From: a virus | Taxonomy: Duplodnaviria; Caudoviricetes | Strand: one strand, 5' to 3' | Virus record (IMG/VR): IMGVR_UViG_2706796498_000001 | Coordinates: 42,072-106,071 of that record | DNA length: 64,000 bases | Part shown: positions 1 to 64,000 of the stretch, piece by piece | Layout: every line of letters starts with the position of its first letter | Numbering within the stretch: position 1 is the stretch's first letter | Position numbers and translations under genes: made by a program | Notes under the pieces: generated by a model | The model's input: the letters and a program-made list of their open reading frames with translations, nothing else | Told to the model about the DNA's origin: nothing | Databases searched by the model: none

Positions 1-2
1 GT

Positions 3-1040
3 TTAACAGTACAACCCGGTACCTTCCAGTTTGTCTGTGCTAAGTGTGGGCGTCCTTTAGATCGTTGGTATAGTGGTTATTGGGTAACTGAACGACCATT
101 AGCTGGACGGACACATGGGTATTCTATTTCTCAAATGGACGCCGTGTGGGTGAGTGCCGACCAACTCAAGCAAGATGAGTTACGGGCACCATCAAAACAG
201 TTTTTCTATAACTATTCTTTAGGTATGCCTTATGAAGATAAGTCCGTGGCCTTTCACGATTATGATGTATACTCTAATGAAATTGACTATGAAAAGCCTG
301 AACAGAGAACAGACGAATATCGTTTTGTAGCAACCGGGATTGATTGGGGAGAACATAATCATACTGTTGTGACTATTGGAATGACTACCACCGGTCAAAT
401 TAGGCTTATGGATATTACCTTTATTCCTCGGTCAACTGGTACTGAACATATTGAACAAGACCTAAACCAAGTGGTTAGAAAGATTAATCAGTACAACCCT
501 GATATTATTTGTCCAGACTTAGGTTTTTCTGGGTCATATGACCAAAAGCTGTTAGCTTACTATGGCCCTGAAAGGGTATATTCTGTTAAGGTTAGATCAG
601 CTAAAACCAATGGTGACTACAACTCACATTTCAGTGACGCTGATAATACAGTTACAATTGATAAGTACACACAAAATATGATGATGATTGCTAACATTAA
701 GCGTGGTGATATTAAGTTTTGGCGAGGTTCACGGGTGGATCCAATTATTCAAACTTTTATTAAGCACGTCCAAAATGTTGTCTTTAGAACCGATGAAAAG
801 GAAGATCCGGCTACTCATACAATTGTTTATGACAAGGTTATCTTACGTAAAGGTCCAGACCACTCGGAACAAACGCTCATTTATGCCTTTGTGGGCCTAG
901 ATAAGTTGATGAAAGAGTATGCGTTAGCACATCGGAACGCTATTGAAATGCAGTTTTTATCACCGGAATTATTTAATGGAGAACAGACCGACTTACAGCG
1001 TGAGTATGGGGTGACAGATGTAAAGGAATTTGGTGAGTGA
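3..1040 (+). CDS. terL: Terminase large subunit, C-terminal part (5' end outside window)
   Basis: Frame is open from base 3 (LTVQPGTFQFVCAKCGRPLDRWYSGYW...SISQM) into the listed ORF; nuclease motifs GIDWG and GPDH; immediately upstream of portal; Twort/SPO1-type. Confidence 0.9.
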   Translation, partial: LTVQPGTFQFVCAKCGRPLDRWYSGYWVTERPLAGRTHGYSISQMDAVWVSADQLKQDELRAPSKQFFYNYSLGMPYEDKSVAFHDYDVYSNEIDYEKPEQRTDEYRFVATGIDWGEHNHTVVTIGMTTTGQIRLMDITFIPRSTGTEHIEQDLNQVVRKINQYNPDIICPDLGFSGSYDQKLLAYYGPERVYSVKVRSAKTNGDYNSHFSDADNTVTIDKYTQNMMMIANIKRGDIKFWRGSRVDPIIQTFIKHVQNVVFRTDEKEDPATHTIVYDKVILRKGPDHSEQTLIYAFVGLDKLMKEYALAHRNAIEMQFLSPELFNGEQTDLQREYGVTDVKEFGE

Positions 1041-1045
1041 TAATC

Positions 1046-2587
1046 ATGGGATTATTTGATATGTTTAGAGAACAAAAGAATTACTTTAACCCGGAGGAAC
1101 TAACTAAGTCCTATCAGAATGACTTAGCTAAGAAGTTTACTCCGGGGAAAGCTGACCAACGACTAGATGATTTATCAATTACAATTGGTAATGATCGAGA
1201 AAACCAAAGGAGTGGTCAGCGTACACAGATTGACCAAGACTATTTCTTGCGTAAGAAGGCACAACTGGCCCAGTATGCAGAAGATATTCTGGTTCAATCA
1301 ATTATCCGTACTCGAACTAACCAAGTTGTTCGTTATGCTACTCCCGCACATTTAAGTCCGACTGGTGATGGGTTTAGAGTGATTAAGAAGGGTAAAACAT
1401 ATTCTTCTATGACAAAAGAAGAACAGAAACGTTCTAAGGAACTTGAACAGTTTATCTATTATACAGGTAAAGATCAATTTGATTGGCGTGACAATTTTAG
1501 TGAGTTTCTTGCTAAGGTTATCTATGACTACTACGTCTTTGATCAGGTTAATATTGAGCGTATCTTTGAATCTAAGTCCAGTAATCAACTGAACCACTTT
1601 AACCATGTTAGTGCTGGTAATATTCTAATTGAGCGGTTCCCTAAATCTGTTGACCGCCCAAAGACGTATGTCCAGTATGTTGACCATAAAAAGCAAAGCA
1701 CGTATACTAGCAAGGATTTAGTCTTTAAGACTTTCTGGTCTCAACCAAACGCTCGTTCTGGTGGTTATGGTAAAAGCCCGGTGGAAGCAACCATTCCCCA
1801 ATTGAATTACCGAACCAACGCTGAACAGTTTAATGCCCGTTTCTTCTCCCAAGGTGGTTTAACTCGGGGTATGCTGTTGATTGACCCCGGTGATGGAACA
1901 ACGGGAAGTCGGGCAAGTTTAGACGCCTTACGGCGTAATTTAACCCCGGCCCAGTCGGTTAATGGTAGTTGGAAGATCCCTATCATGTTTGGTCATGACG
2001 CCAAGTATGTTAATATGCAACAGAATTCTAAGGATATGGAGTTTACCCAATTCCTAGGGTATTTAACAAATGAGATCTGTGCTGTTTTTAATATCCAACC
2101 CGAAGAAATTAATGTTAATAACCGTGGTGGGGTAAATGGTAGTGGTAAAGGATCTTCTGTTTTAAATGAAGGTAAGACAGCTCAAGCTAAGTTAGCCGCT
2201 TCAAAGGAATCTGGTTTAATTCCCTTGATCAAGAATATCGAACGGTTAATGACTGACAGTATTCTTGCTTATGTTGATAATGAATATCAATTTATTTTCA
2301 CACCGAGTGACGAAGAAAAGGCTGAAAAAGAAGTGTCTTTAATTCAGGCTAAGGAAAATGTTGGCTTAACGATTAATGAAGGTCGGGCCATGATGGGATT
2401 GAAACCAGTAGAGAATGGTGATGTTCCAGGTAGTCCAGCTTATATTCAGTACCTTAATACCATTGCTAAGAATGATCCAGATTCCAATAAGGAATTACAG
2501 CAAAAGGATAAGAGTAACCCTGATAAGGGAGTATCTGGTGCTGAAATGGCCGAAGAAAAACAAAAGCAAGAAGCCAAAGAAAAATAA
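1046..2587 (+). CDS. Portal protein
   Basis: Twort-like portal motifs IIRTRTNQV, GYGKSPVE, FNARFFSQGGLTRG, NGSWKIP, KDMEF, TINEGR; ATG at 1046 with SD GGTGAG. Confidence 0.93.
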   Translation: MGLFDMFREQKNYFNPEELTKSYQNDLAKKFTPGKADQRLDDLSITIGNDRENQRSGQRTQIDQDYFLRKKAQLAQYAEDILVQSIIRTRTNQVVRYATPAHLSPTGDGFRVIKKGKTYSSMTKEEQKRSKELEQFIYYTGKDQFDWRDNFSEFLAKVIYDYYVFDQVNIERIFESKSSNQLNHFNHVSAGNILIERFPKSVDRPKTYVQYVDHKKQSTYTSKDLVFKTFWSQPNARSGGYGKSPVEATIPQLNYRTNAEQFNARFFSQGGLTRGMLLIDPGDGTTGSRASLDALRRNLTPAQSVNGSWKIPIMFGHDAKYVNMQQNSKDMEFTQFLGYLTNEICAVFNIQPEEINVNNRGGVNGSGKGSSVLNEGKTAQAKLAASKESGLIPLIKNIERLMTDSILAYVDNEYQFIFTPSDEEKAEKEVSLIQAKENVGLTINEGRAMMGLKPVENGDVPGSPAYIQYLNTIAKNDPDSNKELQQKDKSNPDKGVSGAEMAEEKQKQEAKEK

Positions 2588-2598
2588 TCGATAAAGTG

Positions 2599-2626
2599 TT
2601 GACAATTTGATAGAGTGTGTTAATAT
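2599..2626 (+). promoter_or_regulatory. sigmaA-type (early-class) promoter driving a non-coding unit
   Basis: AAAGTG-TTGACA-16 bp-(TGT)TAATAT, same architecture as the early promoters at 60-63 kb. Confidence 0.75.
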
Positions 2627-2630
2627 ATAG

Positions 2631-2731
2631 TCAAGGCTTTAGTCAAGCCTAGTGATAAAACTTCTTTCTTTTCTTTGATTTGTCTTTCTACAATGCAAAG
2701 AGGCCATGAATTAACGTTCATGGTCTTTTTG
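2631..2731 (+). ncRNA. Candidate small RNA (~100 nt) with CU-rich anti-Shine-Dalgarno core
   Basis: Lies between a promoter and an intrinsic terminator with no ORF; 5' hairpin AGGCTT-TAGTC-AAGCCT (2634-2650); pyrimidine tract 2661-2689 complementary to early-gene leaders. Confidence 0.6.
2697..2731 (+). terminator. Intrinsic terminator
   Basis: AAAGAGGCCATGAA-TTAACG-TTCATGGTCTTTTT stem-loop with T tract. Confidence 0.85.
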
Positions 2732-2772
2732 TTTTTGTTATAATTTCTTATATTAATTCTAGAACAAAGTTT

Positions 2773-2782
2773 TGTTATATTA
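2773..2782 (+). promoter_or_regulatory. Putative late promoter (TGTTATATTA) for the capsid gene
   Basis: TATATTA core recurs upstream of structural genes (4395, 9133 on minus strand, 10924, 14548, 19129, 52784, 57487); matches the late-promoter motif known for Twort-like phages. Confidence 0.65.
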
Positions 2783-2837
2783 TACCTAGAATTAATAAAT
2801 AGATATTCATCTAGATGAAAGGAAGTTATTAGAACAT

Positions 2838-4328
2838 ATGCCTAAGCTAGAAACAAAAAGTCACGCGGATACTGTATTTAAGTCCACGAATCGTTCCGAA
2901 GAAATCGCTAAGAACGATGGTATGGTTTCAGAAATTAGTAAGGCTTTGGAGGCCGGTTATGGTATTACCCCTGACACGCAAGTTGATGGAGCGGCTTACC
3001 GTCTGGAAAGTCTTGACCCAACTCTGAACATTACTACGTTTGGTGAAAATGACTTTACCATTTACAAGGACTTGGAACGGGTTCCTGTTAATCAAACCGT
3101 TCAAAAGTACACTGTTTACTACAACCACGGTCGGACGGGACACCAACTGTTCCAACCGGAAATTGCTAAGTTAAGTGTTAACACGCCTAACGCACGTCAA
3201 AAGACCGTTAACGTTAAGTTCGTAGTTGACACCAAGGGTGCTTCCTTTGCTATGCAATGGGCTAACACGACTGTTGACACCCAAACCCTGCTGGAAATTA
3301 GTGGGGTAAACACGATTGCTAAGGCAATTGAATACGCTACCTTCTATGGAGATTCTGACCTTGCTACCCAAGATGGCGAAGGTTACGAATTTGACGGTAT
3401 CTCCAAGCTGATGGATCAAGATAACGTTGTTGACCTTCATGGTGGTGCTTTAACTCCAGGTAAGCTGAATGAAGCCGCTACGATTATTGGTAAGCGTGGT
3501 TACGGGAAGGCAACTGACGCTTATATGCCAGTTGGTGTTAAGGCTGACTTCATTAACCAACACCTTGGTTCCCAACGGATTCTTCAACCGAACCCGGCTG
3601 ACCACGGAATGCAAGTAGGGTTTGATATTACCCGGTTCATCTCCGCTAATGGGGACATTAACCTGCATGGTTCTACTATCATGGATCTTGACTTGGTACT
3701 TGATACTGAATCCACTCCAGATGTTAATGCTGGGGCCGCTCCTACGGTTCAAGCTAAGCAAGTCGCTGGTCAAGGTGGTGCCTTCTTAACTGATGATAAG
3801 AAGGACGCAAACGGTCGGACAATCCTTAGCAAGGAAGTAGGGACTGAACTTCAATATCGGGTAGTTGCTGTTGGTGCCCACGACAGCCTTCCATCTGACA
3901 TTGCTACGGCTACTCCGACTGCCGCAACTGATGGGGTAACTCTTACAATTACTCTTTCCCCATTGGTAACTGACCTTCCGCACTATGTAGCCATCTATCG
4001 TAAGTCTGATGTGCCGGGTGATGAAGATTTCCGTCTGATTGACCGGGTACCGATGTCCAAGTTCCAAAACGGGACTTTGACTTACACCGATGTCAATGAC
4101 ACTATTCCGGGTACGGCTGACGTATTCATTCTTGATCGGCGTCCAGAAAACATTCGTTACCTTGAGTTTGCACCAATTATGAAGTTCCCATTGGCTGTAA
4201 CGACCACTGCTACGAACTTCGCACTCCTCTGGTACGGGGCACTACAGCTAATTTACCCGAAGCGTTGTGTAAAGCTTCACAATGTATTATATGCTAGTGA
4301 CGCTGAATCCTTGTTTGACTTAGCATAG
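2838..4328 (+). CDS. Major capsid protein precursor
   Basis: AGYGITPDTQVDGAAYRLESLD, AKAIEYATFYGDSDL, EFDGISKL, ALLWYGAL: Twort/SPO1-type capsid. Confidence 0.95.
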   Translation: MPKLETKSHADTVFKSTNRSEEIAKNDGMVSEISKALEAGYGITPDTQVDGAAYRLESLDPTLNITTFGENDFTIYKDLERVPVNQTVQKYTVYYNHGRTGHQLFQPEIAKLSVNTPNARQKTVNVKFVVDTKGASFAMQWANTTVDTQTLLEISGVNTIAKAIEYATFYGDSDLATQDGEGYEFDGISKLMDQDNVVDLHGGALTPGKLNEAATIIGKRGYGKATDAYMPVGVKADFINQHLGSQRILQPNPADHGMQVGFDITRFISANGDINLHGSTIMDLDLVLDTESTPDVNAGAAPTVQAKQVAGQGGAFLTDDKKDANGRTILSKEVGTELQYRVVAVGAHDSLPSDIATATPTAATDGVTLTITLSPLVTDLPHYVAIYRKSDVPGDEDFRLIDRVPMSKFQNGTLTYTDVNDTIPGTADVFILDRRPENIRYLEFAPIMKFPLAVTTTATNFALLWYGALQLIYPKRCVKLHNVLYASDAESLFDLA

Positions 4329-4344
4329 ATATAATTATTAAATT

Positions 4345-4370
4345 CCTAGGTATTTTTACCTAGGTTTTTT
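4345..4370 (+). terminator. Intrinsic terminator after capsid
   Basis: CCTAGGTA-TTTT-TACCTAGG followed by T6. Confidence 0.8.
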
Positions 4371-4432
4371 ATTGCCCAATAATTTAAGTGTGTTTATATT
4401 ATTAGTAGTATATAGTATGTATTGGTGGTGAT

Positions 4433-5296
4433 TTGGTGGCAAAATTTGATGTGTTTCTCCCGTTTGATAAAGTTGCCAAGTCTGATGATGATAAAGTCAT
4501 TACGATTAGTGGCTACTCATCGACAGGGGACAGAGATTATCAGGGAGAAACAATTGACCCTAATGGTATTCACTATGAATATTTGTTAGATCATGGTTAT
4601 ATTGACTATGAACATGATACTGATCAAATTATTGGGGTACCAACGGAAAATACGCATTTAGATAACAAGGGTTTATTTCTAGAGGCTAAGCTATTTTCTA
4701 ATATGGAACAGGTACAGAATATTATGAAGCTGTACAAGAACATTGAGGAAAATGATATTGATCGGAATTTAGGTTTTTCTATTGAAGGTAGTGTCATTGA
4801 ACGGGACGATGAAGATGATTCAATTATTCGTCAAGTTCAGATTACTGGGGTAGCAGTAACTACACACCCAGCTAACCCCGCTTGTAGTTGGAAGGTACTA
4901 AATAAGTCCTTGTTTAACTCTAATAACAAGAGTAGTGACCAAGTAATCAAAGACATGGAAACTATGACTGCTGGGTATGATGTAAATAGTGCAACAGTTC
5001 ATGGTGGGGCCGCCTTTCGTAAGGAATCTTTTTTAGGCACCTTTAACAATTTAGTATTTAATCTAAAGCAGGCCAAGAAACTTGGGCTAGAAACGGTGGC
5101 AACTAGTTTAGCCGAAGAGTTAGATAAGAATGACGCTGACGAGGACGCAAGGGTTATCTTTGTGCAGTTGTTTACTGGTTTATCCGAAGCAGACGCCCGG
5201 TTAATTGTGCAAACAGTTGATCAACAAGCAGATACCGATAACCGGTTGAGGCTACTTGAAGGTTCATCTAACGCAGATGATGATGATGATGATTAA
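4433..5296 (+). CDS. Prohead protease
   Basis: ISGYSST, DYQGE, GYIDYEH, LGFSIEG, VAVTTHPANP motifs of the HK97-like/Twort head protease. Confidence 0.9.
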   Translation: MVAKFDVFLPFDKVAKSDDDKVITISGYSSTGDRDYQGETIDPNGIHYEYLLDHGYIDYEHDTDQIIGVPTENTHLDNKGLFLEAKLFSNMEQVQNIMKLYKNIEENDIDRNLGFSIEGSVIERDDEDDSIIRQVQITGVAVTTHPANPACSWKVLNKSLFNSNNKSSDQVIKDMETMTAGYDVNSATVHGGAAFRKESFLGTFNNLVFNLKQAKKLGLETVATSLAEELDKNDADEDARVIFVQLFTGLSEADARLIVQTVDQQADTDNRLRLLEGSSNADDDDDD

Positions 5297-5313
5297 AGGA
5301 GATTTATAAAGAT

Positions 5314-6243
5314 ATGGAATTAAAAGACGTTTTTGAACACATTGATGAAATTAAAAAGTCCCTCGAAGAAAACGAAGCCAAGTCCCTTGCACATAAGGAA
5401 CTCAAGAAGGACGAAGCAGATGACGATGAAGTAGAGGAATCTGTTCAAGTTCATGATGGCCAAATTCCTGATGGTGATGGTGACGCAGACGACAAGCCAG
5501 AAAAGGAAAAGATGGCTAAGAAGTCCAAGAAGTCTGATGATTCGGGTGATGAAGATGGTGCAGATGATGAGGACGCCGCAGACGATGAGGACGCTACCAA
5601 GAGTAAAGATTGCGATGAAGTAGAAGAATCTTGTCACAAGACTAAGAAGTCCGAAGATGTAGACCCAGATGTTGAAAAGTCAATAGATGAACCAAAGGAC
5701 GATGAAATGGTTAAGTCTTTGATTGGTGCTACTAACGAATTAATTGGTTTGGTTAAGTCCGTAGTTGTTCAGAACCAATCTTTGCTTGGTATGGTTGAAA
5801 AGTCCGTTAAGGAACCAGATTCAGAAAAGGCAGTTGAGAAGTCAGTAGATGAACCAGAGGACAGCGTGCAAAAGTCCGAAGCAGAGGTAGCTAAGTCTAA
5901 TGATGGAGAAAGTAAGAAGGCCGAAGTAGCTAAGTCGATTGACAAGGTAGCTAAGTCTATTTATGAAGAATCTGAAAAGGACGAAGTAGCTAAGAGCTTC
6001 CCAGAAGGCAAGTCAGTTGACCCTGCTTCTGATGAAGTTGCTAAGTCCGTAGATGAAGATGTAGTTAAGGCGGGTGAATTAAAGGAAGTTATCACCAAGT
6101 CTATTAATAACTACTATGGTAAGGCTAACTTCCATGACCAAAAGATTCTCAAGAGCTTGCAAAGTCTTTATCATGATGTTGAAGGCTTTGATGATGATGA
6201 AGTGGCTCCAGATGATCTTATTAACCGTTATAACGAGATCTAG
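5314..6243 (+). CDS. Acidic scaffold-like head morphogenesis protein
   Basis: D/E/K-rich with many KS repeats; follows the protease as in Twort-like phages. Confidence 0.7.
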   Translation: MELKDVFEHIDEIKKSLEENEAKSLAHKELKKDEADDDEVEESVQVHDGQIPDGDGDADDKPEKEKMAKKSKKSDDSGDEDGADDEDAADDEDATKSKDCDEVEESCHKTKKSEDVDPDVEKSIDEPKDDEMVKSLIGATNELIGLVKSVVVQNQSLLGMVEKSVKEPDSEKAVEKSVDEPEDSVQKSEAEVAKSNDGESKKAEVAKSIDKVAKSIYEESEKDEVAKSFPEGKSVDPASDEVAKSVDEDVVKAGELKEVITKSINNYYGKANFHDQKILKSLQSLYHDVEGFDDDEVAPDDLINRYNEI

Positions 6244-6312
6244 GTATAATTAACCACACATATATCTAAGATGGCTGTATGAGCTTCTCAAGGCCAAATA
6301 CAGGCATAATAA

Positions 6313-6343
6313 AAGCACCCACCATTAAGTTTGGTAGGTGCTT
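6313..6343. terminator. Bidirectional terminator between convergent operons
   Basis: AAGCACCCACCA-loop-TGGTAGGTGCTT flanked by A and T tracts. Confidence 0.7.
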
Positions 6344-6349
6344 ATTTAT

Positions 6350-6580
6350 TCATAAGCCTAGATAAGCGTCTAGGTCTTTTACATAATCGGCTCCGCCTTC
6401 AAGGCTAAACTGCCGATCTTGGGTTTCCATCAAGCGGATAAAACCCGCATATTGAATATCGGTTACTTCCTTGTACTTAGGAAGTGACTTAGCTGTTTGA
6501 ATAAACTTGTCTAGGCTAAATACCTTAACTTTGCTTGCGGGTTGAATGATTTCTGTTTTTCTTGTATTCTTTTCGACCAT
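6350..6580 (-). CDS. Small virion morphogenesis protein (usually just before the tail sheath gene)
   Basis: 76 aa, LDKFIQTAK...YAGF...LDAYLG; last gene of the conserved neck block. Confidence 0.6.
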   Translation of the reverse strand: MVEKNTRKTEIIQPASKVKVFSLDKFIQTAKSLPKYKEVTDIQYAGFIRLMETQDRQFSLEGGADYVKDLDAYLGL

Positions 6581-6583
6581 GTT

Positions 6584-7420
6584 TTACCACCTTGTTTTAA
6601 TATCTTCTATGAGACTAGTATTCTGATCAATGGTTTGGGTAACTTTGTAGGTAACTGTTAAGCGCCGGTAGAATAGTGGTTGACTATCTAAACCATTACT
6701 CTTAGTATCTTCAATTACGTCCATACCATTCATCTCAATCGTTGGAAGGTAAACGTTATAGTTTTCTTCCAAGGTTTGTTTTAAGTATATACGAATATAA
6801 GTAAAGATAGCAGACAAACAACGAATGGTACTAATGTTGCTACATACAAAGTCAATTGTTACCCCTTCATTAGTATTAATGCCGATTGGACTGCTATAAC
6901 CATCTTTATCAACCTTTGTATTGTAATAGAGGTCAATTTTATGCTGTCCATCATCATATGGTGGAATATACGGGAGATACACTTTATTATCTTGCAAGTT
7001 ATAATTAGTTGTTTGGGGGATTGAGATAACGCTATGAATTTCTTGATTAGGTTCAATCCAAGCAGTTGCATTTTGGGTTTTAACAACTAACTTTTCATGA
7101 ATAGCTTGACCAACACTATTAGAGATAGTTTGTCCTTCAACACTCCCAAGGGCACCAGATTCATCATCTTCTTCTGAACCTTTAAATTGGAACAAAAGGA
7201 AAGCGGTAGTTGGGGCAGTAGTTGGGAAGGCAAAGTAGGTGTTAATCTTCTTTCCAAGGTGATTGCTATCAGTACAATATTCATTAATAAATGAATCTAC
7301 CATATCACTAGGGAGAGAGTTAAGAATGTTGTTTTTTAGATAGTTACTATTAGCGAGAATACCAGTTAAGATTGAATTGGTTTCGTCTAATAGTAACTGA
7401 TCTACATTTGTAATGGCCAT
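6584..7420 (-). CDS. Neck / tail-completion protein
   Basis: 278 aa, MAITNVD start and YRRLTVTY C-terminus typical of the Twort-like 278-aa structural protein. Confidence 0.65.
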   Translation of the reverse strand: MAITNVDQLLLDETNSILTGILANSNYLKNNILNSLPSDMVDSFINEYCTDSNHLGKKINTYFAFPTTAPTTAFLLFQFKGSEEDDESGALGSVEGQTISNSVGQAIHEKLVVKTQNATAWIEPNQEIHSVISIPQTTNYNLQDNKVYLPYIPPYDDGQHKIDLYYNTKVDKDGYSSPIGINTNEGVTIDFVCSNISTIRCLSAIFTYIRIYLKQTLEENYNVYLPTIEMNGMDVIEDTKSNGLDSQPLFYRRLTVTYKVTQTIDQNTSLIEDIKTRW

Positions 7421-8133
7421 TACATAGCCTCCTTTTGGTTGTACTGTTCAATGTTTCTAATAATGGCTTCACGAATGATATTAGATATAATTTTAGCCTT
7501 TTGAGGATCAAAAGACCGGGCGTTTACTTGTTGTTGAATAGCGTTACGTCCGACAACCCAACTCATAGGATCTGACTTATCGGACACGGTTCTGAAAGTA
7601 ATGTAGTGTCCATACTTACCACCACCTGATTGAATACGGGTAATGTTAGTGGACTTCCATTGATAAGCCAGTGCCCCCTCACCTTCACCTGAACTATTAA
7701 GGACTTTTTTAAAGCGTTCAATATTAGCATTCTGGCCACCAGTTTCTCCAAAATTTAAGTGGCTAATATCGTCCCACAATGACCGACCATAGGCCATTCG
7801 CATTTTGGTAGTGGATTGGAAACCACCAACTGGAATCTTTAGATACCAGCCACCATCTTTGGTTGGCTTGGCTTTGGGTGACTGCATGAAGTATGGCTTT
7901 AGATCAATGAACCTAATTTGTTCATTGGTACTAGTATCTTCAATTACTTTATAAGCAACTTTTAAACCATTAGTGCTAAGTTTAATGGCTTGTTTACCAA
8001 AAGTTTGTTCTAGTTGCTTTTGTAACCCTTTAGCATATGAATTAACATATTTTTCTTTACTAACATCATCTTCAAGGTATTTCTTTAAAGCATTAATACC
8101 TTCACGACCAATTAAGTTACCAATACTAGCCAT
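7420..8133 (-). CDS. Neck / head-tail connector protein
   Basis: IDLKPYF...KDGGWYLKIP...YITFRTVSDKS...SW, conserved in the Twort-like neck block. Confidence 0.7.
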   Translation of the reverse strand: MASIGNLIGREGINALKKYLEDDVSKEKYVNSYAKGLQKQLEQTFGKQAIKLSTNGLKVAYKVIEDTSTNEQIRFIDLKPYFMQSPKAKPTKDGGWYLKIPVGGFQSTTKMRMAYGRSLWDDISHLNFGETGGQNANIERFKKVLNSSGEGEGALAYQWKSTNITRIQSGGGKYGHYITFRTVSDKSDPMSWVVGRNAIQQQVNARSFDPQKAKIISNIIREAIIRNIEQYNQKEAM

Positions 8134-8135
8134 GA

Positions 8136-9110
8136 TTAATCACCTAAGAAGTCATTCATTTCAGTAACCCGTGGATCAGTAATGGCTGTATTACCATTGC
8201 TTTCCTTATTAGTAAGATTAATATTTGAGAAATATAGGTTTTCCCGCTTTAACCTTAACTGGGGTGGCAAACGGTAGATTTGTTTCTTGCTAGTATCAAT
8301 TAGCTTCCCATCTCGGTTTTGAACTTGTGGAAATTTAACCTGATCCATCTGCATAGCCTGTTGATTACTAAGGTAACTATTAAGGGTCGTATAATCACTG
8401 GTTTCATCGCTACTAATTTCACCAGTACCATTACCAAGTGCCCACAGCTTTTGAGCTAGGTTTAGGTATTTTTGGTAACGTAATTCCTTCTCAAGGCTAA
8501 CTACATAGAAACGCTTAACTACCTCTAGGCTTAGGGAGATAGTACTATTCAACAGTTGATCGTTAGTTACTTTTAAGAAGTCGCCATCAAGAGTTAAGTC
8601 ACCCTCTTTTAGCCGGGATAAACTACCACCTGAAATGGTATAGGCTTCATTAATGGATTGTACTTTATATGGTAAATAGATACCATTATTCAATCGTTGC
8701 TGGTCTACATTGAAGATATAATTTTCACTAGTAGTCCAACCGGGGACTGTAATACGATCTCCGGGTTTAATTCCTTGCTCAACTTGGTTAATAGTAACTT
8801 GAGGAGTTGCCAAGGTTGCCCCATTTTGATCTAGCCCTTGTGTATTTAGACTAAACTGTTTTTGATCAGATAGAAAAGCAATATCCAAAGATTTAGGGTG
8901 CATGAAGATAAATCCCTGTCCATGACAGATTGGGCAATCTGGTTTTGGTTGTAAGGTTTGTGGGTCAACACAGGGACACTTATAGGACTGTTCATAGATA
9001 CTTTCAATCGAATGTTGTTCGATTAATTGGACAACGTATTTAATTTCGATCGGTTTCATTTGTGACTGAACATAGAGTGGGTTCAGACGTTCAACTGTTT
9101 CATTTTCCAT
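8136..9110 (-). CDS. Head-tail adaptor/neck protein with Cys cluster
   Basis: CPC...PDCPICHGQG motif; first gene of the inverted block, with SD GGTGGTG and a late motif upstream. Confidence 0.7.
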   Translation of the reverse strand: MENETVERLNPLYVQSQMKPIEIKYVVQLIEQHSIESIYEQSYKCPCVDPQTLQPKPDCPICHGQGFIFMHPKSLDIAFLSDQKQFSLNTQGLDQNGATLATPQVTINQVEQGIKPGDRITVPGWTTSENYIFNVDQQRLNNGIYLPYKVQSINEAYTISGGSLSRLKEGDLTLDGDFLKVTNDQLLNSTISLSLEVVKRFYVVSLEKELRYQKYLNLAQKLWALGNGTGEISSDETSDYTTLNSYLSNQQAMQMDQVKFPQVQNRDGKLIDTSKKQIYRLPPQLRLKRENLYFSNINLTNKESNGNTAITDPRVTEMNDFLGD

Positions 9111-9161
9111 TTAATCACCACCATTTCTTATTTAATATAACCCGTTAACCTAAAAAAAGTG

Positions 9162-9190
9162 TTGACAATTAACTATGATTGTTACATAAT
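9162..9190 (+). promoter_or_regulatory. sigmaA-type promoter
   Basis: TTGACA-17-CATAAT preceded by an A tract; divergent from the minus-strand late motif at ~9133. Confidence 0.7.
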
Positions 9191-9225
9191 AAAGATGTCA
9201 TAAGATAATAAAAGGAGTGATTAAT

Positions 9226-9441
9226 TTGTTAAATGGTTATGGAAAGTATCTCAAGAAGCATGGGATTAGTCAGGTGAAACTAGCTGAATTTGAGGGTGTT
9301 TTCAAACAGTCAGTTAATTACCGGGCGCATTCTAAGTTTGGTAATATCCGTTTTTGCCATATGGAAAGCCTTGCTAAGTTTGTCAACAAGACGACAGGCG
9401 AAGTAATGGAAGAGTGTTTAGATTTAGAAGAAGGGAAGTAG
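9226..9441 (+). CDS. Small XRE-like helix-turn-helix protein
   Basis: YLKKHGISQVKLAEFEGVFKQSV pattern; SD AAGGAG. Confidence 0.6.
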   Translation: MLNGYGKYLKKHGISQVKLAEFEGVFKQSVNYRAHSKFGNIRFCHMESLAKFVNKTTGEVMEECLDLEEGK

Positions 9442-9448
9442 TAATACT

Positions 9449-9706
9449 ATGGTTAGCCCAGATCGATTAAATGCAATTGGTATGTATGTTAAGAATCATG
9501 ACATTGACAAAGAACAGTTTGCGAAGATTATTAAAGTACCTCTTAATGTTTTAAATTCTGACCTTGCTTATCAAGGAAATATCTATAATAAGTCTGTAAG
9601 GTTCTATTATGCTTTGGCTAAGGTTTCTGGTTTACCTTTAGATGATATAATTAAGGAAATCAGAAAACTTGATACAAGTATCAAGAAACAACGAGGTGAA
9701 GATTAG
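9449..9706 (+). CDS. Small HTH-like protein
   Basis: YVKNHDIDKEQFAKIIKVP...ALAKVSG, same layout as the preceding gene. Confidence 0.5.
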   Translation: MVSPDRLNAIGMYVKNHDIDKEQFAKIIKVPLNVLNSDLAYQGNIYNKSVRFYYALAKVSGLPLDDIIKEIRKLDTSIKKQRGED

Positions 9707-10351
9707 ATGGCAACAAGTCAACAACGAGAACAGATCTTAAAGGAAATGCGAGAGAAGGAACGTCAGCAAGCTGAAATTGCTAAGCGGACGGGTCGGGCAC
9801 CAGTAGGTGGAATGGCTCCCAAAGAAGAAGAAAAGAAGGTTAAGAAGGACGATACCCCCGTAGATACTGATTTACGGGTTAAGCAATTAGAGGAACAGTT
9901 AAAGAAGGCCAAGGAAGAAAATGCTGATTTAACTGATCAACTTGACGCTAAGAATAGTTCTAAGCGGTATTCCAAGGAACAAGAAGCATTAGCTGATATT
10001 ACTAGCTCGAATGACGCTTATCATTTTGTCAAGGAATATACTTATGATGTTAGTTACCCTACCAATGGAACTAAGCAAAAGAAGATTGTGGTTAAAATGC
10101 ACGCACCGAGCGTAGCAGAACAGGCCAAGATTCAAGGGAATTACGTTGAGTTGACTAATGGTTTAGGTGATGGCTTCCTAGCTAATGCAAAGGATTTATT
10201 CCTAGCTATTGCTTACTTCCAAGTAGTTGGTGATAATGTCCCTGTATGGTTTACTAATTTAGATAACACTTATCGGACAGATGTGTTATTCCAAGTATGG
10301 GGGGACTACCAAGAATGGTTATACTCCTTTCTGGACACCCAAGCACAATAA
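9707..10351 (+). CDS. Tail assembly chaperone (G-like)
   Basis: Upstream of tape measure; HAPSVAEQAKI, QVVGDNVPVWF, DYQEWLYSF end as in Twort-like chaperones. Confidence 0.75.
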   Translation: MATSQQREQILKEMREKERQQAEIAKRTGRAPVGGMAPKEEEKKVKKDDTPVDTDLRVKQLEEQLKKAKEENADLTDQLDAKNSSKRYSKEQEALADITSSNDAYHFVKEYTYDVSYPTNGTKQKKIVVKMHAPSVAEQAKIQGNYVELTNGLGDGFLANAKDLFLAIAYFQVVGDNVPVWFTNLDNTYRTDVLFQVWGDYQEWLYSFLDTQAQ

Positions 10352-10895
10352 AGATGATGAAGTTGAGAATTACAACCCATTAGTTAGTCCCGCAATTAAT
10401 AAGGTTGGTGGGATTGAACCGCTAGTTAAGTCAGTTTCTGGTCGTAACTTGTGGGCAATCATGAAATTTTTCAGGGTTCTTCCTAATGACCCTAAACTTA
10501 GGTCATTAACCTATGCACAGCGTGAATTTATCATTCAGTCTATGAATGAGGACGTTCGTGAACAAGAATTGGCCGCTAAGGGTATGGAAGAAACGGCTTC
10601 GTACTCTGATGATAGTTTTGAAAAGAAGTTCTATTCTAACAAGGAAGAAGATCTTCTTGAGGGTGATGAAGATCTAGATAAACTTTATCAACAGTCCTTA
10701 CAATTAAAGCAAAAGACAGATATTAATGCTGGTATGCAAGCTAAGGACTTATCACAGTATGATAAAGAAATTACTGAAAAGATCAATACTGCCCTGTATG
10801 AACATCAAAAGAAACAAGAAAGTGCCCACCAACAGATTCAACAGAATTGGGACGACATTCTTAAAGATTCTAAACAGTATCAAGATAATGATTAA
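10281..10895 (+). CDS. Tail assembly chaperone extension (GT-like), probably made by +1 frameshift
   Basis: GGIEPLVKS...RNLWAIMKFFRVLPNDP; overlaps the previous gene in the +1 frame and has no SD of its own. Confidence 0.7.
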   Translation: MCYSKYGGTTKNGYTPFWTPKHNKDDEVENYNPLVSPAINKVGGIEPLVKSVSGRNLWAIMKFFRVLPNDPKLRSLTYAQREFIIQSMNEDVREQELAAKGMEETASYSDDSFEKKFYSNKEEDLLEGDEDLDKLYQQSLQLKQKTDINAGMQAKDLSQYDKEITEKINTALYEHQKKQESAHQQIQQNWDDILKDSKQYQDND

Positions 10896-10920
10896 GACCT
10901 ACCGAAAAGTAGGTCTTTTC
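10894..10920 (+). terminator. Intrinsic terminator
   Basis: AAGACCTAC-CGAAAA-GTAGGTCTT-TTC. Confidence 0.75.
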
Positions 10921-10951
10921 TTGTATATTACGATTGATAGGTGGTGAAATA

Positions 10952-13900
10952 ATGACTGAATATGATTTAACATTAAAGCTGGCAAGTGGGACTGCTGTTC
11001 CTTTACAAAAACGAGTTAAACAGCTTGAGAAAGAAATTGACCAGGTTTATAAATCCGGGATTAACAACAATAATACAATCTCTAATAAGCGGTCTACTAA
11101 TTTACAACGTGATCTAGTATACGCACTTAACCAACTCAAGGAACAACAGGATAACCTTGAGGGTGAATTAAATAGTACCACCCTTTATAACCGACAGGCT
11201 TATCAACAATTGGTTGACGCCTTGGATAAAGCTACCCAAGGAATTGACCAGATTAATTCCTTAGCCAACAGTGATAAATATCAAGATATTCAGTCATTTA
11301 ATCTATCCTCATCAAAGGTATATCAGAGTTCAGAGTATGCTGATCAACAACAAGCCAACGATTTTGTTAATTCTGAATTAGGTAAAGAAGTTAAGAATAT
11401 CGTTTTACGATCAACAACTCAATCTAATCGTTGGAATCAGAGTGTCGATTCTGGGGTTGTTACTTACCAAAAGTATCAGGAGTATGTATCAAATAATCAG
11501 TATACCCGAGAAAAAATAACTGATTTAGATAGCCAAGTAACTGATCAACGGAATAACATTCAATCCCAAATTGACGTATTAAGTTCTCAACAAGATCAAA
11601 TTAAGGGCCAAGATAGTTTAAGTGTCGATGATGTAAACACCCTAGCGGGAATTAGGGAGCAATTAAATAACTTATCAAAGAGTGGTAAGTATCTAGATGA
11701 GTTGTCTAATCGGCTAACTCAAGCTCAAGAAGCGGTTACTAGGACTGGTGAAGCAATTCACGCTAAGACCAGTATTGATAATGTTACTAATAATACTGAT
11801 ACCAAAGATACCATTAAGGTATTACCTAGCAATGATTCTATTGCTGGGTATATCCACAATCACCGTTCTTTCTTAATTCGTCAAGCAGTTAGAACCGCTT
11901 TAATTGCTGGCCCTTATTATGTATCACAAGGTAGCAATGCTCGTCTTACTACCTTTAATAATATCGCAGGGGCTATGTATGCACGAGGCGGTGGTGATAA
12001 TAGTATTGTTAATACCCTAGGTAACAATAAGTTAGGAATGGACTTATCAGAAAGTTCAGCTTATCTAGGGGCGTATACTCGCAATACTGGTAAGGGTAAT
12101 CTATCAAACAAGTCTATTTCTAAACTTACCAACACTTGGGGAGCTTTAGCACTTACCAACGGAGCAAGTAGTAATACAGTCGCTAATTTGTTAGGTGTGG
12201 CCGCGCTTACTAATACGCAAGGATTGTCAGCAAGTGATAGTGAGCGTTTAGCAGACGCAATTCAGAATAGTCTAACCAATTCTCATACTAGTGCGAAGGC
12301 TGATTCCCAATTAAAAGCCTTATCTAGTATGTATCAGACTGCGGCAACTAGTGGTAAGTTGACCACCAAAGATCAGATTAATATTGCTGGTTTCCAGTCA
12401 ATGATGAGTAAGACTGGTTCTTCTTGGCAAGGTAGCGCAGGTGCCCAAGCCTATTCTGGTTTAGCTAATGTATCTAATAATGCTAATAGCCAAAACCAAC
12501 AGTTATCATTATGGTTAGATAACAAGAACTTTACTGGGTATAATCAATCCGGTAATATGGTAGCCTTAAAGACTGCACAACGGGCTAAGTCAGACCCTTA
12601 TTTATACAAGACACCTATTGGTAACTTATATCGGACTGCTAGACAGCAAACCAGTAGCAAGTCCGGGGCAATTGCAGTTACTACTCAAAACTTGGTAACT
12701 TTGTCTGGAAACTCACTATCATATGAACAGGCTAATTCATTAGTCAAGTTGTATGCTGATGGCAAGTTTACCCGTGCTAACGTTAAGAAACAGACTAAAG
12801 GTAAAGGGGTAAATAGTAAGAAGTATCATAAGACTGGTACTAGCTCCATTCGCTCCCAACAGCAAGCAATTCAATCATCACAAATTAAAGCGTCCCAATC
12901 AATAGATGGTTTAAGACGTAATCTAAGCTCCTTTACCCATTCTCACCCAATGATAAGTGCAATTGGTTTTGTTGGCGGAAGTGCCTTGATGGGGGCTAGT
13001 GATGGTATTATCAATGCCGCTATTGAGGGTGGTTCACTAGCTACAATGGGGGCTGGTGTAAAGAGTGTTGCTAAATCTGGGCTTTCGGTTTTGTCCAAAA
13101 TGCCTAAGACAGGTAAAGTTGGTACCATTGTTGGTATAGGTGTTGGGATTGGAACTGGTTTGTTATTAATGTCAGGCAATGCTAAGGCAAGTACCAAAGA
13201 CAAGGATAACAAAGCCAAGATGACCAGTACGCAATCACGTACACAATCACGTACACAAAATAGTCAAGCATATACACCACGTAAAAAGTCAGCTAAGCAT
13301 AAAAGTATTCTTACTAGTATTAAGGACGGGGTTTTACATTTTCTGTCCGAGCTAGGCGTATATCGTGTTAAACACAAAGATGTTAATGCTTCTCAAAAGC
13401 AATTAATTAAGCACTTGAGAATGTGGTTCAACGAGATATATAAGAAAGTTAAGAATGCGGCCAAGAATGGTTCAAGTGATTCTAAGACTGCTGGTGACGT
13501 TTCCAATGATGGGGCAACTAAGTCAAAGGAATACTGGTTAAAGAAGGCCAAGGAAGTTGCTAAGGCAATGGGGGTTGACATTAGTGATTCACAGCTAGAA
13601 AACTTAATGAAGTTAATTGCGGGCGAATCCAACTATGATCAAACCATTACTCAACAAATTCAAGATGTTAATTCAGCTAATGGTGACCCAGCCAAAGGGT
13701 TATTACAGATGATTCAAGGAACCTTTAACAAGTATAAAGTTAAAGGTCATGATAATATCCTTTCCGGGGTTGATCAACTTTATGCTTTCTTTAACATTGC
13801 TAACTGGGCCAGTTATCTCTATGGTCACGCTGGTTGGTCACCTTCTGGCCCTACCCGAGGTTATGCTAATGGGGGCTTAGTAACTCATGCTACCGGGGGT

Positions 13901-14188
13901 AGTATGACAGGCCCTATTCAAGGTATGCGTACTAGCCGAGAAAGTGCCCCAGTATCTATGCTTGACTTGAGGGCTTTGCAGACTCGTTACACAACCCTTA
14001 ACCAAGCTAATAGCGTTGTTCATAGGGTAAAGAGAAATGCTCCGAAAATAAAAGTTAAAATAGATACGTCACAAGCCGTTCAAAGCCGGAATAAAAATGA
14101 TATTATAGATAGTATCATTAACGATACATTTAATGCGTGGGTTAATAATAGCCAACAACAGATAATGTTAGACTACTACTCACATTAA
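10952..14188 (+). CDS. Tape measure protein with C-terminal lytic transglycosylase (SLT) domain
   Basis: Long coiled-coil/Ala-Ser-rich body, hydrophobic segments, then IAGES...DVNSANGDPAKGLLQ...TF SLT motif; follows the chaperones. Confidence 0.8.
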   Translation: MTEYDLTLKLASGTAVPLQKRVKQLEKEIDQVYKSGINNNNTISNKRSTNLQRDLVYALNQLKEQQDNLEGELNSTTLYNRQAYQQLVDALDKATQGIDQINSLANSDKYQDIQSFNLSSSKVYQSSEYADQQQANDFVNSELGKEVKNIVLRSTTQSNRWNQSVDSGVVTYQKYQEYVSNNQYTREKITDLDSQVTDQRNNIQSQIDVLSSQQDQIKGQDSLSVDDVNTLAGIREQLNNLSKSGKYLDELSNRLTQAQEAVTRTGEAIHAKTSIDNVTNNTDTKDTIKVLPSNDSIAGYIHNHRSFLIRQAVRTALIAGPYYVSQGSNARLTTFNNIAGAMYARGGGDNSIVNTLGNNKLGMDLSESSAYLGAYTRNTGKGNLSNKSISKLTNTWGALALTNGASSNTVANLLGVAALTNTQGLSASDSERLADAIQNSLTNSHTSAKADSQLKALSSMYQTAATSGKLTTKDQINIAGFQSMMSKTGSSWQGSAGAQAYSGLANVSNNANSQNQQLSLWLDNKNFTGYNQSGNMVALKTAQRAKSDPYLYKTPIGNLYRTARQQTSSKSGAIAVTTQNLVTLSGNSLSYEQANSLVKLYADGKFTRANVKKQTKGKGVNSKKYHKTGTSSIRSQQQAIQSSQIKASQSIDGLRRNLSSFTHSHPMISAIGFVGGSALMGASDGIINAAIEGGSLATMGAGVKSVAKSGLSVLSKMPKTGKVGTIVGIGVGIGTGLLLMSGNAKASTKDKDNKAKMTSTQSRTQSRTQNSQAYTPRKKSAKHKSILTSIKDGVLHFLSELGVYRVKHKDVNASQKQLIKHLRMWFNEIYKKVKNAAKNGSSDSKTAGDVSNDGATKSKEYWLKKAKEVAKAMGVDISDSQLENLMKLIAGESNYDQTITQQIQDVNSANGDPAKGLLQMIQGTFNKYKVKGHDNILSGVDQLYAFFNIANWASYLYGHAGWSPSGPTRGYANGGLVTHATGGSMTGPIQGMRTSRESAPVSMLDLRALQTRYTTLNQANSVVHRVKRNAPKIKVKIDTSQAVQSRNKNDIIDSIINDTFNAWVNNSQQQIMLDYYSH

Positions 14189-14200
14189 GGAGGAACTAGA

Positions 14201-14545
14201 ATGCACTTTGTAATCTATGAAAAGACAGACTGTTCTAATTGTATGCGTACGATGGCCCTGTTGCGGGGCATGAAGTCCGCTGTTGCTACTAACTACTATG
14301 GTGATGAATCAAAGCCTAATCTAGCTGATTTCACGACTGATGACCCAGACAAGGTTGCTTATCGGGAACACTTGGTAGATAAGTTAAAGACCCGTTATAA
14401 TGCAATGTCATTCCCGGTAGTTAAGGTTGTGGACAAGGATAACAACCTTATTGATTATTGGGACGGCTTTAACCCCAAGAAGATTTTTGAGTATGGAAAA
14501 AAGACCGATCAAGAAGAACTACAAGTAGTCAATGAGGAACACTAG
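14201..14545 (+). CDS. NrdH/glutaredoxin-like protein
   Basis: VIYEKTDCSNC, SFPVV, WDGFNPKKI motifs; strong SD. Confidence 0.8.
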   Translation: MHFVIYEKTDCSNCMRTMALLRGMKSAVATNYYGDESKPNLADFTTDDPDKVAYREHLVDKLKTRYNAMSFPVVKVVDKDNNLIDYWDGFNPKKIFEYGKKTDQEELQVVNEEH

Positions 14546-14589
14546 GCTATATTAAAGTAGAACAAACCTTATAGAAAGGACTAAAATTA

Positions 14590-17500
14590 ATGGCAACAAT
14601 TGATACAAGCGTTTTGCCTTACAATAATAAATTTAATCGGGCAAAGCGTTTTAGCGAGGTGCTATTTCGTCCGGGACGCCCCGCCCTTTCCCAAGAGTTA
14701 TTAGAAGAACAATCAATTAAAAATGACCAGTTAAATATGCTAGGATCAACCGTGTTTGCCGAGGGTGCGGTAGTTTCTGGTATGCAGGTGGTACCAGTAG
14801 CTACTACGGCTTCTTCTACCAGTAATAGTCAAAACCTATTTAGTGTCGCCACTCTTAGTGCTACTAATGCAACCCTTTCTACGACTGATTATGTAGCTAA
14901 GGGTAACATTAACTTTACCAGTGCGGCTAACGTTAGTACAGACCAATCAGCAATGGGTTTCAGTGTTAATGTTACTAAGGGCTTAGGTCTAACTATTGCC
15001 TTTAACGTTACCAAGACTACAGGTATTCTAGATAAGTTAAATCTGGACTTTGATGGTTCTCAACTTACTTTAAAGAAGTGGACACTTGATGGAGTAACAA
15101 TGCTTAATTCGTCATTAACAGATATGGCGAGTGCGAACTACAACATTGATTCAAATAATAATCAGGTAAACATTAATACTACTACTGCACACAAAGTGGT
15201 TGTTGTGTTCGATACCCTGATTTCTGGTAATACAGACTTAGCATTATATATTAATGCGGGGTATGATAACTCAAATTCCATTGTAGGGGTTGTAATTAAT
15301 AACCCAATGGCTGTGGAAGGAACAACCGAAAAGCCTTATGTAATTTCTAGTAAGGACACAACCACTGCTTCTAGCACAGAGAAGGTTAAGAATTACAAAG
15401 TTACTGCTGGTCGAGTATGGTTAGGTGGGCTAGTTCGTGAATTTGATGAACAAACCTTTTCCATTACTGGGACTGGTAAGGAAACAATTGGTTTATCCTT
15501 AAATGAAACCATTGTTACTAGCGCCGATGATAAGGATTTATTAGATGATACACCGGGTACGGTTACAAATGGTTTAGCTGGGGCTGACCGTTTGAAGTAT
15601 CAAGTGGTATTAACCTATAATGATAATTCAGCAGTTGACTTCGTTGTATTCCAAGATAATGTTATTAATCAAAGTGAGGTTCGACCAGACTATACTAATA
15701 TCACCAAGATTTTAGCTAAGCGGACTTATGACCAGTCGGGTTCTTTCCGAACAGAAGGCTTTGAGGTTCACCCTCACTTAAACTCTGATTCATCTAAGGG
15801 CGCTCAAGACCCAATGGACGCTAACAAGATTCTGTTAGATGTAGATAAGGGTCAAGCGTATGTTCAAGGTTATTCAATTGCCACCGATTCGACAACTAAT
15901 TTAAGGGTACGAATTGCTAATGATACAGGAACTACTACCAATGAAGGTCACTATTACAAGGGTGACGGTAGTAAGTATGAACTAATTAATCAACCTGTTA
16001 AGGCAGTTAATGGGGTTAGCTTTACTTCACGTAAAACAGTAACTTATACTCGTCCTGTTGGTGGTGGTAACTTAGATACGTTTACTCCAGATAATGTTAC
16101 CTATATTCGTCAGGTTTATGATAACACCCACCAATATACAGCAGGTGTAGATTTTACTTACGTTAATAATGTTATTCACTGGGGCCAAGATCTTTCTGGT
16201 AAGTCTTTGGCTGGGGCTAATGTCCCTAATCAAGGTCAATCATATACAGTAGTTTATGACTACTCAACTAACGCAGTTCAAGGTACTGATTATACTGTGG
16301 TTACAGAGGGTGGAACCACGTATATTGATATTGATGATTCAAAAGGTGCTAAGCCAGTAGCAGGTTCGACTATCACGGTATCTTATGTATACTTTGAAGC
16401 ACGAATTGATATGATTAGAATTACAATGGATAACTCAAATCCATTTAAGATTATCGAAGGGCAACCGGCCCCACTTGCTTCGGTTACTCCACCAGTGGTT
16501 AATGACCCTTACTCTTTGGAATTAGGGTATGTATTAATCTATCCTAACTCTCACAATGCAGTCTTTACTATGCAGACTGTAACTCGGCAAACCTTTGAAA
16601 CACTACAACAATGGGGACGCCGGTTAACTAACACCGAATACAATTTAGCGATTGCTAACATGAACCAAACAGTTGCCCGGTCAGAAGATCCTAGCTTGAT
16701 GAAAGATGTTCTTTCTGACAGTTTTAACACGATTAACAACCGTGATGACGCTAACTCTACGGTTGCCTATGACTTTGAAAACGGTGAAATCCTATTACCT
16801 AGTCAAGCAATGGCCGACTTAACTCCTACTATTGACTATGATAATTCACAAGTAGCCATTAAGGGATCGTCAGTTGCCCCTAAGGGTTCATTAGTTACCC
16901 CACCATATCATGAAGAAGTGGCTATTAATCAGCCAATTTCAACTGGGACAACCAATGTTAATGAATTTAATATCTTTAGTGCTAATGGTACTTTGACAAT
17001 CAATCCTGCTAGTGATAACTGGATTGATACAGATTCTACTACGGTTACTCGGGAAACTGACGCTGGTAAGGTTAGCCTTAATAAGTGGTGGTACCATACC
17101 AATGGTGACGTAGCCGTTGGTCGGACGGGTAAAACCCAATCTTATGCTGACGCTATTAGTCAACAGTACCAATACTCTAACTTACAGGGTATTAATTGGA
17201 TCAATGAAGGTCTACAAACTGGGTATATGCTAACCGATGGTGGATCTACCACTACTGAAAGTGCTATTGAGTACATGCGGCAACGAACCATTTCATTTGT
17301 GGCTCAAAACTTACCGGCCTTTTCTGACGGATATAAGATCACCATTGATGGGGTAGCGGCTCTTGACCCAACGCCTGCTAGTGATGATTATAAAGGTACT
17401 AATGGAGCCTTTAAGACTAATGCTAATGGTGAAATTCGTGGTACCTTTACGATTCCGGGTGGGGTAATTCGTTGTGGTACTCGGACGGTTAAGATTATTG

Positions 17501-19092
17501 ATAATGCTAATGATCAGGCAAGCACCAACTATATTGCCCAAGGTACTTTAAAGACAACTGAAAATATCATTGAAAAGCGGGTATATTCAGTTGATATTGT
17601 TGACCCGTTGGCCCAATCATTTACCATTGGTGAAACTCGTCAATTATCCTCTATTGACCTCTACTTCTATAAGAAGGCCGATAAGAGTGACACTGCTCAC
17701 ACTTCTGATCTAATTGTCCAAATTCGGGAACTTTCAGATGATGGTTATCCTAACAACGTGGTTCGGACTAGTGTTACATTAACACCAGATCAGATTCAAG
17801 TTTCCGATGATGGGAGTTTAGGTACTCGAGTAACTTTCACCGATTCAGTTACTTTGACTGGTAATCGGGGTTATGCAATCGTCTTGATTTCTGATAGTAA
17901 TGCTTATGAAGTGTTCTCGGCAACTAAGGGTCAAAAGGTTGTTAGCGCCGGAACCAGTGCTACGGTTTACAACACTAACCCGAATGCAATCAGTAACAAA
18001 GACCCGAATGCTACCGGTAAGAATGTCCAGATCTCCAATACAGTTACCGTATCTGTTGGTGACACTTTAACCTCGGCACCAAACTCAAATGGGGTAATGT
18101 TTATTTCTAACAACGCCCAAACTTGGACTGCTGATGGAACAAGCTCAATTAAGTTTGCGGTTAATGTATGTAAGTACCAACAGAATGGTGAGATTATCTT
18201 TGACCCGATTGTAATTGACGACTGGATCAAGTCTAGTGATACATGGGTAAAGGACTTAGGGGATAATCTTGATGGTAAGAGTTCTACTAGTAAGCACCAA
18301 CTAACTGCCTTAGACCGGTTGGCCGCTTTAACCTCTTACTTAACCTACCAAAACACGTCCATGAATTGGTATATTAGGGTATTGCAAGGCAATGCTCCAA
18401 CTTATTCAGGGGCCAGTGTAGCGACTGCTTTAGCTAACTGTCCTTGGTTAGCCTTGCCTGTAAATAACAATAATCAGGCGAAACCTTCGGCTACCAGTTC
18501 AAATGGGGTTCCAGCGGTTACTAGTGATGATAGCATTCAAACGGTAGACGGCGAGGTAATCTCCTTTAAGAATACCTATGCAATGCAATTGAAGGCCGAC
18601 TTTAACTCTGACGACTATATCGCACCTGTTTTAACAACAGAAGATCTATCATTAGTAGCGGTATTAACTGGGAAGGCCGCTAGTTATGAAAGTATCAATG
18701 TTGATGAAAGCGGGGACGCCGCCTTCAACTATGTAAAGCTCCAGTATGACGCCTACATTCCGGAAGTTGGTACTGCCTTACCACAAGTCAACCCGATGTA
18801 TTCAGTTGATGGTGGGGCAACTTGGTATAACTTCCCTAGTGGGGGTGGAACTTCAAGCACTACGACCAAGACTAGCGCTACCAGTTCTACACCAACCAGT
18901 ACCAAGGCACAGACAAACTACTTTACCCGTTATGTATATGAGGCGGTAGTACCGACTGCAACTGACCAAAACCATTTAGCAACACAGTTTAAGGTAAGGT
19001 TATACTTGCAAAGCCCTAACAATTTCCGTACCCCTAGAGTGCGTAAATTAAGTTGTTACTTGCAATATGACCCAAGCAAGAAAGTATCATAA
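14590..19092 (+). CDS. Large baseplate/adsorption-associated tail protein (DUF4815-like)
   Basis: PYNNKF...VLFRPGRPAL.QEL.E.QS, GADRLK, LAKRTYDQSGSF, DPLAQSF, PRVRKL motifs. Confidence 0.85.
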   Translation: MATIDTSVLPYNNKFNRAKRFSEVLFRPGRPALSQELLEEQSIKNDQLNMLGSTVFAEGAVVSGMQVVPVATTASSTSNSQNLFSVATLSATNATLSTTDYVAKGNINFTSAANVSTDQSAMGFSVNVTKGLGLTIAFNVTKTTGILDKLNLDFDGSQLTLKKWTLDGVTMLNSSLTDMASANYNIDSNNNQVNINTTTAHKVVVVFDTLISGNTDLALYINAGYDNSNSIVGVVINNPMAVEGTTEKPYVISSKDTTTASSTEKVKNYKVTAGRVWLGGLVREFDEQTFSITGTGKETIGLSLNETIVTSADDKDLLDDTPGTVTNGLAGADRLKYQVVLTYNDNSAVDFVVFQDNVINQSEVRPDYTNITKILAKRTYDQSGSFRTEGFEVHPHLNSDSSKGAQDPMDANKILLDVDKGQAYVQGYSIATDSTTNLRVRIANDTGTTTNEGHYYKGDGSKYELINQPVKAVNGVSFTSRKTVTYTRPVGGGNLDTFTPDNVTYIRQVYDNTHQYTAGVDFTYVNNVIHWGQDLSGKSLAGANVPNQGQSYTVVYDYSTNAVQGTDYTVVTEGGTTYIDIDDSKGAKPVAGSTITVSYVYFEARIDMIRITMDNSNPFKIIEGQPAPLASVTPPVVNDPYSLELGYVLIYPNSHNAVFTMQTVTRQTFETLQQWGRRLTNTEYNLAIANMNQTVARSEDPSLMKDVLSDSFNTINNRDDANSTVAYDFENGEILLPSQAMADLTPTIDYDNSQVAIKGSSVAPKGSLVTPPYHEEVAINQPISTGTTNVNEFNIFSANGTLTINPASDNWIDTDSTTVTRETDAGKVSLNKWWYHTNGDVAVGRTGKTQSYADAISQQYQYSNLQGINWINEGLQTGYMLTDGGSTTTESAIEYMRQRTISFVAQNLPAFSDGYKITIDGVAALDPTPASDDYKGTNGAFKTNANGEIRGTFTIPGGVIRCGTRTVKIIDNANDQASTNYIAQGTLKTTENIIEKRVYSVDIVDPLAQSFTIGETRQLSSIDLYFYKKADKSDTAHTSDLIVQIRELSDDGYPNNVVRTSVTLTPDQIQVSDDGSLGTRVTFTDSVTLTGNRGYAIVLISDSNAYEVFSATKGQKVVSAGTSATVYNTNPNAISNKDPNATGKNVQISNTVTVSVGDTLTSAPNSNGVMFISNNAQTWTADGTSSIKFAVNVCKYQQNGEIIFDPIVIDDWIKSSDTWVKDLGDNLDGKSSTSKHQLTALDRLAALTSYLTYQNTSMNWYIRVLQGNAPTYSGASVATALANCPWLALPVNNNNQAKPSATSSNGVPAVTSDDSIQTVDGEVISFKNTYAMQLKADFNSDDYIAPVLTTEDLSLVAVLTGKAASYESINVDESGDAAFNYVKLQYDAYIPEVGTALPQVNPMYSVDGGATWYNFPSGGGTSSTTTKTSATSSTPTSTKAQTNYFTRYVYEAVVPTATDQNHLATQFKVRLYLQSPNNFRTPRVRKLSCYLQYDPSKKVS

Positions 19093-19097
19093 CTAAT

Positions 19098-19126
19098 AAA
19101 AGGGAGCCTTGATAGGTTCCCTTTTT
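19098..19126 (+). terminator. Intrinsic terminator
   Basis: AAAAGGGAGCCT-TGAT-AGGTTCCCTTTTT. Confidence 0.8.
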
Positions 19127-19161
19127 CGTATATTAAATTTGAATAAGGGGGGATAAAATAA

Positions 19162-19752
19162 ATGGCAATTGCAGATGGCTACCACCGGTTAAGTCGGGTA
19201 GCGTTTAAACAAGTTGATGTAAATGGGAATGTAATTGATACCTTTAATTTTGCTATCAATCCCCAAAATATCCAAGAACAGGTAGCAACCCGAACAAGTT
19301 ATATCAATACTGCTCAATGGGGTAGTGTTCAGGAACTAGGGACTGGGGAACGTACAATTACCATTTCTGGGACAACTGGTTGGCGTCAAGGTTTAGGGTT
19401 TGAGGACTATAAAAAGTTACGGCTTTTCCTTACCGCATATACAGATTCTCGTATGGCACCTCCCGCAACGTCTAGTTTACGCTATCTTGAATTTTGGAAC
19501 TATACTGATGAGTATTGGTACGATGTGGCAATTAGTCCAAATGGTTATTCTTTTACACAAGACGTTTCAGAACCAATTTTAGTACGTTATTCTATTACCA
19601 TGATTGTACGAGGAAGATTAGATACTGCCAGTACAGATGATAAGTCGCAGACGTTAATTACTGATCCATATGCAAACAATAGTGGTCAATCTAATTTGTA
19701 TTATTCTAATATTGGGTATACGGTTCGACAAATGTTAAATGATGGGAAGTAG
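19162..19752 (+). CDS. Baseplate hub / tail-tube-initiator-like structural protein
   Basis: ADG..RL.RVAF, FAINPQ, ITISGTTG; first gene of the Twort-like baseplate block. Confidence 0.65.
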   Translation: MAIADGYHRLSRVAFKQVDVNGNVIDTFNFAINPQNIQEQVATRTSYINTAQWGSVQELGTGERTITISGTTGWRQGLGFEDYKKLRLFLTAYTDSRMAPPATSSLRYLEFWNYTDEYWYDVAISPNGYSFTQDVSEPILVRYSITMIVRGRLDTASTDDKSQTLITDPYANNSGQSNLYYSNIGYTVRQMLNDGK

Positions 19753-19760
19753 GTGAGTAG

Positions 19761-20330
19761 ATGGCGGTTAGTACAGCAAGTGTATTTCCAAGTATTACTT
19801 ATAATCAATATTTATTATATAAGCTATTAAATGTAACTAATGATGATAAGGTTGTAATACCCGACCGTTACTTATCTGATTTTAACGGGTATGGGCAACC
19901 GGATTTATCAACGTCTCGATTACTATATCTGTTTACCAAAGTTACCAGTAGTTATCTACCAGTTAAGTTTACTAATACTTCATCTACCACTGGTCAGTTT
20001 GAAGAATACATTGAACAAACTCACTTATTTCATTCCCACCCGGGGGTTTATATGGTGTTAGTAGCTCAATATTTGGAAATTGTAGCTTTCAACTGGGCTG
20101 TGGTGAACCAAGTTGAATTAGTAAATGAAATTTCTAAGGTAGATATTCAACGGATTCGTAAGAATTTAAATTTGTTATGTGATTGGTTTGGCGATCATCA
20201 AGATATAATGAACCGTGAAACTGATTATTACGTGGATATTATTAATAAATTACGTAAGTTTGAAATTGATTTAGGTTATCTTGAAAATCGATTAGCTTAT
20301 GTATTGTCCACTTATGGGTATACAAAATAG
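19761..20330 (+). CDS. Baseplate-associated structural protein
   Basis: Synteny; C-terminal DIQRIRKNLNLLCDW...IDLGYLEN conserved in the Twort-like ~174-aa protein. Confidence 0.55.
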   Translation: MAVSTASVFPSITYNQYLLYKLLNVTNDDKVVIPDRYLSDFNGYGQPDLSTSRLLYLFTKVTSSYLPVKFTNTSSTTGQFEEYIEQTHLFHSHPGVYMVLVAQYLEIVAFNWAVVNQVELVNEISKVDIQRIRKNLNLLCDWFGDHQDIMNRETDYYVDIINKLRKFEIDLGYLENRLAYVLSTYGYTK

Positions 20331-20339
20331 GGGGGTGGC

Positions 20340-21053
20340 GTGTTGTCAGTATACAAGCATTATGTAATCAAGGCTGGTGAGGACTTACGGGTGATTGCCC
20401 AAAAGTTGTATAATGATATAGATAAGTGGCAAACATTAGCCCAGCTAAATCACTTAAAGTACCCGTATATTGTATCTAGTCCAGAGGAACAACTTAAAGA
20501 CCCAGACCATCTTTTAACTTGGGGCCAGACTTTACTATTACCTAATAGTAATGATATAGACACTGCCAATTCAAACCTGATTGAAGAAAGTAACACCGCT
20601 CACTATAAGAATTATTATTATGATACTTCATTGGGTATGGACTTAAAACTAAATATCTCAACTGATTCGTTATTAACAGAACAGTTAGGGGTATTACAGA
20701 GTGATGATAACGGGTATACCTTCGAGCGAGTATCTGGGTTAGCTAATTTACAGCAGTCTCTGATTTTAAGAATCCTAACTAGACGAGGAACCTTACTTAT
20801 GCACCCTAACTATGGTTCTCGTTTGGTCGATATGTTAGGCCAACCAATGAATGATAAACTGTTGAGTGAGGCGGCTGTGGAGCTAAGGCGAACCATTACA
20901 ACTGATTCAAGGGTTGCAGATTGTAAGATTACTAAAAGTCAACTCACTTATGATGAAATATTTATAAATGCTACTATCACCCCGATTAACTATGATCAGG
21001 CTTTTGACTTATATTTGTATCGTTCTAAGACTGGGAATATCTCACTAAGATAG
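20340..21053 (+). CDS. Baseplate wedge subunit (LysM-like N-terminus + gp25-like domain)
   Basis: HYVIKAGEDLRVIAQKLY...W..LAQLNHLKYPYI; NLQQSL..RILTRRGTLLMHPNYGS. Confidence 0.85.
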   Translation: MLSVYKHYVIKAGEDLRVIAQKLYNDIDKWQTLAQLNHLKYPYIVSSPEEQLKDPDHLLTWGQTLLLPNSNDIDTANSNLIEESNTAHYKNYYYDTSLGMDLKLNISTDSLLTEQLGVLQSDDNGYTFERVSGLANLQQSLILRILTRRGTLLMHPNYGSRLVDMLGQPMNDKLLSEAAVELRRTITTDSRVADCKITKSQLTYDEIFINATITPINYDQAFDLYLYRSKTGNISLR

Positions 21054-21064
21054 GAGGGAACTAA

Positions 21065-22621
21065 ATGGCCGTATCTGTCGATACCAATTCTGATACCGTA
21101 ACGATTAGTACCAATGGTTTTGCTTTTAAGAAAGCAACTGATATGGTAACTGATCAGATTAATTATATTACTACGCACACAGATTATTTAAATGACTTCA
21201 CCGAGGGTTCAATTACTAGGACTTTAATTGAAGCAGAATCAATTGAGATTGAGAAGCTCTATTACTATACCCTTGAGAACTTACAGGAAGCGATTGTAGA
21301 CGGTTTGACAAGTGCCTTTGGGTTTGCTAAGCAAAACGCTACAACGGCTTATGGGGACGTTACAATCACACTGAACGCCCCTTTGGCTAATGCTTCAATT
21401 ATTAACCGGGGCACTAAGTTCTATTCTAGTAATAGTGCCTATGAACAGGTTTATGTAACTAAAAGTGATTACACAATTCCAAAGGGAACCCAAACCTTTA
21501 CCGTACCTGTTTACTGTACTGTTCAAGGGGCTTATGGAAATATCCCAGCCAATGTAATTGATTCTAGTACGGACGTAGGAAGCTATGCTAGTGTCACTAA
21601 TAATCAAGCCTTTACAACAGGTAACGATGAAGAAACCACTGAACAAGAACAAGTACGTTTCCGTAAGATGATTCAGGCCATTGCTAAGGGTACTAATCAA
21701 TCATTAGTTTATGCGGCAGAGAGTGTAGCTAATGTAGCCGGAGTGTATGAGTATGAAGAAACATATGGTTCAGTTATCTTATTCTGTCATGACGCTAACG
21801 GTAATTTAAGTGATGAGTTAGCCCAACAAATTGCAGAGGCGGTGGAACCATATCGGCCGGCAGGGATTCGAGTAACCATTATGCCAACGCATAAAACTAA
21901 TTTAGCTTTATCGATTGGGGTTCAAGTTAACTATGAAACTTTACAAACGGACGACTTCTTAACTACTGTTAGTGCTACCATTCAAAACTACATTAATCAG
22001 TTTACCGCTGGTGAGAATATCTATATCTCTGATATTGAACAACAAGTAATGGATATTTCTGATACCGGGATTGCTGATACCAAGGTTAATATTACTGCCT
22101 ATCCAGATGATATTATGCTTCAATATGCAACTATCTCTGATGATTCAATGACTAATGTTAAGGGCACGATGATTAATCACCCTTATCTTCAACCGGTAGA
22201 TATTACAGCTAATGACACCTACGGGGAAATTGGGTTAAAGCGAGATCGCAAGGACTTTGCTTCTTCCAATGGTAACAATTGGCAACAGGCAGTTAGTTTA
22301 GATTCTGATGGTAACAAGACGATTGATCGTGGGGTTGAAATTGTAGATGTTTACCGTACTAACCCTAATGAATTATTAAGGGTTGGTAGCATTAACGTTC
22401 AATTCTATGAAGCTAATGAATTACAGGACAACACAAGTATTCGGCGGACAGAGGTTACTTATCAAACAGCTAATTCTGAAACCGTTCGCCCAGACGGTGA
22501 TTGGTCGAGTAATTATGTACAAACAACCGATGATAAACCTTACTTATGGACAAAGACTACAATCTACTATGTAAATGGAAATACTAAAGTCCTGTATAGT
22601 GTTGTTGACGGGGTTGATTAA
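21065..22621 (+). CDS. Baseplate J-like wedge protein with C-terminal extension
   Basis: LNDFTEGSITRTLIEA, GAYGN, FTTGNDEET, CHDANGNLS, YRPAGI. Confidence 0.88.
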   Translation: MAVSVDTNSDTVTISTNGFAFKKATDMVTDQINYITTHTDYLNDFTEGSITRTLIEAESIEIEKLYYYTLENLQEAIVDGLTSAFGFAKQNATTAYGDVTITLNAPLANASIINRGTKFYSSNSAYEQVYVTKSDYTIPKGTQTFTVPVYCTVQGAYGNIPANVIDSSTDVGSYASVTNNQAFTTGNDEETTEQEQVRFRKMIQAIAKGTNQSLVYAAESVANVAGVYEYEETYGSVILFCHDANGNLSDELAQQIAEAVEPYRPAGIRVTIMPTHKTNLALSIGVQVNYETLQTDDFLTTVSATIQNYINQFTAGENIYISDIEQQVMDISDTGIADTKVNITAYPDDIMLQYATISDDSMTNVKGTMINHPYLQPVDITANDTYGEIGLKRDRKDFASSNGNNWQQAVSLDSDGNKTIDRGVEIVDVYRTNPNELLRVGSINVQFYEANELQDNTSIRRTEVTYQTANSETVRPDGDWSSNYVQTTDDKPYLWTKTTIYYVNGNTKVLYSVVDGVD

Positions 22622-24520
22622 ATGGCAATTAAAGATAATTTACAACCCTTTTGGGGGTTTAACGTTCAAGGAATTACTAAGGACGATGGTTCAGCTAATG
22701 ACGCTTTTATTAGTAGTTTACAGGGTGAGTTAGATAAGACAGAATTAGACCTATACAGTTCTAAACTAGAAACATATCTTGATACTGCTAATGGTAGATG
22801 GCTTGATTACTGGGGTCGTTGGTTAGGTTTACACCGGGATAACCGAAGCGATGATGATTATCGAACCGCTTTGATTAACCATGTTTTGCATGAACGGAAC
22901 ACAATTCCAGCCTTAACTAAAGCATTGACTGATTTCTTAAAGATTAACCAAGATCATATCTACATTTATGAACCTTGGCGAGATATGTTTGTTTGGAATG
23001 CTAGTCATTATAATACACATAAATTTTTCACTGACCCCTATTATCGCTATGCAGTAATTGATATTCAAATTGAAGGCCCATATGGTGATATTGTAAATGA
23101 GATTATCAATCTATTTCGACCGGCTGGTGTATATTGGGTCGTAACAAGTTTAGTCAATGTAATTAATAATACAGCACCGATTTTAGACTTGAGCTTACCA
23201 ACCACTCAAATTATTGAAAGTTCAGATACAGACTATGCTAACTTTACCCAGACTAATTCCGCCTATTTAAATAGTAAGTTAGATTTAGCAACCTATGTAG
23301 GAGATCCTTTTAACTATAATAAGGACAATCTAAATGCGGGAAAACAGTATGCGACAAGCAACTCCAGTTATAACCCAGTAGTATATATTGGGAGTAACAA
23401 AGGAGATTATGATTCAATCATTGATACGACTGGTGGTGGAACTAACCTAGCTACTGGTACTGATCAGGAATATACAATGGGTTTTGGGATTCCTAATACG
23501 ACATGGGAAGACGGCTATGCTTACGAGAAGTTACCATTAAGTACCACTGGTACTGAAATTCTCCCACAAGATAGCTCACACTTCTATACCCTGACTCAAG
23601 GGACAACCTATACTCAAACAATATGGTTTGAAACTGATGCGAATGTCAAAAACTTGAGTGTGGCTAAAATTTCATGGTGGACACATGATGGACATGATTA
23701 TCAACTGGCAAGCATTCAAAATCTAGGTCAAAATAGCTACAAGATTGTATCAACATACACGTGGCCGGGTAAAGCCGACAACAACGTGCGGCTGTTTGAT
23801 ATTAGGTACTTAGATTCAACTTTTGACCTAACCACAGGAACCTATTTGAAGTTTGGCAAGTTGAAGCTAGAAGAAGGTAGTGTTTCAACACCTTGGTCGC
23901 CTAACCCTTCTGATAGCGATTATGCTAGTTGGTTACAAGCTAAGCAACAGGCAGAGTTAACTATTACCTCACAAGATTTAAAGCAACAGTTAGGTAATCA
24001 AATTACTACTCAACCAACTTTGATTAGTTCAATTGATAGTCAAGCTAATTCATTTACCATTGACCAAACACAAACTAGCCTATTAGGTGGGATTGATCTT
24101 TTAGGTTACCTAACTGTATATAAGCAAGCAGTTAAATCTAGTGACCAGACCGCTAAACAGTTTATCTTGAATAACTTAGCTACTTCTAATACTCAACGGT
24201 TAGAACTGGTCCTACAAAATCAGGACAACATTGATTTAACCCAAGATGTTCGTTTAGAATTATATGACTACAATCTCCATCTTTGGGTCAAGCCAATTAT
24301 TGAATATGAGGTTCATTCTGACTACACTATTTTTAAGGTTAGCCTATCAAGTTTAGCCCCATATTTATCAGATGGGGGTAACTTCATGTTTCAGGTTTGG
24401 CCAACAATAGCTAATATCACTACTTTATCAGTTAATTACCTAGGGTATTTATTTAATGCCCCAAGTGATATAATTACATTAGCTAATAGTGCTGAAACAT
24501 TCACAATGGAAACAAATTAA
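22622..24520 (+). CDS. Baseplate wedge / tail morphogenesis protein with inserted carbohydrate-binding-like module
   Basis: YLDTANGRWLDYWG, YEPW, YYRYAVIDI, FRPAGV; internal NLATGT...KLEEGSVSTPWSPNP module. Confidence 0.8.
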   Translation: MAIKDNLQPFWGFNVQGITKDDGSANDAFISSLQGELDKTELDLYSSKLETYLDTANGRWLDYWGRWLGLHRDNRSDDDYRTALINHVLHERNTIPALTKALTDFLKINQDHIYIYEPWRDMFVWNASHYNTHKFFTDPYYRYAVIDIQIEGPYGDIVNEIINLFRPAGVYWVVTSLVNVINNTAPILDLSLPTTQIIESSDTDYANFTQTNSAYLNSKLDLATYVGDPFNYNKDNLNAGKQYATSNSSYNPVVYIGSNKGDYDSIIDTTGGGTNLATGTDQEYTMGFGIPNTTWEDGYAYEKLPLSTTGTEILPQDSSHFYTLTQGTTYTQTIWFETDANVKNLSVAKISWWTHDGHDYQLASIQNLGQNSYKIVSTYTWPGKADNNVRLFDIRYLDSTFDLTTGTYLKFGKLKLEEGSVSTPWSPNPSDSDYASWLQAKQQAELTITSQDLKQQLGNQITTQPTLISSIDSQANSFTIDQTQTSLLGGIDLLGYLTVYKQAVKSSDQTAKQFILNNLATSNTQRLELVLQNQDNIDLTQDVRLELYDYNLHLWVKPIIEYEVHSDYTIFKVSLSSLAPYLSDGGNFMFQVWPTIANITTLSVNYLGYLFNAPSDIITLANSAETFTMETN

Positions 24521-24531
24521 GCGAGGTAAAT

Positions 24532-25071
24532 ATGGCAATTACAACTCAAGTTGGACATATTCAACAAGCAATCAATTTTATTAATAATCATAACCATCTC
24601 TATTTTGAGTTTGCTAAGGAAGCTGACTGGTCAGATTCTAATAACCCAGAAGCAGAGAATGAAACAACGACTTCTTTAACAGACCCTAAGGCATTTTTGA
24701 AGGTTGACCATCTTTATTTATGCTATGACACAAACACAACTACCACATCATCTACTGATACAGATACAACTATTACTTATAAGTCAAAAGCATGGTCAAT
24801 TGTAGACCCTACTACAGTGTTACCAAGTACAGGTATTCCAACCCAAGACGCTCGTTATGTTTGTTTAGTAGGAACTTTAGCGGTATCAGAACTAGATACG
24901 TTTAAGTACACACAAATTGGGGTTGTTGACTTCCAAGCTGATTTAGATAGTCACGCCCTTTTAGCCAACGCTGTATCAAGTCCGGGTTCCCTACTTTTTT
25001 ATGAAAATAGAATGCTAGAAACTTATACTAATACAAACTCAAAGGTAGTTAAGTATATGCTCAAGTTTTAG
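24532..25071 (+). CDS. Baseplate protein
   Basis: MAITT..GHI..A..F, W....NP, LLFYENR motifs of the Twort-like ~173-aa baseplate protein. Confidence 0.7.
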   Translation: MAITTQVGHIQQAINFINNHNHLYFEFAKEADWSDSNNPEAENETTTSLTDPKAFLKVDHLYLCYDTNTTTTSSTDTDTTITYKSKAWSIVDPTTVLPSTGIPTQDARYVCLVGTLAVSELDTFKYTQIGVVDFQADLDSHALLANAVSSPGSLLFYENRMLETYTNTNSKVVKYMLKF

Positions 25072-25085
25072 GAAGGGTGGTGTAT

Positions 25086-27677
25086 ATGAGTAATAGTATC
25101 TTTAATCTTGACCCCACGACACACCAAGCTAGTTTATCTAAGGTAAATATTGGTGCTAGTGATGATGCTAGTTTAATTGTCTTGGGTAAAGTTACTAAGG
25201 TTTACTACCACCAAGGAACCCTAGACTTTAAGTTGACTAGTGGGGTATCTAGTATTGTTGCCGATGGTAGTGGTAATGGGACTGGTAGCGCTCGGATTCC
25301 ACTTGATTACTTTGGCCAAGATAGTGAAGGTCGTACTTATGGACACTATCGCCCTGTTCAGATTGGTGATACCGTGGCTATTGCCTACCTTAATGGTCAT
25401 AAGACGTCACCAATTGTTATTGGGGTATATGCACCGAATGGGGAACAGTATGAAGCTATCTCACCAACTCTATTTGATAGTGGTGATGATAAAGACAATT
25501 ACATTGCTGAAACAGGTCTAGCAGAACAACACGTTCACCATTCTGGTCAAATTAGTTATCGATCTGGTTCCGGTCGGCTATTTGAAAGTTTGAATGGTTA
25601 TTCCTTTATGGTCATTGATGATGATACTTCCCAAGACTATTCAGAACTATATACTGACTTGTCCTTGGTTCCTTATTCATCAATTGATGGAAAGACCCAT
25701 GACCCACAGAGGGAAAAAGCTGGGGACTGGTTACTTGTCCATGAAGATAACCCAAACGGATTAGACGTAGATAATCACATTACCCGGTTTTATGTTAATA
25801 AGGCCGGGGATTTTGAGTTAGTCTTTACTAACACTTCTTTTGCTGGAGTTTCTACCGTCTTACATATGGATAAGAACGGTATGCAACTTAACAAGTATAT
25901 TGGCCATCAAAGGAAAAAGGCAGGTCTACCTCGGGCTAGTGAAGAAGATCAAACCTATACTGCTGATTTTGATAGTGCCCCAACGACTGTTACTTTTGAC
26001 CTAGGGAAAACCAAAGACGATACTATCTCTTTAAAGAGTTCCACAACAGCGGATTCCAAGGAGCAAGCCACTAATCTTGAGGTTCGGCCGGACGGGGTTT
26101 ATATCAATGATGCTAAATTATTTGATTCTAACTCAAATAGCCTATCCGCTCTTGATATGTTCCTTGACGGTGGGGTCATGGACTTTAGCAAGATTACTGT
26201 TAAGAACTTTTCTGGGGATAACATTGAAGATGGCACCATTGATGGCACCAAGTTAAAGGGTAAGACCGTTACTGCTGATAAGCTAAACATTAGTAAGCTG
26301 TCTGATATTAGTTCCAATATGGGAACAATTACAGCAGGTTATATCCAGGTTAATAACGGAACAGCAGGTTCAACTGGGGTTAAAATTAGTGGGGACGCTA
26401 GTTCAGACCCCGACATTTTAACAGCACACGATAAAGCCCAATTACAACAGCAACTCAATGCTTTATATTCACAGTGCCAAGCGTTAATTGACTATGGTAC
26501 TACAGTTGGAATTGACGTTAGCGAACTCAAAACGAATGAAAACTCCCTAAAAAACTTAACCGATTGGATCTTTGAAACCGATGGTAATGTTAAAGTTGAT
26601 CGAGTAAAGATTGATGACGCCATTACTAGCTTCACGGGTTTGTTAGAAACCTATCGGAGCAAGTTTACTTCCCAGTTAAACCAGAAGATTGGTGAAACTT
26701 CTAATAAGGCTAACTCTATCTACCAAGGGTCACAAGAACCAGATCAAGCTAACGTTAAAGAGGGCGACCTTTGGCTTCAAACTAACTCTGATGGTACTAG
26801 CAATATTATGCAGTATGACAACGGTGTTTGGCAGGAGGCTAACCTCAAGGGCTACCAAGACGCAAAGACGGCCGCTGAACAAGCCCAAGAAACCGCAGAT
26901 AAGTTACCTCATAATTATTATCAAGCAACCGAGCCAAGTGGTACCCAATACAATGATGGTGACTTATGGTATCAAAGTGTTTCTTCTACTAGTGATGGTA
27001 AGATTAAGTACAATATCTATAAGTGGGATATTTCTAGTAAGAGATGGGTGCAGTTAATTGATAACAACGCCAATGCTAACTACGTGGCTAGTTCCGCCCC
27101 TGCTGACCCTAGTGAGGGTGACTTTTGGACAGATATCGATGGTACACTTCATCAATATAAATCAGGTACGTGGGTAACTGTCCCTACTCAAGGCCCTCAA
27201 GGTGTCCCAGGTACTCCGGGTGATGACGGTAAAACTTATTACACGTGGATTATGTATGCTACCGATAATATTGGAAGTAATATGAGTAGATCACCAAAGG
27301 GAATGACCTATATCGGATTAGCCTATAATAAGGAAAGTCCTGAGGAATCCTCTATACCGACTGATTACACATGGTCAAAGATCAAGGGTGATCCCGGAGT
27401 TAGCCCAATTAATCTGGTTATTGAATCATCGAATGGTTATCAATTTAAAAATGGTATAATTAATACAACTTTAACTGCAAGGCTTTATCAAAATAATGAA
27501 GAAATTGATAAAGATGGAACAGGCTATGCTTATGTGTGGTCTAAAACTAATGCAGATGGAACAGAGGATACTGCTTGGAATCTGGCTCATCAAACAAGTC
27601 AAAAAACAATTACTATTATGTATGAAGATGTTAAACAAAGGGCCACTTTTGATTGCATAGCAGAATCACTTAATTAA
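25086..27677 (+). CDS. Baseplate spike/hub-like protein fused to fibre-type domains
   Basis: N-terminal OB-like LGKVTKVYY...IGDTVAIAYLNG...PIVIGVY; C-terminal P..GDLW repeats, collagen-like GPQGVPG, and TWIMYA...YTWSKIKG motif. Confidence 0.7.
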   Translation: MSNSIFNLDPTTHQASLSKVNIGASDDASLIVLGKVTKVYYHQGTLDFKLTSGVSSIVADGSGNGTGSARIPLDYFGQDSEGRTYGHYRPVQIGDTVAIAYLNGHKTSPIVIGVYAPNGEQYEAISPTLFDSGDDKDNYIAETGLAEQHVHHSGQISYRSGSGRLFESLNGYSFMVIDDDTSQDYSELYTDLSLVPYSSIDGKTHDPQREKAGDWLLVHEDNPNGLDVDNHITRFYVNKAGDFELVFTNTSFAGVSTVLHMDKNGMQLNKYIGHQRKKAGLPRASEEDQTYTADFDSAPTTVTFDLGKTKDDTISLKSSTTADSKEQATNLEVRPDGVYINDAKLFDSNSNSLSALDMFLDGGVMDFSKITVKNFSGDNIEDGTIDGTKLKGKTVTADKLNISKLSDISSNMGTITAGYIQVNNGTAGSTGVKISGDASSDPDILTAHDKAQLQQQLNALYSQCQALIDYGTTVGIDVSELKTNENSLKNLTDWIFETDGNVKVDRVKIDDAITSFTGLLETYRSKFTSQLNQKIGETSNKANSIYQGSQEPDQANVKEGDLWLQTNSDGTSNIMQYDNGVWQEANLKGYQDAKTAAEQAQETADKLPHNYYQATEPSGTQYNDGDLWYQSVSSTSDGKIKYNIYKWDISSKRWVQLIDNNANANYVASSAPADPSEGDFWTDIDGTLHQYKSGTWVTVPTQGPQGVPGTPGDDGKTYYTWIMYATDNIGSNMSRSPKGMTYIGLAYNKESPEESSIPTDYTWSKIKGDPGVSPINLVIESSNGYQFKNGIINTTLTARLYQNNEEIDKDGTGYAYVWSKTNADGTEDTAWNLAHQTSQKTITIMYEDVKQRATFDCIAESLN

Positions 27678-27692
27678 CAGGAGGAATAAAGT

Positions 27693-28814
27693 ATGTCTAT
27701 TGTCTCAAGTGGACAAATTACAATTACCAATTTATCTGATGGTATGCAACTCAATGCGTTCATCACAGCAAGTGGGGTAACTACTCAAACTTATGACGCA
27801 ACCGCTCAAACATGGTCGCCTAGTTATGCGACTACTCCACAAGTTTTAAAACTTAACCTTACTAAAGCAGGTAGTAATGATTCTGTTATTAGTGGGGTTG
27901 CAGGGAACATTACTTGGACACGATCCGATGGAACGACAACCACAACTATTACATCAACTACTGATACTGATAATCAATATTTAAGCGGAAGTGCGAATAG
28001 TGTATTGACAACCAAAGTCAATGTTCCAATTGCTAACTCCGCTTCACGGTTCACTGCCTCTGGTATTTGGGTTGACCCTAATACGGGGCTAAATGTTCCG
28101 TTTTCAGCTACTTTAGATTTAACAGTTGTACAACTTGCAAAATCAAGTGTTCTGGCTAATGTTTACGCTGGGAATGGTGGGGCGTTCTACAATTCTCAAC
28201 CGGCAAGTTTAACAGTTAACGCTGATTTATATAAGGGTGGACAGCTTTCATCAGGGAATAACCAAATCTTCTTCGGGTATGCAGATAGCTCTGTAACTAC
28301 AACTAGCTCAAATGGGTATAATTCAAACCTTGGGTTAGGTTGGCACTTATGTACTTCCTCTACAACCGGTCAAACTCCTAATGTAGCACCAGGAACCAAT
28401 ACAACTTCTCAAGGGATCTTGACAGTTTTACCAACGGCTATTACAGACGCACAGAGTTTTAAGGCCGTCATTATTGATGAAGTAGGTGGGACAGCCGGGA
28501 CTGCGGTAAGTGGTATTGTTACACTGCTTGATTATTCAGACCCAATCACTTGTACCATTGATAGTACAGCCGGTAGCATTTTTAAAAATGGGTCTGGTAC
28601 TACAACGCTTACTTGCCGAGTATTTCAATCTGGTGCTGAAATTGATAAAGCAGGAAAAACATATACTTATAAATGGTCCCAACGTGACCAAAACGGTGTA
28701 TTAAATGCTAATTTTGGTGGTACAGGAAACCAATATAAAACTGGTAAAACAATTAGTGTTTCAGCTTCTGACGTCAATATCAAAGCTCAATATACTTGCG
28801 AGGTAAATCAATAA
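27693..28814 (+). CDS. Tail fibre/receptor-module structural protein
   Basis: SSGQITIT.L.DG start; Thr/Ser-rich beta protein; GSIFKNG...LTCRV Ig-like C-terminus. Confidence 0.65.
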   Translation: MSIVSSGQITITNLSDGMQLNAFITASGVTTQTYDATAQTWSPSYATTPQVLKLNLTKAGSNDSVISGVAGNITWTRSDGTTTTTITSTTDTDNQYLSGSANSVLTTKVNVPIANSASRFTASGIWVDPNTGLNVPFSATLDLTVVQLAKSSVLANVYAGNGGAFYNSQPASLTVNADLYKGGQLSSGNNQIFFGYADSSVTTTSSNGYNSNLGLGWHLCTSSTTGQTPNVAPGTNTTSQGILTVLPTAITDAQSFKAVIIDEVGGTAGTAVSGIVTLLDYSDPITCTIDSTAGSIFKNGSGTTTLTCRVFQSGAEIDKAGKTYTYKWSQRDQNGVLNANFGGTGNQYKTGKTISVSASDVNIKAQYTCEVNQ

Positions 28815-28987
28815 TGAAAAGTACATTTTATGCTAATATCGAACTTGGGGGAGAAATCACACAAGTTAGCTTTGAAGCAACAAGCGCAAGTGATGTGATT
28901 GAACAAATTTGGAGAACTTATGGTATCTCAACCCCAATTATTGAAATTTGGGCGGAGGAAACTGACAATGATAGTAGCAAGCAATAA
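28814..28987 (+). CDS. Small hypothetical protein in the tail fibre module
   Basis: 57 aa, TAATG-coupled to the upstream gene; contains the SD of the next gene. Confidence 0.55.
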   Translation: MKSTFYANIELGGEITQVSFEATSASDVIEQIWRTYGISTPIIEIWAEETDNDSSKQ

Positions 28988-31900
28988 TATCACCCTAAGT
29001 AATGTTAATGATGGTAGCACCCCTTATGTCCACATTGCCTATGCTAATAGTGCAGATGGCACAGATGGGTTCTATGTTAGTGGTAGAAATAATTTACTAT
29101 TAGGCACAGGAAATAGTCTAAGTATAACGGGTACAAATATAGTTAACCAATGTGTTAATCAGTATCCGCTAGATAACGGATACAATGTTTCGTCTTTGGC
29201 TTCGGCGCTTGGGACACAGTTTACGATTAGTTTTGACTGGTCAGTTTCAGGCAGTTCACCTTCAGGTGGCTTCTATGCTCAATGGAGTGATCTTCCATGG
29301 CAAATAAATCCAGTATTAACTAAAGTTTCGAGTTCAAATACCTCGGGTCATATTTCCAATACATTTAGCATAAGCACTAGTAGTGTAAATACAGCAAATA
29401 AGATTGGTTTTAGACTAGATAACTTTGTGGGAACTCTTACAATTTCTAATGTTAAGTTAGAAGTAGGTAGTGTAGCTACCCCCTGGTGTCCAGCACCATC
29501 AGAAATGAACCCTACTTACATGGGGGCCTACACTGATTACACACAATCAGCTAGTTTAGACCCGACAGCTTATCATTGGTCATTAATCAAAGGTGCTGAC
29601 GGCAAGGACGGTGCTCAAGGTATCCCCGGCGCCCCCGGTAAAGATGGTCAAACTACTTATTTCCATATTGCTTATGCTAATTCCGCTGATGGTAGTGTAG
29701 GATTTACCAATACACCCGGTAATAATTCTTATGATTATTTTGGTACTTATACTGATTACACTCAAACAAGTTCAACAGACCCTACCAAGTACACGTGGGT
29801 AAAGATGTTCGATTCATCTAAGAAGCGTAACTTCACTACCACACCAACCACGCCTTATGATGTGGGTGATACTTGGATAACATCTGGGTCAACTTATTTC
29901 TGTAAAACCGCTAGATCAAGTGGTGCATTCAATCAAAGTGATTGGACACTACAACAATTGACCATTCAATCATTAGATAGTGATTTACAGGCTAATATCA
30001 ATGGCGATAAAAACCTGTTAATGGTTGATGATGTTACCTACTACTCAAATCCTGTTCTAGATTTGTTTAATATGTCTACTGGGAGTAACAGTGCTAATAT
30101 TGGGGCTAACTTATTAAAAGGTACGTCCACTACGAATAATCAAGGGCCATATGATTTTAGCAATGTTTCCGTGACAGCAGGTGAAAACTATACATTTTCT
30201 GGCTGGTGGTCAACAACTGGGAGTGGGATTGTTTCACCATATATCCAATACTATGATAGTAAGGGAAACAAACTTAAAGAATTTTATGCTAATCAAAACT
30301 CGCCACTAACGGGAACTTCTTTTACTTTAACTGGAACTGCACCAACAAATGCTGTAACGGCACGTGTATTGTTGGCCCAATCCAATAGTTCAATCAGTAT
30401 TACCTATAACTCATTAAAGTTTGAGCATGGTTCACAAGCAACCCCTTGGTCGCCTTCTCCAGAAGAAGTTTGTTATCCATTTGACTACACTTCAACAGAT
30501 ACCACTTATACCTTCCAAGTTCAGGCTAAAAGTACCGTTAATGGCGATTATGTTCATATGTACCCTGCTTGGGGTTATACCTATGGACAATCACAAAATA
30601 AAACCACCCAAGTATCAGTTACCACTTCACCTAGTGTTCCAAACCAAACTAGCACCTTTACCAGTGCAGACAGCGATACTAAGTTGGCACTAACTACTGA
30701 TTGGGTAACCTATATGTGTACTATTTCTGGTACGTGGGATAAAGGGTCTGTTTTAACTGCTTTATTGGGTCAAGTGTACAATAGTGAAACCAAGGGTACC
30801 GTTTCCTTTAGAAATATCAAGTTAGTTGCTGGGAATGCAATTAAAGATTACACTAGTGATGATAGTATTACAGTAGCCCAAGGTAGTAACTACTGGGATT
30901 TAACTACTTTGCAAAAAGGTAGTTCTGTCAACAGAGGTGGACTAAACCTAGCTAAAGGTACAAGTTCAAAAGACCAATCATCTGGTAATGCTAGTCAAAC
31001 AACAGGCTGGAATATAGTTACAATCGCTACTCTTGCTAACCCACAAGTAGGTCAACAGTACACAGTAAGTGTTAATACTAGAAATAGTGGTGGAATTTAT
31101 AAAATACAGATATGGGACGGTACCAGCCCTACTAACTGGGTCAGTTTTATAACCAGTGGTAATCCTATCTCAACGCAAGGGCAGAATAATTCGTTTACCT
31201 TTACTTGGCCAAGTGGTAAAAATCAATATCTAATCGTACAACTGGCTAATAGTAATGATGGTGGTCAGATATTCTGGAACAGTACAATGCTTGAAGAAGG
31301 TACCATTGCACACCCTTGGTCGCCTAATCCTTCTGATAGTATCTATGCTAGTTGGTTACAAAACAAATACTATACACCTTGGTACCCAATTAGTGAGGGC
31401 CAACGAGTATTCTTAACTCACTATGATTACCCCGCTTATCCGGGAGTAACCACTAGTGCTAGTGTTGAGTTTGCAGATAGTGATCATAATTTTATTTCTA
31501 ATGGTACTAATAACAGCCAAGGCAGTTCTACTTTAGATGGTACTAATAGTACGTTTATCAACCCACAAAGTTTGAATGGGGTTTACTACAATGAACGAAT
31601 GCTAAATATTAGTATTGTTTCTCAAGCCGCGACAACTAATTATCAAGACCTTTATATCCAAACGTCTGGTTTATTACAGTCTAAGTTGGCAGTTTCTGGG
31701 CGAGGTACTACTGTGGCTACTTTTGATCCATATTCTGGTCAAAGGGTAGATACTCAATATTGGGACACCTATGGTTCGGTTGATAATGCTAATGCACTAG
31801 TAAATTACTTAAAATCAATTTCTAGTCAAGATCTAGTAGTGGCGATTGCAACTAAAGACGCCTTTATCAACAACTCTAACGATTTCCAATTGGCGGCACA

Positions 31901-34900
31901 AAATCTATGTACTTTGTTACAGTCTTATGGACTACCTATTTCCTATGCGCCTGCTGATTTACAATATCGAGTTTCCTTTGCCTTTGTTGGACACACTCCT
32001 GCTTATCAAGGTACTAACAATGAAACGTTGGTAAGTAGTTCTAAAGGGGACGGTCAAGTTTCCACCTTAACTGCCTATGTATCAAATGGTCACATTTCTA
32101 GTACCAATAACACCCGATTAGTTGCGTATGCTAATGCACCTGCTAAAACCGCTTACTTCCGGGCTGGATATAGTTTCTCTCCTGATGAAGTAAATCGAGT
32201 TAACTTTATGGTAACGGTAGACAAGTTGTCTACTAATTATTCATCTACTATTGCAGACATATCTTCAAAGACTGTTAATAAGAATAAATCTTATAAGGGT
32301 GTCACCCTTAATGACAATGGTTTAACGGCCACAGCGGATAAAACACAGGTAATCGTTAACTCAAGTAATGGTTTTGAAATTAAGAAGTCGGGAGTAGATG
32401 TGTTCTCTGTTGATACCAACGGTAATCTTACTATTACAGGTTCTACCATCTCGACAGGTAACATATCAGGGGTTGACTTTTCAGGGGATAACCTTACTTT
32501 AAGTGGTACGTTAAGTGTTAATGGTTCCATTGTTGGACCAAACAAAACATATACTATTGGTCCAAAAGGAATGGTATTTTCTCCTACGGGTGGTGGTAGT
32601 AGTACTATTACTATTTCTGATGGTGGTTTAACCATTCAAGGGTCGTCAACTGGCAACCAAAGCAAAGCAGGCACTTATGGTATTAATGATTCTTTAGCTG
32701 GTGACGCTGGTCTGTTTGCCACAAAGGATAAAGCTGGGAATACTAAGACGTGGATAACCTCATCTGGTACCTTAATGGCGCAAGACGCTGTAATTCATGG
32801 TAATGTGTCTGTTGATAAACTTACCTTGACGAGTCAAAATAGTGAGATTGTGTTTGGTTCAGGTTTTAAAATTGATGGCAATGGGGCAATGACCTCTACC
32901 TCGAAAAACGCTCAAATTTCTAATGGGACTTATTCAGATGGTGTAATTGAAGGGTCTGAATTAGATATTGGGACTGCTTATCATTCAAAGCTAAGTGAAG
33001 CCGATAAGTATCGTTATCATGTATCTAGTATTGGTGAAACTACGTTTGGTATGTCCCAAGATTTGGGATTGATGGGTTCAACACAAGGTATTAATTCTTC
33101 CTACCTTAGTTTAAACAATGCTTGGACAACCGGTCAAGTTAACTTCCGAGGAACGGGTAGTGCCCCTAATAACGCTATTCGGGCTTTAGGTATAACAAAT
33201 GATATTTATACCGATTCTTATGGTTGGAAGCACCGGTTTAGCGCCCCATCTAATGGATTGTCTGATTTTTGGAATCAGATTGCAATTTGGGATAAAGACG
33301 CTCAAGGTACTATAAATCAATATAATATTAACTATAAGATTACTGATCCAATTACCAGTTCTGTAAATCAAAGTATGAACAGTAGTGCTTATAATGGTTG
33401 GGGTGGTGCTGATACTCCTTGTTGGACTTTGTCAACTGTTGAGTTCCCTAGTTTAGGGGGGTCGTTGCTTACTTTTGGGTCAAATGAGGATTTATATCCA
33501 GCTCAAAACCAAAAACCTTATCTACTCGCAGGGCACACCTATATTTTTGGTGCTTATATTTGGAACTGTGGCTTGCGTTATGGAGCTAGAATTACTGTTG
33601 AGGCTTCACCTTTGGAGACTGGTTACCAAAATTTAGAGTATTCTCAAGGGAATACAGTTAATTATCAACAAAGTGGTTACTGTATTTGTACTTATACTCC
33701 ATCAAGTAATGTTTATCTGCGTCATATAGTTGTTGAAGCGGCAATTCCAGGTGGTAATCAGGGGGACAACTATGGGGTGCCCCTTTCAGTTACTGATCCA
33801 TTTGCAGTTGATCTTAATCAATTTACGTCTAAACTATTGGGTGGGGGATTAGACACATTAACTTCTCTTGGTGGTCGCTTTGGTATGCCCTATCCACATT
33901 TAGATGCTTCCCAATACGGGGTATTGGGGCTTATGCGTGCAGATAACTTAACCGTTGGTGATAAGGTGGTTGTTTCTATCCCTATTAACTATGAAAGTGG
34001 AACTAAAGCTAGTTTCGCAAAAATTAACCTAGGGATAGCTAAGCCTGGTAATGATAGCCAATATATTGCAATTGATAGTGAATTTCAACCACTAATGCCT
34101 GGTTATTATACGTATGACTTTTACTTTGTTTGGAAAGATGAATATAAACAGTATATTAACAACAACCTATTACAACTAAATTTAATTAGTAAGGGTATTA
34201 GTAGTAAAGAAAAAGCCTATGTTGTTTCAGTCGATAGTATTCGTATGGGTATCTTTGTTGGACACACGACCACTAGCTCAACCCAATATGTGAATGAGTA
34301 CCAGACTAAGTTTAGCCCCTTAGGTTCATTACAGCTAAGTCATATTAGTAATGTTGGTGCTAATGGTTATACAATTGCAGGGCAAACACAATTAACCAGT
34401 GAAGGTTTAACAATTACTTCAGGCTATTCTACTAGTGGTAATAATCAAGGTGGAATGCACATTTCAATTAATGGTAAATCAGGAATTGGTATTTCTGGTG
34501 AGATGAACGATGGTAATCCAGCCACACAACCAGCCCTTTCCTTCTATGGTTCCATTCCTTACAATAGATTACTAGAAAATACTATTGAACCCCAATACAA
34601 TGTTAATTGGGACGAATCAAATTCAGCGTCTGGTATATGGTTTGATTCTTATGGAAATGCCCACGGTTATGGTAGTAGCTTGTATTGGCACGTTCAAAGC
34701 CCAAGTTATGGATCAAATTTCGCAGTTCCTCTTGCTGATGGAAATGAGTATGGTTTTGCATTGTCTAGTCCCAATGGGCAACGTGGAGATAACATTTTAA
34801 GAATAGGTTTAGTCCATTTCAATAAAGATGGCGGTGGGTATGTTCAAGGTAACTATCCAGCATTGATTTCTGGCTCTGGTGATACTTTAGCAGGGATTGC

Positions 34901-35051
34901 CTTTGGGGCTGGGTACGTGATTATATTTGGTAATAGAAATAAAACCAATAACTTCTGGTCTTTCCCACAAGGTGGCAGTGATGGTCATAGCTCCGATTCA
35001 GGAACCGTTAGCGAAGTAACTAGCCAAAATAATATGCAAATAACCCACTAA
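28968..35051 (+). CDS. Large tail fibre / host-specificity protein (multiple CBM-like modules, collagen-like linker, ILEI-like domain)
   Basis: ATG 28968 with SD GGAGG; two HIAYANSADG repeats, GADGKDGAQG, several NLL...LE.G..PW.P modules, GRG...DTY...ATKD...YRVSFAFVG ILEI-like segment. Confidence 0.85.
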   Translation: MIVASNNITLSNVNDGSTPYVHIAYANSADGTDGFYVSGRNNLLLGTGNSLSITGTNIVNQCVNQYPLDNGYNVSSLASALGTQFTISFDWSVSGSSPSGGFYAQWSDLPWQINPVLTKVSSSNTSGHISNTFSISTSSVNTANKIGFRLDNFVGTLTISNVKLEVGSVATPWCPAPSEMNPTYMGAYTDYTQSASLDPTAYHWSLIKGADGKDGAQGIPGAPGKDGQTTYFHIAYANSADGSVGFTNTPGNNSYDYFGTYTDYTQTSSTDPTKYTWVKMFDSSKKRNFTTTPTTPYDVGDTWITSGSTYFCKTARSSGAFNQSDWTLQQLTIQSLDSDLQANINGDKNLLMVDDVTYYSNPVLDLFNMSTGSNSANIGANLLKGTSTTNNQGPYDFSNVSVTAGENYTFSGWWSTTGSGIVSPYIQYYDSKGNKLKEFYANQNSPLTGTSFTLTGTAPTNAVTARVLLAQSNSSISITYNSLKFEHGSQATPWSPSPEEVCYPFDYTSTDTTYTFQVQAKSTVNGDYVHMYPAWGYTYGQSQNKTTQVSVTTSPSVPNQTSTFTSADSDTKLALTTDWVTYMCTISGTWDKGSVLTALLGQVYNSETKGTVSFRNIKLVAGNAIKDYTSDDSITVAQGSNYWDLTTLQKGSSVNRGGLNLAKGTSSKDQSSGNASQTTGWNIVTIATLANPQVGQQYTVSVNTRNSGGIYKIQIWDGTSPTNWVSFITSGNPISTQGQNNSFTFTWPSGKNQYLIVQLANSNDGGQIFWNSTMLEEGTIAHPWSPNPSDSIYASWLQNKYYTPWYPISEGQRVFLTHYDYPAYPGVTTSASVEFADSDHNFISNGTNNSQGSSTLDGTNSTFINPQSLNGVYYNERMLNISIVSQAATTNYQDLYIQTSGLLQSKLAVSGRGTTVATFDPYSGQRVDTQYWDTYGSVDNANALVNYLKSISSQDLVVAIATKDAFINNSNDFQLAAQNLCTLLQSYGLPISYAPADLQYRVSFAFVGHTPAYQGTNNETLVSSSKGDGQVSTLTAYVSNGHISSTNNTRLVAYANAPAKTAYFRAGYSFSPDEVNRVNFMVTVDKLSTNYSSTIADISSKTVNKNKSYKGVTLNDNGLTATADKTQVIVNSSNGFEIKKSGVDVFSVDTNGNLTITGSTISTGNISGVDFSGDNLTLSGTLSVNGSIVGPNKTYTIGPKGMVFSPTGGGSSTITISDGGLTIQGSSTGNQSKAGTYGINDSLAGDAGLFATKDKAGNTKTWITSSGTLMAQDAVIHGNVSVDKLTLTSQNSEIVFGSGFKIDGNGAMTSTSKNAQISNGTYSDGVIEGSELDIGTAYHSKLSEADKYRYHVSSIGETTFGMSQDLGLMGSTQGINSSYLSLNNAWTTGQVNFRGTGSAPNNAIRALGITNDIYTDSYGWKHRFSAPSNGLSDFWNQIAIWDKDAQGTINQYNINYKITDPITSSVNQSMNSSAYNGWGGADTPCWTLSTVEFPSLGGSLLTFGSNEDLYPAQNQKPYLLAGHTYIFGAYIWNCGLRYGARITVEASPLETGYQNLEYSQGNTVNYQQSGYCICTYTPSSNVYLRHIVVEAAIPGGNQGDNYGVPLSVTDPFAVDLNQFTSKLLGGGLDTLTSLGGRFGMPYPHLDASQYGVLGLMRADNLTVGDKVVVSIPINYESGTKASFAKINLGIAKPGNDSQYIAIDSEFQPLMPGYYTYDFYFVWKDEYKQYINNNLLQLNLISKGISSKEKAYVVSVDSIRMGIFVGHTTTSSTQYVNEYQTKFSPLGSLQLSHISNVGANGYTIAGQTQLTSEGLTITSGYSTSGNNQGGMHISINGKSGIGISGEMNDGNPATQPALSFYGSIPYNRLLENTIEPQYNVNWDESNSASGIWFDSYGNAHGYGSSLYWHVQSPSYGSNFAVPLADGNEYGFALSSPNGQRGDNILRIGLVHFNKDGGGYVQGNYPALISGSGDTLAGIAFGAGYVIIFGNRNKTNNFWSFPQGGSDGHSSDSGTVSEVTSQNNMQITH

Positions 35052-35077
35052 TCATGCAATATAAGTAGGGAGGAAAC

Positions 35078-35320
35078 ATGGCCTATAAAGTAGTAAACCC
35101 ATATGGTGTTGTTTTACAGGTTGATGATTTAGTTTCTTGGTGTGCGACTGGTCCTTATTATAAGGACGGGTGGACAGCCCAAGATTGCGTTGACTATTTA
35201 GTATCAACAGGACAATATAAAGTCTATGATTTAGAAACCAAGACTTTGTATGTTCCAGAGATGTATAATAATGATAAACACCAACAATTAATTAATCAAT
35301 TACTTATGTCAAGTAAATAA
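35078..35320 (+). CDS. Small tail-fibre-associated protein (possibly XkdX-like)
   Basis: Strong SD; YKDGW....VDYLVSTG; position right after the fibre gene. Confidence 0.45.
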   Translation: MAYKVVNPYGVVLQVDDLVSWCATGPYYKDGWTAQDCVDYLVSTGQYKVYDLETKTLYVPEMYNNDKHQQLINQLLMSSK

Positions 35321-35329
35321 GGAGGTACT

Positions 35330-35563
35330 ATGCCAACTAAGATTAAGCGAAGTCAACAAGTATCAATTGGATACGAAGATATTATCAAGTTGTATCAACA
35401 ACGAATTGCCCTGTTGACCGATGAGAACATCAAGTTATTAGCACAGAATCAAGCCTATGCTAAGATCATTGATGATGAAAAGAATGAGATTAACTTAGGT
35501 AATCAATCTAACCCAGAAATTCCTAATGTTGATATTAAAGACGCTAAGGTAGCAAAGTTTTAA
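35330..35563 (+). CDS. Small coiled-coil protein, possible fibre chaperone
   Basis: IIKLYQQRIALLTDENIKLLAQ; last gene of the structural operon. Confidence 0.5.
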   Translation: MPTKIKRSQQVSIGYEDIIKLYQQRIALLTDENIKLLAQNQAYAKIIDDEKNEINLGNQSNPEIPNVDIKDAKVAKF

Positions 35564-35564
35564 T

Positions 35565-35601
35565 AAAGAAGCCCTCAATTAATTTTGGGGGCTTTCTTTT
35601 T
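35565..35601 (+). terminator. Terminator ending the structural module
   Basis: AAAGAAGCCCTCAA...TTGGGGGCTTTCTTTTT. Confidence 0.75.
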
Positions 35602-35643
35602 GGCCAATTTTGCGTTAAACTATCACTAAGGAAGGTGATAATC

Positions 35644-36369
35644 ATGAAAGAACAAGATTTATTAAAGTTTGCCCTTGATGATATTAACACGGTTTACTTA
35701 GGCCACCGTTATGTATCTGAATATACTCGGGGCAAGGAACAACAATACTTAGAGTTTCTCAATGCAATAGGTGATAACGGAGCAAACCCAGTTTACCTAT
35801 TAGATCGAACACTGGCTTACTTTGCTTATCTTGATCGTAATCGGAAGAACAAACGGCCAATGGGTATCTTTTTCGTTACCCAAAATTGGAAAAAAGCATT
35901 GACAACGGCAATCCACTATGAGAATAAACGACTACCTCACCACGGTTTTGTTACTGAATACTGTACCAACTTAACTGCTCGGGCTGTCTATAACTATTAC
36001 TCAATAACTCAAGCTGGTTTTGACTTAATTAACCTAGTTAAGGGAGCTTACAGGGAATTAGTAATGAATTTATCATTGCCTTACTATGATAATCTTGAAT
36101 ACCTAGAAGCCTATCGTAGGAAGATTGAAAGCAACCCAACTCCACAACAAATCCTGTTGTTAAAGGGAATTAAGTCCATGCAACCAGAGTTGTTAGTGTT
36201 CTCTAATATCTTAAAGAACTTGCCTAAAGACCCAGTTGATTATGCAATCTATTATATAGGGCTAGAAAACCTAGATAAGTTCAGCTATAATGAAGATGAC
36301 TTACAGAACTTGTTAGCATTTAGTAATCAATTAGCAAAGGAAAATCTTCAATGGAAAATTACGAATTAG
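35644..36369 (+). CDS. Hypothetical replication-module protein upstream of helicase
   Basis: ORF overlapping the helicase start; no motif recognised. Confidence 0.6.
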   Translation: MKEQDLLKFALDDINTVYLGHRYVSEYTRGKEQQYLEFLNAIGDNGANPVYLLDRTLAYFAYLDRNRKNKRPMGIFFVTQNWKKALTTAIHYENKRLPHHGFVTEYCTNLTARAVYNYYSITQAGFDLINLVKGAYRELVMNLSLPYYDNLEYLEAYRRKIESNPTPQQILLLKGIKSMQPELLVFSNILKNLPKDPVDYAIYYIGLENLDKFSYNEDDLQNLLAFSNQLAKENLQWKITN

Positions 36370-37817
36370 AACAGCAGTTAATCATTCGGGCTAGTCACTC
36401 GGCCTACTTTACTAGGGAAGTATTAAGTAAGGGGATCCCTAGTTTAATTCAAGATAAGACCTTATCATTAATTGCCAAAACCTTGTTACGTTACTATGGA
36501 CAACATGATGAGGCAATTACTGGGAAAGCCCTGAATATACTCTTAGAACAACGGTTAAAACTACAAGCTAAACAAGCCGGGCAACAGATTCCTGATCAAA
36601 TTTTAGATCAGTTATTTCAAAAAGCAGATAATTTACTTAATACTCCCGAAGATGAAAGTGAAGTAGTTACCACTCAATTAGAGAACTACATTCATACACA
36701 ACTAGCCAATGACGCCATCTTAGAGGAAGCTAGTAAGGGTGATACTAATATTGGAGAACGGGTTGCTAAACGTTTAAATACCATTAATGATATTTCATTA
36801 ACTGGTACCCAATACAAGCCTTTAAACCTGTTATCAGATATTGATGAACGGGTAGCGATCTATGATAAGTTTAATCAACGTAAGATTAAGTCTGGGTTAT
36901 CTTCATTTGATCGAGTTACCGGTGGTGGTCTTGAATTAGGTCAAGTAGCTTTATTCGGGGCTAAATCAGGTGGTGGTAAGTCAACCTTGCTAACCAACCT
37001 AACTTACTATTATGCAATGCAAGGTGGCAACAACGTTTTACACGTTACCTTGGAAGAATTGGAACAAGACCAAGTATTGCGTTTTGACCGTATTATGTTG
37101 AATGCGGGAATTAAAGAAGTATTTGATACACAGGGTCAGGTGAACCCAGAATATATTAGCAAGTTACAATCTTATTACCATAACTTAGCTAATACTGACG
37201 GTTATGGGAATGTTTACTTTAAAAAGTCTACTCCCTTAACGCTAAAGGTAGATGATTTAAAACAAATGATTCTATCTGTGGAACGGGTTAATGGTATTAA
37301 AATTGACGTGGTGGTTTTGGATTATGCAGACCTGTTAAAGCGCCAAGAATATTCTGATAGTGAATCCAAGGCGGGGGAACTACTTTTTCAAGACCTAGTA
37401 AAGTTGGCCCAACAAACAGATACTTTAATCATTACCGCAACCCAATTAAACCGGGGGGCTAGTATTGAAGATGTAGCAACCCTAGCTAATGTAGAAGGTT
37501 CCTACCGTAAGATTAACACAGTGGCCTTTGCTTGTACTCTTAACTCTAAGGGTGAAGAAAAGGACAAGGGTTATGTACGTTGGTATATTGATAAGGTACG
37601 TAACGGATATTGGAAAGATGATGATTTTCTTTATTTCAGATATGATTTAAAGAGTTTCAAATTAAACGAAGAAACCCCCCAAGAACAAGAAGAACATAAG
37701 ATGATTGTTTCTTCTGATTTAGGACAACGGGGTAAAGCTAACAACCAGAAACAACAATCTATTCCAAAAGATGTTGATTTAGGACAAGTAATTAATAATG
37801 CAATCAAGGGGGTATAG
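36351..37817 (+). CDS. Replicative DNA helicase (DnaB/SF4-type)
   Basis: Walker A GAKSGGGKS, HVTLEE, VVLDYAD, TATQLNR, IDKVRN. Confidence 0.92.
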   Translation: MENYELEQQLIIRASHSAYFTREVLSKGIPSLIQDKTLSLIAKTLLRYYGQHDEAITGKALNILLEQRLKLQAKQAGQQIPDQILDQLFQKADNLLNTPEDESEVVTTQLENYIHTQLANDAILEEASKGDTNIGERVAKRLNTINDISLTGTQYKPLNLLSDIDERVAIYDKFNQRKIKSGLSSFDRVTGGGLELGQVALFGAKSGGGKSTLLTNLTYYYAMQGGNNVLHVTLEELEQDQVLRFDRIMLNAGIKEVFDTQGQVNPEYISKLQSYYHNLANTDGYGNVYFKKSTPLTLKVDDLKQMILSVERVNGIKIDVVVLDYADLLKRQEYSDSESKAGELLFQDLVKLAQQTDTLIITATQLNRGASIEDVATLANVEGSYRKINTVAFACTLNSKGEEKDKGYVRWYIDKVRNGYWKDDDFLYFRYDLKSFKLNEETPQEQEEHKMIVSSDLGQRGKANNQKQQSIPKDVDLGQVINNAIKGV

Positions 37818-37820
37818 TCC

Positions 37821-40814
37821 TTGAAAATTAAGGAAATTGAAGCGAAAAACTTTCGTTCTTACAGTAATTTAAAAGTCAGCTTAGAAAACTACCATGGTTT
37901 AACCCTACTATCCGCAGATAACGGGAGCGGCAAGGCACAACCATATTCAGAAAGAGTTATGACGCCTAGTGGTGTTACTACTATGGGCCAACTCAAGGTT
38001 GGCGATTATGTATATAACCGTTTTGGTAAGCCAGAACAGGTAACAAATATTTTTGAAAAAGGTAAACTAGATGTATATAGAGTTATTACAAGCGACGGTC
38101 GTAAAGTTCTTGTAAACAAAGACCATTTATTTACTGTATATGATTCCAATGGGAAATTAAATAAAACTCTATCCATAGAGGATATGCTTAAACAGGGGCT
38201 ATGGAAAGACAATCCTAGTAAGCATGGTTCTAAAGTATATAGGTATGCTATACCTATCAACGAAGCTATTGAATATCCCACTGCTAAAATTAATTATGAC
38301 CCATATACTATTGGGGCATTATTAGGAGACGGCTGTTTAGTTGATAAACATATTCAAATTTCCGCAGATGATAAGAAAAAGTTTATCCTAGATAAGATTG
38401 TAGCTAATAACCATTGTTTATCTGGGTACAAGAGAAATTCAGAAAAAAACTATACTTGGGCTTTTAAACTGAGTAAACAACAAGGCAGTTATAAGGGTAC
38501 TAGACACACGCACTACCTAGCCCAAAATGAAGATTTAAACCTACCAGAAGAAGTTGTTCAATATACCAAAGATAAATCCATACCTAGTGAGTTAATGTAT
38601 GGTAGTATTAAGCAAAGGTATGAGCTAATCAATGGTTTATTTGACACTGATGGTTCTGTTACCTTAGTAAAAAGTCGGAGTAATATTAGTTCAATTACTT
38701 TCTCTAGTGTGAATAAGACCTTAGTAGACCAAGTAACTGAAATTTTGAGGTCATTGGGTTACTTAGTGTTTGTAAGCAAGGAAGATCGGCGTGGTAAAAA
38801 ACACGCTAACAGTAACTACGCTTATAAATCTATTGAATATACCATAAAGGCAAAAAGTACGTGGGAAAAAGAATGTAAGTTATTTACTATCCCAGATAAG
38901 TTAGATAAAGTAAAATCCTCTAAAAAGACCCGTTATAAACATACTGATCGGGTAAAGATAGTGGAGGTTGATAAATTAGATTATCAGGAAAATATGCGTT
39001 GTATTATGGTAGATGATAAAGAACACCTTTATGTTTCTGGTGACTATGTAGTTAGTCATAATTCCTCTATTTATTTTGCCTTACTTTATGCTTTATATGG
39101 TAAGTGCCCTGATGGTACCAAAGCCGATGAGGTTATCAAACATGGTTCTAAGGGTGGTACCTTTACTCGGGTTAGTCTGGAAATTAATGGCAAAGACTAT
39201 GAAGTTACTCGTTACCGTAAGGACAAGGAATATAAGAATAAGGTAATTCTAACCTGTAATGGAGAAGATGTTACCTTGTCTACGGATAAGGAAACCAATG
39301 ATAAGATCATTGATATTTTAGGTTTTAAAGAAGATACCTTACTTAATTCTCTGGTGTTCAGCCCAGAACAACTAAACACCTTTATTAATGCAACTGATAA
39401 GACTAAGAAAGCAATGTTGGAAGATCTAACTAATATTGCAGTCTATCGGAAAGCATATGCCCTAGTTAAGGAAGATCTCAAGGAAGCTCAAGAGGGCCTC
39501 TCTAAGGCCCAAGAAGGCCAACAACATATAATTGACCTAGGTAACTATCAAAAGGCCCTAGAGGAGCAATGGAAGCAAAATAAGGCTACTCTAGAGGGTC
39601 AAAAGAAGAAGTATCTCGATTATTTATCTCAAACTGATCAAGCTACCTTGGAAAAGGAAGTGGCTAGTCAAACTTATTTAGTTGATCATAACAAACAGGC
39701 GTTACTAACTCTTAATAATCAAATTGATAAGTTAGGAATTAACACAACTGCGCCCCACCTAAATGAATACAATCAGGCTCGTTCCCTGGCTGATCGAAAG
39801 TATAATGTTCAAAAGCATACCTACAATCAATTACAAGAAATCTTTGCCCAGTTAAAGAAAGTTCAGAATACTCCCAATGCTATTTGTAGTTTATGCGGGA
39901 ATGTTCTAGACGCCCAACATAAACAAGTTGAGATTACTAATCTCACTAAACAGTTACAAGAAGGGAAACAACAATACCTATCTCAAAAGGAAGAATATAA
40001 TCAAGCCGAAGATAAAGCCCAACAAGTAAAAGCGATTGTTAATCAGGAGCAGGCTAGTGCTAAGGAAAGCCTGAATAAATTAAATCAACTTAACAGTCAA
40101 AAAGAAAAGATTAATGCACAGATGAGGCAAGTAACGTTAGCCCTACAACAAGCACAGCAACGGCTTAGCCAGTATCAAGAAAAACAAGGTGAATTTATTA
40201 GGTTAAATCAACAAGTAATTGAGAAGCCTAAAGAGTTATCCACTGACTATCACAGCCAAATGATTGAGGCACAAGATAAAGTTAATCAAGCTAAGAACAA
40301 GATTGAAAAACTGAATAAGCTAGAAGCTATTTATTCAGACCGTGGGGTTAAGGCTCAAGCATTAAACCAAGTCGTTCCCTTCTTGAATGACCATCTTGCT
40401 AAAGCGTTGGATATTCTTACAGGAGGTGAAATCCAAGCAAGTATATCCTCGCAGACGACCACCAAAACCGGCAAGGTTAATAATAAGATTGATCTATCGG
40501 TTAACACACCTAAAGCTAAAAAGACGTACCAAGAGCTTAGTTCGGGGGAAAAGCGGCGTGTAGGAATTTCACTGAACATTGCCTTCATGGAATACCTGCA
40601 AACCCAAATTGGCGGGGTTAATCTCGTTGTTTTGGACGAATTGTTTGATAACCTCGACCCTTCTGCGATCGAAGCTGTGGTAAATCTGCTGAGTAAGATC
40701 AGTAAAGACGATATGACGGTATTAGTCATTAGCCACAATCCCGACTTGAAATATAATGATAGTTTTGATAATATTATTAATATCAATGACAACAACGGGA
40801 AGTTAGAACTGTAA
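37821..40814 (+). CDS. sbcC: SbcC/Rad50-like recombination ATPase subunit, intein-containing
   Basis: NFRSY; Walker A NGSGK|SS split by the intein; coiled coil with CSLC zinc hook; LSSGEKRR; VLDELFD; VISH. Confidence 0.9.
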   Translation: MKIKEIEAKNFRSYSNLKVSLENYHGLTLLSADNGSGKAQPYSERVMTPSGVTTMGQLKVGDYVYNRFGKPEQVTNIFEKGKLDVYRVITSDGRKVLVNKDHLFTVYDSNGKLNKTLSIEDMLKQGLWKDNPSKHGSKVYRYAIPINEAIEYPTAKINYDPYTIGALLGDGCLVDKHIQISADDKKKFILDKIVANNHCLSGYKRNSEKNYTWAFKLSKQQGSYKGTRHTHYLAQNEDLNLPEEVVQYTKDKSIPSELMYGSIKQRYELINGLFDTDGSVTLVKSRSNISSITFSSVNKTLVDQVTEILRSLGYLVFVSKEDRRGKKHANSNYAYKSIEYTIKAKSTWEKECKLFTIPDKLDKVKSSKKTRYKHTDRVKIVEVDKLDYQENMRCIMVDDKEHLYVSGDYVVSHNSSIYFALLYALYGKCPDGTKADEVIKHGSKGGTFTRVSLEINGKDYEVTRYRKDKEYKNKVILTCNGEDVTLSTDKETNDKIIDILGFKEDTLLNSLVFSPEQLNTFINATDKTKKAMLEDLTNIAVYRKAYALVKEDLKEAQEGLSKAQEGQQHIIDLGNYQKALEEQWKQNKATLEGQKKKYLDYLSQTDQATLEKEVASQTYLVDHNKQALLTLNNQIDKLGINTTAPHLNEYNQARSLADRKYNVQKHTYNQLQEIFAQLKKVQNTPNAICSLCGNVLDAQHKQVEITNLTKQLQEGKQQYLSQKEEYNQAEDKAQQVKAIVNQEQASAKESLNKLNQLNSQKEKINAQMRQVTLALQQAQQRLSQYQEKQGEFIRLNQQVIEKPKELSTDYHSQMIEAQDKVNQAKNKIEKLNKLEAIYSDRGVKAQALNQVVPFLNDHLAKALDILTGGEIQASISSQTTTKTGKVNNKIDLSVNTPKAKKTYQELSSGEKRRVGISLNIAFMEYLQTQIGGVNLVVLDELFDNLDPSAIEAVVNLLSKISKDDMTVLVISHNPDLKYNDSFDNIININDNNGKLEL
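37935..39062 (+). mobile_element. Intein (376 aa, Ala1) with LAGLIDADG homing endonuclease
   Basis: Begins AQPYSERVMTPSG and ends VVSHN before Ser+1; block B NKDHLF; block F MRCIMV; LAGLIDADG motifs IGALLGDG and INGLFDTDG. Confidence 0.92.
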
Positions 40815-40828
40815 GGAGGATTATTTAA

Positions 40829-41443
40829 ATGGGTATTTTGACTACGACTAATAGTTTGAGGACGAGGGCCATCATAGATCAAGGCACGGTAAAGCTATTG
40901 GTGTCCTGCGCTAGTAAAGATCGACAGGACACAGTGGTTTTGCCTATTAGTGTTGGCAACTACTGGTACCCTTTGTCGCCCTACCTAGACTTTCGATACA
41001 GCAATACGTATAAGCATATTATTTTATTCTTAGACGCACACACTAGTCAGGAATTTAAGGGCTTGTTTTACCTTAAAGACAAGGGCCGCTATCCTTTTCT
41101 AGAGGAATTATATGATTATAAGAATAATGTTCCCGGTATTTATGATAGTGTTTTAACACTTAATCTAGGTTTAACTACTAAGTTTAAGAGTATGGGTTTA
41201 GCTACATGGGACGAATACTATAACCAAAAAATGGTTAAGGATAACTTTACCTTGTTATCAAACACTTTAAATGAATTAGAGAATACCATCTTTGAACGGC
41301 AAGACAACTTAGCGCCACAGACTAAGAACCTCTTAAAGTTTGCGACTAAAGAAGAACAAAGGTCTTTAATGGATTTAGGAATGGCGTATCGAATGAACAG
41401 TTATATGCAAAAGATAGTTAAGGTACGTGATCGTTATGAATAG
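40829..41443 (+). CDS. Hypothetical protein, syntenic with the anti-sigma factor of Twort-like phages
   Basis: ~200 aa between SbcC and primase; function inferred from position only. Confidence 0.5.
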   Translation: MGILTTTNSLRTRAIIDQGTVKLLVSCASKDRQDTVVLPISVGNYWYPLSPYLDFRYSNTYKHIILFLDAHTSQEFKGLFYLKDKGRYPFLEELYDYKNNVPGIYDSVLTLNLGLTTKFKSMGLATWDEYYNQKMVKDNFTLLSNTLNELENTIFERQDNLAPQTKNLLKFATKEEQRSLMDLGMAYRMNSYMQKIVKVRDRYE

Positions 41444-42485
41444 TCAATTAAGTAAGGATCAGCAGGCTTTGGTGGACTACCTTGGTCTGAATGATTTTAA
41501 TCTATCTGGGGGCAACCAACTTAACTTTAACTGCCCCTTTTGTGACGACCACCGTAAAAAGATGTATGTATCCCCCAAGGGTAAGTTTATCTGTTTCCTA
41601 TGTGAAACTAGGGGTAACTCGATTGTTAGTTTTATCTCCCAATTAGATAAGATTTCATATCAGGAAGCTACTAGCGCATTAAGAGATTATGGCTTAGATC
41701 ATCAAGTAAGTTATAAGCAACCCGGTAGCACTTTGCTGGGTTCACTGATCCGTATCAAAGGTCAACAAAAAGTTGCTAAGCCTAAGCCAATGGAAATGAT
41801 TCCTCTACCAACTAACTGTTATCTATTAAAGGAACACAGCCCAATAACTGAACCATTCTTCCAGTATTTATATAAACGGGGTATGACCGATCAGGAGATT
41901 ATAAATTATCAGGTCTGTTATGTAGTTAAGGGTCTAGTCAAAACTAAGAATAAGTCCTTTTACATTAATAATCAGGTAGTCTTTATTACCTTTGATAGTA
42001 ATGGTAGGGCTATTTATTGGAATACTAGGTCAATTGATTCAAACCCCTATATCAAGTCTTTTAACGGGGTAGCGATTAATGACCACCAACACACTAAGAA
42101 GAATACTATCTTTAACCTTAATCGAACCGATAACCATATTATGGTGGTCTGTGAAGGGGTGTTTAACGCCTTAACCTGCACCCAAGGCGATTATGTAGGA
42201 GTAGCAACCTTTGGTAAGAATATATCAGATGAACAGGTTAATATGATTATTAATTCTCGGGCTACTGCTGTCTATTTATTCTTAGATAATGATGCTAAAC
42301 AACAAACATTTCAACTATATAAGCGTCTTTTAAATAAGGGCCTTTCCAAGCCTTTAAAGATAGTGTATAATGCTAGTATAGATCAAGACGCTAACGACTT
42401 AGGCAAGGTTAAAGTAAAAGAATTACTTGACCAAGCTAGGGACGTTAATCTTGCTAGTGTACTAAATATGTTAGGGGGACGATAG
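41436..42485 (+). CDS. DNA primase
   Basis: Zn finger CPFC...CFLC, YLYKRG, YWNTRSI, TOPRIM CEGVFNA and LDND. Confidence 0.9.
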   Translation: MNSQLSKDQQALVDYLGLNDFNLSGGNQLNFNCPFCDDHRKKMYVSPKGKFICFLCETRGNSIVSFISQLDKISYQEATSALRDYGLDHQVSYKQPGSTLLGSLIRIKGQQKVAKPKPMEMIPLPTNCYLLKEHSPITEPFFQYLYKRGMTDQEIINYQVCYVVKGLVKTKNKSFYINNQVVFITFDSNGRAIYWNTRSIDSNPYIKSFNGVAINDHQHTKKNTIFNLNRTDNHIMVVCEGVFNALTCTQGDYVGVATFGKNISDEQVNMIINSRATAVYLFLDNDAKQQTFQLYKRLLNKGLSKPLKIVYNASIDQDANDLGKVKVKELLDQARDVNLASVLNMLGGR

Positions 42486-42486
42486 A

Positions 42487-42840
42487 ATGGCGAATCAAAC
42501 GCCGTTGAGAATGCTTTCCGCGGTTGCTTTCATTGATTATGTGCATATCAAGCACCAAGTCGAAAAGCTAGATCATGATAAGGTCACTCAAGCGGTGGGC
42601 CAACATGATAAAGACAAGGTTGAGTATGGCGAAGCCTATGAAGTTTTAGAAGAATATCTAGCGGAAGCTCAACATTATAGCGATAGTTTAATTAGTTACA
42701 CCAATTCATTAATTTCTAGTCTGTGTTCCATGATGGTTAGTAAAGGAATTATGACTGAACAAGAAGTTAACGAAATGGTAGACGTTACCCAAAAGATTTG
42801 GGAAAGCCAATTAAAAAGTGAGGACAACAATAATGAATAA
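42487..42840 (+). CDS. Hypothetical protein
   Basis: ORF in operon with SD. Confidence 0.6.
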   Translation: MANQTPLRMLSAVAFIDYVHIKHQVEKLDHDKVTQAVGQHDKDKVEYGEAYEVLEEYLAEAQHYSDSLISYTNSLISSLCSMMVSKGIMTEQEVNEMVDVTQKIWESQLKSEDNNNE

Positions 42841-43153
42841 AGATTTACCAGAATTAGACAAGAAGCGTAACATTATCTTTACTATTACCGATGGGGATAA
42901 GGATCACACCGATGTACAGATTGCCGCCAATGGTTATGGGGTCGTTCCTGAATCTGAAAAGGTGAGTGATGTCGAAAAGGACACTAATAAGTTACGTATT
43001 TCCAAGATGATCACGGAATCAATCTATGCTTTTACTATCTTTATGGACGACTTAGGTTTAGATAAGAAGTATGTATTAGATACCGTTGACAAGATTTATG
43101 GTCAACTTCATCAAGACGATCAAGAGGATCAAGGGGATCAAGGGGATAAGTAA
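42833..43153 (+). CDS. Hypothetical protein
   Basis: ATG 42833 with SD GAGGA. Confidence 0.6.
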   Translation: MNKDLPELDKKRNIIFTITDGDKDHTDVQIAANGYGVVPESEKVSDVEKDTNKLRISKMITESIYAFTIFMDDLGLDKKYVLDTVDKIYGQLHQDDQEDQGDQGDK

Positions 43154-43155
43154 TA

Positions 43156-43854
43156 ATGCCAGTATCATTAATTAAGTCTTTTAAGGATTGTTTAAAGGCT
43201 AATGGGTTAAATGAACTTGCTAAGGCAGTTTCTAGTAAGGACATTTCACCAGTTACCCCTAATCAATTAGTTGACCAATATGGCTTAGACGTTTTAACTA
43301 ATACTAGCAAAGAAGATTTATTAATTGATGAAGAAGATTTATTGAAGGATTTCACAGAAATGGTATTGAACTTTGACCATGTAGTTTTAAAGTTGGTACC
43401 ATCACATGATTTTAGTGAAGAAAATCTAGCTTCATTACTACGATCTTTCATTTTAAAGAGTGAAGAGATTAAGAACAACTATTCCTCTTTATTTAAAGAG
43501 TCCCTTAATATAGACTACTATTTAGCTGGTAAGTATGACAAGGGTCAGTTAGGTATCTTTGCAGTTCGGGGTAAGAAAGGTCATTATTTTATCTTTTATA
43601 GCAAACAGGTTAATTTACTAACCCAGGCTGATTTAGATAAGTTAGTCAAAAATATGTTTTCTGACAAGGAATATAGCCTAGAGGAAATTAAGAATCTACA
43701 AGAGTGGGCTAATCAATTACAAGTAGTTTATAAAGATAATAAGAAGTATCTGAATAGCTTGTTGGAATTAACAAGAAATCGTGTTTTATATGACCCAGAC
43801 GCACAGAAGATTTTCAAACTGGTCTCAGAATCACAATTACTGTTAGATAATTAG
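43156..43854 (+). CDS. Hypothetical protein
   Basis: ORF followed by a terminator hairpin at 43857-43889. Confidence 0.6.
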   Translation: MPVSLIKSFKDCLKANGLNELAKAVSSKDISPVTPNQLVDQYGLDVLTNTSKEDLLIDEEDLLKDFTEMVLNFDHVVLKLVPSHDFSEENLASLLRSFILKSEEIKNNYSSLFKESLNIDYYLAGKYDKGQLGIFAVRGKKGHYFIFYSKQVNLLTQADLDKLVKNMFSDKEYSLEEIKNLQEWANQLQVVYKDNKKYLNSLLELTRNRVLYDPDAQKIFKLVSESQLLLDN

Positions 43855-43933
43855 CCGAAGCCCTGCTAAGTAAGCAGGGTTTTGTTTTATCGTTTTTTGA
43901 TATAATAGATTTAAACTATGAAAGGAAAAAGAA

Positions 43934-44581
43934 ATGCAAGGAAAGGGACGAGTCTCAAAGGGAAAGAATTACGAACGTAGAGTAGCCAGGGAACTCTCAC
44001 AAGCATTCAAAACTGATGTAGAAAGAACAGGGGGGAGTGGCGCTTATCGAGGAATCCAGACCGAATATAATAAATCCGAAGATGAGGGTAAGGTTGGTTT
44101 TGTCGGAGATCTTTTCTTTCCCAACGATCACCCACTAAGCATTTTTAATTATGAACTAAAGAACCATGATAAAGTTCGATTAACTAATATCTTTAACAAT
44201 AATGGAGAAATCCCATCTTTCCTAGAACAGGTCATTACTGATAGTAATCGGCTAGGTGGAGTTGGTGCTACTGCTCCTTGTCTGATTATCCATGTTACAC
44301 GGGAGGACGATTACGTGGTATTCCCTTATAATGCTAATGTTTATCGTGCTCTAGTAACTAAGGGGCCCGTAATGATTAAAGTAATGAGTTTCTACCAGAA
44401 GCGTACAGAACTAACCTATCGTTATCAAATGTTAATAACAAATTTAGCTACGTTTGAACAGGTAAACCCAGAACAAATTCAGCAGGTTTATTCTAAGTTA
44501 GATTGGGACGTTTTAAACCATGATTTAAAGCCAGTTAATCATGAAGTTGATTATGATGATTTAGTTGATAATATTAAATAA
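43934..44581 (+). CDS. Holliday junction resolvase (PD-(D/E)xK)
   Basis: SKGKNYERRVA, RTGGSGA, GDL, YELK motifs. Confidence 0.82.
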   Translation: MQGKGRVSKGKNYERRVARELSQAFKTDVERTGGSGAYRGIQTEYNKSEDEGKVGFVGDLFFPNDHPLSIFNYELKNHDKVRLTNIFNNNGEIPSFLEQVITDSNRLGGVGATAPCLIIHVTREDDYVVFPYNANVYRALVTKGPVMIKVMSFYQKRTELTYRYQMLITNLATFEQVNPEQIQQVYSKLDWDVLNHDLKPVNHEVDYDDLVDNIK

Positions 44582-44583
44582 CT

Positions 44584-45192
44584 ATGCGATTAAGAAAACA
44601 AGTAAACATTGATAACACATTTAGGGTTTTGAATCTCAATTTTTATGATACAAATAATGCGATTGTATTAAATAAAGAAAATATGGCTAAGATTAAGCAA
44701 GCCCTAAAGAACCAAGATGAGGTCACTTATGTAGTAGATCATTTTAATAGTTATGTAAGGCAACAAAAGGCCATCTATGAAAGTGGTCAACGGGTAATTC
44801 TACATACTAAGACAGTTATTCCAGTCCATGTATTCTTAGCAGTCGGGACGAACCGTAAGTCTTATTATGTATACGAATTACATGATTTTACCCAGAAAGA
44901 GTTACAAAATATGCAAACTGCTAGTGCAGTATCAACGGTAGCGATTGAGATCAACCATATTAATTCTAAAACTAATTTAAGAGAGTTGTTGTTCCAGTTA
45001 AACGATACTCGTTATATTGCCGATCAGGTCTTGCTTAATTTTGATGATGAAACCGATGTAGCCTTGATTAATGCTGTCTTTGATTACTTCCATGAGATTT
45101 TAGCTAGGTGGAAGTTACAGTTATTTATTCGTATGAATGACAAAGAACAAAAGAATCAGTTGCGATCAGATATTATTGCACGCTATAAATAA
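44584..45192 (+). CDS. Conserved hypothetical protein
   Basis: 202-aa ORF in the replication module. Confidence 0.6.
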   Translation: MRLRKQVNIDNTFRVLNLNFYDTNNAIVLNKENMAKIKQALKNQDEVTYVVDHFNSYVRQQKAIYESGQRVILHTKTVIPVHVFLAVGTNRKSYYVYELHDFTQKELQNMQTASAVSTVAIEINHINSKTNLRELLFQLNDTRYIADQVLLNFDDETDVALINAVFDYFHEILARWKLQLFIRMNDKEQKNQLRSDIIARYK

Positions 45193-45203
45193 CTAAAAAA
45201 CTA

Positions 45204-45233
45204 TTGACAACCCCCACTTGTTGGGGGTATTAT
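45204..45233 (+). promoter_or_regulatory. sigmaA-type promoter with palindromic spacer
   Basis: TTGACA-18-TATTAT; the spacer forms ACCCCCA-CTTGT-TGGGGGT. Confidence 0.65.
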
Positions 45234-45263
45234 TATGTCATCGAAAGGAAAGGAGATCTAGTC

Positions 45264-45731
45264 ATGAACAATGAGATCATTCAAGACGCAATGCAACCAA
45301 TTGGCTATATCAACGAACATGGGGAAGCAGTAACGTTAAACCCCGAAGAATTGTTGAATATAGATAACCAAAACCTAAATGTGTCTAAACTAGCTAATGA
45401 CTACTTTATTGTAGCTCGGTTGGCTGAACGTAAGGCTTTGGAAACGTCTGATTTAAAGACCCAGTTAGAAGCATTGCAAGGGAGTTTGTATGCTAACTAT
45501 TTAAATAACGAAGGGCTAAAGAAGATGAATGGGGGTAAGAAGCCAACTGAAACTATGTTAACTTCTGCAATTAATACTACCAAGTCTTACCAAGAGCTAA
45601 TGGTAAAGATTAACCGTGCTGACTATCAAACTCGGGTATTAAAGTGGTTATGTAAGGCTTTAGAGATGAAGTCTAATCTTTACCAAACGCTTAGTGCTAA
45701 CAATCGGGCAGAACGGAAGGTGGAACACTAA
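45264..45731 (+). CDS. Helical protein, possible UvsY-like recombination mediator
   Basis: ATG 45264 with SD AAGGAG; KPTE..L..AI...Y and KALEMK...QTLSA pattern; upstream of SSB/RecA. Confidence 0.55.
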   Translation: MNNEIIQDAMQPIGYINEHGEAVTLNPEELLNIDNQNLNVSKLANDYFIVARLAERKALETSDLKTQLEALQGSLYANYLNNEGLKKMNGGKKPTETMLTSAINTTKSYQELMVKINRADYQTRVLKWLCKALEMKSNLYQTLSANNRAERKVEH

Positions 45732-46366
45732 TGGATAGTTACAATGATACTTTTGATTCTAATTTAACAGCAGTTGAAAATTGGGTTGAAGATGTAGCAA
45801 CCCAGTATCTCGAAACGAAGGATAGTTTTGTTCAAATCTATTCACCAGATCAGACGTACCTTCGTCTATATCATAAGTTGCCTAGTGATCTTAATAATGA
45901 AGAAGTTACTAGTTACTTCCTGATTAAGACTAGGGAAAATGTTCATCTACTAATGCGTCAACTGTATAGTGAAGATGACGCTTTATACACGCAGGACGTT
46001 TCTTATGTAGAAGCCTTAACCACGAATATGTTCCTTAACACCTTGGAAATTATGCACCTTTTGCTAGATGAACGACCAATGGAACTAGATGAATTTAAAG
46101 AAGAACTAACCGCACTTGTTGGGATTCTAAAGGCTAAGAATCATGACTATGGTTCGTCTACCCATGACACGGTAGAGTTGTTTGGAATGGTACCGTCTTA
46201 TGGAGTACGTATTATTGATAAGCTCAACCGAATTAAGTCACTTGCCTTTGGTACAGACCCACGGGTTAATGAATCATTACAAGATACTTTAGTTGACTTA
46301 GCAGGTTACTTGTTATTATTCCTAGTTGAAATTGAATACCAATTACAGGTTGCAAAAGACGAGTAA
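45731..46366 (+). CDS. Protein with C-terminal DUF1599/Nmad1-like domain
   Basis: KNHDYGSS, VRIIDKLNRI, ESLQDTLVDLAGY. Confidence 0.7.
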   Translation: MDSYNDTFDSNLTAVENWVEDVATQYLETKDSFVQIYSPDQTYLRLYHKLPSDLNNEEVTSYFLIKTRENVHLLMRQLYSEDDALYTQDVSYVEALTTNMFLNTLEIMHLLLDERPMELDEFKEELTALVGILKAKNHDYGSSTHDTVELFGMVPSYGVRIIDKLNRIKSLAFGTDPRVNESLQDTLVDLAGYLLLFLVEIEYQLQVAKDE

Positions 46367-46407
46367 CTGTTGTATACTTAGGACATATTAAAAGGAGGAA
46401 TTAAATC

Positions 46408-47586
46408 ATGTCATTTGAAGAACAGATTGAAGCCATTTTAGGCGATACACACAATACGCAACAACAACAAAACAATTTCCGGGCAATCAACATTGGTAAG
46501 ACGCCGTTCGTTGGTCGTATTCTCCCCTTGGAAGAAGGCGAGTTTCCCTTTGTTTCATACACCCGTTCATGGTTAAGCTACACGAATCGTCAAGGAGAAC
46601 CAACTAGCATTCCAGTTATCTTTGATCGGACTAACCCTAACGATGTATTGGGAAAGTTGATTGCTAACGTATTCTTTTACAACCGGTCACAAATGAAGGC
46701 TACTGGTAGTAATGAAGAAGCTATTAAGATTAGTAGTGGGCGCTTTGGCCTACAAATGCAAGAACGCTCAACCTTCCTTGGGGTTCGAGTTGGGCCTAAC
46801 CAACAAGGGGCCTATGTAGAAGAAATCGATGGCAATACCAACCAAGAAGTCATCAACGCTTTCGATATTTCTCATGGTATGCTTCGTAACTTAGTAGAGT
46901 TACTCAAGCCAAGTGTTCCATATATGAACAACCAAGGACAACCATTGTTTAACACCCCACTACAATTTATTAGTGCAGGTCAAACATTCCCCGTTGAACT
47001 CAAGTCTACCCAAGGTTCAGACCGCCACTGGTCTAGCACGGCTAATGCTTTGAATCAGATTGCATTACCACCAATGTCCTTTAACTACTTGGAAAAGGAA
47101 CAGGACGGTAGCTACAAGTATATCCCTAATCTTGCACAGGAACTCCGTCCTCTGTTAGAAACTAATCCTACTTTCTATGAAAAGGTATATAACTACGTTA
47201 AGGAAAGCGTAGATACACAGATGAACAAGTTGGGGATTACTACTTTAGATACCCGTAACCAAACACAGGCACCACAAGCACAAGGATTTACTCCTAGCCA
47301 ACCAAGTCCGGCCCCACAGCCAAGTATGAATACTAATAGTGTTCCTCAAGCCCCTAACTTTGGAAGCCAAGCACCAACCCAACAAGCTCCTAGTTTTGGG
47401 GGTCAAGCACCAACACCACAAACCCCTAACTTTAGCAACAGTCCCGCTTCCAATGAACAACCTTTTGCCGGTAATCAAACTACAATGTCAGATGATGATC
47501 TACCTTTTAGTAATACAAACCAACCGTCTGATGGGAGTCAACTGGAAAGCAGTCAATCGCTAGATGATTTCTTAGACAACATTTAA
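46408..47586 (+). CDS. Single-stranded DNA-binding protein (Twort-like)
   Basis: GRILP motif, Q/P-rich linker, acidic tail; synteny before RecA. Confidence 0.65.
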   Translation: MSFEEQIEAILGDTHNTQQQQNNFRAINIGKTPFVGRILPLEEGEFPFVSYTRSWLSYTNRQGEPTSIPVIFDRTNPNDVLGKLIANVFFYNRSQMKATGSNEEAIKISSGRFGLQMQERSTFLGVRVGPNQQGAYVEEIDGNTNQEVINAFDISHGMLRNLVELLKPSVPYMNNQGQPLFNTPLQFISAGQTFPVELKSTQGSDRHWSSTANALNQIALPPMSFNYLEKEQDGSYKYIPNLAQELRPLLETNPTFYEKVYNYVKESVDTQMNKLGITTLDTRNQTQAPQAQGFTPSQPSPAPQPSMNTNSVPQAPNFGSQAPTQQAPSFGGQAPTPQTPNFSNSPASNEQPFAGNQTTMSDDDLPFSNTNQPSDGSQLESSQSLDDFLDNI

Positions 47587-47637
47587 CAAAATTTAAGGCT
47601 ACCGCTTAGGCGGGGGCTTTTTTATTAGGGGATCAAA

Positions 47638-48165
47638 ATGGATAATAAATATGAATTAACAGATAACATTAAAGTAGTAGATGGTCATACCCTACATCAA
47701 ATTAAAGCGTTAAAATCTTTTGGTAATGTAAAGAAAGGAGATCTAGGGGGCTGGATTGAAGATTATCGTAATCTATCCCAATCAGGTAACTCTTGGGTAT
47801 ATGATAATGCACAGGTTTTTGATTATGCCTTTGTTTGTGGTAATGCTTCGATTGAGGACCATGCTTCAATTGAGAGTGATGCTAGTGTTTTCTCTAATGC
47901 AAAAGTTTTTGGTAAAGCCGTGATTGATGATCGTGCACAGGTTTTTGGTAATGCAAAAGTTTTTGATAATGCTTGGGTATATAATAACGCCCAGGTTTAT
48001 GGTAACGCCCAAGTATCTGGTGACGCCGAAGTTTTTGATAATGCTAAGGTATATGATTATTCCGCAGTTTTAGGTAATTCATTGATTGCTGGTAACAGCC
48101 ATGTTCTTGGTGACGCTAGAGTTGATGGGAACCTTTTGATTCAGGGGGGATCTACCATTTCCTAA
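47638..48165 (+). CDS. Hexapeptide-repeat (left-handed beta-helix) protein, paralog 1
   Basis: KYELTD...IKAL..F..VKKGDLGGWIE..NLSQ head followed by (V/I)(Y/F)(G/D)NAx repeats. Confidence 0.85.
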   Translation: MDNKYELTDNIKVVDGHTLHQIKALKSFGNVKKGDLGGWIEDYRNLSQSGNSWVYDNAQVFDYAFVCGNASIEDHASIESDASVFSNAKVFGKAVIDDRAQVFGNAKVFDNAWVYNNAQVYGNAQVSGDAEVFDNAKVYDYSAVLGNSLIAGNSHVLGDARVDGNLLIQGGSTIS

Positions 48166-48195
48166 TGGTTGGTTTTTATAGGAGAATCATAGTTT

Positions 48196-48402
48196 ATGAA
48201 ACTATATAAGGTAGTTAAAAAGAATATACCAGTAGAAGCATACCAAACAGAAAAGCCACTTGATATTCATACCCTTGAAGGGGTAATGCACGCAAATGCA
48301 GGGGACTGGATTATTACCGGAGTAGAAGGTGAACAGTGGCCAGTAAAGAAAGATATATTTAAAAAAACATACACCATCCTTTCGGAATTTCCGAATAGTT
48401 GA
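48196..48402 (+). CDS. Small PGDYG-like phage protein
   Basis: PVEAYQ, TLEG.M.A..GDWIITGVEGEQWP.K.DIF.KTY. Confidence 0.7.
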   Translation: MKLYKVVKKNIPVEAYQTEKPLDIHTLEGVMHANAGDWIITGVEGEQWPVKKDIFKKTYTILSEFPNS

Positions 48403-48461
48403 CCTCCTGGTACGCTAGTGGCGGGATATTAAATGCTATGATTAAAGAAAAGGAGATTCTT

Positions 48462-49079
48462 ATGAATAATAAATATGAATTAACAGATAACACTAAGCTA
48501 CTGGAAGGCCATACCCTTCATCGAATTAAGGCTTTAAAAGACTTTAGTAATGTAAAGAAGGGAGATCTAGGTGGTTGGATTGAAGATTACTCTAACCTAT
48601 CCCAATTAGATAACGCATGGGTCTATGATGACGCTAAAGTTTTAGGTAATGCCTTGATTTATGGTAATGCAATTGTCTATAATAATGCTATGGTTTATGG
48701 TAACGCTAAAGTTTTAGGTGACGCCATGGTTGAGGACTATGCACAGATTTTAGGTAATGCCTGGGTTTATGGTAATACTTATGTATATAATAATGCTATG
48801 GTTTATGGTAACGCACATATCTATGGTGATACCCAAGTGTTTGATAATGCCAAGGTCTATGGTAATGCCCGGGTTTATGATAATGCTTATGTATATAATA
48901 ATGCTATGGTTTATGGTGATGTGCAAGTTTATGGTGGATCCTATGTATATGGTTACACTAGAGTTTGTGGCCATATCCAGATTTATGGTGACGCTAGAGT
49001 TGGCGGAGGCCTTTGGATTAACGGTAGCGCTGAAATTGGTGGAAGCCTTCGTGTTGATGGGAGTGCTGTAACTGACTAA
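48462..49079 (+). CDS. Hexapeptide-repeat protein, paralog 2
   Basis: Same head and repeats; ATG 48462 with SD AAGGAG. Confidence 0.85.
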   Translation: MNNKYELTDNTKLLEGHTLHRIKALKDFSNVKKGDLGGWIEDYSNLSQLDNAWVYDDAKVLGNALIYGNAIVYNNAMVYGNAKVLGDAMVEDYAQILGNAWVYGNTYVYNNAMVYGNAHIYGDTQVFDNAKVYGNARVYDNAYVYNNAMVYGDVQVYGGSYVYGYTRVCGHIQIYGDARVGGGLWINGSAEIGGSLRVDGSAVTD

Positions 49080-49097
49080 CAGTTAGGGGGGTATCAA

Positions 49098-49553
49098 ATG
49101 GATAATAAATATGAATTAACAGATAATACTAAGGAAGTGGAAGGCCATGTCCTTCATCAAATTAAGGCTTTAAAGTCCTTTGGTGACGTTAAGAAGGGCG
49201 ATTTAGGTGGCTGGGTTGAAGATTATGATAACCTATCACAATATGGTAGTGCCTGGGTCTATGGTGATGCAATGGTTGGTGATGACGCAAGGATTGAAGA
49301 TCATGCACGGGTTTATGATAATGCCCGGGTATATGATAACGCATGGGTCTATGATCACACTAAGGTTTTAGATAATGCGAAAGTTTATGATAATGCTTGT
49401 ATCTATGATCATGCTAGAGTATTAGATAATGCCCAAGTTGGTGGTAATGCTAAGGTTCATGATGACGCTCAAGTTTTTGGTCAAAGTCAGGTTATGGGTG
49501 ACGCTAACGTTGGTGGAGACCTTTGGATTAACGGTAGCGCTTTAGTTTGCTAA
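49098..49553 (+). CDS. Hexapeptide-repeat protein, paralog 3
   Basis: Same head and repeats. Confidence 0.85.
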   Translation: MDNKYELTDNTKEVEGHVLHQIKALKSFGDVKKGDLGGWVEDYDNLSQYGSAWVYGDAMVGDDARIEDHARVYDNARVYDNAWVYDHTKVLDNAKVYDNACIYDHARVLDNAQVGGNAKVHDDAQVFGQSQVMGDANVGGDLWINGSALVC

Positions 49554-49571
49554 TAGCTAGGAGGTTAAAAA

Positions 49572-50831
49572 ATGGAAGTACAAGATATTTTAGGACAACT
49601 CAACGGTAGCGACAACCTAGTTACTTATGGTAGCACTAGCATGGGTGAAATTAACGACTGGTTGCCAACGTTAATGCCTCGGTTTGATTACAACTTAGTT
49701 GGTGGTTTCCCTGCTAGTGGTCGGGTGTCCGAAGTAGCAGGTAAGAGTAGCGCAGGTAAGTCTAGTTTGATGGGTCTTATGATTAAGAACCTTCAAAAGA
49801 TGGGCGGAATTACGATTTACTATGACGTTGAAGGGACACAAGACGCTAGTCGGTTAGAGGAACTGGGTGCTGACCCTAACCAAGTTTTAACCATGAAGCC
49901 AAAGCGACTTAAAGATGGTACCATGGAAGAACTATCAGTTGAATCTATTGGTAAAAGCATTGTTGAAACCCTTGCTAAGATTCACGAAGCTGATCCGAAT
50001 CGGGTAGTTTTGTTTGTGTGGGACACCGTTGCAATGACCAATTCTTCCATGCAAGCAGAAGGTGAATTAGGGCAACAGTTGGTTGGGCAACAAGCTCGGG
50101 CCTTAGCGGTGGTAGGACGTAAGATTCAAGTTAATTTAATTGCTAATAACGGTATGTTAATTGCCCTTAACCAAGCACGTGATGATTTTAATGCCCCAAA
50201 CCCACGCTATGCACAACTCAAGACAGTTGGTGGTAAGGGTTGGGAACACCTATTATCCACCCGTATCACATTACAGAAATCAGGTAATCTAAAGGCGAAG
50301 TCTACTGATACCAAGCCTATTGGTCAGATTACTCGGGTTAAGGTAGTTAAGTCCAAGGTTGGTGAGAACTGGGGAAGCGACTTTCAGGCCGGTATTATTG
50401 GTAAGTGGGGTTATGATCTCGAATTAAACCTAGTATTAGAGGGTCAAGACGCTGGAATTATCTCCACGGGTCGTTCAGTTAAGTATACTAATGAAGATGG
50501 CGAAGTCTTAATTGGTGGTCGGAATACGATGGACTTAGTGGAGAAGCTCAAGGAACCTGAAAATCAAGCAATCCGTGATCGTCTATGGCAACAACTAATT
50601 AAGGACTTTTTCCCACAATGTTACCCACCTTTGTTTAACACGACCCTGATTATGTATGAAGATAAGTTCCCAATGATTAAGGGAATGCGTGAATACTATA
50701 TCCACCAACAGCAGAAGTTAGAACCTAAGTACCAAGAATACAACTATAAGCACTTTATGAGTGAGTATAGCAAAGGTAACTTACCTGATCGATTGGCTAA
50801 GGAAGTGGGGGAAATTCTCAATGAACAATAA
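49572..50831 (+). CDS. recA: RecA/UvsX-like recombinase
   Basis: GGFP.GRVSEVAGKSSAGKS, YYDVEG, WDTVA, GQQARAL, LNQARD, GGKGWEH. Confidence 0.92.
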   Translation: MEVQDILGQLNGSDNLVTYGSTSMGEINDWLPTLMPRFDYNLVGGFPASGRVSEVAGKSSAGKSSLMGLMIKNLQKMGGITIYYDVEGTQDASRLEELGADPNQVLTMKPKRLKDGTMEELSVESIGKSIVETLAKIHEADPNRVVLFVWDTVAMTNSSMQAEGELGQQLVGQQARALAVVGRKIQVNLIANNGMLIALNQARDDFNAPNPRYAQLKTVGGKGWEHLLSTRITLQKSGNLKAKSTDTKPIGQITRVKVVKSKVGENWGSDFQAGIIGKWGYDLELNLVLEGQDAGIISTGRSVKYTNEDGEVLIGGRNTMDLVEKLKEPENQAIRDRLWQQLIKDFFPQCYPPLFNTTLIMYEDKFPMIKGMREYYIHQQQKLEPKYQEYNYKHFMSEYSKGNLPDRLAKEVGEILNEQ

Positions 50832-51183
50832 TCAAATTGTTGACGACTTACTCGCCTACCTCAAGTTATATGAACAGCCACAGCCAGAATCACGATTGGG
50901 GCCTCGTTTTACGGAGGACGTGTACCAAGAATATCGGGATAAGTTTGACAAGCATATTCAAAATGGTGATCGGGCTTTTATCTATCGTTCTAAAGCCAAG
51001 ACCCCAAACTCAACTGCCGTGGTAACGTTTATTGAAACCTATCCTCGTTTTGCCCGTGGTTATGTAGTTAATAAGTTAAGTGGCGTCAAGATTCCATATA
51101 CCCTAAACTTCTGTAACCTAATCACTAAAGATGTCTATAACCCAGAATCTTGTTGGTCAGACGGTTCTAGTCTTTGGGAATAG
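50821..51183 (+). CDS. Conserved hypothetical protein between recA and sigma factor
   Basis: YPRFARGY...IPYTLN motif; synteny with Twort-like phages. Confidence 0.65.
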   Translation: MNNNQIVDDLLAYLKLYEQPQPESRLGPRFTEDVYQEYRDKFDKHIQNGDRAFIYRSKAKTPNSTAVVTFIETYPRFARGYVVNKLSGVKIPYTLNFCNLITKDVYNPESCWSDGSSLWE

Positions 51184-51257
51184 TGTACAATTATAATAAA
51201 TAAGTTGAAATAGTCTTAGCATTATGCTAAGGCTTTTTTGTGTTAAAGGGGTAAATT

Positions 51258-51953
51258 ATGGTTAATAAAACTGGATATAATGATGATAAGAAGAATGTCT
51301 TTAACGAACTTAATGGTATCTACATTGGGTCTAAGGGTGATAAACTAACCTTTTTACGGGATCCCGAAAAGTTACTTAAAACCTATGATAACTTGATTAA
51401 GTCCTTGGGCCGTTTATATGGTGGAACAGAAACTAAGATGAGTTATACTGATCGCCAAGAATTATATGCTTATATCTCGGAAGTATTCATTGATCTAGTA
51501 AAAGAATACGATATGGAGAACGATGTAGACTTTCCGGGCTACATTTTAATGATGATGAAGATCCGCATTCGGGGTAGCTACCTAGAACACAAACACCGTT
51601 ATGACCAACACATTACCCCGTTGAAGTCAGAAACTTTGACTGTGGAAGATTTAATCGACTATAACTATGATCAACCTAAACTGTCTTATGGTCAGTCTAA
51701 GAAGAAGAACAGTGTGATTAGTAAGATCATTAGTATGGGTGATAATAATGAAATTGATGAATTTACCATTAACACGATTCGTATGATTAAAAACAATTCA
51801 TCACACGTAGAACCCCTAGTTGAGATTGTACTAATGGTAGGAGTAGAGGGATATTCATTAAGGGAAAGTCTGGAGTTCATTAAAAAAGAATATCATTTGA
51901 GTAACAAGGAAGTAAACGAGTATGTAGAGGAACTCAAAGGGTATCTAGAATAG
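51258..51953 (+). CDS. Phage RNA polymerase sigma factor
   Basis: RDPEKL...Y.NL, QELYAYISEVFIDLVKEYD...VDFPGYI region-2-like motif of Twort-type sigma factors. Confidence 0.82.
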   Translation: MVNKTGYNDDKKNVFNELNGIYIGSKGDKLTFLRDPEKLLKTYDNLIKSLGRLYGGTETKMSYTDRQELYAYISEVFIDLVKEYDMENDVDFPGYILMMMKIRIRGSYLEHKHRYDQHITPLKSETLTVEDLIDYNYDQPKLSYGQSKKKNSVISKIISMGDNNEIDEFTINTIRMIKNNSSHVEPLVEIVLMVGVEGYSLRESLEFIKKEYHLSNKEVNEYVEELKGYLE

Positions 51954-51971
51954 CTATTTCTATAAAAACTG

Positions 51972-51999
51972 TTGACAATCTACCTAGCCGTGTTATCAT
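51972..51999 (+). promoter_or_regulatory. sigmaA-type promoter
   Basis: TTGACA-16-(TGT)TATCAT followed by an early-type leader. Confidence 0.7.
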
Positions 52000-52034
52000 A
52001 TAGTTGTCGAAAGGATAAAAGAAAGGAGTTTCTT

Positions 52035-52418
52035 ATGAACAAGAAGTATGAATTAACGGATAACATTAAAGTAGTAGATGGTCATGTCCTTCATCAAATT
52101 AAGGCTTTAAGGTCTTTTGATGGCGTAAGGAAGGGTGAGCTAGGTGGTTGGATTGAAGGATATGACAATCTTTCTCAATCTGATACTGCTTGGGCTTATA
52201 ATAATGCTAAAGTTTATGAAGATGCTCTAGTTTGTGATAAAGCTAAGGTTTATGGTAATGTTAAAGTTTATGGATTCGCTTGGGTTTGCGATAATGCTGT
52301 GGTTTATGGTAACGCTCATGTTTCTGGATATGCTGTAGTTTGTGATAATGCTACTATATATGGTTATAATAAGGTTTGTTGTGGCGTTTTTGGCTCGGGG
52401 GGTCGATGTGGTTTCTAA
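52035..52418 (+). CDS. Hexapeptide-repeat protein, paralog 4
   Basis: Same head; ATG 52035 with SD AAGGAG. Confidence 0.85.
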   Translation: MNKKYELTDNIKVVDGHVLHQIKALRSFDGVRKGELGGWIEGYDNLSQSDTAWAYNNAKVYEDALVCDKAKVYGNVKVYGFAWVCDNAVVYGNAHVSGYAVVCDNATIYGYNKVCCGVFGSGGRCGF

Positions 52419-52438
52419 TGGTTGGGGGTATTTAAAGA

Positions 52439-52795
52439 ATGTATAACAGTGAATATCGAATCTGGAGTGAAGAATATCAGGATTACACACCAACCTTTGT
52501 GGTGGCGCAAGATGGTACCATCTTAGACCCTAATAATCTAACCTTCATGGACGTAATTGGTCATGTAGGTAAAGACTTTAAAGTTGAATATAACTTACAC
52601 CAGCAAGATAGCAAGGGTCATGATATATACGATGGTGATTTAATCGAAAGTAATGGCGGGGACTTATACAAAGTTCATTTTGATAAAGAAAAGTTAGTTT
52701 ACAAGATTGGTCAATTTACTTTTAATGACCCCAAATTAGCTTTGATTAAGCCCTACACGATTGTTGGCAATATCCATCAGGGCTATATTAAATAG
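52439..52795 (+). CDS. YopX-family protein
   Basis: YRIW, DSKGHDIYDGDLI, IVGNIHQ. Confidence 0.8.
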   Translation: MYNSEYRIWSEEYQDYTPTFVVAQDGTILDPNNLTFMDVIGHVGKDFKVEYNLHQQDSKGHDIYDGDLIESNGGDLYKVHFDKEKLVYKIGQFTFNDPKLALIKPYTIVGNIHQGYIK

Positions 52796-52814
52796 AAAGG
52801 GGGAAATAATTTAA

Positions 52815-53087
52815 ATGGCAAGTACATTAATTTTGAATGCTTACGATCAGAATGGTCAACTGGTAGCACAAGGAAATCCGGGAGCTTCCTCGGTAACTCT
52901 AAAGGGGATTGCTTCTGTTGACGCAAGCAAGTATCAAGTAGCTTTTGAAGATGGCGATGGGCGTATGTCACCAAAGGTTGCTGTTGGGTCAACCGCTGTC
53001 ACGGGTGCTAGTTCACCTACATCGGCTTCATCGGCTACAAGCGGGTCTGCTTCTCCTACTTCTGGCAGTGGATCCTCCACTCATTAA
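52815..53087 (+). CDS. Small Ig/FN3-like virion decoration protein with Ser-rich tail
   Basis: LNAYD..G.LVA.G....VTL.G...YQVAF......SPKVAV; late motif upstream; synteny after sigma factor. Confidence 0.55.
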   Translation: MASTLILNAYDQNGQLVAQGNPGASSVTLKGIASVDASKYQVAFEDGDGRMSPKVAVGSTAVTGASSPTSASSATSGSASPTSGSGSSTH

Positions 53088-53178
53088 ATTCTTTAAGTCA
53101 TATCCTAAATTGGGTATGGCTTTTTTATTGACCTCGTGGTATAATAATGATAATTCTTAGATAAATGCGAGGTTTATT

Positions 53179-54672
53179 ATGCAAAGCAAAGAAATTACTT
53201 GGGCTGTTTTAGGACATTTAGCCAATCAGTACCAGAATAGTGTTAGTCTTAGCTTAGTTAATTCTTACTTTAAGGACTATGGCTTAGACCAAGTTAATCA
53301 ACAAGAATTAATGAAACTTGTTGGTGAAGTTAGTGTTAAGGATAGTGAAGCTAATAAGGTTTATCTACAATACAAGCTGGGTAAAGATCTAAACTCAATC
53401 TATCGAGATGATGTTACGAGTACCAATACTTATAAGTATATTGGTAAGGATAATCACCCTCACCAAGTAACCTTAGAGGATCTAAAGAACATTGCTTTGA
53501 TTGTCGATGAGTTACAACAAGCTAGTCCTAGCCATACGTTCTCATGGCGTAAGGTAGAAAAGTTAAGTGCTAAGCATGACTTGATCTTTTCAAGTAAGCA
53601 AGAGTTTAAGGACAAGGTATTGGCAGTCCTCGATGAGATGAAGGAACAACCGTCCGTTAAGAAAAGCCCGAAGCAAGCTCGTTTCTTGCAGGAGACCTTA
53701 ACAGATGAATTAGGTATCTTAGCAACTCGTAAGCGGGCCTTACAGAATGACCAACGACACATTAACAAGGCTCGCCGGGTGTTATCTGATGTTGCCTTAA
53801 CGAAGCAAGCCATCATTGAAGTGATGGCAGAACCCTTAATTATTAAGCAACCAAGTAAGGAAGATGTAGAAACCTATGACCAAGAAGATAGCACCTTGTT
53901 TGTATGTATTTCAGATGTTCATATGGGAGCCGTTCAGAAGCTCAATTCCAGTACCTTAACCAGTTATAATACAGATGAGGCTGTGGTTCGCTTAAATAGG
54001 TATTTGCACAAAGCCAAGGAAACTATTCGTCTGTATCACCCCAAGGAAGTTAATGTGGTAATGATGGGTGATCTAGTTGAAAATGTTCAAATGCGTAAGA
54101 ATCAAGGTTGGTCTGTTCAAGGAACTTTGGCTCAACAAATCCGTTGGGGTTCGTCGGCTATGGTTAACTTTATGTCAATGCTATGCAACACCTATCCTGA
54201 TCTCACCTTTACCTATACCGAAATTGAGGGTAATCACGATCGGTTCGCTCCCGACAAGAAAGATGAATTACCACAAGACGGGGTTAGTTTAGTAGCTCGA
54301 ACTATTATCGATACTGCCACTAAGGATATTAAGAATTTATATGTATTGGATCCCGAAGATGAGTATCGTCATCTAGTCCAAGATCATGGAAATAACCTCC
54401 TGTTTGTGCATGGTGACAAGGACAAGTTAGCTAACAATGATATTTTAGGCAAACTATCCACCTTCTTAGACACACCTTTAGACGCCGTAATTGGTGGACA
54501 CTTACATTCATTACAAGCTCATGAAGTTGGCAATCGTAAGTTAGTCTTACAGACTGGTTCAGTAATTGGGTCAACTGATTACTCTAATTCATTAGGAGTA
54601 GCCAGTGCCCCAAGCCAATTAATGATATTAAGTAATGAAGAAGGTATTCAACCAATTTTCACCTTCTTGTAA
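53179..54672 (+). CDS. Calcineurin-like metallophosphoesterase with N-terminal extension
   Basis: SDVH, GDLVE, GNHDR, VHGD, GHLH motifs. Confidence 0.88.
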   Translation: MQSKEITWAVLGHLANQYQNSVSLSLVNSYFKDYGLDQVNQQELMKLVGEVSVKDSEANKVYLQYKLGKDLNSIYRDDVTSTNTYKYIGKDNHPHQVTLEDLKNIALIVDELQQASPSHTFSWRKVEKLSAKHDLIFSSKQEFKDKVLAVLDEMKEQPSVKKSPKQARFLQETLTDELGILATRKRALQNDQRHINKARRVLSDVALTKQAIIEVMAEPLIIKQPSKEDVETYDQEDSTLFVCISDVHMGAVQKLNSSTLTSYNTDEAVVRLNRYLHKAKETIRLYHPKEVNVVMMGDLVENVQMRKNQGWSVQGTLAQQIRWGSSAMVNFMSMLCNTYPDLTFTYTEIEGNHDRFAPDKKDELPQDGVSLVARTIIDTATKDIKNLYVLDPEDEYRHLVQDHGNNLLFVHGDKDKLANNDILGKLSTFLDTPLDAVIGGHLHSLQAHEVGNRKLVLQTGSVIGSTDYSNSLGVASAPSQLMILSNEEGIQPIFTFL

Positions 54673-54682
54673 GGAGCTGTAT

Positions 54683-55183
54683 ATGTCTAAAGTTAAAGAA
54701 GAAACTCAAAAGATACTTCAACGATCTCCAGAATACTGGGCCTTCAACTCATCAGTATGTCTATTAATTTCCTTTATCGCCATTGGGGCTGTTATGATTC
54801 TCGACTTTTTCATGCGAGTATGGTGGTTAGATTTAATCTTATATCTAGTTGCTTTTGCTAGTTTTGATCGGGCGATGTTTTATACTTATAGTTATGGGCA
54901 ATCGTCCTTGATGTTTTTCTGGGACAAACTAATTGTTCACTATGAAGATGAAAAGAACAATAAGCACACTGCTTATCTTCTTTCAGAAAAGGCAATTGAT
55001 AATTATATTCCTGATACAGTCTACTTTCTAGCTCATAAAGATGGTCAACTTTTACTAGATGAAAAGCAGGATTTGTTTGCCTTTTACGATAAAGAAAGCG
55101 CAGTTGAATATGGCAAGGGGCTAGAGGAAGATGTTCTAGTAATGCCCTTAAACCTAACTAGGGGTGATCAAAGTGAACAATAA
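54683..55183 (+). CDS. Membrane protein
   Basis: Two hydrophobic segments; ATG 54683 with SD AAGGAG. Confidence 0.65.
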   Translation: MSKVKEETQKILQRSPEYWAFNSSVCLLISFIAIGAVMILDFFMRVWWLDLILYLVAFASFDRAMFYTYSYGQSSLMFFWDKLIVHYEDEKNNKHTAYLLSEKAIDNYIPDTVYFLAHKDGQLLLDEKQDLFAFYDKESAVEYGKGLEEDVLVMPLNLTRGDQSEQ

Positions 55184-55721
55184 CTTAGAAGTTTTATCTG
55201 GGGTAGTCGTATATAATGACAAACCCTATTATTATGTAGAACAAGTAACAGGTGATGATGGTAGCTTGATCTTGGCCTATGAATTTAGCAAGGCCAGTTT
55301 AAGGGAATATAACAAAAGTAAGGATTTAAAAGTCTTAGCAAAGAAGTCATTAATTAAGACCCAGCGAGTACAGCGGTTTGATAGTGAATCAACTGATCTA
55401 AGCAAAGATATGAGTTTAGTTAAGCCGCATGAAGCCACTAGGCAAGTATTGGTTTATAAGCCGGCCATCTTTGTTAGTCCGGTTACAGATGGAATTGATA
55501 CTGATACTAATAGCTATTGCCTAGGCTTTTATGAAATGAAGCCGGATAATTATGATGGCCCAGTATCTAATCAGTATGTAGAACCAGAAATGACTGGTAT
55601 CTTTATTGGTTTTCACCACGTTTACTGGACTAAGGAAGTGGTTGATTTTAGTAAGTGGCAAGGTTACTTAGAACCAATGTATCGTAACTACATGGACTAT
55701 TTCAGGTATGGGAATGGATAA
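55173..55721 (+). CDS. Conserved hypothetical protein
   Basis: YKPAIFVSP...GFY...GIFIG motif; Twort-like synteny. Confidence 0.6.
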   Translation: MNNNLEVLSGVVVYNDKPYYYVEQVTGDDGSLILAYEFSKASLREYNKSKDLKVLAKKSLIKTQRVQRFDSESTDLSKDMSLVKPHEATRQVLVYKPAIFVSPVTDGIDTDTNSYCLGFYEMKPDNYDGPVSNQYVEPEMTGIFIGFHHVYWTKEVVDFSKWQGYLEPMYRNYMDYFRYGNG

Positions 55722-56361
55722 TTTATACGAAGATGAGATTAAGAACAGTGTCTTGCATAATCAAGAACTGTTTGAAAATGACGTTGGTAAACTTGGTCAA
55801 TCATGTATCTTATACGAGAAAAAGTTAAATAAACGGGTTATCTCTGATGTTCTCTTATGTAGTAGTACCCAAGGAATTATCGGGATTGAGATTAAGACCA
55901 TTCATGATACTTTAGCTCGGTTGCCTCACCAATTAGAATCTTATAGTTTAGTTTGCAACTATGTTTATGTACTCTGTCAAGACAAGTTAATTGACAAAGT
56001 TAAGCATTTACTAACGGAACTTAAACTGTATTGGGTTGGTTTAATCTCCTATGAGGAGTTTGAATCAGCCCCTCTATTAGGTTTAATCAAGCCTGCTACT
56101 CTTAGTCCTCGAGTTAACACAAAGGATAGTTCGAGGTTACTGTGGCGTAGTGAACGGGCTACTATCCTAAAGTATTTAGAGGGGTCAACTTATTATACTC
56201 GCAAGAGTTTGTCTTATCATTTTAATCGGATTCCCACTGCTCAAGCCCAACGATTAATCGCTAGTCTATACGCTTATCATAAAACTAGCCTATCACACCC
56301 GTTACAACGTTATCATTTTCATGACACTTATGTCCATGATACAACGGGGTATCAGGTATGA
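55708..56361 (+). CDS. sce7726-like PD-(D/E)xK nuclease-fold protein
   Basis: SDVL...IGIEIKT..DTL.RL..QL..YSLVCNYVYV. Confidence 0.7.
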   Translation: MGMDNLYEDEIKNSVLHNQELFENDVGKLGQSCILYEKKLNKRVISDVLLCSSTQGIIGIEIKTIHDTLARLPHQLESYSLVCNYVYVLCQDKLIDKVKHLLTELKLYWVGLISYEEFESAPLLGLIKPATLSPRVNTKDSSRLLWRSERATILKYLEGSTYYTRKSLSYHFNRIPTAQAQRLIASLYAYHKTSLSHPLQRYHFHDTYVHDTTGYQV

Positions 56362-56909
56362 CTAAACAGAAAGAAAGCATTAGTTTAAGAGGGGTTAGCT
56401 TAACTGGTAAAAGCTATATGATGTCAGAGAAAGGTTTCTACCTGCAAGGCTTTAACACCACCTTAAACCACCTTACAACTGCTCATCTAAAGAATTATCT
56501 GAACTATGGGCGGGACTTGGTGTCTAGATATGAACATTTAGACCCAAGGTTGATTCAGTTTAAACTAATTCATGAAGAACAGAATTTGTCTACTGTTACC
56601 GAAGTTCATAGTGTTAGAACTGGAGCCATTGTAGCGGGAAAGTTGTATGTTACCGTTCAAATCTTAAATGAAGATGATGTTAAGATTAACTATAACTACC
56701 GCTTTAGAACCAGTTCAGAAGATTTCTTTAACCGTCAACCAAATTTAAACCCTAGTATTAGTGGTGCCAACAGCGAAACCATGAGATTAAAAGCCCTCGG
56801 GCAATCAGTATCGAAGGGGAAGGGCGATAAAGGACGGTTTAGCAACCATAAGTATGTTAGAATTAGAAACAAGAATGAATCTAAACGTCGAAAATATAAG
56901 GAGTATTAA
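56358..56909 (+). CDS. Hypothetical protein with basic C-terminus
   Basis: ATGA-coupled ORF. Confidence 0.6.
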   Translation: MTKQKESISLRGVSLTGKSYMMSEKGFYLQGFNTTLNHLTTAHLKNYLNYGRDLVSRYEHLDPRLIQFKLIHEEQNLSTVTEVHSVRTGAIVAGKLYVTVQILNEDDVKINYNYRFRTSSEDFFNRQPNLNPSISGANSETMRLKALGQSVSKGKGDKGRFSNHKYVRIRNKNESKRRKYKEY

Positions 56910-57263
56910 ATGATTAGTAAAGAATATATCAAGGAACCATTATACAAGTTTATTGCTAGTGAAGGATTTAAGAAGTATTACCAACAAGCCGTGCTTAATG
57001 AAGCAGTTCGGGTTCAGCAAGTTCCCGGGTTTGTAGTTAGTGTACCTAATAAGGGGAATCAATCCTTTAAGGTTCAATTGACTAGCAACCACCAAGAAGT
57101 CAAGGTAACTCGGGTTGACAATTTCTCCCGGGTTGAGGTTGGTTTCTTTCCACTTGTTGAGGAGGACAAGCAAAAGCCCAGCAAGCCTAAGACTACCCAT
57201 CGGGCTAAGACTACGACTACTCGTAAGAAAACTACTACAACTAAGAAAGTAGAATCCAAGTAG
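56910..57263 (+). CDS. Hypothetical protein with Lys/Thr-rich tail
   Basis: ORF with SD AAGGAG. Confidence 0.6.
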   Translation: MISKEYIKEPLYKFIASEGFKKYYQQAVLNEAVRVQQVPGFVVSVPNKGNQSFKVQLTSNHQEVKVTRVDNFSRVEVGFFPLVEEDKQKPSKPKTTHRAKTTTTRKKTTTTKKVESK

Positions 57264-57521
57264 TTTAATTAACACCATAATTTTAACCTAATTCTGGGTA
57301 AAAGTTAGTCTAAAATGGGTAGTTATATTTAATAGTTTAACTAACAAATGTAAACAACCTTTTGATAAAGCTAACCCCTTGATTTTACTAGGTTTTAGCC
57401 TAACTATATCCCCCCCATAATAGCCCCTTATTAGCTCGTAAATAGGCTTATAGGGGGTTTAAAAATAACTTGTGGAGTGTTTAGTATATATTATGGTAAA
57501 ATAGCCTAGGGGTGAAATAAG

Positions 57522-58232
57522 ATGGCCAAGAAGGAATTACAAAGTCTTAGTCTAAAAGAATTAATTGCAGACCAACCACTATACAGTAAAGTGGTCAATA
57601 TGCTAGATCAGAAACAATCGTACCGATACATTCTGAAATACTTAGCAACTAAAGGATATAAAATGAGTACCGCTGGTTTAACCCATTTAAAGGATAAACT
57701 AACCGAATCACGAGAAACTGGGGTACCAATTGAAATGTTAGGAGATAAACGTTCCTCCAAGAAAGAGATTCAGGAACACACAGCAGAACAAGAAGCTAGT
57801 TTAGAAGATGTTCTAGAACACGCTACTGGCTATACAGGGGAACCAGAAACGGGGGTTGCCAAACCCATTCCCGTTTATAGTTCTGAACAGTTATTAGAGG
57901 AACTACTCAAGAAGGGAATGCATACAATCCAAGAGAGTGACTTTATCGACCTGCCGGTAGTGTTGAAAACCCTAGAGTTGTATGAGAAGTATTATGGAGC
58001 CAAGAACCGAGGATTGACTGGTGAAGCCCTCAAGCAGTATCAGTTAATTATGCAAGCCCAACAAACGGCGATGACCGAGGTGTTCTTACAGTATGTTCCT
58101 AAGACTAGACAACAGGAAGCCTTAAAAGCCCTTGAACAACGATCACAGGAGATCTTAACTCAAATTGGGGCGACTAAAGAAGGTAAGGAATTGCTGAAAC
58201 AACTAGACCGGGCTGGCCTAGAGATGAATTAA
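57522..58232 (+). CDS. Conserved hypothetical protein (helical, possible N-terminal DNA-binding domain)
   Basis: LYSKVVNMLD...SY..I..YL...G..MS.AGL and GLT.EAL.QY motifs; late-type motif upstream. Confidence 0.6.
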   Translation: MAKKELQSLSLKELIADQPLYSKVVNMLDQKQSYRYILKYLATKGYKMSTAGLTHLKDKLTESRETGVPIEMLGDKRSSKKEIQEHTAEQEASLEDVLEHATGYTGEPETGVAKPIPVYSSEQLLEELLKKGMHTIQESDFIDLPVVLKTLELYEKYYGAKNRGLTGEALKQYQLIMQAQQTAMTEVFLQYVPKTRQQEALKALEQRSQEILTQIGATKEGKELLKQLDRAGLEMN

Positions 58233-58239
58233 AGGAGTA

Positions 58240-58833
58240 ATGATAATGCGTTTTAACTTAATGTCAAAGAATCGAACCATCTACTTTACTGAACTGAATG
58301 AAAAGCCAATTCAAATTCAACCGTTGGAAGAAGTTACTTTTATTATTTTAGGTGATCATAAGTATGTTATCCCTTATGGTTTAGATACTTACAAGCAGTT
58401 AGCTAATCAAATGGCTAAGAACAGCCATGATGTAGATCAACTCTTTAAGGCTACAATTAAGGTTCTTAATGTTAGCCCTTATGGTCATAACGTGGATAAA
58501 CTAGTCTTACGACTTAACGAACTCAAGGAACAGGCAGAAAAGGAAGATGCCTTAGTTTTTTATGGGGTAATAATTAATGCTTTATCTGATTATCAAACAC
58601 CAATGATCGACCATGAGGAATGGGAAGAACTAGTTGATAATGTTATTGAAACTGGTAATTTAGAATTATCACCCTCCGCATTCTATGATTTAGAGAAGCA
58701 AGAATCACCAGAAATTCATAACGAGATTATCCCAACCCTAATGGAATTAATTAAGCAAGTTGATCAACAGGGATTACTTGATGATTTAACCGACCCGACT
58801 GAAATGCTAAAGGCTTATTACGAAGGGAAGTAA
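58240..58833 (+). CDS. Hypothetical protein
   Basis: ORF with SD. Confidence 0.6.
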   Translation: MIMRFNLMSKNRTIYFTELNEKPIQIQPLEEVTFIILGDHKYVIPYGLDTYKQLANQMAKNSHDVDQLFKATIKVLNVSPYGHNVDKLVLRLNELKEQAEKEDALVFYGVIINALSDYQTPMIDHEEWEELVDNVIETGNLELSPSAFYDLEKQESPEIHNEIIPTLMELIKQVDQQGLLDDLTDPTEMLKAYYEGK

Positions 58834-58837
58834 GATC

Positions 58838-59611
58838 ATGGCTTATTCCTATTCAACCATTAAGACCCAGCAAGGTTTCCTCAAGAAGGGGTTTCAAGAT
58901 TATAAGCTAATTAACATGAGTATTAACCTAGCACACACTAAGACAATCCATGAAATCTACCGGCATGAAACCTACTGGGTAGTATTGGGGCAAACAGATG
59001 ATTTTAGCCATCTGGAGTTTGTCACTTATGACCATGAAGAACCCCTAACTACTTATCTAAATGATAACCCGAGTGGGTTGTACCAGAGTTTAGATGGTTA
59101 TCAGAGGTGGGGGATCACATTAGTACACCCAAAGTTTAGCTACCGCCCGTTTACCTTTAATGATCGTCCCTATGTAATCATTAGAATTACAGACGCCGGG
59201 TTAGTCTATAATCTGTTAATGGCTAAGTACACTTATGAAACGCCCTTCGTGTTTACCAAGGTTAAGATGAATAAGACTAACCTTTATAACCTTATGGACT
59301 TGCTTAACCTAGGTTTGTTAGGGCGTCAAGTTAGCTATAATCTGGCAACGGAGCATGTCCTTAGGCGTCAACGTGTAAATGATGATCTAAGTGTAGCAAG
59401 AATAACTTTTGAGAACCCCACTGATCGAGAAGGAATGGAAAAGTATCGTCTGTGTCTAAGCCAAGAAGATACATTAGTTAATATCTATGATTATAAAAAA
59501 GTAATTGTTAAGCCATATGTTTACGACTTAACCGACCAAGATTCTATTCCGGGAGTAAGCATTGAGTTAGTTAGTGACCACGAAAGACTAGAGATTGAGG
59601 TTGATGGTTAA
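58838..59611 (+). CDS. Hypothetical protein
   Basis: ORF followed by a terminator. Confidence 0.6.
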   Translation: MAYSYSTIKTQQGFLKKGFQDYKLINMSINLAHTKTIHEIYRHETYWVVLGQTDDFSHLEFVTYDHEEPLTTYLNDNPSGLYQSLDGYQRWGITLVHPKFSYRPFTFNDRPYVIIRITDAGLVYNLLMAKYTYETPFVFTKVKMNKTNLYNLMDLLNLGLLGRQVSYNLATEHVLRRQRVNDDLSVARITFENPTDREGMEKYRLCLSQEDTLVNIYDYKKVIVKPYVYDLTDQDSIPGVSIELVSDHERLEIEVDG

Positions 59612-59617
59612 ACCAAA

Positions 59618-59687
59618 TAAAATATAAGTTTTGAGTACCGGGTTTTCTCCCGGTATTTTTTTGTATAAAATATAAGTTTTGAGTACC
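59618..59687. repeat. Direct repeat TAAAATATAAGTTTTGAGTACC (2 copies) around a terminator hairpin
   Basis: Copies at ~59618-59639 and ~59666-59687; TACCGGG-TTTTCT-CCCGGTA-T7 overlaps the end of copy 1. Confidence 0.8.
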
Positions 59688-59875
59688 ACGAAAAGCGGGG
59701 TAAAAACAGATGGCCGTTGTGGCCCCGCTCCCGGCCGTGATCACGATCGTCCTTGCCCACAAGGGTACTACCCTACCACATTTCATCACGTTTGTCAATA
59801 GATAAACCAAATTAATTGATTAATTTTTTTATTCCTATGTATAGGGGGCGATCAAAAATAAATCTAAAAAAAGTG

Positions 59876-59905
59876 TTGACAAGGGAACGGGCTAGGTGGT
59901 ACTAT
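59876..59905 (+). promoter_or_regulatory. Early promoter
   Basis: A tract-GTG-TTGACA-18-(TGG)TACTAT. Confidence 0.8.
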
Positions 59906-59935
59906 AAGAGCGTAGAAACGAAGGGGGTTATAGAT

Positions 59936-60121
59936 ATGCGACTAAAGGACGTAACAAAATCAGTGAGAAAGCCGGAAAAGCAATGGTACCAAAAGCCGTG
60001 GTGTTGGGTAGTGATTATTCTAGTGACCCCGCCGGTTGTTGCGTGGTGCTTTACCCCGTACGGGTTCTGGTCATTCCTAGGGGCGTTTGTGCTAGGTTCC
60101 TTATATGATCGTAGGCGGTAA
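59936..60121 (+). CDS. Small membrane protein (61 aa)
   Basis: ATG 59936 with SD AAGGGGG; KQWYQKPWCW followed by two hydrophobic segments. Confidence 0.7.
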   Translation: MRLKDVTKSVRKPEKQWYQKPWCWVVIILVTPPVVAWCFTPYGFWSFLGAFVLGSLYDRRR

Positions 60122-60149
60122 TTTTTTTAGACAAAATCAAAAAAAGGTG

Positions 60150-60177
60150 TTGACTTTAATTATAGACGTGTTATTAT
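60150..60177 (+). promoter_or_regulatory. Early promoter of an empty cassette
   Basis: TTGACT-16-(TGT)TATTAT; followed by leader and SD but no start codon. Confidence 0.75.
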
Positions 60178-60246
60178 ATAGTTGTAATAAGGAACAAGGA
60201 AAGAAGAAGGAGCTAATTTTTTTAAAAACAAAATTCAAAAAAAGTG

Positions 60247-60275
60247 TTGACAATCTTTAGACCTGATGATATTAT
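60247..60275 (+). promoter_or_regulatory. Early promoter
   Basis: TTGACA-17-(TGA)TATTAT. Confidence 0.8.
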
Positions 60276-60314
60276 AAGAATGTAGCAAGGATAAGAAAAG
60301 AAAGGTAGTTAAAA

Positions 60315-60810
60315 ATGACTGAACTATACATTAACCAAAAGTTGAACCAACTTGCAGAATTAGACTATGATCAAATGCCTGAAAACCCACTTGATTGCCA
60401 AGGAACAGGGCAAGCTGGTTTACCCCGTCACCAAGTACCAACATTCAATGGTACATTACTACCTTGGTAGTGACGAAGGTTGGGACTGTGGTGTTAATGG
60501 TTTTGTACTGGTGGACGTAAAGCAAGCAAAGAAAAACCTAGGGTTTATCAGTGAAAAGGATATTGTAGCTAACATTAATAACACTCTAGAAGATTTTACC
60601 AGCTATGCTAACGGGGACGTTTTCTTCGTTGCCTTTTATCAACTCAATGATAAGGGGGAAAAAGAAGAAGAATTGGATTGCGCCGGTAGCATTCAATCAA
60701 AAGACGCAAACATTGAAGGGCTTTTCAATTTAGGTTTCCTCGAAGGTAAGCTTGAAGATTGGCAAGAAGCCCAAGAAGAAATTAAAACTAGTTATACGGT
60801 AGCAGACTAA
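60315..60810 (+). pseudogene. Early gene apparently disrupted by an out-of-frame internal deletion
   Basis: SD and ATG at 60315 give MTELYINQKLNQLAELDYDQMPENPLD and stop at 60470; the conserved-looking YPVTKYQHS...WDCGVNG...YANGDV part is in another frame (60367-60810) without an SD. Confidence 0.55.
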
Positions 60811-60829
60811 AATTTAGGGGGATATAAGA

Positions 60830-61312
60830 TTGACATACAAACAAGAAAAGCAAGAATATGATAGCCGGGTTAAAACCTTACAACGGGTCACTATTTTAGA
60901 TAAGGGTCCCGGCAAGGGAACCCCGGTCAAGATGGCGGCAGTTTATTTATTAGAATATTCTAATGATCTTAACAATTATATCAGTAAGGAATGCTTAGCA
61001 TTAGGGCCTTTTGACACTAACCTAGATAGCTTATACACTATCAAGGGGCAAAATGATGATTATAATATTTACTTGTTAGACAAGGAATTAGACCCGCAAC
61101 AAAAAATTATCATTATTCAACGGGGGTGTACGGTTAAAATTCTTAGGGATTACGGGGTTGTTCTATCCTTTAATTACAATTGTACACCACTAGCCGCCCG
61201 TTCCTTGGCGGCCACCTTGGCAACCCTAACACTTAATAAGGATACAACTATAGACAAGTTATTGGTTCACTTGCTACACCCTAAAAAGTACGGGCGTGAA
61301 ACAGACTTTTAG
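60830..61312 (+). CDS. Early hypothetical protein
   Basis: TTG start with SD AGGGGG. Confidence 0.6.
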   Translation: MTYKQEKQEYDSRVKTLQRVTILDKGPGKGTPVKMAAVYLLEYSNDLNNYISKECLALGPFDTNLDSLYTIKGQNDDYNIYLLDKELDPQQKIIIIQRGCTVKILRDYGVVLSFNYNCTPLAARSLAATLATLTLNKDTTIDKLLVHLLHPKKYGRETDF

Positions 61313-61321
61313 AAAAAAGTG

Positions 61322-61349
61322 TTGACTTTAAATCCAACTATGCTATTAT
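61322..61349 (+). promoter_or_regulatory. Early promoter
   Basis: TTGACT-16-(TGC)TATTAT. Confidence 0.75.
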
Positions 61350-61388
61350 ATAGTTGTAGCAAGGAATTAAAGAAAAGAGGAAATTAAA

Positions 61389-61922
61389 ATGAACAAGCAA
61401 ACTAATAATGGTGCAATTGACACGCTTTTAAAGCGTAGCTGGGACATGGGCCTTGATTTCATTGATGAAGGCAAGTTTGAAAGCAATAAAGAATTAGGGG
61501 CGTTGTTCGATAGTGTCTACCCTTGGGAGATTGACGACAAGGAGAAGGCCGAACTGGTCCAGGAATTATTAGACAATGGCTATATCGAACCGTCCCCTGA
61601 TGATGAAGAAATTGATTCCTTACAAATTGTGGACAATCATTTATACACCCACTACCGTGATTTAACGATGATGGATATTTGTAACTACTTAATCTATGAT
61701 AAGTGCCGGAAGGACTACCTGTTAGGATTTGACGCCTTTGGTAGTTATGAAATAACCGGGGCAATTGACCTCGCCACTGGTTCTATCGGCTACTATAATA
61801 GTGAATATGACGTTTATACGCAAGTTGGAACCCTTTGGGAGAATGACGTGACCAAACTTGAAAGGGTGGTAAATGATTATGATTTTTCAATTGATTGTAC
61901 TTGCAAGGTTGCAAGGAATTAA
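61389..61922 (+). CDS. Acidic early hypothetical protein
   Basis: Own promoter and SD GAGG; D/E-rich. Confidence 0.7.
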   Translation: MNKQTNNGAIDTLLKRSWDMGLDFIDEGKFESNKELGALFDSVYPWEIDDKEKAELVQELLDNGYIEPSPDDEEIDSLQIVDNHLYTHYRDLTMMDICNYLIYDKCRKDYLLGFDAFGSYEITGAIDLATGSIGYYNSEYDVYTQVGTLWENDVTKLERVVNDYDFSIDCTCKVARN

Positions 61923-61946
61923 TTTAAAATAAAACCATAAAAAGTG

Positions 61947-61974
61947 TTGACTTTTAACACAACTATGGTATTAT
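61947..61974 (+). promoter_or_regulatory. Early promoter
   Basis: TTGACT-16-(TGG)TATTAT; nearly identical to the promoter at 62392. Confidence 0.75.
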
Positions 61975-62013
61975 ATAAGTGTAATAAAGATAAACAAAAA
62001 GGGGCTAATCAAA

Positions 62014-62382
62014 ATGAAAACTACTAAGCAAACGGAACAGGAATTACGCAACGTCCTATTGAATTGGGTCGTGGACGCTGATTCAACCCCTTCGGAACCG
62101 GAACAGGGCGTGGAACTGACCTATCAAGCTAATGACGGGACACTAGGATTTTGGGTTGATCTTTACACGCGTGATTTTGAGGATTTACCGAATGTTGAAA
62201 TTAAGGACGGTGATTTATATCACCGTGGTAAGCTGGTTGAGGACTTGGTGGAGGCTGAAGAGTTGCTTGGCTATCTTATGATCGTAGACGAGATTATATA
62301 TGATTTAAAGGGTGGTTTAAAAGGGCGTGAAGAATACAACGAAGAAAACGTAAAGGAATTTATTAAGTATCTTAAAAATTAA
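62014..62382 (+). CDS. Acidic early hypothetical protein
   Basis: Own promoter and SD AAGGGG. Confidence 0.7.
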   Translation: MKTTKQTEQELRNVLLNWVVDADSTPSEPEQGVELTYQANDGTLGFWVDLYTRDFEDLPNVEIKDGDLYHRGKLVEDLVEAEELLGYLMIVDEIIYDLKGGLKGREEYNEENVKEFIKYLKN

Positions 62383-62391
62383 ATAAAAATG

Positions 62392-62419
62392 TTGACTTTT
62401 AACACAACTATGGTACTAT
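62392..62419 (+). promoter_or_regulatory. Early promoter
   Basis: TTGACT-TTTAACACAACTATGG-TACTAT. Confidence 0.75.
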
Positions 62420-62533
62420 AAGAGTGTAGAAAAGATAAACAAGAAAAGGGGAAACAAGAAAATCTTAGATGGTGTAGTTTCAAAAAAGGAAAGTCGCCCC
62501 GTTTTAAAGGGTGTTCACTACCAGAATGGAAAC

Positions 62534-63034
62534 ATGGTTGCCACTGATAGTCATCAACTGGTCTTATTCAAGGACGTGGTAGAGGACAAAGAGTTAAATG
62601 TAACAATTGATTTAAGCACTTACCTACCTATTAACATGAATTATCCCGAAACTGAACGGCTTATTCCAATGGAACACACCACGCAACTAGTCTTTCATAA
62701 CTTAGATGAAATTAAGGGACTAGTGGACTATCTCAAAGCAAGTAAGAAACAGCTTGTTGATATGGATATTAAGGGTTCAGGATTTACCCTTAAATTGCAG
62801 GATAACCCTTATATGGTGTATAATCAAGAGGTTGAATGGAACGGTGACGAATTAGAGATTAGCTATAACCCTAGTTACTTATATAACGCTTTAGCGTACC
62901 TTGGCCGCTTAGTAAAGGAGCAACCGGTAGAATACACCGGGGACATTCTGATTAGCTTTAACGGCGATTTACGGCCCTTCACGGTGGTGTTTGGTAGCAT
63001 GACTTACTTAGTTACCCCTGTAAGGAATATCTAA
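62534..63034 (+). CDS. DNA polymerase III beta-clamp-like protein (domains 2-3 only; 5' end lacks ATG)
   Basis: In-frame upstream SRPVLKGV, then VATDSHQL, NYPETERLIP, ISYNPSYL..AL, LRPF, YLVTPVR. Confidence 0.72.
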   Translation: MVATDSHQLVLFKDVVEDKELNVTIDLSTYLPINMNYPETERLIPMEHTTQLVFHNLDEIKGLVDYLKASKKQLVDMDIKGSGFTLKLQDNPYMVYNQEVEWNGDELEISYNPSYLYNALAYLGRLVKEQPVEYTGDILISFNGDLRPFTVVFGSMTYLVTPVRNI

Positions 63035-63042
63035 TACAACCC

Positions 63043-63077
63043 AAAAAGAGGTCTATTCAGGAATGGATAGGCTTTTT
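63043..63077. terminator. Probable bidirectional terminator
   Basis: AAAAAGAGGTCTATTC-AGGAAT-GGATAGGCTTTTT. Confidence 0.65.
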
Positions 63078-63280
63078 AGTTTACCCTTTAATCTAACCCT
63101 TTAACCATCTAATTAAGCTAAGCCTATAACCCTACTAAATAACATTAAACTGTTAACCTGAATGAAAGATAACTACTAACCTTACCCCCTTCGCTTTAAC
63201 TTGTCAAGTATACCAGCTTAGGTTACTAGAAAATATTTACTATAACTATAAAGGTTGATCCTAATAAATTTAAAAAGGTG

Positions 63281-63309
63281 TTGACATTGCTTTCCTATAG
63301 GTGTATTAT
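63281..63309 (+). promoter_or_regulatory. Early promoter of an empty cassette
   Basis: TTGACA-17-TATTAT; leader with SD GAGGGG but no start codon. Confidence 0.75.
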
Positions 63310-63373
63310 AAAGACAATCAAGAAACAAGGAAAAGAGGGGAAGCAAACAAGATAAAAATAATTAATAAAACTA

Positions 63374-63402
63374 TTGACAAGTTAAAACAAGTAAGGTATA
63401 CT
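63374..63402 (+). promoter_or_regulatory. Early promoter
   Basis: TTGACA-17-TATACT. Confidence 0.8.
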
Positions 63403-63432
63403 AAAGACAATCAAAGGAAAGGAATATTAAAC

Positions 63433-63861
63433 ATGAAAAACTACAATGAAATGACTAGCAAGGAAAAGGCGCAATTAATCTTGGAAAATACACCAAGTGA
63501 ACAATTACAACAGTTAGCTATTGACCTATCCCAGGCCTATGGCGATTATGGAATTCAAACCACTGATGATTGGTTTGATACTATAGTCGAAGAATTCAAT
63601 AGTGGTGTAGTGGAAACTGATATTGTAGAAATTATCAGAATTGCACAACAATCCAAGGATCTTGACATTTGCGATACTTTTATTCGTGGTAGTATCTACT
63701 ACTATGATTATAAGACAAGCGACAATGCACTAGACTTGGTTAATGATGAGGAACTATCAGAATGGATCGAAAACGCTATTGAAGATGATAACCCTATTAT
63801 TGAGGACGCTAACAACGAACTTGAAATTGAAGCTATGCAAGAAGGACTTAAAAACGATTAA
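63433..63861 (+). CDS. Acidic early hypothetical protein (142 aa)
   Basis: ATG 63433 with SD GGAAAGGA; the listed upstream extension runs through promoters. Confidence 0.7.
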   Translation: MKNYNEMTSKEKAQLILENTPSEQLQQLAIDLSQAYGDYGIQTTDDWFDTIVEEFNSGVVETDIVEIIRIAQQSKDLDICDTFIRGSIYYYDYKTSDNALDLVNDEELSEWIENAIEDDNPIIEDANNELEIEAMQEGLKND

Positions 63862-63865
63862 GAAT

Positions 63866-63900
63866 GAACGGCCGCCTGAAAACGAGCGGTCTTTTTTTTT
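63866..63900 (+). terminator. Intrinsic terminator
   Basis: GGCCGC...GCGGTC followed by T9. Confidence 0.75.
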
Positions 63901-64000
63901 ATCGCATATCACTTGACTTTTGCAGCAGGATATGGTATACACCCCTCCCCCCCGTTTGTCAAGTACCAATCCAGTACCTGACCCCCTATCTGCTCTACCC

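Follow-up and report, generated by a model that had tools for sequence, protein, structure and literature searches.

The DNA between the portal and major capsid genes of a lytic herellevirus of the Hopescreekvirus type probably contains, as judged from sequence, a functional small-RNA gene, and we consider it moderately probable that the product is a trans-acting phage RNA which damps translation across the whole class of the phage's own early genes. A single RNA would thereby probably turn down a set of about a dozen early genes together. The window analyzed here (64,000 nucleotides) comes from a phage genome (G000) of 106,071 bp with 817-bp terminal repeats, in which it occupies bases 42072-106071. 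Its capsid region shows 95% DNA identity to that of Lactobacillus phage LPhi1ADMT15, which infects Limosilactobacillus fermentum and belongs to Hopescreekvirus (Herelleviridae). Positions refer to the window unless preceded by the name of a genome or locus.

The unit lies on the plus strand between the portal gene (1037-2587) and the major capsid gene (2838-4328), both on the plus strand and assigned with PHROGs. It begins with a sigma70-type promoter (2599-2626) composed of TTGACA (2599-2604), a 16-nt spacer and TG-N-TAATAT (2621-2626), which belongs to a repeated class driving early and middle genes, including the predicted targets, and agrees with the published herellevirus early consensus (PMC10383478). 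The +1 position was set at 2633, 7 nt after the -10 box, and this placement is supported by a gene without Shine-Dalgarno (SD) sequence in the relative L019, whose ATG is found at exactly this distance. The promoter and the terminator together predict an RNA of ~105 nt (2633-2736), which comprises a 5' hairpin (2634-2650, by fold prediction), an antisense core (2652-2693, supported by pairing and alignment tests) and an intrinsic terminator (2696-2736; a stem of 16-17 bp and a U tract) that also ends the terminase-portal unit. This promoter-hairpin-core-terminator arrangement, already described in the original prediction as a unit free of ORFs, is real: no ORF of at least 50 aa was found in it, and with its own promoter and intrinsic terminator it has the general layout of anti-RBS small RNAs. 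The fold of the unit had a z-score of -5.5, contributed mostly by the terminator, and an Rfam search at gathering score gave no match in the window. The core had been described as unpaired, which applies to a U/C loop at 2662-2676 (unpaired probability ~0.8-1.0 by fold prediction) that faces the SD region and is the likely seed; the remainder is partly paired, and a weak 6-bp stem closes the loop. The order of head genes in the window (1037-6243) is unusual, being portal, capsid and protease, and that in relatives is portal, protease, hypothetical gene and capsid.

The evidence for targets comes from the early leaders as a class. Read in reverse complement, the core resembles a consensus early leader of this phage that runs from +1 over the SD and on to the start codon, a likeness noticed at the outset for the part from +1 to the SD: in an alignment scan, the inverted core ranked second among 2198 purine-rich windows with one true leader ahead of it (score 33.3; real leaders, 14.9-33.9). 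When 127 gene starts of the phage were ranked as partners of the core, early-promoter genes accounted for 10 of the best 11, and mean pairing was -21.3 kcal/mol for early starts (n=17) versus -13.2 kcal/mol for the others (n=110), class statistics that overstate independence because the leaders are related copies. None of the 110 non-early gene starts, used as reverse complements, paired with the early class as well as the core did, and the pairing of the core fell inside the range of true early leaders tried as probes. The comparison with dinucleotide-shuffled controls that had been proposed for the phage leaders pointed in the same direction (0/150 shuffles reached the core), and block shuffles gave an identical result (0/150). 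Half-fixed shuffles indicated that the SD-facing half and the +1-facing half each contribute (0/150 each). Shuffles also failed to match the core when leaders were trimmed at +1 (0/60) or when unfolding costs were added (0/15), both in this genome and in each of two relatives with a mostly different set of genes in the early region. In the harshest control, 2-3 of ~300 non-early pyrimidine-rich windows (~1%) equaled the core; at this level, the unit carries an accessible and conserved seed complementary to target ribosome-binding sites beyond chance. An early preference was not seen for three other units of the genome that likewise combine a promoter and a terminator with an anti-SD motif.

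Most predicted duplexes start at +1 and span the SD, some of them extending to the start codon, and the core fits both leader types (GUAG/GUCG starts and AAUCAA starts). All three duplexes that had been worked out by hand were recovered exactly: 2665-2680 with 63409-63424 (16 bp, two G-U), 2658-2672 with 52017-52031 (15 bp, one G-U) and 2663-2675 with 60293-60305 (12 Watson-Crick pairs and one G-U). The first involves a predicted target leader (63409-63432) in the 817-bp terminal repeat, present in two genome copies and paired over 16 bp from +1. The second involves the predicted target leader of a beta-solenoid/hexapeptide paralog (52006-52034; -20.7, z -1.8), and the third a predicted target leader at 60282-60314 (-25.2 kcal/mol, z -4.6). 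Other predicted target regions, likewise on the plus strand, are the leader at 61356-61388 (-23.5 kcal/mol, z -3.9), the leader of another paralog (48417-48461; -23.0, z -3.2), for which no intact TTGAC promoter was called, and a region at an early-promoter gene (45219-45263; -25.8, z -2.6). An extension of the first duplex to 22 bp had also been suggested. The required sequence is there, but the AAAGAC hexamer concerned (63403-63408) is located downstream of the -10 box and just ahead of the predicted +1 (63409), so that the longer duplex would require transcripts reading through from the 63281 promoter; in the relative L019, the ATG of a leaderless gene directly follows such a hexamer. The original prediction also warned that leaders of low complexity would produce some matches by chance, and this was justified for individual matches: 0.71 would be expected by chance, and of the three found one was the unit itself. 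Thus, any single leader match is not beyond chance, whereas the class-wide fit is.

Promoter-leader cassettes without a start codon directly behind the SD-like tract were observed at 60150-60246, 62392-62480 and 63281-63373, and two of these three run straight into the next promoter. It is possible that such start-less early cassettes serve as extra binding sites or decoys for the predicted RNA.

Within the genus, the unit is conserved, being present in eight related loci with capsid identity of 95-99% where measured. A 38-nt stretch of the core (2655-2692) is invariant across these eight loci, and the -35 and -10 boxes are conserved in nine aligned loci. Variation is found in the terminator stem and loop, the promoter spacer and the DNA downstream. 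The 5' hairpin is invariant as well, with a 12-nt tandem duplication at its start in one relative. Changes in the terminator stem are of the A-U/G-U type only, accompanied by loop differences and without two-sided compensatory change. Given that 25% of third codon positions in the capsid gene are variable, 38 invariant columns are unlikely by chance (~2e-5 if independent). Invariance extends to the promoter, hairpin and capsid leader, so this conservation indicates constraint and not specifically pairing. The core is the same in all carriers and so offers no variation that could follow that of the leaders; the leaders differ among carriers, yet their predicted pairing with the invariant core persists. 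In two loci (L020 7558-9747 and L021 5753-7942), a Pnkp-like gene (AAA_33, metallophosphatase and RNA ligase) lies between portal and unit, and both loci retain the unit whole, promoter included. Another insertion, after the capsid gene in L019 and L022 (11571-13007), consists of a leaderless zinc-finger/Mom-domain gene and a NUMOD1 endonuclease-like gene.

Beyond these close relatives, no counterpart of the unit was found in Bacchae, LpeD, 3-521, LP65 and two metagenomic relatives. A covariance model of the unit found no homolog at E <1 in ~1 Mb of sequence including six other herelleviruses, promoter-terminator and inverted-leader scans of other Lactobacillaceae-type herelleviruses revealed no counterpart, and exact-pattern scans of IMG/VR returned zero matches. 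The unit was also absent from the short contigs of two sister lineages (portal identity 84% and 65%, capsid identity 81% and 73%, respectively), in which the gene order is different.

This distribution bears on a rather unlikely explanation, namely that the unit is a relic, an inverted early leader cassette that recombined in before the portal terminator, has no pairing function and matters only for its terminator. Every carrier is indeed a close relative (95-99% capsid identity), early genes differ between relatives, and cassettes have clearly been shuffled in this phage, which has promoter-leader copies without adjacent start codon at 60150, 62392 and 63281. A functionless inverted copy would look equally leader-like, and symmetric alignment revealed no clear G-U wobble bias (A>G 16% versus G>A 22%; C>T 35% versus T>C 7%). 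However, the conserved sense-strand promoter and 5' hairpin would be left unexplained, as a functionless copy is not expected to retain them. Moreover, the core is free of substitutions and indels despite its U-runs, against 25% variable third codon positions, and it scores near the center of the leader class in the alignment scan.

It is improbable that the RNA is directed outward, as a broad SD blocker of host mRNAs or of the early mRNAs of co-infecting related phages. Host gene starts (1704 in a 1.89-Mb Limosilactobacillus genome of 52% GC, which we take to be L. fermentum from its 16S signature) were compared with 20 shuffles. Their average of -14.4 lay slightly beyond all 20 shuffles (-12.7 to -14.0), and the top partner was a DnaE-like gene (-31.2). 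But only 4.5% of the host starts reached the mean of the early class (shuffles, 1-4.5%), and the best host value was inside the range of the shuffles' best values (-26 to -36). Silencing of host mRNAs, one of the roles originally envisaged, was therefore not borne out, the host leaders showing little beyond generic SD complementarity. With regard to competing phages, the core fits the early leaders of the more distant phages G001 (1/150 shuffles) and G002 (0/150), but such an RNA would strike the phage's own leaders as well. The original interpretation is partly supported as a whole, and what stands of it is the multi-target anti-RBS RNA against the phage's own early and middle genes, which is well supported computationally through its class-specific pairing. 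The host DnaE-like gene (G035 945941, plus strand) has a phage-like, AG-rich leader.

A quite improbable alternative, also raised in the original prediction, is that the U-rich tract acts in cis, pairing with the capsid SD in read-through RNA and keeping the capsid gene off until its late promoter bypasses the lock. This late promoter, TGTTATATTA (2773-2782, plus strand), was correctly placed and is identical to the late motif published for herelleviruses (PMC10383478); a related motif precedes the capsid gene in more distant phages too. It sits between the core and the capsid SD, the capsid leader is invariant, and the predicted fold of a 2633-2870 transcript pairs the capsid SD region (2817-2828, plus strand) with the core at a probability of ~0.6. 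Against this partial agreement, the duplex itself is weak (-16.7 kcal/mol) and no better than shuffles (z -1.0), the +1-facing half of the core is left unexplained, and read-through of a strong 16-17 bp terminator would be required. The unit promoter would itself produce the RNA needing the lock, and a similar capsid SD is found in more distant phages lacking the unit. Finally, because the inverted core can be translated as R-K-T-N-Q...K-K-E-V, antisense action on zinc-finger (DUF4379/CapR) homing-endonuclease genes, at the 5' end of their coding sequence, was considered, and this is very improbable: one such gene is present in the phage genome, and G001 and G002 contain a look-alike unit complementary to the starts of these genes (1/150 and 0/150 shuffles, respectively), but homology of the look-alike to the window unit is not significant, a nucleotide profile of 53 repeats misses the core, and 36 of 150 shuffles paired with the phage's gene as well as the window core did, by which this target was largely refuted.

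On the favored reading, that of a trans-acting RNA against early leaders, host RNA polymerase would transcribe the unit from the promoter class common to its targets and simultaneously with them, and the terminal hairpins would allow a stable RNA to accumulate. The open U/C loop may nucleate on the AG-rich SD, with pairing spreading to +1, and the resulting duplex over the SD would block ribosome loading and hence initiation. An RNA made alongside its targets but longer-lived could provide delayed negative feedback or a timer on the early genes. Late terminase-portal transcripts, stopping at the unit terminator, might contribute additional copies. As leader cassettes have been shuffled in this phage, the unit probably originated by inversion of one of these repeated cassettes.

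Among known systems, the closest in action is the c4 antisense RNA of phages P1 and P7 (77 nt), also a small trans-acting phage RNA whose loop-displayed complementarity around the ribosome-binding site of the phage's own mRNA blocks translation (review PMC12197685). If it functions as predicted, the unit would work like c4 RNA, yet it is not a c4 member. There was no Rfam match to this family in the window, and c4 acts on a single antirepressor mRNA in the immunity of temperate phages, whereas the present unit lies between portal and capsid genes in a lytic herellevirus and its predicted partners are a dozen or more early leaders. The RNAs sar of P22 and OOP of lambda are cis-encoded in temperate phages and act on one regulator each. 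Both are short antisense RNAs lowering the translation or stability of phage mRNAs (PMC12197685); in contrast, the unit is remote from its many predicted targets and would pair with them imperfectly. A functional analogy can be drawn with RegB of phage T4, which is expressed from an early promoter and inactivates early mRNAs class-wide via their SD at the end of the early phase (PMC3014915). RegB is a protein endoribonuclease that cuts GGAG with the help of S1, whereas the unit is non-coding and its RNA would base-pair. Phage K of Staphylococcus, which belongs to the same virus family as the present phage, expresses intergenic small RNAs (snc001-007) with predicted translational targets (PMC9241854); no report describes any of them as complementary to a leader common to early genes, and none is located between portal and capsid genes. 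No ROOL/GOLLD-type large phage RNA was matched by Rfam in the window. In the mostly open-access literature searched, we found no account of an RNA by which a lytic phage targets a leader common to its early genes.

Several other RNA-like units were noticed. A similar layout (promoter, hairpin, U-rich core and terminator) occurs at G001:92643-92770 on the plus strand (L028:12643-12770), and units of this type are also present in G002 (~25190-25430, minus strand) and L111; the genomes carrying them are relatives of 134-153 kb. The core of these units is complementary to the beginning of the coding sequence in zinc-finger homing-endonuclease genes, of which the neighboring one gives the best genome-wide match in G001, and the leader of a LysM-domain-like gene contains 16-17 nt that complement this core perfectly. 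These look-alikes pair with endonuclease starts and not with early leaders, the opposite of the window core, and are candidate anti-endonuclease or anti-LysM-gene RNAs; the longer version in G002 resembles a decayed inverted endonuclease start. Further ORF-less promoter-terminator units were seen at G001 45366, 49609 and 70425 (plus strand), with counterparts in G002. Outside the window, a ~75-nt promoter-terminator unit with an anti-SD motif follows the endolysin gene (G000 38759-38865, plus strand); it is conserved in L013 and L020 and shows no early preference. Two tandem ORF-less promoter-terminator units (G000 21803 and 21668, minus strand) have near-identical terminators and anti-SD-like motifs. 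A ROOL RNA was identified at G000 24752-25297 (minus strand; Rfam RF03087, 129 bits, E 1e-26). Two tRNA genes are preceded by an RNA-like region that is rich in GC and carries a promoter of its own (G000 ~30700-30894, minus strand); one short motif in this region also occurs in the core, and Rfam gave no match to it. The zinc-finger repeat (DUF4379/CapR) endonuclease-like gene at G000 2780-3952 (minus strand; L032) encodes a product ending in 26 residues that recur without change in several small, unrelated viral records.

Herelleviruses include phages used in therapy and biocontrol, and the shutoff of their early genes is only partly explained, being attributed to proteins acting on transcription (PMC9241854, PMC10383478). 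More broadly, it is conceivable, at slightly less than an even chance in our estimation, that a lytic phage shuts off or times its whole early regulon by one inverted-leader RNA, which would then be the RNA equivalent of T4 RegB and a device invented independently several times in unrelated phages. Because phages of this group are grown on a food-grade host, they offer an accessible place for testing such a device. If the prediction is true, a leader-recognizing RNA would add a post-transcriptional switch to early shutoff in herelleviruses, and it would explain why early leaders stay alike despite the turnover of the genes behind them.
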